Part shown: piece by piece, positions 1 through 8,081 of the stretch
How positions within the stretch are numbered: position 1 is the stretch's first letter
Layout of the letters: every line of letters begins with the position of its first letter
Source: a virus
Lineage: Duplodnaviria > Heunggongvirae > Uroviricota > Caudoviricetes
IMG/VR virus record: IMGVR_UViG_2541047163_000022
DNA length: 8,081 bases
Direction: 5' to 3' (one strand)
Program-made: the position numbers and the translations under genes
Notes under the pieces: generated by a model
Seen by the model: the letters and a program-made list of their open reading frames with translations, nothing else
Told to the model about the DNA's origin: nothing
Databases searched by the model: none

Positions 1-23
1 CCGGAATTGAAGCAGTTTTTACG

Positions 24-578
24 TCAAAAAGCAATAACTTTTTTCTCTATACCAAAAGCCATAACCATTGGTTTGTACAAAATAAATTCTGCCACCTTTA
101 GCCAATGCTCAATGCGTCTTTCACAGGTTCTTAAACTCCATTCCGGATGTGCATCATTCAGCAATTCAGCCATTTTGCGCTTAGTCATCCCCCGCCCCAC
201 ATAACGCTGACTCAGAACATTGAGCAGCCCGGGATAACCTGCCAGTACTTCACCAATAACCCTGTCGATTATTAACGCCTCTGAATCGGTACAATGCACC
301 AGCCAGCTTTTTTGCTTGCCGTTGATCATATCCCGCAAAAAAGCCTCAAGTTTAGGTTTGTCCAGACCTGCTTTTTTCATCCTCCGGAGCGCCTCGTTAA
401 TTGCCGTTTTTGTCAGCTTTTTAGAGGTCAGCAACTGGTTGAACATATTTCCCGTCTTACCGCCGCCAATATACGACCAGCGCCCCCACATACGTAGTTT
501 CCCCTGAATCCAGACACTTTCCAGCGTGGTGAGACGAAGGTGCTCTCCGCTTTTTCCTGTGTTCGTTGGGTAAATCAT
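24..578 (-). CDS. Lambdoid-phage protein of uncertain function; it sits immediately 3' of the DUF1367/DUF1364-like pair, where Q-type late antiterminators usually lie, but the family is not confirmed
   Basis: ORF track 24..698 (224 aa). Preferred start is the internal ATG at 578 (MIYPTNTGKSG...), which overlaps the upstream gene's stop as ATGA (+ strand tcat at 575-578) and has AAGGA about 10 nt upstream. The 698 start would overlap the upstream gene by 124 bp. No motif I can assign with certainty. Confidence 0.5.
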   Translation of the reverse strand: MIYPTNTGKSGEHLRLTTLESVWIQGKLRMWGRWSYIGGGKTGNMFNQLLTSKKLTKTAINEALRRMKKAGLDKPKLEAFLRDMINGKQKSWLVHCTDSEALIIDRVIGEVLAGYPGLLNVLSQRYVGRGMTKRKMAELLNDAHPEWSLRTCERRIEHWLKVAEFILYKPMVMAFGIEKKVIAF

Positions 579-865
579 AAATAACCGTCCTTTCTCCAGA
601 TCTCTTGTGTGCGAAAAACACCTTCTGCATGCATCAGGCGCAATTCTTCTTTGGTGTAATCGCTGGTTTTTACTCTCCCGTCGATTAAATCGTGGCATGA
701 GTTACAGGCAATCGCTGCCTGCATATCGTGTGGCTTTATCGCTGTTCCGCACGTTCCCGCCAGCCTGTAATGCGCCAGCACAGAGGTTTCGGGATTGTGA
801 TTGCAGTAGCCAGGGATTCTGATCTGGCATATCTGGCCTTTAGCCGCTTTACGTAAATTCACCAT
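575..865 (-). CDS. Small Cys/His-rich prophage protein, DUF1364 (YbcO-like) type as I recall the family; putative zinc-binding nin-region protein
   Basis: 96-aa ORF with clustered Cys/His (GYCNHNPE, CGT, CNSCHD). Its start overlaps the stop of the upstream gene as TAATG (863-867 on the - strand), indicating translational coupling. Backbone-like GC. Confidence 0.65.
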   Translation of the reverse strand: MVNLRKAAKGQICQIRIPGYCNHNPETSVLAHYRLAGTCGTAIKPHDMQAAIACNSCHDLIDGRVKTSDYTKEELRLMHAEGVFRTQEIWRKDGYL

Positions 866-1464
866 TACGCAAACTCCAGTAGTTGTGCGGCCACATTTTC
901 AACTTCCTCCTGAGAGGAGAATTTACGGAACAGAATCCAGTTCCACAGCACATTCAGTACAGATTTATAAACCTGCTGAAACTCGACTTCGTCCATATTC
1001 GCAAAAGCGATGGATTTTGCCCGACGCCCACGGCTACCGTCCGGATAAATATGCTCGGTGTAAAATCCGGCCTGAATGGTTACCCACTCGCGGAAAGCCT
1101 CAAACGACTTTAGCAACGCCGTATCCCGGGTTCTACGAGTCGCAACGGTGTTAAGGTATTGCTCTGCGGCATCACTCAGGGCTGGCGTGTGTTCCCGACC
1201 AACTGATTCGCACAGGTAATCAACGAAACCAGACAGCAGTTCTCGTTCGCGAGGCGTGATCGCCCCACCGACCGGAGTCCAGTAATCGAATCCCAGTTGC
1301 AGGAGTTTGAAAAAACGCTTGTGGAATGCGTAGTTACGCACACGCTTAAAATCTGCGTGTATCCACTCACCTATTTTGATTTGATGCAGAAAATCGCAAC
1401 TCTCCGGCGTCGCCGGGAGAAGTAAACCAGAAGAAGTTTGTTTGACCAGTTGTATATGCGCCAT
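865..1464 (-). CDS. Conserved prophage protein, DUF1367-like (family recalled, not verified)
   Basis: 199-aa ORF; stop overlaps the start of the downstream Cys/His-rich gene (TAATG); GAGA-type Shine-Dalgarno upstream of the ATG at 1464. The 83-aa ORF 1367..1618 in another frame overlaps its N-terminus and is judged spurious. Confidence 0.65.
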   Translation of the reverse strand: MAHIQLVKQTSSGLLLPATPESCDFLHQIKIGEWIHADFKRVRNYAFHKRFFKLLQLGFDYWTPVGGAITPRERELLSGFVDYLCESVGREHTPALSDAAEQYLNTVATRRTRDTALLKSFEAFREWVTIQAGFYTEHIYPDGSRGRRAKSIAFANMDEVEFQQVYKSVLNVLWNWILFRKFSSQEEVENVAAQLLEFA

Positions 1465-1883
1465 TTCTCAATCTCTCGATGGCGCAGTGCAGCAGATGCC
1501 AGTTGTTCAAGCTAGCACGCAAATTGTAAACCAGAATGCCAGGAAAAAACAAAACCCGCCGAAGCTGGTTGTGTGCGGTTGCGTTGAAGTCTCCTAGCCA
1601 AAGAGTAGCGGTGACCACTCCCCGCCGATAATCTTAGTTGTTTAATTTCGTAAGCTAACTAGGCTAAAAGCTCTCTGTTGTCTGCCTGTTGTACAATTAA
1701 CAAAATGAACAACGAACTAGATATACCAACGCCAGAATGGTGCAACAAATCCCAAACAACACAGCAATGCAACAATAACATATGTTATTTTCCTCTCACG
1801 GGATTCAGTCCTGAATTCTCATAAAGCTAATCTTTTTTTAAAAACATACTGTTAGATCACATGCACTTTCTTTCTTAACATCG

Positions 1884-1911
1884 TTGACTTCGCATGCGAA
1901 GCGTTTAAAAT
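1884..1911 (+). promoter_or_regulatory. Sigma70-type promoter for the GHKL operon, with an embedded 14-bp perfect palindrome (candidate operator)
   Basis: TTGACT at 1884-1889, 16-nt spacer, TAAAAT at 1906-1911; predicted start about 1918, about 45 nt before the ATG at 1964. The perfect palindrome CTTCGCATGCGAAG at 1888-1901 spans the -35/spacer junction. Confidence 0.45.
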
Positions 1912-1963
1912 CAACAATTTGCACTTAAGGTATTTATTTTCCCAAACACATAGAGAGTAAATT

Positions 1964-3355
1964 ATGACTGAGAACACGACTCCAACAGCAGACTTTAGTC
2001 CTAGTAAAAGATTTTTTGTAAGTATGCTAACTCGAGATATCGACTTAAACGATGCCATACTTGATCTGCTTGATAACTGCGTCGATGGGGCTTTACGTAC
2101 AATAAAAGACACAAAAAAAACTTCAAAACCATATGAAGGATTTTATGCGAAACTTACGATTAATAAAGATGTCTTTATTATAGAAGACAATTGCGGAGGT
2201 ATCCCTAAAAGCTTCCGAGAATATGCTTTTAAAATGGGACGACCCCATCAAAAAGAAGAAGAAAATGAAGGCACCGTTGGCGTCTATGGTATTGGTATGA
2301 AAAGAGCCATTTTTAAAATGGGTAGAGATTGCTCAATACAATCGAATAATCCCGATGGCGCATTCACTGTAGATATAACACCTGATTGGATCGATGGTGA
2401 TGGTTGGAAAATACCGATGCACGAGAGTGACTATGATAACAAAAATCCAACAGGCACAACTATAGAGATAAAAAAACTCCATTCTAATGTGGCACAAAAA
2501 TTTAATGAGAGCACATATCTTACTGATCTCTTTTTACAGATAAAACACTCATTGTCATTTATTATTCAAAAAGGATTTAAAATAGAATTAAATGGAGTTG
2601 TTGTTGAACATAATCCGATTAACATCATAACTGATCATTCTAAAATAGAACCATACATATATAAAGCTAAAATAGACGATGTTGATATCGATTTAGTTGT
2701 TGGCTTCTATAAAAATTTAGAAGATGACAATGATGATGTTTTAGAAAAAAGGAGTTCTGATGATGCTGGATGGACTGTCATTTGCAATGACCGCGTTGTT
2801 CTATATTGTGATAAGACACATCTCACAGGTTGGGGCTTTGCTAATGTACCAAGGTTTCATACCCAATTTATAGCAATTTCTGGGGTTGTTCGCTTTACCA
2901 GTAAAAACCCAGAAAAATTACCAATAACAACAACGAAACGAGGTGTCGATCTTAGTTCTACATTGTACAATGATGTACGAAATAAAATGATTGAAGGGAT
3001 GATGCATTTTATTCGATTCACCAATCAGTGGAAAGGTGAGCATCTTGAAGAAGGGAAAAAATTACTTAAGTCAGCTCAGTCACATGAAGCTCAATCTTTA
3101 TTTGAAATTACCCCACAATCAACTCCAGAAGATAAAAAAAATAACTGGTCCAACCCTAATAGAAACAAAAATGAGTGGCGATATACACCTAAGCTGCCTA
3201 CCCCAGTAAAAAAAAGCTCTACTGTACGAATAATCTTCACCAGAGAGAAAGAAGATGTTAAAATTTTATCTAAATATTTCTTTGGACATGAAGATGCTAG
3301 CGCTTCTGATGTGGGGATGCAATGCTTTGATACGGTGATTGAAGAGGTGAAGTGA
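1964..3355 (+). CDS. GHKL-superfamily (Bergerat-fold) ATPase with N-terminal ATPase domain, MORC/MutL/GyrB-like arrangement; function in this context unknown
   Basis: 463 aa. Motif I D34-LLD-N38-CVDGA (E/DxxxNxxD N-box; codons checked at 2063-2092). Motif II IEDNCGGIP at residues 74-81 (compare GyrB-type DNGRGIP). Motif III G106-VY-G109-I-G111 (GxxGxG). ATG at 1964 preceded by an AGAGAG weak Shine-Dalgarno. Low GC. The stop TGA at 3353-3355 overlaps the next gene's start. Confidence 0.85.
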   Translation: MTENTTPTADFSPSKRFFVSMLTRDIDLNDAILDLLDNCVDGALRTIKDTKKTSKPYEGFYAKLTINKDVFIIEDNCGGIPKSFREYAFKMGRPHQKEEENEGTVGVYGIGMKRAIFKMGRDCSIQSNNPDGAFTVDITPDWIDGDGWKIPMHESDYDNKNPTGTTIEIKKLHSNVAQKFNESTYLTDLFLQIKHSLSFIIQKGFKIELNGVVVEHNPINIITDHSKIEPYIYKAKIDDVDIDLVVGFYKNLEDDNDDVLEKRSSDDAGWTVICNDRVVLYCDKTHLTGWGFANVPRFHTQFIAISGVVRFTSKNPEKLPITTTKRGVDLSSTLYNDVRNKMIEGMMHFIRFTNQWKGEHLEEGKKLLKSAQSHEAQSLFEITPQSTPEDKKNNWSNPNRNKNEWRYTPKLPTPVKKSSTVRIIFTREKEDVKILSKYFFGHEDASASDVGMQCFDTVIEEVK

Positions 3356-4344
3356 TGTCTGGACAATACATTCCCTATCACTTAAGGCATAATAAGTCTA
3401 TTGATAGAGAGATTTTTCTCGAAAGCCTAAACCTCTTAAGCAAAAGACTAAATATTCAAGAATATACATATATAGGTTTTGGTGGTCCGATGCTTGAAGA
3501 TTTTAGAATCATGCATAATCGTATCGCTCTTTCTGATATGATTTCTCTCGAAGAACAAGAGTCTACTCACATCAGACAAAAATATAATTTGCCTTATAAT
3601 TGTATTGATTGTAAGCTAATATCAGCTCATGACTTTATTCTTGATTATAGTTTTTCTAAACCATCAATAACATGGTTAGACTATGCCTCCCCGAAAAAAA
3701 TACAAACGGATCTAGATGATATACACTTACTAAGTACTAAAGTAAGCTCTTTTGATATTTTGAAGGTCACCTTCCCCATAAATCCTAGTTCTTATTACCA
3801 ACGTAGAGTTGGAGAAAGTTTAGATATTTTTAAAGAAGCTTTTATTAATTCATTAAAATCATTGCTTGGGAAAAAGTATCTTGATTTTAATCTTCAGATA
3901 TCAAATGCAGATCTTTCAGATCGTAAGATTAAAGCTCTTTTAATACGAATTATTACAAACGCTTTTAGATCAGCAATAGAACGTGGTCTTTCAGGACGTA
4001 AGGATAAGATTCAGTATTACCCATTATCCTTAAATCAATATAATGATGGCAGTCATACCATGTTGACAATATCAGGTTTTTTCTCCTCAGAACAAGAATA
4101 TATAGAGTTATCTAAGGCATGCGACCTTTCTAACTGGCAATTTTATTCAACAAATTGGGAAGACGTGCAAGAAATAGCAATACCAACACTAACAATTAAA
4201 GAAAAGATAAATTTAGATAGTAAACTGCCTGATAAAGAAGCATATCAGGCAGCCGCTGAAGAGTTCTCTTTAAACGAAAATGAACGGGATAACTATTATA
4301 AATACTATAGGTTATACCCTAACTTCCAAAGAATTATGGTTTAA
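3352..4344 (+). CDS. Hypothetical protein, translationally coupled partner of the GHKL ATPase; no recognisable catalytic motif (candidate effector or specificity subunit)
   Basis: 330-aa ORF. GTG at 3352 and ATG at 3355 both overlap the upstream stop (GTGATG); GAGGTGA Shine-Dalgarno at 3343-3349 favours the ATG at 3355. I found no PD-(D/E)xK, HNH, HEPN or Walker motif by eye. Same low GC as the upstream gene. Confidence 0.7.
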   Translation: MMSGQYIPYHLRHNKSIDREIFLESLNLLSKRLNIQEYTYIGFGGPMLEDFRIMHNRIALSDMISLEEQESTHIRQKYNLPYNCIDCKLISAHDFILDYSFSKPSITWLDYASPKKIQTDLDDIHLLSTKVSSFDILKVTFPINPSSYYQRRVGESLDIFKEAFINSLKSLLGKKYLDFNLQISNADLSDRKIKALLIRIITNAFRSAIERGLSGRKDKIQYYPLSLNQYNDGSHTMLTISGFFSSEQEYIELSKACDLSNWQFYSTNWEDVQEIAIPTLTIKEKINLDSKLPDKEAYQAAAEEFSLNENERDNYYKYYRLYPNFQRIMV

Positions 4345-5463
4345 ATATTCGGGCTGTACTCTTTTATTTAATAAATTGTACAGCCCCTTTAATATATATT
4401 CAGCAACTATTGGTGACACGCTATTTCCTATTTGTCTGAAACTATGCCATTTAGTTACATGAAAGCGAAACCAATCAGGGAAGCCTTGTAATCTAGCAGC
4501 TTCTCTTGGTGTAATCACTCTTGGATGATAAGGGTGGATCGGCCTGACGGCTTGAAAGCTTCCTTTATCTCTAGCGGTTCCCGCCCTTAAAGTCGGGCAA
4601 AAACCATTTGGATCTAATCTTGTAGATCTTGAAATTTTATCAGTTTCCCCAAAAGATAAGGAAGCATAACGCTCTTGGACGATTTTGCTATGTAATGTTC
4701 CGGTACATCCAGATATGATATTATTTTTTAACTTAGCGATCGATTCTGTATCACCAACATTCCGAGGGATCTGCCCCCATAATTTTTCATAAAATCCCCC
4801 TTTTCGATCTTTTTTAATTGTTCGCCAACTCTCAGAGTCTGATTGCCAATTGGCATCGATAATATCTGGTAATCCATACAAAGCATCTTTTACAGTAACC
4901 GGATCAATCATTTTAGGCATAAATACTTCATCTGAAATATCAAGCTTCAATGATTTTTTTACACCGATAAAAAAATATCTAGTTCGAATAGTTGGAGCAC
5001 CATAATCAGATGCTTTTACCTTGATGGGATCAAGAATATCATAATCACCGCTAACCAAATTAAATGCTTTATTTCTAATGCCAGAATATTTCTCTTGCAT
5101 AATACCTGGAACATTTTCTGCCAAAAAGAATAATGGCTGTAATTCTGATACTAAACGGTAGAAATGCATGTAAAGCTGATTCCTGCTATCATCAGGATTC
5201 CCCTTGCCTATTGAACTAAATCCTTGGCACGGAGGACCGCCAATAATACCATCTATGGGCATATCGTTTTTAAAAAAACCCTTAATTATTTCTGCATTTA
5301 GTAAAGAAACATCTTCTTGGACGTGCAAACTTCTTGGAAAATTAATTGCGTGAGTATTAATAGCATGTTGATCAATTTCAACTGCCATTTTAACATCAAA
5401 TCCAGCACGTGCAGCACCAAGACTTAGACCTCCAACGCCAGAAAACAAATCTATTACATTCAT
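4312..5463 (-). CDS. DNA (cytosine-5)-methyltransferase (Dcm/M.HhaI-type C5-MTase), full length, non-permuted
   Basis: 383 aa. Motif I FSGVGG (residues 7-12); motif IV GGPPCQGFS with catalytic Cys79 (TGC, rc of gca at 5227-5229); motif VI FFLAENVPG (E116-N117-V118); motif VIII-like PTIRTRYFFIGV; motif IX REAARLQGFPDWFRF; motif X GNSVSPIVAEYI. Variable region between VIII and IX about 150 aa. ATG at 5463. Confidence 0.92.
   Translation of the reverse strand: MNVIDLFSGVGGLSLGAARAGFDVKMAVEIDQHAINTHAINFPRSLHVQEDVSLLNAEIIKGFFKNDMPIDGIIGGPPCQGFSSIGKGNPDDSRNQLYMHFYRLVSELQPLFFLAENVPGIMQEKYSGIRNKAFNLVSGDYDILDPIKVKASDYGAPTIRTRYFFIGVKKSLKLDISDEVFMPKMIDPVTVKDALYGLPDIIDANWQSDSESWRTIKKDRKGGFYEKLWGQIPRNVGDTESIAKLKNNIISGCTGTLHSKIVQERYASLSFGETDKISRSTRLDPNGFCPTLRAGTARDKGSFQAVRPIHPYHPRVITPREAARLQGFPDWFRFHVTKWHSFRQIGNSVSPIVAEYILKGLYNLLNKRVQPEYLNHNSLEVRV
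4351..4386 (+). terminator. Stem-loop immediately 3' of the GHKL operon (possible terminator or RNA-stability element), embedded in the 3' coding end of the convergent methyltransferase
   Basis: GGGCTGTAC (4351-4359) and GTACAGCCC (4378-4386) form a 9-bp perfect inverted repeat around an 18-nt AT-rich loop, followed by CCCTTTAATATATATT. It begins 7 nt after the TAA at 4342-4344. The loop is long for a canonical intrinsic terminator. Confidence 0.3.
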
Positions 5464-5495
5464 ATAGTTGCAACGTCTCTTATTAGTTTCTATGT

Positions 5496-5525
5496 ATTAT
5501 AACACAACTGTTCTTGATGTTTTAA
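5496..5525 (-). promoter_or_regulatory. Sigma70-type promoter with extended -10 for the methyltransferase
   Basis: - strand reads TTAAAA (5525-5520), 18-nt spacer, TGTTATAAT (5504-5496), i.e. TGn plus a consensus TATAAT. Predicted start about 5489, about 26 nt before the ATG at 5463. Confidence 0.45.
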
Positions 5526-5725
5526 CCCCATAAGATAACCTCATAAAGGCTATCCCTTGAAAATACCGGATCGCATAAATTTAATCTTTCAAAACTACTT
5601 GTCTATTAATCGAGCAATTTAAGGTTGTTTTAGTCATGTCGATACCGACATAGTTAACTAAACCCATTTCATCGTCCAACAAATGGGGGTAATACACTTT
5701 GATTTATAGTCGGGTGGGTTTTTCT

Positions 5726-5761
5726 CTATCTGCCTTTGGTGTTCATGCCCAAGGCAGATAG
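5726..5761. repeat. Near-perfect 12-13 bp inverted repeat (hairpin or protein-binding palindrome) near the right edge of the islet
   Basis: Left arm TATCTGCCTTTGG at 5727-5739, right arm CCAAGGCAGATA at 5749-5760, 9-nt loop, one bulged T, plus a closing C5726-G5761 pair. No U-run follows on either strand, so it is not a canonical intrinsic terminator. Confidence 0.5.
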
Positions 5762-5814
5762 CCTCAAGCACCCGCAGCAATTCTACTTAACTATCCTTTT
5801 CCCGCAAATCGTTT

Positions 5815-5898
5815 TTATCCCCAGCGGCAAATCGAATACACCACCAGCGCCACCGCCATCGCAATTCCTACCGTTGTGAATGCTTCAGGCCAGGTCAT
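5815..5898 (-). CDS. Possible small hydrophobic peptide (27 aa) coupled to the upstream DUF551-like gene; alternatively the remnant of a gene truncated by the islet insertion
   Basis: Hand translation of the - strand gives MTWPEAFTTVGIAMAVALVVYSICRWG then TAA. Its ATG (5898..5896) overlaps the upstream TGA (5897..5895) as ATGA. Backbone-like GC. Too short for the ORF track. Confidence 0.2.
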   Translation of the reverse strand: MTWPEAFTTVGIAMAVALVVYSICRWG

Positions 5899-6452
5899 TG
5901 ATTCACCTCCTGCGGCGGTTCTGGTAGCGACATCCAGTGGGTTGCTTGCCTAAGATCATTACCCGGACTAACTGCTATACCTCCGCGCCGGAACGTGCCT
6001 CCGAGATAGCGTGCGGAATATATTAATGGCCCAGCCTCGCTATCGATATTCATCGAAATAAGCACGTTCTGGCTCTTTTCAGGCATTCGCTCAGTACAGC
6101 TTATCCAGCCATCCAGAGTTATCGGAGATCTGGTTGACGTTTCCGAGATTTCCCGAAAATTGTTGGTTGACGAATTCTTATTTTCCCGAAAGTTTCCGGC
6201 CTGAAGCATGGCGACGCGGCAGGCGTTCCAGCCATCAGCATATGTTTTAGTTACACCGTCGAGATGGCAGGTAAGCAAATCCATTTCATCAGGCACTACC
6301 ATTGCTATCGGCTCTGCTTCCAGTGATGCCAGCGCGATACGAAACACATTAGCCAGCAGGCTGTCTGAAGACTTGTTATCGTGCGCCGAGTCGCTCAGGA
6401 AGCCTGTGATGTATGATTTAATCTCCGCGCGTTCTCTGGTAATAGTGCTCAT
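5895..6452 (-). CDS. Prophage protein with a C-terminal DUF551-like domain (family recalled from the ...HWMSLPEPP C-terminal motif)
   Basis: 185-aa ORF; ATG at 6452 with AAGGAAAA about 8 nt upstream; C-terminus ...ATHWMSLPEPPQEVNQ. Contains an in-frame 33-bp imperfect tandem duplication (peptides NFRENKNSSTN / NFREISETSTR). Confidence 0.7.
   Translation of the reverse strand: MSTITRERAEIKSYITGFLSDSAHDNKSSDSLLANVFRIALASLEAEPIAMVVPDEMDLLTCHLDGVTKTYADGWNACRVAMLQAGNFRENKNSSTNNFREISETSTRSPITLDGWISCTERMPEKSQNVLISMNIDSEAGPLIYSARYLGGTFRRGGIAVSPGNDLRQATHWMSLPEPPQEVNQ
6131..6196. repeat. Two imperfect 33-bp tandem copies inside the DUF551-like coding sequence (in-frame 11-codon duplication)
   Basis: TGGTTGACG occurs at 6131-6139 and 6164-6172; TTTCCCGAAA occurs at 6150-6159 and 6182-6191. 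Both pairs are 32-33 nt apart; roughly 70-75% identity between copies by hand alignment. Confidence 0.5.
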
Positions 6453-6453
6453 A

Positions 6454-6672
6454 TCAGTTTTCCTTATACGGATTAATTTTATTGTGCAGTGCGCTGAATG
6501 ATTCCCATGTCACATCGGTATATAGCTCAATAACTGGTTCAAATGTCCTTCCAATTATCCAGACCAGTAATAGCGGGGATATCGGTATCATCAACACTAT
6601 AAACAGAATGAAAAACAGAAACTCTGTTGTTCTGCTCTTTCGTGGGTAATTTTTTTCTAAATAATGTTTCAT
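6454..6672 (-). CDS. Small hypothetical membrane protein (one predicted transmembrane helix)
   Basis: 72-aa ORF with hydrophobic stretch FLFFILFIVLMIPISPLLLVWIIG. Its stop (6456..6454) lies 1 nt before the DUF551-like ATG (6452). Shine-Dalgarno weak; a GC hairpin sits in its 5' leader. Confidence 0.5.
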   Translation of the reverse strand: MKHYLEKNYPRKSRTTEFLFFILFIVLMIPISPLLLVWIIGRTFEPVIELYTDVTWESFSALHNKINPYKEN

Positions 6673-6799
6673 TTCTTACCGCCCTTTCGGGCGGCCTCCT
6701 GATGTTCTGAGGGTGCAGGAATCCCTCCGGTTAAGGATTTAATAAAAATCGTTTCTGATTTAAATCTTCAGTATTTAGTTGTTAGTTGGTTTATCGCCT

Positions 6800-7111
6800 T
6801 TATGCTTCAGCCTTATTTCGCAACCAGACACAAACCGGGCCATCTTCCGTATCATGAATGGAACCAATAAACCAGCCATCGCCCTCTGGTCGTTCCGGTT
6901 CCCATGCAGAAATATCAGCATCACACGCATCAAGGTCAGCACATCCTTCATCTCTGAAGCAGAGGACGTATTGAAGATTATTTTCCTCCATCCAGGCGTT
7001 AAACTCTTCCGTTGAAATATATTCCCGACCATCACAGAATTTTTCATATTCAGGATGTGTCCAGTAGCCATATCCGTCACGAACTACCGGCATTTCTTTA
7101 ATTTCACTCAC
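6800..7111 (-). CDS. Highly acidic, Cys-rich small phage protein (about 25 Asp/Glu versus 8 Lys/Arg in 103 aa by hand count); function unknown
   Basis: The ORF starts with GTG at 7111..7109 (the track displays M), preceded by a strong AGGAGG about 7 nt upstream (rc of 7112-7125). It overlaps the upstream gene's stop by 8 nt. Confidence 0.65.
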   Translation of the reverse strand: MSEIKEMPVVRDGYGYWTHPEYEKFCDGREYISTEEFNAWMEENNLQYVLCFRDEGCADLDACDADISAWEPERPEGDGWFIGSIHDTEDGPVCVWLRNKAEA

Positions 7112-7331
7112 TGTTAACCTCCTGCAACGCTACACGATACGCCTTCTTTATCCACGCCTTACTGCCATATAATTTCGTCTTCATAATAAACACACCTGCA
7201 CGACTCGCCGATATCCCCGGACAGGTTAACAGCACAGCATCCACCACACGGTTATGCTTCCGAAACTCCATTACAGTACTGCTGATAACCACCTGCCCCA
7301 CCGGGCCGTAATCCTGATACAGGATTTTCAC
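7104..7331 (-). CDS. Hypothetical small phage protein
   Basis: 75-aa ORF with a GTG start at 7331..7329 overlapping the upstream stop (GTGA), and AGGAGGG about 9 nt upstream. Part of the coupled - strand chain. Confidence 0.55.
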   Translation of the reverse strand: MKILYQDYGPVGQVVISSTVMEFRKHNRVVDAVLLTCPGISASRAGVFIMKTKLYGSKAWIKKAYRVALQEVNSE

Positions 7332-7609
7332 GCAGACACCCTCCTGTCGAAATAAACGTAGTTATTCACTATGCGCAGCGGCATGCCTAATTTTCTGGCA
7401 ATTTCCCTTCTTTGCATGCCTCTCTGATGCAGTTGCCGCGCCAGCTCAATATCACGCTGAGAATATTTTGCCGACGGGTGAAAATCACCACGTAACATCA
7501 TGCTGATGCCCAGCTCCCGTGCCTTCGTTCTCACTGCCGCTTCAGTTCGTCCGATAAGTGCGCCAACGCTTTTTACCTTCATCGTTCCCGCACACTGCCG
7601 GAGTATCAT
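7328..7609 (-). CDS. Hypothetical phage protein with helix-turn-helix-like basic segments (possible DNA-binding protein); start uncertain
   Basis: ORF track gives 7328..7732 (134 aa), but that overlaps the upstream gene by 91 bp. Internal ATGs at 7609 (MILRQ...) and 7582 (MKVKSVGALIGRTEAAVRTKARELGIS...) are more plausible. Segments such as IGRTEAAVRTKARELGIS and RREIARKLGMPLRIV look like HTH elements. Confidence 0.5.
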   Translation of the reverse strand: MILRQCAGTMKVKSVGALIGRTEAAVRTKARELGISMMLRGDFHPSAKYSQRDIELARQLHQRGMQRREIARKLGMPLRIVNNYVYFDRRVSA

Positions 7610-7641
7610 GATTTCCGCCCGGCACCACGTCTTCCACCCAC

Positions 7642-8049
7642 TCACCGCTGCTGTTCTCTGGTGGCGGTAATATCCCGGAGAATATCCCGGCACTTGTTCA
7701 GCTCCCGCAGCGCGGCGCAGACTCGCTCCCACTTCTGAACCTGACCTTTTGCCCGGCGCAGCTCGCGGTTAGCCACATGCAGCGATGGTAAAATCAGACC
7801 ATCCGGATGCTTTCTGGTGAACGACGGCTGTGACTGCACTGTGACCGCCACACTTTCCGTTTTTATTTCTTCCTGTGTTTCCGCTTCCCCGACTGGTAAC
7901 GCAACACCTGCTGGCTGAGGAAAGGCTTTACCATCCGTTTCCGTTATGGATGCGGCTTTCGGCTCTGCCGGTAAATCAGCGCCCGGTATGCAGTAACGAA
8001 ATTTACCGCCCTGATTCACGCGAATCAGACGACCTTTGCTGACAGCCAT
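7642..8049 (-). CDS. Hypothetical phage protein (basic, coiled-coil-like C-terminus)
   Basis: 135-aa ORF on the same strand as the rest of the phage chain; backbone-like GC. No obvious Shine-Dalgarno, so it may be coupled to a gene beyond the window edge. Confidence 0.5.
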
Positions 8050-8081
8050 CGCCAGTGATGAATTCGCCCGGCGGGAGGTAA

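What the first reader, a model, noticed from the sequence alone, without database searches (positions are those of the whole stretch)
1650..5700. About 4 kb low-GC islet inserted into the prophage operon between the DUF551-like gene and the DUF1367-like gene
The GC content drops sharply (hand-counted 60-nt samples: about 23-47% inside, about 45-58% outside). The insert carries its own promoters and interrupts an otherwise continuous chain of coupled - strand phage genes. This is the signature of a horizontally acquired moron in a lambdoid nin-region hotspot. I see no integrase, transposase or terminal inverted repeats, so the acquisition mechanism is not evident.
Basis: partly seen in the sequence, partly recalled or inferred. 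Interest (0 to 1): 0.7.

Follow-up and report, generated by a model that had tools for sequence, protein, structure and literature searches.

The report
Prophage islet carrying MORC-ATPase methylation cassette
The low-GC block is a real, horizontally acquired 4.1-kb insert in a lambda-like E. coli prophage; it replaced a hok/sok toxin module and carries a widespread but untested three-gene set (DNA cytosine methylase, MORC-like ATPase, methyltransferase-fold protein) that looks like a restriction-modification-type defence system without a recognisable nuclease.

Summary
GC is 34.9% inside window 1588-5648 and about 48.5% outside. Cargo GC3 is 25-27%, against 47-58% for backbone genes. The best change-points are 1631 and 5710.

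The cargo is a C5 DNA methyltransferase (essentially PDB 3G7U) convergent with a translationally coupled pair: a MORC-like GHKL ATPase and a class-I methyltransferase-fold protein (PF20553). The trio recurs across many bacterial lineages with shuffled gene order, often with Vsr. The ATPase and PF20553 protein match no PADLOC defence model, no solved structure by sequence, and I found no paper on PF20553.

Most likely function: a methylation-gated, restriction-modification-like defence or addiction module. This is inferred, not shown. Interest is moderate: the islet is ordinary, the cargo is uncharacterised.

The parts
1588..5715 (.). Islet-specific DNA (low GC), found only in genomes that carry the cassette
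   Evidence: Backbone homology to about 2,300 other E. coli genomes stops at about 1587. Homology to islet-free prophages resumes at 5716. GC is 0.349, against 0.485 in the flanks.
1877..5525 (.). Core mobile cassette: two promoter-like sites plus three genes
   Evidence: One 3.65-kb block is 79.7% identical to a K. aerogenes prophage with a different backbone (L037). The coding part 1982-5469 is 69% identical to an Enterobacter locus at a prophage end (L039).
1884..1911 (+). Promoter-like site upstream of the ATPase/MT35 operon (TTGACT-16-TAAAAT)
   Evidence: Scores 10 of 12 consensus positions, 53 bp upstream of the ATG at 1964, at the left edge of the conserved cassette. This is a consensus match only.
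1964..3355 (+). [not shown]
3355..4344 (+). [not shown]
4312..5463 (-). [not shown]
   Evidence: PF00145, E = 3e-61. PADLOC MTase_II, E = 2e-98. PDB 3G7U, E = 1e-254 over residues 1-367.
5496..5525 (-). Promoter-like site upstream of the methyltransferase (TTAAAA-18-TATAAT, with a TG extension)
   Evidence: Scores 10 of 12 consensus positions, 33 bp upstream of the ATG at 5463, at the right edge of the conserved cassette. This is a consensus match only.
5716..5796 (-). Remnant of a hok/sok locus: the hok promoter -10 and the first stem-loop of the hok mRNA. The toxin ORF is gone.
   Evidence: 90-95% identical to the hok leader in Rac, Rac-SA53 and 666R9, and matching the F8092B prophage, which has an intact hok. 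Rfam sok hit at 5649-5773(-), 50.2 bits, below the gathering score of 59. The hairpin folds at -26.4 kcal/mol, z = -3.8.
865..1464 (-). Left backbone neighbour: DUF1367 / irsA
   Evidence: PF07105, E = 6e-98. Annotated irsA in phage Rac.
5895..6452 (-). Right backbone neighbour: DUF551 gene
   Evidence: PF04448, E = 5e-20. The same gene lies next to an intact hok in L041.

Best explanation
Window about 1588-5715 is a horizontally acquired cargo module (a moron) in the nin-equivalent region of a Rac/lambda-like prophage of the Sp10 (Sakai) family. The region lies between the replication genes and the antiterminator Q. The module entered by recombination that replaced the resident rem and hok/sok genes and left only the hok promoter and first mRNA hairpin.

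Its core (1877-5525) is a self-contained cassette. A C5-cytosine DNA methyltransferase is read in the same direction as the phage early genes. Converging on it is a two-gene, translationally coupled operon for a MORC-like GHKL ATPase and a SAM-dependent-methyltransferase-fold protein (PF20553).

I propose that it works as a restriction-modification-like self/non-self system. The methyltransferase marks the lysogen's DNA (and the prophage's own DNA) with 5-methylcytosine. The ATPase, as an ATP-driven DNA clamp, acts together with the PF20553 enzyme against incoming DNA that lacks the mark. This would protect the lysogen from superinfection and, as a by-product, stabilise the prophage as hok/sok did.

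Shown: the islet, its boundaries, its patchy distribution, the protein folds, and the conserved linkage of the trio.
Inferred: complex formation, the defence function, and the way the effector acts. No nuclease domain is recognisable.
For: Islet and replacement:
- Composition step.
- The cargo is in 173 of 5,426 complete E. coli genomes, all at least 99% identical, single copy, chromosomal.
- Islet-free relatives carry rem plus hok/mok, or other genes plus an intact hok, in the slot.
- Window 5716-8081 is 99.6% identical to a prophage with an intact hok immediately beyond the junction.
- The cassette occurs in other prophage backbones and at other positions.

The trio is a system:
- In 22 non-redundant loci from Cyanobacteria, Gamma- and Alphaproteobacteria, Verrucomicrobiota, Leptospira, a Gemmatimonadetes MAG, a Bacteriovoracaceae MAG and others, the ATPase gene lies immediately upstream of the PF20553 gene in every case. 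Five of these loci are from Logan/ENA metagenome contigs or a genome pair not tabulated; the rest are in that table.
- A C5 MTase is adjacent in all but four cyanobacterial loci, in varying order and orientation. Vsr is present in about ten.
- The associated MTases have a median pairwise identity of 44% across these lineages, and their divergence correlates with that of the ATPase (rho = 0.51).

Likely active proteins:
- GHKL motifs are invariant, and the fold is MORC-like.
- PF20553 keeps G44 (motif I), E67 (the acidic residue after beta-2) and D110 (end of beta-4), plus a conserved polar cluster, on a confident class-I MTase fold.

Expression in lysogens:
- ECs1954 and ECs1955 are listed among genes whose expression falls 2.6- and 3.2-fold at a growth transition in Sakai (PMC2241611).

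Natural variant: the only partial islet among the 173 genomes (strain F6294) lost the MTase together with two-thirds of PF20553 in one deletion.

Precedent: MORC and paraMORC GHKL ATPases were predicted to act in R-M operons with cytosine methylases and Vsr (PMC2292703).
Against: - No nuclease domain was found in either non-MTase protein by Pfam, NCBIfam, PADLOC or fold search.
- The ATPase/PF20553 pair is far more conserved than typical restriction enzymes, so it is unclear how it would match the MTase's sequence specificity.
- Four cyanobacterial loci have the pair with no C5 MTase within 7 kb. That would be lethal for a classical R-M system unless the MTase is unlinked.
- Neighbours of 17 loci are mostly housekeeping and mobile-element genes, with only a few defence genes, so there is no strong defence-island signal.
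- The residue at the catalytic-base position of the ATPase is Asp, not the usual Glu.
- There are no experimental data on phage resistance or on the methylated motif. F6294 is a single anecdote.
Confidence: 0.6

Rival explanations
1. The cassette is a self-contained 5mC epigenetic or repair module. The MTase is the point of it. The MutL/MORC-like ATPase and the PF20553 protein assist Vsr-type repair of T:G mismatches from 5mC deamination, or they control where and when methylation occurs. They do not attack foreign DNA.
Against: This window and about half of the loci have no Vsr. The ATPase is closer to MORC3, MORC2 and SMCHD1 than to MutL. A repair helper does not explain a conserved SAM-enzyme partner. 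It also does not explain why cyanobacterial pairs lack a linked MTase, or the mobility and patchy distribution typical of selfish or defence modules.
Confidence: 0.15
2. The methyltransferase is a phage anti-restriction gene that pre-methylates progeny phage DNA. The other two genes are unrelated passengers that happen to travel with it.
For: The MTase is on the same strand as the phage early operon, so read-through in lytic growth would raise its expression. Phage-borne orphan MTases are common in this genome region (own knowledge).
Against: Linkage of the three genes survives gene-order shuffling across distant bacterial lineages and in non-phage chromosomal sites. That is not expected for passengers. 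The ATPase and PF20553 genes are translationally coupled and always adjacent.
Confidence: 0.1
3. The cassette is primarily an addiction module. It stabilises the prophage by post-segregational killing and functionally replaced hok/sok. Any defence is incidental.
For: It physically replaced a hok/sok post-segregational killing locus. R-M systems are known to behave as addiction modules (own knowledge). The F6294 deletion removed the MTase and disabled PF20553 together.
Against: This is not mutually exclusive with defence, and there is no direct evidence of killing on loss. It still requires an unidentified toxic activity of the ATPase/PF20553 pair.
Confidence: 0.1
4. The low-GC block is ancestral backbone or a statistical fluctuation, not an acquisition.
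For: A second, smaller low-GC dip exists in the backbone at 6400-6800, so the composition of this phage region is heterogeneous.
Against: The step is 14 GC points over 4 kb, with p = 1.6e-11 and GC3 of 0.25. The block is absent from relatives with otherwise matching flanks and is present in only 3% of E. coli genomes.
Confidence: 0.01

Closest known systems
MORC/paraMORC GHKL-ATPase restriction-modification operons predicted by Iyer, Abhiman & Aravind 2008 (PMC2292703)
   Same: A GHKL+S5-type ATPase encoded next to a DNA cytosine methylase and often Vsr. The operons are laterally mobile. The fold is closest to eukaryotic MORC3, MORC2 and SMCHD1.
   Different: The operons in that paper's main text pair the ATPase with SF2 helicases and recognisable nucleases (RE-fold, HNH, EcoRII-like, TIR). 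Here the only partner is a class-I methyltransferase-fold protein (PF20553), and neither a helicase nor a nuclease is present. The main text does not mention this partner or the O157 genes. Its supplementary lists were not available, so I could not assign this ATPase to a paraMORC subfamily.
Classical Type II restriction-modification systems with a C5 methyltransferase and Vsr (for example the EcoRII/dcm/vsr type; own knowledge)
   Same: A C5 MTase with the full Pfam domain match, convergent or tandem arrangement with partner genes, an optional linked Vsr, mobility, and patchy distribution.
   Different: There is no identifiable endonuclease. The partner is an ATPase plus a SAM-enzyme fold, and both are far more conserved than restriction enzymes usually are (median pairwise identity 42% and 31% across distant lineages).
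Lambdoid prophage morons and nin-region cargo, for example rem and hok/sok in Rac-type phages
   Same: The same slot between the replication/nin genes and Q. Deviant composition, candidate own promoters, transcription in the lysogen, and different cargo in related phages.
   Different: This cargo is a three-gene methylation-linked system rather than a single lysogenic-conversion gene. It truncated the resident hok/sok locus.
[not shown]
   Same: A GHKL-type ATPase used in an anti-phage context, often with a cytosine methylase nearby.
HEF_HK / Response_reg_2 'two-component-like' genes next to C5 methylases (PMC8011034)
   Same: A protein with an N-terminal HATPase_c_3 domain linked to a C5 DNA methylase, interpreted as related to paraMORCs.
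   Different: That architecture is HATPase_c_3+HEF_HK+HATPase_c with a response-regulator-like partner. The protein here matched only the GHKL ATPase domain in Pfam, and its partner is PF20553.

Membership tests
Prophage moron / horizontally acquired cargo islet | Base composition and codon usage deviate from the surrounding phage genes | tested here: met
   GC is 0.349 against 0.485. GC3 is 0.25-0.27 against 0.47-0.58. p = 1.6e-11.
Prophage moron / horizontally acquired cargo islet | Absent from related phages that share the flanks; the slot holds other cargo | tested here: met
   Rac, Rac-SA53, 666R9 and the F8092B prophage lack it and carry rem/hok or other genes. The cargo is in 173 of 5,426 genomes.
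Prophage moron / horizontally acquired cargo islet | Own promoter(s), with expression from the repressed prophage | tested here: inconclusive
   [not shown]
Transposon / integrative element | Integrase or transposase gene, terminal inverted repeats, target-site duplication | tested here: not met
   No such gene. There are only short, imperfect two-copy repeats of the kind the tool warns are often chance.
Classical Type II R-M system | DNA methyltransferase with the family's catalytic domain | tested here: met
   PF00145, E = 3e-61, over model positions 1-322 of 324. Essentially identical to PDB 3G7U.
Classical Type II R-M system | Adjacent gene encoding a recognisable endonuclease | tested here: not met
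   No nuclease family or fold was found for the ATPase or the PF20553 protein.
Classical Type II R-M system | Restriction of unmethylated DNA, and protection by the cognate methylation | not testable with these tools
   This needs plaque or transformation assays and 5mC mapping.
MORC/paraMORC GHKL ATPases | Bergerat-fold ATP-binding motifs (ExxxNxxD, DxGxG, GxxGxG) | tested here: met
   D34xxxN38xxD41, D75NCGG79 and G106xYGIGMK113 are invariant in 26 sequences. The first acidic residue is Asp rather than Glu.
MORC/paraMORC GHKL ATPases | GHKL domain followed by an S5-like transducer domain, giving a MORC-like fold | tested here: met
   [not shown]
MORC/paraMORC GHKL ATPases | Neighbourhood with DNA methylase, Vsr and R-M genes | tested here: met
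   A C5 MTase is adjacent in all but four cyanobacterial loci of 22, and Vsr in about ten.
MORC/paraMORC GHKL ATPases | Assignment to one of the named subfamilies (MORC-specific motif; paraMORC1-5 signatures) | not tested
   The subfamily alignments are in a supplementary file that is not held. The ExxxH motif of paraMORC2 was not evident in alignment A2.
Class I SAM-dependent methyltransferases (PF20553 Methyltransf_35) | Pfam family match and seven-stranded Rossmann-like MTase fold | tested here: met
   [not shown]
Class I SAM-dependent methyltransferases (PF20553 Methyltransf_35) | Conserved SAM-binding residues (glycine-rich loop after beta-1, acidic residue after beta-2, Asp after beta-4) | tested here: met
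   G44 and E67 are at least 90% conserved and D110 is invariant in 75 diverse members. Their positions relative to the strands come from the model.
Class I SAM-dependent methyltransferases (PF20553 Methyltransf_35) | Methyl-transfer activity and identity of the substrate | not testable with these tools
   The name 'O-methyltransferase' is an annotation only. I found no paper on PF20553 and no solved relative by sequence.
Known anti-phage defence systems (PADLOC-DB v2.0.0) | A match of the non-MTase components to a system model | tested here: not met
   Zero families for the ATPase and for the PF20553 protein at E <= 0.01. Only generic MTase models match the methylase.
hok/sok type I toxin-antitoxin locus | Sok RNA / hok leader reaching the Rfam gathering score, and an intact hok ORF | tested here: not met
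   RF01794 scores 50.2 bits, below the gathering score of 59. Only the first hairpin is conserved. The mok ATG at 5651 is followed by a stop after five codons (read from the sequence). It is a remnant.

The most novel reading that the evidence does not exclude
The cassette is a nuclease-free, methylation-gated immunity system. A bacterial MORC-like ATPase clamps DNA that lacks the cognate 5-methylcytosine mark. Its obligate partner, an active SAM-dependent enzyme of the PF20553 family, then chemically modifies the invader's nucleic acid (or a host target) to block it. This would be a prokaryotic counterpart, and possible ancestor, of the eukaryotic partnership between MORC ATPases and DNA methylation in silencing.
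Probability: 0.2. Interest if true: 0.8.

Novelty: new variant of a known kind. Interest (0 to 1): 0.5.

Why it matters
The islet itself is routine prophage mosaicism in a well-annotated pathogen (O157:H7 prophage Sp10).

The cargo is the part worth attention. It is a compact three-gene module, and its PF20553 component alone has about 2,200 representative clusters at 50% identity in public data. It is spread across many bacterial lineages. It is absent from the defence catalogue searched here, and nobody has reported testing it in the literature I could search.

If it is a defence or addiction system, it would add a restriction-modification variant built on a MORC-type ATPase and a methyltransferase-fold effector instead of a nuclease. 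It would also give an experimentally tractable bacterial model, in E. coli, for how MORC ATPases read DNA methylation.

It may also affect the phage susceptibility, gene flow and 5mC methylome of Shiga-toxin-producing E. coli O157 and O111 lineages.

Tried and rejected
- PADLOC, NCBIfam and PHROGs gave no functional name for the ATPase or the PF20553 protein.
- Literature searches for PF20553/Methyltransf_35 found no paper. A search combining GHKL, anti-phage, methyltransferase and restriction returned one paper on jumbo phages, which I did not open. A search for bacterial MORC terms found no experimental work on bacterial MORCs. A search for an O157 5mC methylome found nothing on this methyltransferase. 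A 2025 review of restriction-modification biology does not mention GHKL or MORC.
- Profile searches of the PDB with both families found no solved relatives by sequence.
- The search for terminal repeats that might explain the insertion gave only short, imperfect matches.
- A terminator-like T-run on the - strand at 1525-1600 does not fold better than shuffles (z = -1.3), so I dropped it.
- The promoter scan is not enriched overall.
- I tested for defence-island association by scanning 131 ORFs flanking 17 loci. The neighbours are mostly housekeeping and mobile-element genes, with only scattered defence hits, so this argument is weak.
- I compared pairwise divergence of the three proteins to look for a specificity partner of the MTase. 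The ATPase co-varies with the MTase (rho = 0.51), but shared inheritance would also produce this, so it is not decisive.
- I considered a modification-dependent (Type IV-like) reading and rejected it. An obligately linked MTase would make the host's own DNA a target.
- I considered that the hok remnant might be a functional sok antitoxin gene. The match is below the Rfam threshold and the toxin is absent.


Full report

Yes. A 300-bp sliding window gives GC of 0.29-0.42 from about 1700 to 5750 and 0.44-0.59 in most of the flanks. Recomputed on homology-defined limits, GC is 0.349 for 1588-5648, 0.483 for 1-1587 and 0.487 for 5649-8081. For 100-bp windows the inside and outside means differ with Mann-Whitney p = 1.6e-11. 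An unsupervised two-breakpoint fit puts the step at 1631 and 5710.

Third-codon-position GC is 0.25-0.27 for the three genes inside. It is 0.47-0.58 for Q, ybcO, DUF1367, DUF551, the HTH gene and DUF1627.

**2. Where the window comes from, and the boundaries**

Window 5716-8081 is instead 99.6% identical to another O157:H7 prophage, in strain F8092B. The window is therefore a mosaic of two known prophage types that overlap in 5716-5898.

Three islet-free phages share the left backbone only up to 1464-1516: Rac (MN652886), Rac-SA53 and vB_EcoS-666R9. About 2,300 other E. coli genomes share it up to about 1587. All of them resume at exactly 5716.

In Rac-type phages the slot holds rem plus hok/mok. 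In 666R9 and the F8092B prophage it holds other genes plus an intact hok.

All sequences share the hok promoter -10 and the first hok-mRNA stem-loop (window 5773->5716; -26.4 kcal/mol, z = -3.8). After that the relatives continue into mok/hok, while the window switches to AT-rich foreign DNA. Rfam finds a sok/hok-leader match at 5649-5773(-), but below its threshold (50.2 against 59 bits).

The event was therefore a replacement that deleted rem and the body of hok/sok. It was not a clean insertion.

There is no integrase, transposase, or terminal repeat beyond short imperfect matches. The most economical mechanism is recombination at conserved junction sequences, as is usual for lambdoid mosaics. 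That is an inference.

**3. Distribution**

The cargo (1900-5500) is in 173 of 5,426 complete E. coli genomes. It is always single-copy and chromosomal, is at least 99% identical, and occurs mainly in O157:H7 and O111 strains. Parts of the surrounding window match in 4,541 genomes.

A 3.65-kb block (1877-5525) is 79.7% identical to DNA in a Klebsiella aerogenes prophage with a different backbone, between lambda-P/DnaT-like replication genes and DinI/DUF968. The coding part is 69% identical to an Enterobacter asburiae locus at the end of a prophage, next to purB. In both hosts the block is again a low-GC trough.

The ends of the conserved block coincide with the two best-placed promoter-like sites: 1884-1911(+) and 5525->5496(-). 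The overall promoter-match count is not above shuffles.

**4. The cargo**

(a) 4312-5463(-) is a C5 cytosine DNA methyltransferase. It matches PF00145 (E = 3e-61) and generic PADLOC MTase_II models. It is essentially PDB entry 3G7U (E = 1e-254). Its next-best solved relative is M.HaeIII, over the catalytic N-terminal half only, so its target sequence is unknown.

An exhaustive profile search finds 2,216 representative clusters (1,194 at E <= 1e-30). Among the 150 listed, nearly all are stand-alone proteins of about 320-345 aa, with no fusions. Across 75 diverse members the SAM-pocket positions are conserved (G44, E67, D110), as is a polar cluster (K15, R19, R75, Y230, D232, E284). This suggests an active enzyme with a charged substrate.

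Neither protein (b) nor (c) matches any PADLOC model, NCBIfam model or solved structure by sequence. I found no paper that mentions PF20553.

**5. Are the three genes a system?**

Yes, by conserved linkage. I examined 22 non-redundant loci. They come from Leptospira, Cyanobacteria, Methylomonas, Vibrio, Oleiphilaceae and Cellvibrionaceae MAGs, Achromobacter, Alphaproteobacteria, Verrucomicrobiota, a Gemmatimonadetes MAG, a Bacteriovoracaceae MAG and Enterobacterales.

- The ATPase gene lies immediately upstream of the PF20553 gene in every locus.
- A C5 MTase is adjacent in all but four cyanobacterial loci. It is upstream and co-directional in some, downstream and convergent in others, and upstream and divergent in one.
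- Vsr is present in about ten loci.

The ATPase family alone has more than 5,400 clusters at about 45% identity. The associated MTases are unusually similar to each other (median 44%), and their divergence tracks that of the ATPase (rho = 0.51).

Neighbouring genes are varied. They include housekeeping genes and mobile-element genes (integrases, TniB/TnsB, TrwB/TrwC). There are occasional defence genes: Type I HsdR, a ScoMcrA-HNH protein, Abi_2, PDC-S02 and EcoRII-C. The module therefore behaves as a small mobile islet, but it is not strongly tied to defence islands.

**6. How it most likely works**

The pattern is that of a restriction-modification-type module: an obligately linked DNA methyltransferase, an optional Vsr to repair 5mC deamination, lateral mobility, and gene-order shuffling with preserved linkage.

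I therefore propose two steps. The MTase marks resident DNA. The ATPase, probably as an ATP-driven dimeric DNA clamp like MORCs, acts with the PF20553 enzyme on DNA lacking the mark.

In this prophage the MTase is co-directional with the early phage operon, and the ATPase operon is antisense to it. Lytic read-through should therefore favour methylation of progeny DNA over restriction. This is an inference from gene orientation.

One natural variant fits the logic. In strain F6294 a single deletion removed the MTase together with two-thirds of PF20553.

Weak points:
- No nuclease is recognisable.
- The 'restriction' pair is far more conserved than restriction enzymes usually are.
- Four cyanobacterial pairs lack a linked MTase.
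- The ATPase has Asp where GHKL enzymes normally have the catalytic Glu.

My probabilities are about 0.9 for the islet/moron claim and about 0.5 for the R-M-like defence or addiction function. The rivals are a 5mC repair or epigenetic helper module (0.15), a phage anti-restriction MTase with passenger genes (0.1), and a pure addiction role (0.1, not exclusive with defence).

**7. Comparison with what is known**

The general idea that MORC/paraMORC GHKL ATPases work in R-M operons with cytosine methylases and Vsr was published in 2008 (PMC2292703). That paper's main text describes helicase and nuclease partners, not a methyltransferase-fold partner, and it does not mention these E. coli genes.

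A related architecture next to C5 methylases (HATPase_c_3+HEF_HK+HATPase_c plus Response_reg_2) has been described (PMC8011034), but it is different. GHKL-nuclease fusions of the Shedu type (paraMORC3) have been shown to defend against phage (PMC12137116), but again they carry a nuclease.

This cassette is therefore a new variant of a predicted kind. It is uncharacterised experimentally, and one component already has a solved structure (3G7U).

**8. Verdict**

Two refinements apply: the event was a replacement that truncated hok/sok, and the DUF551 neighbour is specific to this mosaic.

The islet is ordinary prophage biology in a well-annotated pathogen. The cargo is a widespread, untested methylation-linked MORC-ATPase module that would be straightforward to test in E. 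coli. Interest is 0.5.

Noticed in passing
window 5649-5796 (- strand): An orphan remnant of a hok/sok type I toxin-antitoxin locus sits at the islet's right junction. The hok promoter -10 and the first mRNA hairpin are intact, and the toxin ORF is gone. The remnant promoter points into the islet towards the methyltransferase gene, so it may contribute to that gene's transcription.
   Followed up: yes
L036 (E. coli O157:H7 F6294, NZ_CP038372.1), locus 5456-5960: This is the only partial islet among the 173 genomes that carry it. One deletion removed the methyltransferase and the C-terminal two-thirds of the PF20553 gene and left the ATPase intact. That is what would be expected if PF20553 activity is harmful without methylation.
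   Followed up: partly
window 5898: A second mosaic joint. Left of 5898 the window is 99.97% identical to Sakai Sp10. From 5716 rightwards it is 99.6% identical to a different O157:H7 prophage (strain F8092B) with DUF551, DUF4014 and small ORFs. The window is thus a recombinant of two known prophage types.
   Followed up: yes
L034/L035 (E. coli K-12 and LY180, next to glyS): Window 5664-5790 also resembles, at 78-82% identity, a sequence next to glyS that is cut by IS150 in both strains. From my own knowledge this is the chromosomal hokA locus; the records do not annotate it. The cut falls at roughly the same place in the hok leader where the islet junction lies here.
   Followed up: partly
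window 6400-6800: A second, small low-GC dip (0.38-0.40) covers a 72-aa ORF at 6454-6672(-). The ORF has GC of 0.356, matches phrog_1832 ('released from the phage upon host infection'), and corresponds to a gene annotated as DUF4014 in a related prophage. It is not part of the islet.
   Followed up: no
window 24-698 (- strand): The longest ORF for the Q-like antiterminator (224 aa) overlaps ybcO by 124 bp. RefSeq annotates the shorter 184-aa form (window 24-578), which abuts ybcO with a 4-bp overlap. The long form is probably an over-extension.
   Followed up: partly
L011, L012, L017, L018, L019 (cyanobacterial loci): In these loci the ATPase/PF20553 pair has no C5 methyltransferase within 7 kb. 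Every non-cyanobacterial locus examined has one adjacent. Either the methylase is unlinked in cyanobacteria or the pair can work without one.
   Followed up: no
window 1964-3355, residue D34 of the ATPase: The position of the GHKL catalytic glutamate (ExxxNxxD) is an invariant aspartate in all 26 aligned family members. This may mean slow or regulated ATP hydrolysis.
   Followed up: no

Follow-up and report, generated by a model that had tools for sequence, protein, structure and literature searches.

The question raised by this locus is whether three low-G+C genes carried by a prophage form one system and, if so, what a system made of these parts might do. The window, meaning the whole stretch of 8,081 nucleotides analysed here, belongs to IMG/VR virus record IMGVR_UViG_2541047163_000022. 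Its composition profile delimits an island at ~1620-5800 (no strand), with a G+C of 0.31-0.41 compared with 0.45-0.56 in the flanks, and both this profile and the RefSeq annotation of the identical region bear out the original prediction that all three genes have low G+C and lie in a prophage. A DUF1367/irsA (NinB-like) gene borders the inserted island on one side and a sok-like remnant on the other, and a decayed hok/sok-type stabilisation element adjoins the cassette. The island lies within a nin-like region, in a Rac-like lambdoid prophage of Shiga-toxin E. coli (STEC), is 100% identical to O157:H7 strain 86-24 and others, and the cassette occurs in prophages of both O157:H7 and O111 STEC. 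The insertion site is a variable cargo hotspot, occupied in related Rac-like prophages by other cargo or by the same cassette; in Yersinia and other lambdoid prophages the cassette occupies this nin-region hotspot too, at only 64-83% protein identity.

Translation of the open reading frames recovered the predicted three genes, their stop/start coupling, and their 33-bp 3' overlap. Each transcription unit is preceded by a sigma-70-like match, and the outer edges of the two matches are positions 1884 and 5525: TTGACT-16-TAAAAT at 1884-1911 on the + strand, 52 bp before the start of the ATPase gene, and TTAAAA-18-TG-TATAAT, with an extended -10, at 5496-5525 on the - strand, 33 bp upstream of the methylase start. 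Both rest on 10/12 consensus positions only, and such matches are not above chance in the region (19 found, 16.3 expected).

The first + strand gene (1964-3355) encodes a 463-aa protein in which all the GHKL motifs originally quoted were confirmed, specifically motif I (D34/N38/D41), motif II (D75-N-C-G-G-I-P), and the ATP lid or motif III (G106/G109/G111); these residues are invariant among 71 family members. Pfam HATPase_c_3 matches it at 37.5 bits (cut-off 25), and the same search found no HEF_HK or Response_reg_2 domain. The Bergerat fold is followed by an S5-fold transducer with a basic finger, which is the arrangement of MutL, GyrB, Hsp90, and MORC rather than of kinases; the S5 domain carries the MORC signature GhXhhpXXRhl as G269-WTVICNDR-V279, the transducer lysine lies within T322-TTKRG, and a helical C-terminal extension covers approximately residues 330-463. 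The closest structural relatives are MORCs, not MutL, topoisomerases, or Hsp90, and the protein belongs to the GHKL superfamily, as proposed. On these motifs and relatives, it is assigned as a MORC-type GHKL+S5 ATPase, with hydrolysis predicted.

The second gene (3355-4344, + strand) starts with the ATG at 3355 in homologues and in RefSeq, rather than with the GTG at 3352, and thus encodes 329 aa. It meets the ATPase gene at TGATG, a 1-nt stop/start overlap by which its translation is coupled to that of the ATPase. This protein had been described as a 330-aa orphan with no assignable motif, a label that had to be abandoned: Pfam PF20553 (Methyltransf_35, hence MT35) matches residues 2-329 with E=2e-89 and 300.4 bits (cut-off 27), and the fold is that of a class I SAM-dependent methyltransferase. 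Conserved residues, counted from the GTG at 3352, include G44-G45 and D50 of a glycine-rich motif I, E67 of motif II, D110 of a motif IV-like W-L-D-Y, and an N-terminal basic motif (Y9/R12/N14/K15/R19), so that the glycine-rich motif, the acidic residue ending strand 2, and the motif IV aspartate of a Rossmann-like methyltransferase are all present. MT35 is therefore a SAM-methyltransferase-fold protein with conserved cofactor motifs and predicted activity. Its structural neighbours are N- and C-methyltransferases of RNA bases, the nearest being tRNA/rRNA base methyltransferases, mainly m2G and also m5C; for the “O-methyltransferase” name of PF20553, only a database name was found and no experimental basis. 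At 50% identity the family comprises 2215 representatives; every one of the 150 best matches is a stand-alone protein, with lengths of 315-350 aa in nearly all cases.

A 383-aa C5-cytosine DNA methyltransferase (Dcm; 4312-5463, - strand) faces MT35 and runs in the same direction as the prophage early genes, the 3' ends of the two convergent genes overlapping at 4312-4344 (33 bp, no strand). The expectation of a complete motif set held: FSGVGG, PPCQGFS (with catalytic Cys79), ENV, RxR, QGFPDWF, and GNSV are present, motifs I, IV, VI, VIII, IX, and X follow one another in order, the target-recognition region being variable, PF00145 matches with E=2.6e-61 (208 bits), and residues 1-367 are identical to PDB chain 3g7u. 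Dcm is accordingly a complete C5-methyltransferase and is predicted to be active. It belongs to a clade that accompanies the ATPase-MT35 pair in other phyla (median identity 52%) and across which the target-recognition region is conserved. No characterised enzyme was close enough to transfer specificity, M.HaeIII aligning over the catalytic half only; an alignment with Dnmt1 covers the motif IX-X region (E about 1e-17).

Matches to the ATPase came from at least 585 species representatives, one of them an archaeal metagenome-assembled genome (Methanoregulaceae), and the co-occurrence of the three genes was surveyed in the best 80 of these matches, one locus per species, with a crude ORF caller; loci whose cassettes spread by transfer do not count as independent observations. 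MT35 follows the ATPase in 76/80 loci, usually with a 4-nt overlap, and a related C5-methyltransferase occupies an adjacent gene slot in 70/80, making it 52-fold denser there than in the remaining flanks. Two layouts recur, either Dcm-MORC-MT35 or, as in this prophage, MORC-MT35 with a convergent Dcm; the latter was seen in 11 further species, and 11 of the 12 convergent loci have 3' ends that overlap or adjoin each other (-50 to +31 bp). Distant loci seeded with MT35 instead of the ATPase held the trio in 3/3 cases. Thus, the trio forms one conserved unit, as had been anticipated, and travels together across phyla and across different lambdoid prophages. Within it, the ATPase and MT35 co-evolve tightly (pairwise identities, r=0.92), while Dcm identities track the pair weakly (r about 0.4), with at least two Dcm sub-clades used. 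Among 5426 complete E. coli genomes, 173 carry the pair and 172 carry Dcm, and in the lone genome without Dcm a single deletion has taken out both Dcm and most of MT35. In cyanobacteria, about five informative loci lack Dcm within 2-8 kb of an intact pair; because these pairs persist, absence of a linked Dcm does not make the pair obviously lethal, and obligatory toxicity is not demonstrated. Similarly, four survey loci have the ATPase and Dcm without MT35, so MT35 is not always required.

The neighbouring genes suggest what kind of system this may be. Vsr occurs in 31/80 loci and an HhH-GPD glycosylase in 8/80 (together 39/80), both being usual companions of active C5-methyltransferases. One cassette copy lies inside a type I restriction-modification (R-M) locus, others have integrases, Abi_2, and a P4-like satellite as neighbours, and a sister GHKL protein fused to a Ymh-HEPN domain adjoins Dcm, in one case (L083) at the same locus as the cassette. 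Pfam searches found no nuclease domain in the ATPase or MT35, in line with the original prediction, and among the neighbours at the 80 loci no helicase recurred, nor any nuclease other than Vsr. The cassette therefore has neither the SF-II helicase and nuclease typical of prokaryotic MORC contexts nor the cognate endonuclease, with a nuclease fold, of a type II R-M system, and because no nuclease is present, restriction in the usual sense is unavailable to it.

We read the cassette as a methylation-gated, R-M-like immunity or exclusion system; this explanation, in which one mobile three-gene unit works like an R-M system without a nuclease, has, in our judgement, about an even chance of being correct. 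As in the original prediction, the ATPase and its partner would be the restricting side and the methyltransferase the self-protection. Dcm would place 5-methylcytosine on resident DNA and on replicating prophage DNA, and the MORC dimer could act as an ATP-driven clamp that closes on DNA, as eukaryotic MORCs do, and tells marked from unmarked. MT35 would deliver the output, with the clamp holding or licensing it. Given its nearest structural relatives and the sister ATPases with a HEPN RNase, the likeliest output would be SAM-dependent methylation of a nucleic-acid base, either in unmarked invading DNA or in host RNA, the latter leading to a translation stop; lysogens would thereby exclude incoming phage or plasmid DNA, become addicted to the cassette, or both. 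Counted in favour are the trio's conservation as a unit, the R-M-like architecture, with its Vsr/HhH-GPD companions and conserved convergent tail overlap, and the R-M, Abi_2, integrase, satellite, and prophage-hotspot contexts, together with the sister GHKL-HEPN fusions beside Dcm and the earlier R-M prediction for MORC/paraMORC-methylase-Vsr neighbourhoods (PMC2292703). Counted against are the lack of a nuclease, the Dcm-free pairs, the MT35-free loci, the weak co-variation of Dcm, and the facts that no phenotype is on record and that PADLOC-DB v2 and NCBIfam hold no model for the + strand proteins. A more specific version, which we regard as doubtful, is that the clamp senses missing 5-methylcytosine and licenses MT35 to poison invader DNA or translation RNAs by methylation instead of cleavage, in an arrangement ancestral to the eukaryotic partnership of MORCs and cytosine methylation in silencing.

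Several other readings draw on the same observations. Both methyltransferases might simply modify DNA, as an epigenetic cassette conferring either a double mark that shields phage and host DNA against foreign restriction enzymes or a regulatory mark, with unmarked DNA left alone, and the MORC ATPase might serve as a loader, a processivity clamp, or a methylation-linked compaction or silencing factor. Both partners indeed have the methyltransferase fold, their SAM motifs are intact, no nuclease is present, cyanobacterial pairs persist without a linked Dcm, Dcm is oriented with the early genes like phage anti-restriction methylases, and eukaryotic MORCs function in methylation-linked silencing (PMC8277788). 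Solitary methylases, however, need no ATPase, the Vsr-Dcm-X-Y order resembles V-M-R operons, the cassette resides in a hotspot for prophage cargo and in R-M and defence settings, and the HEPN RNase of the sister ATPases is an effector rather than a modifier; we consider a purely modifying role unlikely. That the trio consists of two unrelated adjacent modules, an orphan phage methylase beside a separate two-gene system, would fit the opposite strands, the separate promoter-like sites, and the loose tracking of Dcm, but it is contradicted by the survey and the MT35-seeded loci, in which related Dcms adjoin the pair in two fixed layouts with a conserved convergent overlap. An independent anti-restriction methylase, which had been offered as the alternative, is rejected on the 70/80 and 76/80 adjacencies, and two chance neighbours now seem scarcely credible.

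A selfish addiction module, in which the pair harms cells that lose Dcm methylation (post-segregational killing) and so stabilises the prophage or island with no meaningful anti-phage role, would share its architecture with R-M systems, which are known to act as addiction modules. The concurrent loss of most of MT35 in the sole Dcm-less E. coli genome and the adjoining hok/sok-type remnant would agree with this; yet the deletion is a single case (n=1) that neutral loss of adjacent genes would mimic, pairs without a linked Dcm exist, and addiction is in any event compatible with a defence role. As the whole explanation it appears quite improbable. Less probable still, indeed very improbable, is damage control, whereby the MutL-like ATPase and MT35 would help Vsr or a mismatch glycosylase repair T:G mismatches arising from 5-methylcytosine deamination. 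The Vsr or HhH-GPD genes at nearly half of the loci speak for it, as does the stimulation of Vsr by MutL in E. coli, and repair roles have been raised for some family members (PMC2292703).

The R-M-like immunity reading would matter beyond this prophage. The cassette is widespread, spanning many bacterial phyla and STEC prophages, and MT35 alone makes up about 2200 clusters (50% identity); should the cassette prove to be an immunity system, it would contribute a mechanism that dispenses with a nuclease and has a methyltransferase-fold effector, and would help account for superinfection exclusion in STEC lysogens. It also unites a true MORC-type ATPase and a C5-methyltransferase with a Dnmt1-like motif IX-X region in a three-gene package tractable in E. 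coli, offering a simple model for the coupling of a MORC clamp to cytosine methylation, and the barrier to biochemistry is lowered because the methylase structure is already solved (3g7u).

Comparison with known systems shows which parts are new. Searched up to E=0.1, PADLOC-DB v2.0.0 has no family that matches either the ATPase or MT35, as the prediction of an undescribed system would have it, and NCBIfam gave only a chance-level MzaB match (E=0.037, 12 bits against a cut-off of 850) and no model for either protein. No experimentally known function, solved homologue, or defence-database model was found for either, nor any experimental test or description of the trio in the searchable literature. 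The claim of novelty stands only in part, since neighbourhoods of MORC/paraMORC ATPases with cytosine methylases and Vsr were predicted as R-M components in 2008 (Iyer, Abhiman and Aravind; PMC2292703); what is new is the particular trio with MT35 and without any nuclease. Those operons share with the cassette a GHKL+S5 ATPase with the MORC signature, a cytosine methylase link, often Vsr, occasional HNH neighbours, and a sporadic distribution across phyla on mobile DNA. About 70% of them have an SF-II helicase and a recognisable nuclease (PMC2292703), whereas the cassette has neither and instead has a constant PF20553 partner, absent from that paper's text; its ATPase could be either the “MORC” or the “paraMORC1” of that scheme and is assigned here by signature and structural relatives. 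[quoted passage not shown]

The paraMORC-HEPN (Ymh) fusions of R-M neighbourhoods, proposed as PrrC/RloC analogues (PMC3710099), are a sister GHKL family beside the same kind of Dcm, sometimes at the same locus, and by analogy suggest an ATPase controlling an RNA-directed effector; there the effector is a fused RNase, whereas in the cassette it would be a separate methyltransferase-like protein. BREX and DISARM would share with the cassette self-marking by a DNA methyltransferase and an ATP-dependent block of unmarked DNA with no defined restriction endonuclease. PADLOC-DB models DrmMII and DruM match Dcm and no BREX or DISARM core protein was matched, so the C5-methyltransferase family is the sole common component, and the cassette has three genes as opposed to five to eight. 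Finally, compared with eukaryotic MORCs and SMCHD1, the bacterial ATPase is without CW, coiled-coil, and hinge, has a different helical C-terminal extension, and belongs to a mobile element.

The window lies in a Rac-like lambdoid prophage of Shiga-toxin-producing E. coli (STEC); positions 1600-5800 are 100% identical to O157:H7 86-24, PA20, O111 strains, and others, and the full stretch was present in 172 of 5426 complete E. coli genomes. It carries a cassette of three genes: a MORC-like GHKL ATPase (1964-3355, + strand, 463-aa ORF), a 329-aa partner, MT35 (3352/3355-4344, + strand, with the ATG at 3355 as the start in homologues and RefSeq), and a C5-cytosine methyltransferase, Dcm (4312-5463, - strand, 383-aa ORF). 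The ATPase and MT35 meet at a TGATG junction in which stop and start share one base, MT35 and Dcm are convergent with a 33-bp overlap, and G+C is 0.31-0.41 across ∼1600-5800 versus 0.45-0.56 outside. The ORF layout, start/stop coupling, convergent overlap, low G+C, and prophage setting were thus all as described in the original prediction, which had read 1884-5525 as one restriction-modification (R-M)-like defence module. The ends of that interval, 1884 and 5525, are promoter-like matches, one preceding each transcription unit; the total of such matches in the region was not above shuffled-sequence expectation, and an Rfam scan gave no match at gathering thresholds. In RefSeq, the proteins of the identical region are named "ATP-binding protein", "O-methyltransferase", and "DNA cytosine methyltransferase", and the trio is flanked by a DUF1367 (NinB/irsA-like) gene and small early-region genes; the source names of all three proteins are likewise only generic.

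At the right edge of the low-G+C island, Rfam matched the sok antitoxin RNA (RF01794) below threshold (5649-5773, - strand; 50.2 bits, gathering score 59, E = 3.9e-10), and the DNA of 5716-5800 was ∼95% identical to that of the phage 933W sokW region. Because no intact Hok-like ORF was seen near 5649-5773, this stretch looks like a decayed hok/sok element; an intact hok/mok lies at the corresponding place in Rac-SA53. Farther on, a 185-aa ORF was called at 5895-6452 (- strand), where RefSeq has only an 81-aa hypothetical protein (5895-6140), and RefSeq also lists a frameshifted DUF4014 pseudogene, the next gene but three. Public draft assemblies contained many truncated copies of all three cassette proteins at contig ends, and short-read assemblies of STEC genomes apparently often break at the island. 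ATPase copies that are identical or nearly so have also been recorded in Salmonella enterica and Klebsiella.

With one genome taken per species, a scan for the ATPase matched at least 585 stretches, of which the best 80 were fetched with their flanks and surveyed by ORF calling and HMMs. These best 80 of at least 585 loci come from Proteobacteria, Cyanobacteria, Firmicutes, Chloroflexi, Acidobacteria, Planctomycetes, and others, with one from a metagenome-assembled genome of Methanoregulaceae. MT35 directly followed the ATPase in 76 of the 80 (79 of 83 when the window and two earlier loci were added), with a 4-nt overlap in 57 cases, and a C5-MTase occupied the gene slot adjoining this pair in 70 of the best 80, a density of 29.5 per 100 kb versus 0.57 per 100 kb in the remaining flanks (52-fold). 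Two layouts together cover nearly all cases, namely a co-oriented Dcm-ATPase-MT35 operon (55 loci) and, as in the window, ATPase-MT35 followed by a convergent Dcm (12 loci, in 11 of which the 3′ ends overlap or abut, from -50 to +31 bp). The methylases beside the pair fall in one clade with the window's Dcm (median identity 52%). Pairwise identities of ATPase and MT35 were strongly correlated (r = 0.92) and those of Dcm with either protein considerably less so (r ∼0.4), so that ATPase and MT35 form an obligate couple, to which Dcm is added as a third member, constant but more readily exchanged.

When MT35 was taken as the starting point, three of three distant members of its family also proved to lie within the trio. 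Within E. coli, the pair occurs in 173 genomes and Dcm in 172; the only genome of the 173 lacking Dcm, O157:H7 F6294 (6392-6895 of the fetched locus L090), has a single deletion that removes both Dcm and the C-terminal two-thirds of MT35 but spares the ATPase. In Enterobacterales, the cassette recurs beside DUF1367 at the same site in distinct lambdoid prophages, one from Yersinia (64% ATPase identity) and one from a food metagenome (83%), and in Enterobacter it lies at a prophage end. Together with the co-occurrence counts, on which the original claim of a single unit is borne out, these data make it very probable that the trio is one functional unit. Other cargo was found at the same site in related Rac-like phages, specifically an S8 peptidase and an FtsH-like AAA protein in phage vB_EcoS-683R6 (L088 7014-10407), and hok/mok with genes annotated "beta" and "CII phage-like protein" in Rac-SA53 (L089 7161-9509); the slot beside DUF1367/irsA is therefore a variable moron hotspot. 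The Rac-SA53 cargo resembles the gop-beta-cII defence system.

The 463-aa protein matched HATPase_c_3, and its AlphaFold model (pLDDT 83) aligned over ∼400 columns with Hsp90/TRAP1, SMCHD1, MORC2/3, and ParE (Foldseek E ∼1e-13); the ATPase assignment made from sequence was right. The GhXhhpXXRhl motif by which Iyer et al. (PMC2292703) defined the MORC family is present as G269-WTVICNDRVV, and the pattern occurs in 67 of 71 family members versus 5 of 911 unrelated ORFs; this published signature and the predicted structure together place the protein among the MORC-family ATPases. Invariant in the family are the ATP-binding residues and a basic finger, TTTKR, and the region past the S5 domain (∼330-463) is helical, with no conserved acidic or histidine cluster suggestive of a nuclease. 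Both traits described for paraMORC1, a C-terminal extension that follows S5 and HNH genes as occasional neighbours (PMC2292703), fit the window's ATPase. A family search gave >5000 proteins at E ≤ 0.001, the best 120 of which were nearly all full-length, with 43-49% identity outside Enterobacterales. The ATPase had no match in PADLOC-DB and chance-level matches only in NCBIfam (DpiB, MzaB); in PHROGs, both it and MT35 matched only families of unknown function, and neither had a sequence homologue in the PDB, profiles included.

The partner had been described as a motif-less orphan, a view that does not survive its end-to-end match to Pfam PF20553 (Methyltransf_35, 300 bits). In MT35 (structure model pLDDT 88.5; residues numbered from the GTG at 3352), a glycine-rich loop (G44, G45), D50, and the strand-2 acid E67 are conserved across phyla, and D110 in a W-L-D-Y motif is invariant, and because of this conservation the cofactor site likely works. 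The nearest folds are tRNA/rRNA base methyltransferases. The family has ∼2200 representatives at 50% identity; the 150 best are all stand-alone proteins of 178-381 aa, nearly all 315-350, without a fused extra domain, so fusions offer no hint to function. MT35 had no match in PADLOC-DB or NCBIfam. Kinship with RlmJ, prompted by an N-terminal Y-x-R-x-N-K motif, was rejected when profile comparison with E. coli RlmJ gave a probability of only 0.14.

Dcm carries all C5-MTase motifs (PF00145, E = 2.6e-61), and residues 1-367 are identical to PDB entry 3g7u, which was deposited under the name "Cytosine-specific methyltransferase" and whose PDB record describes no function; the enzyme is thus complete, as was first proposed. 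M.HaeIII aligns over the catalytic half only, and the motif IX-X region (residues 308-372) aligns with eukaryotic Dnmt1 (E ∼1e-17). Some 20 positions of the target-recognition region are kept in ≥90% of 71 cassette-linked methylases, which hints at a common or narrow target specificity.

All neighbouring ORFs of the 80 loci were clustered, and the flanking genes were scanned as a pool with Pfam and PADLOC, for a fourth gene or a nuclease. Vsr (PF03852, E = 1.7e-29) was found in 31 of the 80 loci and an endonuclease III-like HhH-GPD glycosylase in eight, both usual repair partners of active cytosine methylases. Among these flanking genes there was no recurrent helicase, nor any recurrent nuclease besides the two companions, and a hidden fourth gene or nuclease was rejected. 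Occasional neighbours included HNH_2 proteins, type I R-M genes, Abi_2, integrases, and a P4-like satellite. Additionally, some loci have a second, paralogous GHKL protein beside or between Dcm and the cassette, either with a C-terminal Ymh-type HEPN domain (L083 6210-7850, 546 aa; PF09509, E = 7e-34) or with a C-terminal extension (Serratia, L006 8672-10498, 608 aa), and one methylase may be common to several MORC-like arms. The GHKL and Ymh-type HEPN architecture has been proposed to be an RNase that guards R-M systems in the manner of PrrC/RloC (Anantharaman et al., PMC3710099). The ATPase is duplicated in tandem in L012, and L058 has a second ATPase-MT35 pair in opposite orientation.

The reading to which we give an even chance, well below our certainty that the trio is one functional unit, is a methylation-gated, R-M-like exclusion or addiction cassette without a nuclease. 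The V-M-X-Y gene order mirrors V-M-R operons, and the cassette is mobile as a unit and found in defence-type contexts; an R-M-like logic is plausible. Dcm would mark resident DNA, a MORC dimer would act as an ATP-driven DNA clamp sensing that mark, and MT35 would be the output. For the effector step, the tentative proposal, which we hold to be rather unlikely as it stands, is that MT35 would use SAM to methylate a nucleic-acid base, either in the invader's DNA or in a host RNA; it is favoured because the cofactor site is conserved and the nearest folds act on tRNA/rRNA bases, and because sister ATPases have an RNase at the equivalent position. Two sets of cyanobacterial loci speak against the main reading: five (L009, L014, L037, L047, and L061) keep the pair without a nearby Dcm, three further such loci being left aside as uninformative with contig ends close by, and four metagenome-assembled genomes (L036, L048, L073, and L075) have the ATPase directly followed by a longer Dcm (424-466 aa) but no MT35. 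The Scytonema hofmannii pair (L009/L002; 6001-8438 of L002) sits between NADH-dehydrogenase/antiporter-type genes, with no methylase within 6-8 kb.

Among the rivals, a cassette that only modifies or silences DNA is unlikely but the strongest, and a pure addiction module is less probable again. That the cassette helps 5mC-deamination repair we regard as very improbable. Least credible is the alternative of two unrelated modules, an independent methylase beside a separate two-gene system, which had been offered with the original prediction; it was rejected on the cross-species survey, the loci found from the MT35 side, the prophage recurrence, and the co-presence in E. coli.

Because an endonuclease is absent, the cassette is not a type II R-M system, and it matches none of the systems of PADLOC v2. 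Full-text literature searches yielded no paper on the trio, PF20553, the RefSeq accessions, or 3g7u. Complete novelty is nevertheless too strong a claim, since prokaryotic MORCs and paraMORCs were predicted in 2008 by comparative genomics to act together with cytosine methylases and Vsr as parts of R-M systems (PMC2292703), which is the nearest description. In contrast to the majority of prokaryotic MORC systems described there, the window's cassette has neither helicase nor nuclease and has MT35 as a fixed partner. It is widespread, present in an important pathogen, and nuclease-free, and it links a true MORC with cytosine methylation in a tractable form.

Follow-up and report, generated by a model that had tools for sequence, protein, structure and literature searches.

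The window analysed here is a stretch of 8,081 nt from a Caudoviricetes virus (IMG/VR record IMGVR_UViG_2541047163_000022), and it carries three neighbouring genes that encode a MORC-like GHKL ATPase, a protein of Pfam family PF20553 and a C5 cytosine methyltransferase, Dcm (Table 1). Together they make up an island of 32–37% GC in surroundings of 48–49% GC; the PF20553 gene lies at 31.8% and both of its neighbours at 35–37%, and its GC3 is 0.25 as against 0.52. The flanks of the island (window ~1489–1587 and ~5716–5792) are found in other E. coli prophages joined by ~0.5–1.2 kb of DNA (3.2 kb in one record) with hokD or other Hok/Gef genes, while 172 of 5426 complete E. coli genomes carry the island in full. 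The three genes, ~4.1 kb in all and native to prophages of E. coli O157:H7 (STEC), form a low-GC mobile cassette in a slot of lambdoid STEC prophages that elsewhere holds hokD.

Table 1. Features of the island and its genes, in window coordinates
Feature	Position	Strand	Remarks
Low-GC three-gene cargo island, lambdoid prophage	1588..5715		between DUF1367 and DUF551 genes; boundaries approximate
Promoter-like site TTGACT, 16-nt spacer, TAAAAT	1884..1911	+	53 nt upstream of ATPase start; consensus scan 10/12
MORC-like GHKL + S5 ATPase	1964..3355	+	463 aa; RefSeq WP_000138556.1
Shine-Dalgarno-like GAGGTGA	3344..3350	+	in 3' end of ATPase gene; 5 nt upstream of ATG 3355
PF20553 (Methyltransf_35) protein, class-I methyltransferase fold (predicted)	3355..4344	+	329 aa from ATG 3355
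Overlap of convergent PF20553 and Dcm 3' ends, 33 bp	4312..4344		from ORF coordinates
C5 DNA cytosine methyltransferase (Dcm)	4312..5463	-	383 aa; RefSeq WP_001100703.1
Promoter-like site TTAAAA, 18-nt spacer, extended -10 TG-TATAAT	5496..5525	-	33 nt upstream of Dcm start; 10/12 + TG

A first-pass annotation made by eye had described the middle gene as a low-GC ORF of 330 codons read from a GTG (3352–4344, plus strand) and tightly coupled to the ATPase gene. This description holds: the ORF is there, the TGA stop of the ATPase ORF (3353–3355) overlaps its start, and the Shine-Dalgarno-like element and the low GC are as described. The likelier start, however, is the in-frame ATG at 3355 rather than the GTG, since with this start the two genes share 1 nt (TGATG), the spacer to the Shine-Dalgarno element is 5 nt and the N-terminus (MSGQY) is the one common to the homologues. 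RefSeq uses the same ATG in WP_000016656.1 (329 aa), which is 100% identical to the window protein. As the number of promoter-like sites in the region does not exceed that in shuffled controls, the one before the ATPase gene is a positional hint only, and the one before the Dcm gene is to be read in the same way. No Rfam RNA family was found in the window.

Family and predicted fold of the PF20553 protein

The first-pass annotation had seen no methyltransferase motif, thought that the domain might be undescribed and proposed profile searches. These assign the protein to Pfam PF20553 (Methyltransf_35) over residues 2–329, with E = 2e-89 and 300.4 bits against a cut-off of 27. The alignment spans model positions 1–308 of 309, so that we are dealing with a full-length member above the gathering threshold, and PF20553 was also found in all 57 homologues checked. 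PHROG 19983 matches as well (E = 1.7e-154). With its Pfam family, a RefSeq name and the class-I methyltransferase fold described below, the domain is not a new one. The family is large, comprising ~2,100 (2,126) clusters at 50% identity from many phyla; no domain fusion was seen in the best 150 of the 2,126 representative clusters, whose members are all stand-alone proteins of ~200–380 aa. A literature search for PF20553, Methyltransf_35 or the three RefSeq accessions returned no description, and searches for GHKL with anti-phage and methyltransferase, or for CP-933R with cytosine methyltransferase, returned none of the protein or the trio. No solved structure of the family was found by sequence search of the PDB. 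NCBIfam has no match for the PF20553 protein or the ATPase, and PADLOC-DB v2 gave 0 matches for either.

Fold comparison of the predicted model identifies a class-I (Rossmann-type, seven-strand) SAM methyltransferase, with an alternating beta/alpha core and a C-terminal antiparallel beta6-beta7 hairpin. All three elements of the class-I cofactor site are present: the motif I Gly-rich loop G41-x-G43-G44-P45 after beta1, an acid (E66) where beta2 ends and, where beta4 ends, D109-(Y/F)110 of motif IV, these positions being taken from the secondary structure of the model without residue-level superposition. In an alignment of 79 sequences from many phyla the conservation is 92% for G41, 96% for G43, 86% for G44, 99% for D49 and E66, and 100% for D109 and Y/F110. 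With 86–100% conservation of the Gly loop, E66 and D109, the protein probably still binds SAM. We also weighed a Toprim-like and a response-regulator-like partner and discarded both, given the seven strands, the methyltransferase-type beta6-beta7 hairpin and PF20553 as the only Pfam match.

Searching the PDB by sequence, with the single protein or with a 36-sequence profile, retrieved no methyltransferase and no meaningful match; apart from the family name, the sole link to known methyltransferases is the fold comparison. The motifs have diverged beyond the reach of ordinary sequence searches, so it is understandable that they were missed by eye. In fold, the protein comes nearest to RNA base methyltransferases of the RsmD/Trm1/RlmI type (3p9n, 3axt, 2ift, 1wxw, 4dmg and 3c0k), at only 7–13% identity and without a sequence-level match. 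The family differs from these enzymes in motif IV, which is D-(Y/F)-x-x-P in place of DPP(F/Y), in an invariant N-terminal YHLRxNK...R motif, in a C-terminal helical region of ~80 residues and in its constant pairing with a GHKL ATPase; we know of no such pairing for RsmD/Trm1/RlmI-type enzymes. The amino-methyltransferase form of motif IV, (D/N/S)-P-P-(Y/F/W), is absent from the family, which has W-L-D-(Y/F)-x-x-P. As the Asp and the aromatic residue are kept and both prolines are missing, the protein is not a canonical amino-methyltransferase, although it is nearest to these in fold.

Both databases name the protein an O-methyltransferase ('O-methyltransferase' in RefSeq, 'Putative O-methyltransferase' in Pfam). 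Were the label right, the substrate would be a small molecule, a protein carboxylate or a ribose 2'-OH, the GHKL protein would be kinase- or chaperone-like and the link to Dcm would reflect incidental co-mobilisation. Methyltransferases of the RrmJ/FtsJ type, which act on the ribose 2'-O, have an invariant K-D-K-E catalytic tetrad, and a possibly similar set can be picked out in PF20553: K14 and D109 (100% each, both plausibly placed), position 137 (K in 58 of 79 sequences, R in 20) and D231 instead of Glu. TlyA and fibrillarin appear in the lower ranks of the fold lists. O-methyltransferases of the COMT/CCoAOMT type, for their part, have a D...D-N metal-binding triad after beta4 and beta5. 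The label is a computational name that the structural neighbours of the model do not support; it may mislead, and we regard this reading as very unlikely.

Many further polar residues are invariant (Y8, H9, R11, N13, K14, R18, R74, D109, Y229, D231 and E283). They cluster at the substrate site of class-I methyltransferases, which looks like an active site and not like a pure sensor. This speaks against a pseudo-enzyme in which the fold would be kept only to sense SAM/SAH (or a nucleotide), or to serve as a scaffold that regulates the ATPase, with no methyl transfer. For such a protein one may cite the lack of canonical catalytic motifs beyond the cofactor-binding positions and a divergence too great for any sequence match to known methyltransferases; moreover, type I and type III restriction enzymes use SAM as a cofactor of restriction. 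On balance we find the pseudo-enzyme quite improbable.

The ATPase partner and the cytosine methylase

The ATPase model is closest to MORC3, and the protein is nearer MORC than MutL. Its ATP site is intact, and it has the N, G1 and G2 boxes, the S5 transducer lysine and the mobile methylase/nuclease neighbourhoods of the MORC/paraMORC proteins associated with restriction-modification (R-M). A homologous ATPase gene lies directly upstream of the PF20553 gene, on the same strand, at 80 of 80 loci spread over many phyla, and at most of them the two genes overlap by 4 nt. Comparison of distance matrices gave r = 0.78 (Mantel p = 0.001) for the pairwise identities of ATPase and PF20553 and a moderate r = 0.38–0.46 for Dcm with each of the two, all three correlations being inflated by shared ancestry. 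The earlier description of the PF20553 protein as the obligatory partner of a GHKL ATPase is thus borne out by the 80 loci, the overlap and the covariation.

Dcm is identified by its matches (Pfam DNA_methylase, E = 2.6e-61; TIGR00675 dcm) and is near-identical to a crystallised protein, PDB chain 3G7U (E = 1e-254). It is also the only member of the trio with PADLOC matches, to the generic models MTase_II, DruM and DrmMII. A Dcm homologue lies near the pair at ~68 of the 80 loci and is adjacent at 51, upstream and co-directional in 23, downstream and co-directional in 6 and, as in the window, downstream and convergent in 22 others. At several loci (e.g. L041, L045, L047–L050 and L052) the tblastn match of Dcm touches or overlaps the PF20553 match at its end; overlapping convergent ends are an arrangement of some type II R-M gene pairs. 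Vsr is encoded at 21 of the 80 loci, HNH_5 or HNH_2 at 8 and a second, longer GHKL ATPase beside Dcm at ~10, while the window has no HNH or Vsr gene. An operon of the order ATPase-PF20553-Dcm is present in the Pseudomonas inovirus PfAC20, a filamentous phage. Since a homologue was found in only one phage of the phage database, the family is not common in sequenced phages; the pair, usually with Dcm, spans many phyla and two kinds of temperate phage. The defence context proposed at first pass agrees with the Dcm, Vsr and HNH counts and the prophage cargo slot. Conversely, at ~7 untruncated loci the pair lacks a Dcm gene within 8 kb, among them three from Nostoc/Scytonema (L002, L004 and L008) where it lies between membrane-protein genes read by eye as NADH dehydrogenase subunits. 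These loci are awkward for a strict R-M model.

We also considered whether the pair could be an accessory of Dcm that limits methylation damage, the MutL-like ATPase and PF20553 aiding very-short-patch repair of the T:G mismatches left by 5mC deamination, or restraining Dcm. Vsr is missing from most loci, this window included, the ATPase resembles MORC more than MutL, it is hard to see what a methyltransferase fold would do in mismatch repair, and both the phage cargo sites and the patchy spread across phyla point to conflict systems and away from repair. We regard such an accessory role as highly doubtful.

Possible roles of the cassette

PF20553 evolves fastest of the three proteins, with a mean pairwise identity of 0.34 as compared with 0.45 for the ATPase and 0.46 for Dcm, which matches expectation for the specificity or restriction subunit of an R-M system. 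Neither PF20553 nor the ATPase showed a nuclease domain, or any other effector domain, in Pfam, PADLOC, NCBIfam and fold searches. Given its fast evolution and the absence of a nuclease domain from both proteins, it is plausible that PF20553 is the effector or target-recognition component, as was first proposed. Its median pI is mildly acidic (6.3, versus 9.3 for Dcm) and gives no support for strong stand-alone DNA binding, pI being as a proxy uninformative to mildly negative. The ligand or substrate is probably a nucleic acid, and most likely DNA, considering the RNA base methyltransferase folds, a partner like the DNA-clamping MORC and MutL ATPases and the Dcm, Vsr and HNH neighbours.

We tentatively favour, at a little less than even confidence, a reading in which Dcm, the MORC-like ATPase and PF20553 make up a mobile R-M-like cassette, with PF20553 as its SAM-binding subunit directed at nucleic acid. 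In such a self/non-self module Dcm would mark resident DNA, the ATPase dimer would clamp DNA using ATP, and PF20553 would engage the substrate, supplying recognition and/or SAM-dependent effector chemistry on unmarked DNA. Any cleavage would come from accessory or host nucleases and not from the ATPase or PF20553. The cassette does not fit a classical R-M system: no cognate nuclease domain was found in PF20553 or the ATPase, and HNH or Vsr genes occur at a minority of loci. Classical restriction is left unexplained because no nuclease or effector domain was detected in either protein.

The missing nuclease would suit a second modification enzyme, that is, a DNA or RNA base methyltransferase loaded or activated by the ATPase, which with Dcm would lay down a double mark for anti-restriction or epigenetic regulation and mount no attack on foreign DNA. 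In its favour, the residues of the SAM site show the conservation of an active enzyme, base methyltransferases come nearest in fold, some genomes have the pair without Dcm and with no apparent harm, and temperate phages carry it in cargo positions. However, a plain modification enzyme should not need an obligate, co-evolving ATPase at every one of the 80 loci. Motif IV lacks the PP of amino-methyltransferases, a housekeeping-type methylase does not usually evolve so fast compared with Dcm, and the convergent overlap with Dcm resembles R-versus-M regulation. We consider a second modification enzyme unlikely.

A bolder version of the R-M-like reading, which we judge decidedly unlikely, is a nuclease-free, MORC-based epigenetic immunity: Dcm would mark self, PF20553, with SAM bound in its methyltransferase fold, would probe (flip) or methylate bases at sites lacking the mark, and the MORC-like dimer would thereby be loaded or licensed to clamp incoming DNA and to compact or silence it. 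In a related variant PF20553 would lay down, in an ATP-dependent manner, a DNA methyl mark new to R-M systems.

Relation to known systems and significance

Predicted R-M operons in which paraMORC-type GHKL ATPases accompany Dcm, Vsr and HNH have been described before (Iyer, Abhiman & Aravind 2008, PMC2292703). In the portions of that account available to us, the modules resemble the present one in having a GHKL+S5 ATPase whose ATP motifs are intact and whose C-terminus is extended, and in their mobile surroundings, where C5 methylases, Vsr and sometimes HNH nucleases are found; the longer GHKL ATPase beside Dcm (~10 loci) parallels the MORC plus paraMORC1 described there. The partners given in the same portions are SF2 helicases and RE-fold, HNH or TIR nucleases, unlike here, and no methyltransferase-fold partner of MORC or paraMORC is described in them. 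A comparable three-part layout is seen in uncharacterised triplets of a C5-MTase, a HATPase_c_3/HEF_HK protein and Response_reg_2 (Bellieny-Rabelo et al. 2021, PMC8011034), which likewise join a C5 methylase and a paraMORC-related GHKL protein to a small, tightly linked partner of alpha/beta fold. That partner is PF19192, whereas ours is PF20553, and HEF_HK matched neither the window ATPase nor the longer GHKL ATPase of locus L013, the only longer one scanned.

Two further systems can be compared in how they work only. BREX (PglX with its ATPases; see PMC11842806) requires a SAM-binding subunit of methyltransferase fold for DNA target recognition by an ATP-using partner. In type III R-M (Mod/Res) such a subunit is likewise required for target recognition by the ATP-using partner. 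In both, the recognising methyltransferase is also the protective methylase, while here there is a separate Dcm, and their ATPases are helicase or AAA+ proteins where ours is of the GHKL type. BREX, to our knowledge, has no obvious nuclease. PADLOC detected no homology to either system.

The domain was thus already catalogued; what emerges is a very widespread pair of a MORC-like ATPase and a methyltransferase-fold protein, usually accompanied by a C5 cytosine methylase. In PADLOC-DB there is no entry for the pair, which also lacks a nuclease, and we found no publication on it. Discussion of the prokaryotic roots of MORC function, and of its tie to cytosine methylation, goes back to 2008, yet the experimental understanding is still poor, as the 2021 paper also notes. 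The question is directly testable, since the cassette is compact and native to E. coli O157:H7 prophages and the methylase structure 3G7U is available. If nuclease-free MORC-based immunity were true, the cassette would be a bacterial counterpart, and possibly an ancestor, of the eukaryotic MORC silencing that is tied to cytosine methylation.

Family and fold of the partner protein

The first-pass annotation had described the gene at 3352–4344 as encoding an ATPase partner with no recognisable motif and perhaps an undescribed domain. When we ran the Pfam profiles, the whole protein was matched by Pfam-A PF20553 (Methyltransf_35, 'Putative O-methyltransferase'; E = 2e-89; 300 bits, cut-off 27). 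Structure prediction agreed: the AlphaFold2 model, with 36 homologues as input, was confident (pLDDT 89.2, pTM 0.87), and its strands are ordered as in class-I methyltransferases. A Foldseek search of the PDB gave 249 matches at E <= 1e-3, virtually all of the 50 listed being SAM methyltransferases, with Trm1 the best among them (E = 2e-6). Sequence identity to these fold neighbours is 7–13%, and searching the PDB by sequence, either with the single PF20553 sequence or with the family profile, found no methyltransferase. Judged from the sequence, the methyltransferase motifs are truly cryptic by eye.

The cofactor positions are nonetheless conserved. Among 79 family members from many phyla, the Gly-rich loop after beta1 (G41 92%, G43 96%, G44 86%), E66 where beta2 ends (99%) and, where beta4 ends, D109 with Y or F after it (100%) all stand out. 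The further invariant polar residues of the family (Y8, H9, R11, N13, K14, R18, R74, Y229, D231 and E283) suggest a real active or binding site. A pseudo-enzyme that senses SAM is a rival reading, which we consider highly unlikely. Thus neither 'no recognisable motif' nor 'undescribed domain' held up: PF20553 is a catalogued family with a methyltransferase fold, and the domain itself is not new. Its PHROGs entry, phrog_19983, carries no assigned function, and we found no paper on the family.

The RefSeq name is 'O-methyltransferase' in every record listed for the 172 E. coli genomes carrying the whole island. The 'O-' is without support, because the closest folds are enzymes that methylate nucleic-acid bases and neither the K-D-K-E (2'-O type) nor the metal-triad (COMT-type) signature is cleanly present in the family; a true O-methyltransferase, as the name would have it, is very improbable. 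The canonical amino-methyltransferase signature (DPPY motif) is absent from the PF20553 protein.

A low-GC cassette in a prophage cargo slot

Features of the window
Feature	Position	Strand	Remarks
DUF1133/Q-like antiterminator	24–698	-	longest ORF
YbcO	575–865	-	
Flank of island	1489–1587		
Cassette	about 1588–5715		
Promoter-like site	1884–1911	+	just upstream of ATPase
ATPase ORF	1964–3355	+	463 aa; stop TGA at 3353–3355
Shine-Dalgarno sequence	3344–3350	+	GAGGTGA
PF20553 ORF	3352–4344	+	330 aa counted from GTG
Dcm	4312–5463	-	C5 cytosine DNA methylase, Pfam E = 2.6e-61
Promoter-like site	5525–5496	-	just upstream of Dcm
Flank of island	5716–5792		
Small prophage ORF	6800–7111	-	103 aa, no Pfam match
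Small prophage ORF	7104–7331	-	75 aa, no Pfam match

The ORF, its overlap with the ATPase stop, the Shine-Dalgarno sequence and the low GC content reported at first pass were all confirmed. The junction reads GAGGTGAAGTGATG, with GTG 3352 followed by an in-frame ATG at 3355. The ATG is the better start, since it lies 5 nt from the Shine-Dalgarno sequence, gives an N-terminus (MSGQY...) in agreement with the MSGG... of homologues, and is the start used by RefSeq (WP_000016656.1, 329 aa). As both codons meet the ATPase stop, the overlap stands with either. GC is 32–37% (GC3 ~0.25) for the three genes of the cassette and 48–49% (GC3 ~0.52) for the flanking prophage genes. Promoter-like sites of this kind do not outnumber those in shuffled sequence.

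The ATPase is of the GHKL type and is matched by Pfam HATPase_c_3 (E = 2.9e-9). Invariant in it are the N, G1 and G2 boxes and the lysine of TTTKRG, which we read as the S5 transducer lysine; its last 130 residues showed no nuclease domain. Dcm is convergent with the PF20553 gene, their 3' ends overlapping by 33 bp, and it is near-identical to PDB entry 3G7U (E = 1e-254), which means that the cassette's methylase is already represented by a crystal structure.

The flanking genes are those of a lambdoid prophage, with DUF1367, YbcO and the antiterminator on one side and DUF551, DUF4014 and DUF1627 genes on the other. Elsewhere among E. coli prophages these flanks (hits H22, H23, H30 and H31) are bridged by a short segment with hokD or other Hok/Gef toxin genes; the cassette therefore occupies a variable, exchangeable cargo slot. 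It is mobile, and 172 of the 5426 complete E. coli genomes carry the whole island. In one E. coli strain the DUF1367–DUF551 slot holds KilA-N and DUF1971 genes alongside Hok/Gef type I toxin genes. The 124-nt overlap between antiterminator and YbcO is probably an artefact of choosing the longest ORF, because the RefSeq antiterminator (184 aa) starts later.

Pairing and neighbours across 80 loci

A pattern scan, one genome per species, yielded 80 loci from Cyanobacteria, several proteobacterial classes, Bacillota, Bacteroidota, Acidobacteriota, Verrucomicrobiota, Chloroflexota, Latescibacterota, Poribacteria, Planctomycetota and others. Every one of the 80 has a homologue of the window's ATPase (31–47% identity) as its immediate upstream, co-directional neighbour, most commonly with a 4-nt overlap, which bears out the earlier view of an obligate partner. 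The two also co-vary: across 57 complete trios the pairwise identity matrices of ATPase and PF20553 correlate at r = 0.78, against only 0.46 and 0.38 when Dcm is compared with each of the two (Mantel p = 0.001 throughout), all three values being partly due to shared descent of whole cassettes. PF20553 evolves fastest (mean pairwise identity 0.34, versus 0.45 for ATPase and 0.46 for Dcm). Searching 1.84 billion representative proteins with a profile returned 2,126 PF20553 clusters; the best 150 included no informative fusions, all being stand-alone proteins of about 200–380 aa.

Dcm homologues are frequent, in about 68 of the 80 loci by tblastn and 62 by ORF calls (among the rest, several contigs are truncated). 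It is the immediate neighbour in 51: upstream co-directional in 23, downstream convergent in 22 and downstream co-directional in 6. About 7 untruncated loci, several of them cyanobacterial, have no Dcm within 8 kb. HNH endonuclease genes adjoin the module in 8 of the 80 (HNH_5 in 5, HNH_2 in 3; e.g. L064 9099–9827 and L046 4543–5361). Vsr, recognised by its FVHGCFWH motif, is found in 21. An accessory role in Dcm damage or very-short-patch repair strikes us as very doubtful. A second, longer GHKL ATPase (537–610 aa) lies beside Dcm in about 10 loci (L013 9061–10824; ORFs in L012, L014, L017, L018, L022, L024, L030 and L034), and in L013, the one scanned, HATPase_c_3 was the sole match.

Several arrangements are individual. 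The filamentous, Pf-type Pseudomonas phage PfAC20 (L082, PP058144.1) carries an ATPase-PF20553-Dcm operon (280–3711) at its left genome end, and a second short 'DNA cytosine methyltransferase' ORF at 5438–6082. In a Rhodoferax MAG (L010) two opposed ATPase-PF20553 pairs surround a single Dcm (ATP+ OMT+ DCM- u+ OMT- ATP-). A gammaproteobacterial MAG (L003) has a 280-aa ORF (9085–9927, no Pfam match) between the PF20553 and Dcm genes that could be restriction-endonuclease-like. Six loci contain genes that look by eye like tyrosine recombinases (cluster c4). In Nostoc/Scytonema (L002, L004, L008) the pair sits beside a thioredoxin-like gene, between genes for large membrane proteins (about 700 and 527 aa) taken by eye for NADH dehydrogenase subunits; no Dcm lies within 8 kb, an arrangement that a strict R-M model leaves unexplained.

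A possible restriction-modification-like role

The explanation we favour, if at somewhat less than an even chance, is an R-M-like module in which the PF20553 protein would bind SAM, act on nucleic acid, probably DNA, and serve as the substrate-engaging subunit (recognition and/or effector), while Dcm would mark self. The nearest parallels are with MutL plus MutH or Vsr and a methyl mark, with type III Mod/Res, and with BREX PglX; these last two require a methyltransferase-fold subunit for an ATP-using partner to recognise its target. Against it, the core pair contains no nuclease, for which reason the cassette is not a classical R-M system; Dcm is missing from the few loci noted; the PF20553 protein is mildly acidic; and its fold neighbours discriminate substrates weakly. 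A second modification enzyme, assisted by ATP, is a rather unlikely alternative.

PADLOC matched neither the PF20553 protein nor the ATPase to known defence systems. At the system level, the cassette fits the MORC/paraMORC neighbourhoods that Iyer et al. 2008 (PMC2292703) predicted as R-M systems, and the loci with a second GHKL ATPase resemble the MORC plus paraMORC1 neighbourhoods there. A further parallel is with the C5-MTase + HATPase_c_3/HEF_HK + Response_reg_2 triplets of Bellieny-Rabelo et al. 2021 (PMC8011034), but the partner in the cassette is a methyltransferase-fold protein. Neither the neighbourhoods nor the triplets have been characterised experimentally. Altogether, this is a PF20553 methyltransferase-fold protein in a conserved, mobile, cytosine-methylation-linked trio based on a MORC-like ATPase. 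Although the claim of a new domain failed, the system is worth attention, being widespread, unstudied and easy to test.

Follow-up and report, generated by a model that had tools for sequence, protein, structure and literature searches.

Putative strand-specific 3' stem-loops within the coding tails of two convergent transcription units in a cargo cassette of the E. coli O157:H7 prophage Sp10

In E. coli mRNA decay, stem-loops such as REP-type elements and 3' UTR stabilisers stop the trimming of Rho-terminated or read-through transcripts by 3' exonucleases. For convergent E. coli genes overlapping bidirectional terminators have been described (Ju et al. 2019, cited in bioRxiv 10.1101/2022.10.23.513370); in the account given there, the stem-loops at the gene boundary are unlike intrinsic terminators of the classical kind, and the transcripts overlap at their 3' ends. 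The same preprint (bioRxiv 10.1101/2022.10.23.513370) reports that, at convergent gene boundaries, the site where RNA polymerases collide is set by a stem-loop of the nascent RNA that has no classical terminator sequence. Antisense transcription also enters the control of the Type II restriction-modification (R-M) systems EcoRI, Eco29kI and SsoII/Ecl18kI, by reverse promoters inside the R gene or by closely spaced interfering promoters (PMC3141266, PMC12707154). In terms of gene content, the closest described relatives of the cassette reported here are the GHKL/paraMORC-Dcm systems, in which an ATPase with GHKL and transducer folds is linked to a C5 methylase and to a helicase or nuclease partner (Iyer, Abhiman & Aravind 2008, PMC2292703).

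The window, i.e. the whole stretch of 8,081 nt that was analysed, originates from prophage Sp10 of E. coli O157:H7 and contains a three-gene cargo cassette of low G+C content. The cassette is composed of two convergent units, one encoding a GHKL ATPase followed by a PF20553 protein (+ strand) and the other a C5 DNA cytosine methyltransferase (MTase; - strand). The GHKL ATPase (positions 1964-3355, +; 463 aa; phrog_20521, annotated as of unknown function) was recognised by Pfam (PF13589, aa 28-132) and by its predicted fold. Its model (pLDDT 82.5) has a GHKL plus transducer fold and matches Hsp90/TRAP1 (N+M), the SMCHD1 ATPase module and the topo IV ATPase with E values of ~1e-12 to 1e-13. The start of the second gene overlaps the GHKL stop codon (TGATG). 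This gene (3355-4344, +) encodes a PF20553 'putative O-methyltransferase' (O-MTase) with a class-I Rossmann SAM-MTase fold (phrog_19983, annotated as of unknown function). The first-pass annotation had given it 330 aa; its end at 4344 was right, but annotators begin at the ATG at 3355, which yields 329 aa, and the longer figure counts from the GTG at 3352. The MTase (4312-5463, -; 383 aa) matches PF00145 over aa 1-361 (2.6e-61), TIGR00675 (dcm) and the PADLOC model MTase_II (2e-98).

Each unit has its own predicted promoter. A sigma-70 promoter for the GHKL/O-MTase operon lies at 1884-1911 (+; TTGACT-16-TAAAAT); it is a 10/12 match and the joint best promoter-like match in the window, and the site TTGAC[T/A]-N17-TAnnAT is kept in six diverged lineages. 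The MTase gene is preceded by a predicted extended -10 promoter at 5496-5525 (-; TTAAAA-18-TGTTATAAT, a 10/12 match with TG), and TGnTAnAnT about 33 nt upstream of the ATG is kept in nine of ten lineages. Microarray data on the lysogen showed expression of ECs1954/1955 and co-regulation of the two (PMC2241611). A literature search for ECs1953-1955 returned only CGH and microarray work, and a full-text search for PF20553 or Methyltransf_35 found no papers.

The cassette resembles the GHKL/paraMORC-Dcm systems (PMC2292703) in linking an ATPase of GHKL and transducer fold to a C5 methylase, in its residence on mobile DNA and in its sporadic distribution across phyla; this comparison is one of fold and linkage and does not place the GHKL protein in a named paraMORC family. 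It differs in that the partner is a PF20553 Rossmann methyltransferase-like protein rather than a helicase or nuclease. No superfamily II helicase or endonuclease was found in the three-gene cassette or in the gene tables of close relatives. PADLOC and NCBIfam had no family for the GHKL and PF20553 proteins and PDB sequence searches returned nothing; nor was a nuclease domain detected in either protein by Pfam, PADLOC, NCBIfam, PDB sequence or fold searches. A GHKL system of V. cholerae was considered as a match and ruled out, being a Shedu-type GHKL-nuclease fusion. Of 62 genome loci the large majority, and of 49 viral loci nearly all, have a C5-MTase no more than 4 kb away; a metagenome scan with a single protein added only four loci. 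In ~27 of 49 distant loci, from many phyla, the MTase is co-directional with GHKL/O-MTase (~20 upstream, 7 downstream). Convergence is therefore not intrinsic to the system.

The two coding sequences of the window overlap tail to tail by 33 bp (4312-4344), as had been noted at first pass, and each contributes its last 10 codons and its stop. The + strand stop TAA occupies 4342-4344 and the - strand stop is the reverse complement of 4312-4314. Annotations of Sakai (ECs_1954/ECs_1953) and, by PGAP, of EDL933 give the same overlap. Position x of the window corresponds to position 1940589 - x of NC_002695.2, in which the + strand of the window is the - strand. It is exact in 12 lineages with O-MTase identities of 54-100% (54-89% for the 11 further lineages), which sit in differing prophage and chromosomal contexts. 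Read on the + strand, the MTase stop falls on a Leu codon (TTA/CTA) that is conserved in the O-MTase.

Immediately downstream of the O-MTase gene lies an inverted repeat, hairpin 1 (4351-4386), which we propose as the 3' stem-loop of the GHKL/O-MTase transcript (+ strand). Its arms, GGGCTGTAC (4351-4359) and GTACAGCCC (4378-4386), form a perfect stem of 9 bp, six of them G-C pairs, beginning at the seventh nucleotide after the stop codon. On the opposite strand the repeat encodes G360-P371 of the 383 MTase residues, 13-24 codons from the end. Both the 9-bp repeat 7 nt past the + stop and its location within the last ~25 MTase codons thus agree with what had been read from the sequence at first. 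In the window the loop is 18 nt long and would shrink to 8 nt if three weak A-U pairs formed within it; relatives have loops of 7-13 nt. The folding-energy check proposed earlier for both strands gave -17.2 kcal/mol (+) and -17.6 kcal/mol (-), with z = -5.7 and -5.4; taken alone, this is modestly unusual. None of 200 shuffles of the 56-nt segment folded as stably, and 50-nt windows folding equally well make up 0.9% of the window. Among dinucleotide shuffles of the window, 5% contained a perfect inverted repeat of 9 bp with six or more G+C; the window itself contains nine perfect inverted repeats of at least 9 bp. Single-sequence energetics alone are not decisive, because when the 4-kb low-GC island was shuffled, 15 of 40 shuffles held a 50-nt window at least as stable; position and comparative evidence are. 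Moreover, hairpin 1 in the window is made up entirely of Watson-Crick pairs and both strands fold equally well, so the argument for its polarity rests on relatives.

In all 13 clade-A loci hairpin 1 is present and begins 2-12 nt past the O-MTase stop. Its energies there range from -14 to -29 kcal/mol and fall within the lowest 0-1.3% of each locus's own background. The sequence of the stem differs in each lineage while its axis is fixed across 12 lineages, and 82% of its cells are paired, versus 24-47% when the axis is slid. Thirteen of the 16 pairs have changed on both sides, a value as high being reached in none of 500 shuffles; double-change cells number 38 versus 14.3 ± 2.9, and extra pair types 31 versus 24.0 (1 of 500 shuffles). 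Since the lineages are related, these shuffle counts are not probabilities. The stem is also asymmetric with respect to strand. G-U cells number 21 on the + strand and 2 on the - strand, where composition predicts a ratio of ~69:31, and the + strand fold is the more stable in 11 of 12 lineages. This asymmetry was gauged by the ratio among wobble-type cells and by the energies of individual lineages; differences in counts under column shuffles are uninformative because such shuffles create many more non-pairs. The G-U wobbles and folding energies indicate that hairpin 1 is under selection as + strand RNA, that is, in the GHKL/O-MTase transcript. In the MTase this selection for RNA structure appears to override protein conservation: the hairpin-coding segment has 30% protein identity versus 76% in the core and is the least conserved part of the protein. 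The earlier proposal that the hairpin is a terminator or stabiliser for the GHKL operon gains from the covariation of the stem, which in each close lineage occupies a fixed place directly past the O-MTase stop, and from its + strand wobbles and energies.

A mirror-image stem, hairpin 2 (4225-4252), has the arms CTGCCTGAT and ATCAGGCAG, a stem of 9-10 bp and a loop of 10 nt, and is a candidate for the 3' stem-loop of the MTase-strand transcript (- strand). It lies 60 nt 3' of the MTase stop within O-MTase codons (L-P-D...Y-Q-A), and folds with -18.9 kcal/mol (+) and -19.2 kcal/mol (-). All 11 overlap lineages have it at a fixed position, and it is absent from the non-overlap relatives L074 and L075. 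Its bias is towards the other strand: pairing reaches 90.7% on the - strand versus 83.3% on the +, and G-U wobbles number 11 versus 3. Double-change cells (7 versus 1.9 ± 1.1 in shuffles) exceed expectation, but the more robust counts of pairs and types were reached by 13-99 of 500 shuffles, and the region is 78% identical owing to protein constraint. The evidence for hairpin 2 is consequently weaker than that for hairpin 1. Both stop codons lie between the two stems, which are ~100 nt apart. It had been stated that there is no room for independent terminators; instead, the coding tail of each gene contains a distinct stem that is specific to the transcript of the opposing strand. Neither stem coincides with an Rfam family, the consensus terminator scan gave nothing at the gene junction, and there is no canonical U tract at either stem. 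At hairpin 1, where ~5 or more U in 8 nt would be expected, the following sequence CTTTAATA has 4/8 T in the window, and relatives have 2-5/8.

Relatives that lack the overlap have a different arrangement. L074 and L075 possess a spacer of 28 or 58 nt with one intergenic, all-Watson-Crick stem that is equally stable on both strands; in L075 it is flanked by A and T runs. L073 has a 16-bp stem plus TTTTT, and the single symmetric stem was found only in these three non-overlap relatives. A close relative with an inserted gene and a canonical terminator has no overlap either. Where the MTase stops earlier, the stem still adjoins the O-MTase stop and is outside the MTase ORF. In a second clade (clade B) the O-MTase is 32-36% identical and the overlaps measure 40-50 bp; the same two-hairpin layout is built there from different codons, with compensatory variants. 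A stem has been re-created independently in clade B, in intergenic spacers and beside the inserted gene. We rejected a stem after O-MTase as a general family feature: distant loci with a co-directional MTase have no consistent stem past the O-MTase stop and fold at background level there, so the stems are a property of those clades that are convergent and carried by prophages. Genes packed tail to tail, or overlapping, occur in both clades and again in several distant convergent loci.

These relatives also suggest how the 33-bp overlap arose. The MTases of L074 and L075 stop ~15 aa past GNSVSP, and those of the overlap lineage are ~17 residues longer. The C-terminal extension (aa 367-383 and stop; 4312-4365, -) is absent from non-overlapping relatives. 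The ancestral MTase stop, which relatives keep ahead of an intergenic bidirectional stem, was probably lost; the MTase frame would then run through the hairpin to the next in-frame stop, gaining ~17 poorly conserved residues. The coding overlap is best read as a by-product of compaction, in which the MTase ORF came to cross a former intergenic terminator.

On the evidence of the sequences we consider it probable that the locus consists of two convergent units whose 3'-end-defining stem-loops have been squeezed into each other's coding tails, the overlap being a by-product. Hairpin 1 would most likely define the GHKL/O-MTase mRNA at its 3' end or protect it there, perhaps as a pause or weak termination site for RNA polymerase, like the hairpins that position head-on collision terminators, or perhaps by blocking 3' exonucleases; hairpin 2 would be its mirror counterpart for the - strand transcript. 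Each stem would be silent on the strand on which it is translated, because ribosomes unwind it and wobbles become C-A mismatches, and active on the untranslated strand. If the stems mark the 3' ends of the transcripts, as we infer, the two mRNAs would therefore be complementary over ~160-170 nt. To this extent the 'mutually antisense' 3' ends postulated at first pass seem reasonable, given conserved promoters in both units and conserved stems that bracket ~160 nt of shared sequence.

The most likely interpretation of the layout is a compact variant of ordinary convergent-gene termination. With the terminators of Ju et al., as presented in the preprint cited above, it shares a convergent pair with its own promoters (predicted here) and a stem-loop at the gene boundary, and L074 and L075, with one Watson-Crick stem in a spacer of 28-58 nt, have exactly that layout. 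Unlike them, the lineage of the window has no intergenic DNA, and two stems of opposite polarity replace the single palindrome. Hairpin 1 is like an intrinsic terminator in having a covarying G+C stem right 3' of the stop, followed by a short T run, which in the window (CTTT) comes from a Lys codon of the opposing gene. It is unlike one in being U-poor, in its long loop (11-18 nt, where 3-8 nt would be expected), in lying inside an opposite-strand ORF and in failing the consensus scan. Like stem-loops that block exonucleases it is stable, lacks a U tract, lies just past a stop codon and is under strand-specific selection as RNA, but it is not a repeated (REP-like) element.

It had also been suggested that the overlap tunes the ratio of restriction to modification, as reported for convergent R-M gene pairs. 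According to this proposal the 3' overlap exists for mutual antisense, and convergent transcription or an RNA duplex balances 'restriction' (the GHKL operon) against the modification MTase. The conserved promoters on both units, the ~160 nt of complementary 3' ends that conserved stems would leave and the recurrence of tail-to-tail packing in two clades and several distant convergent loci are in keeping with it. So are the prediction that GHKL/paraMORC ATPases linked to Dcm methylases are R-M-like (PMC2292703) and the antisense control of some R-M systems (PMC3141266, PMC12707154), with which the cassette shares its location on mobile DNA, a DNA methyltransferase with partner genes, and possible antisense RNA. 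However, those R-M systems are co-directional or divergent with a real endonuclease, whereas in the cassette it is the 3' ends that would be complementary, and an endonuclease cannot be identified. Their mechanisms are different, and none of the EcoRI, Eco29kI and SsoII/Ecl18kI precedents has a convergent 3' overlap (PMC3141266, PMC12707154). Neither + strand protein, GHKL ATPase or PF20553, has a detectable nuclease domain; the co-directional MTase in most distant loci means that the system works without convergence, and there is no overlap in relatives whose spacer measures 28 or 58 nt or which have the inserted gene and canonical terminator. The conserved stems, moreover, look like limiters of read-through into the partner, the opposite of promoting it. 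We regard this proposal as unlikely, and found no evidence for the overlap working as a regulatory switch. A switch of another kind could be tied to the state of the prophage. The stems would insulate the units in the lysogen; at induction, N- or Q-antiterminated transcription would read the MTase strand through hairpin 2 and across the complete antisense of GHKL/O-MTase, raising MTase and silencing GHKL/O-MTase during phage DNA replication. Where both flanks share one strand, the MTase gene lies on that strand too, in eight of eight prophage contexts. These contexts span both clades and at least three insertion sites: behind the replication genes, within the nin region, and in the interval from Q to the lysis genes. 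The essential genes downstream (Q, or holin/lysozyme) can be reached only by transcribing through the cassette. Stems without strong U tracts would be compatible with read-through by a modified polymerase. All of this is gene orientation and nothing more, though; cargo operons that oppose phage transcription are common among prophage morons and need no special switch, and cassettes also lie between convergent host or phage genes (L068, L070, L091), where read-through is not required. This switch is, in our judgement, quite improbable, although if true it would mean that the phage methylates its own progeny DNA and turns off its own cargo system. An extended version is a similarly long shot: the interlocked stems and the MTase-with-phage orientation would constitute a life-cycle switch acting through a 2.4-kb antisense RNA against GHKL/O-MTase at induction, and the GHKL, Rossmann-methyltransferase-like and Dcm trio would amount to a defence or epigenetic system of a new kind, linked to methylation, lacking a nuclease and widespread across bacterial phyla.

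Two further readings concern hairpin 1 itself. It might act on the other strand, as a structure close to the end of the MTase mRNA that slows ribosomes or stabilises this mRNA, or as DNA, in the form of a cruciform or recombination site at a module junction. In the window every pair of the stem is indeed Watson-Crick and the - strand fold has a marginal advantage (-17.6 vs -17.2), the stem is located where the conserved MTase domain passes into the extension, and the uneven divergence of clade B (O-MTase 33%, MTase 62-66% identical) suggests module shuffling near the junction. The wobble cells (21 versus 2) and all but one of the 12 energy comparisons nevertheless favour + strand RNA. A palindrome acting as DNA would not tolerate G-T pairs, a stem of unconserved sequence argues against a site for a sequence-specific recombinase, and in relatives with an earlier MTase stop the stem stays by the O-MTase stop, outside the MTase ORF. 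Such roles are very improbable. Still harder to credit is that nothing here is functional, overlap and inverted repeat being neutral accidents of an AT-rich, repeat-rich cassette. Equally stable windows in the 15 of 40 shuffled islands, the nine inverted repeats of the window, which make palindromes common, and an overlap length set simply by the next in-frame stop are in keeping with this view. The covariation, with its 13 of 16 pairs changed on both sides, and the fixed axis in 12 lineages largely refute it; the independent re-creation of the stem speaks against it too, as does a stem-coding protein segment that is the least conserved and keeps its pairing nonetheless.

If the two stems do define transcript ends, the locus would illustrate how far transcript-end signals can be compacted: with the loss of the spacer, a shared bidirectional stem has apparently given way to two stems of distinct polarity, each set in the weakly constrained coding tail of the gene opposite. 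It would also offer a natural case, supported by covariation, for translation-gated intragenic terminators and for collision-type termination at convergent genes. For annotation, the MTase C-terminal extension of ~17 residues is a pitfall, since it is probably a by-product. The GHKL/PF20553/Dcm cassette is widespread in cargo hot spots of prophages, among them the position between Q and lysis genes that carries stx in Shiga-toxin phages, and falls outside current defence-system models. Elsewhere in the window, Rfam reported a sok-like match at 5649-5773 and a noise-level match to rli31.

The bases 1700-5800 of the window are 100% identical to prophage Sp10 of E. coli O157:H7 Sakai (ECs_1953-1955) and to EDL933, and they occur at 100% or near-100% identity in 172 of 5,426 complete E. 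coli genomes. The region comprises a GHKL ATPase gene (1964-3355, + strand; PF13589), a gene for a PF20553 'putative O-methyltransferase' (O-MTase; 3355-4344, + strand) and a convergent C5 DNA cytosine methyltransferase gene (MTase; 4312-5463, - strand; PF00145). These three genes form an island with a G+C content of 31-38% (45-56% in the flanks) in the nin region, with phage replication genes on one side and the Q antiterminator on the other. The stop of the GHKL gene and the start of the O-MTase gene overlap as TGATG (3353-3357); this one-base overlap was called in all close relatives, as would fit a translational coupling between the two genes of the + strand. At the other end of the O-MTase gene the stop codons at 4342-4344 (+) and 4312-4314 (-) produce a convergent coding overlap of 33 bp, as the first-pass annotation had claimed, and the same overlap is found in the original Sakai annotation and in that of PGAP.

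An inverted repeat had also been claimed near the + strand stop, within the coding tail of the MTase gene, and it is indeed there. Its arms, GGGCTGTAC (4351-4359) and GTACAGCCC (4378-4386), form a stem (hairpin 1) that starts at the 7th base past the + strand stop and codes for MTase residues G360-P371 of 383. The folding energy, computed for both strands of the isolated 56-nt segment, was -17.2 kcal/mol (+) and -17.6 kcal/mol (-), with a z score of about -5.5. Only 0.9% of all 50-nt windows in the whole stretch were as stable, and 5% of shuffled windows had, at any position, a perfect inverted repeat of 9 bp that included at least 6 G+C. However, when the 4-kb island was shuffled with its dinucleotides preserved, an equally stable window turned up somewhere in 15 of 40 versions; the hairpin was thus correctly observed but is, taken alone, only modestly beyond chance. 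Perfect inverted repeats of 9 bp or more (loop 3-30) number nine in the whole window, compared with about one expected from shuffles, and among them is a cluster of AT-rich repeats within the O-MTase gene (3852-3933 and 3999-4032).

A protein search returned O-MTase homologues in a graded series from 90% down to 31% identity, and their loci (given L numbers here) were then fetched. In 11 further lineages (L065, L087, L129, L067, L068, L088/L121, L070, L130, L072, L132), with O-MTase identities of 54-89%, the MTase gene ends exactly 33 bp into the O-MTase gene. These loci lie in chromosomal islands and in lambdoid prophages, the latter at several insertion sites. All 11 possess a stem with the same symmetry axis a few bases past the O-MTase stop, its energy (-14 to -29 kcal/mol) falling in the lowest 0-1.3% of the background of the respective locus, and the stem sequences vary from lineage to lineage. 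In the alignment of 12 sequences 82.3% of cells pair in register, compared with 24-47% after a shift of the partner by 1-3 columns. Thirteen of the 16 pairs have changed on both sides (8.8 ± 1.5 in shuffles, 0/500 as high), double-change cells number 38 (14.3 ± 2.9; 0/500) and extra pair types 31 (24.0 ± 2.2; 1/500); the pair-count and type-count measures have a documented false-positive rate of 0-1% on related sequences.

Hairpin 1 might be thought to act as a DNA cruciform, or as a structure of the MTase mRNA. The non-Watson-Crick cells bear on both possibilities: 21 are G-T on the + strand and two are A-C, that is G-U on the - strand, while column composition alone predicts about 69:31 (binomial P about 0.01, ignoring relatedness). 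The + strand fold was also the more stable in 11 of the 12 lineages, the exception being the window itself, where the stem is all Watson-Crick. Wobble polarity and fold energies speak against both the cruciform and the MTase mRNA structure and suggest that selection has acted on the RNA of the + strand, which is the GHKL/O-MTase transcript. Hairpin 1 is very probably a real, selected RNA structure of this transcript. The conservation of the MTase protein agrees with RNA-level selection on the hairpin: mean pairwise identity, 76% over the core and 60% over the last helix, drops to 30% where the hairpin is encoded and recovers to 56% over the last 8 residues, whose codons are antisense to the conserved C-terminus of the O-MTase (YRLYPNFQR).

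The - strand possesses a mirror image of this element. Hairpin 2 (CTGCCTGAT/ATCAGGCAG, 4225-4233/4244-4252, - strand) is situated within the O-MTase coding sequence, 60 nt past the stop of the MTase gene; a folding scan gave -18.9 kcal/mol for the + strand and -19.2 for the - strand. It was present at the same place in 11 of 11 overlap lineages tested (-14 to -20 kcal/mol) and was absent (-6 and -9) from L074 and L075, two close relatives whose genes do not overlap. Pairing reaches 90.7% on the - strand and 83.3% on the + strand, G-U cells number 11 and 3, respectively, and there are 7 double-change cells compared with 1.9 ± 1.1 in shuffles (0/500). Because the region is 78% identical, and its pair and type counts were matched by 13-99 of 500 shuffles, the evidence for hairpin 2 is weaker than that for hairpin 1.

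The constant length of the overlap can be explained by the position of the MTase stop. In L074 (53% identity, 58-nt spacer) and L075 (47% identity, 28-nt spacer) the MTases stop about 15 residues past the GNSVSP motif (...LKPLYNLCK*), and the spacer contains a single all-Watson-Crick stem, as stable on one strand as on the other; the stem of L075 stands between A and T runs, in the layout of a classical bidirectional terminator. In the overlap lineages the MTase frame runs on for about 17 more residues, through the stem. Its stop lies antisense to a Leu codon (TTA or CTA) that is conserved in the O-MTase, which keeps the overlap at 33 bp. On the simplest reading the overlap is probably a by-product, the original MTase stop having been lost and the RNA stem kept. 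In L073 and L131 a second GHKL gene is inserted, and a canonical stem and T-run terminator past the O-MTase gene separates the two units. This second gene (L073, 5208-7034; L131, 3774-5600) is larger, encoding 608 aa, and adjoins the C5-MTase gene; weaker GHKL matches adjoin the MTase in L011, L015, L019, L028 and L058. By far the longest overlap of any locus was seen in a betaproteobacterial MAG (L026, 4646-4999), where the MTase frame extends 354 bp into the O-MTase antisense; this may be a genuine long overlap or an artefact of the assembly or frame.

The same layout recurs in a second clade (O-MTase 32-36%, MTase 59-66% identical; overlaps of 40 or 50 bp), hosted mostly by P2-like and lambdoid prophages. 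Here the + side stem is made from other codons, one arm being the antisense of the GNSV motif, and compensatory variants include GGTAATAGC/GCTATTACC, GGTAACAGC/GCTGTTACC and GGCAATAGC/GCTATTGCC. The - strand stem, 2-50 nt beyond the MTase stop, is only supportive because it was taken from a best-of-160-nt scan.

Neither hairpin was classed as an intrinsic terminator, because a canonical U tract is lacking (2-5 T in the 8 nt past either stem) and a consensus terminator scan had no hit at the junction. Among described mechanisms the nearest is that of the 'overlapping bidirectional terminator' between convergent E. coli genes, where a stem-loop of the nascent RNA, which does not look like an intrinsic terminator, makes polymerase pause and determines where head-on collisions occur (bioRxiv 10.1101/2022.10.23.513370). 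Termination signals of convergent genes are known; what is new here is that the probable signal consists of two parts, each located within a coding tail. RNA stems can also serve as exonuclease barriers after read-through or Rho termination, and such a role would be equally compatible with our analysis. From the sequence comparisons we lean towards hairpin 1 being a 3'-end-defining element, with hairpin 2 as its mirror-image counterpart for the other unit. On its weaker strand each stem falls within a translated ORF, on its stronger strand within untranslated RNA, so that translation would control its activity. Should both stems mark 3' ends, the mRNAs of the two units would be complementary over roughly 4225-4386. 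A Term-seq dataset exists for Sakai (GSE143631).

Each unit is directly preceded by one of the two top-scoring promoter-like sites of the window oriented towards the genes: a predicted GHKL/O-MTase promoter at 1884-1911 (+) and a predicted MTase promoter with an extended -10 at 5525-5496 (-). Amid diverged upstream DNA the hexamers are kept in 6 lineages (+ site) and in 9 of 10 (- site). According to a 2007 microarray study ECs1954 and ECs1955 are expressed in the lysogen, and at the exponential-to-stationary transition they shift together (-2.6x and -3.2x) without ECs1953 (PMC2241611). Where the prophage flanks are on one strand the MTase is on that strand too (8/8 such contexts), so antiterminated phage transcription must cross the cassette to reach Q or the lysis genes. 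This transcription is sense for the MTase and antisense for GHKL and O-MTase, an orientation that faintly suggests a life-cycle-dependent switch.

The cassette occupies several classic cargo hot spots of prophages. It was found in the nin region (window, L067, L074), past the replication genes (L065, L109, L129), with gpA on one side and the portal gene on the other in the P2-like L091, and between Q and holin/lysozyme (L072, L132), the gap in which stx genes reside in Shiga-toxin phages. At the low-GC edge of the cassette, immediately upstream of the MTase promoter, lies a sok-like antitoxin RNA (5649-5773, - strand; inverted repeat 5726-5736/5751-5761). It matched Rfam RF01794 with 50.2 bits (E = 3.9e-9), under the gathering score of 59, and the region shows about 95% DNA identity to a stretch annotated as sokW in phage 933W. 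Its position suggests a hok/sok-type module adjoining the cargo.

The proposal that the convergent overlap tunes a restriction-to-modification ratio found no support. No nuclease domain was detectable in either + strand protein by Pfam, PADLOC, NCBIfam, PDB sequence or fold searches. The PF20553 model (pLDDT 88) shows a class-I Rossmann SAM-methyltransferase fold with distant structural matches only (TM 0.3-0.4; Trm1, BamL and others), and the GHKL model (pLDDT 82.5) resembles the N+M domains of Hsp90/TRAP1, the SMCHD1 ATPase module and the topo IV ATPase. Moreover, convergence and overlap are not intrinsic to the system, since among 49 analysable distant loci the GHKL-PF20553 order is constant and the placement of the C5-MTase varies: co-directional upstream (about 20) or downstream (7), convergent downstream (17, of which 13 tight), divergent upstream (1) or absent within 4 kb (4). 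The arrangements known from antisense control (EcoRI, Eco29kI) and promoter interference (SsoII, Ecl18kI) in restriction-modification systems differ from that of the window (PMC3141266, PMC12707154). GHKL/paraMORC-Dcm linkage was previously predicted to be restriction-modification-like (PMC2292703), so a restriction-like role may be possible.

PADLOC 2023 has no model for the GHKL or PF20553 protein, and their PHROGs are function-unknown families. The trio (1964-5463 in the window; L003-L132) is distributed over many bacterial phyla and one archaeal MAG, with more than 5,400 GHKL clusters at E < 1e-10, and is a candidate for an uncharacterised defence or epigenetic system.
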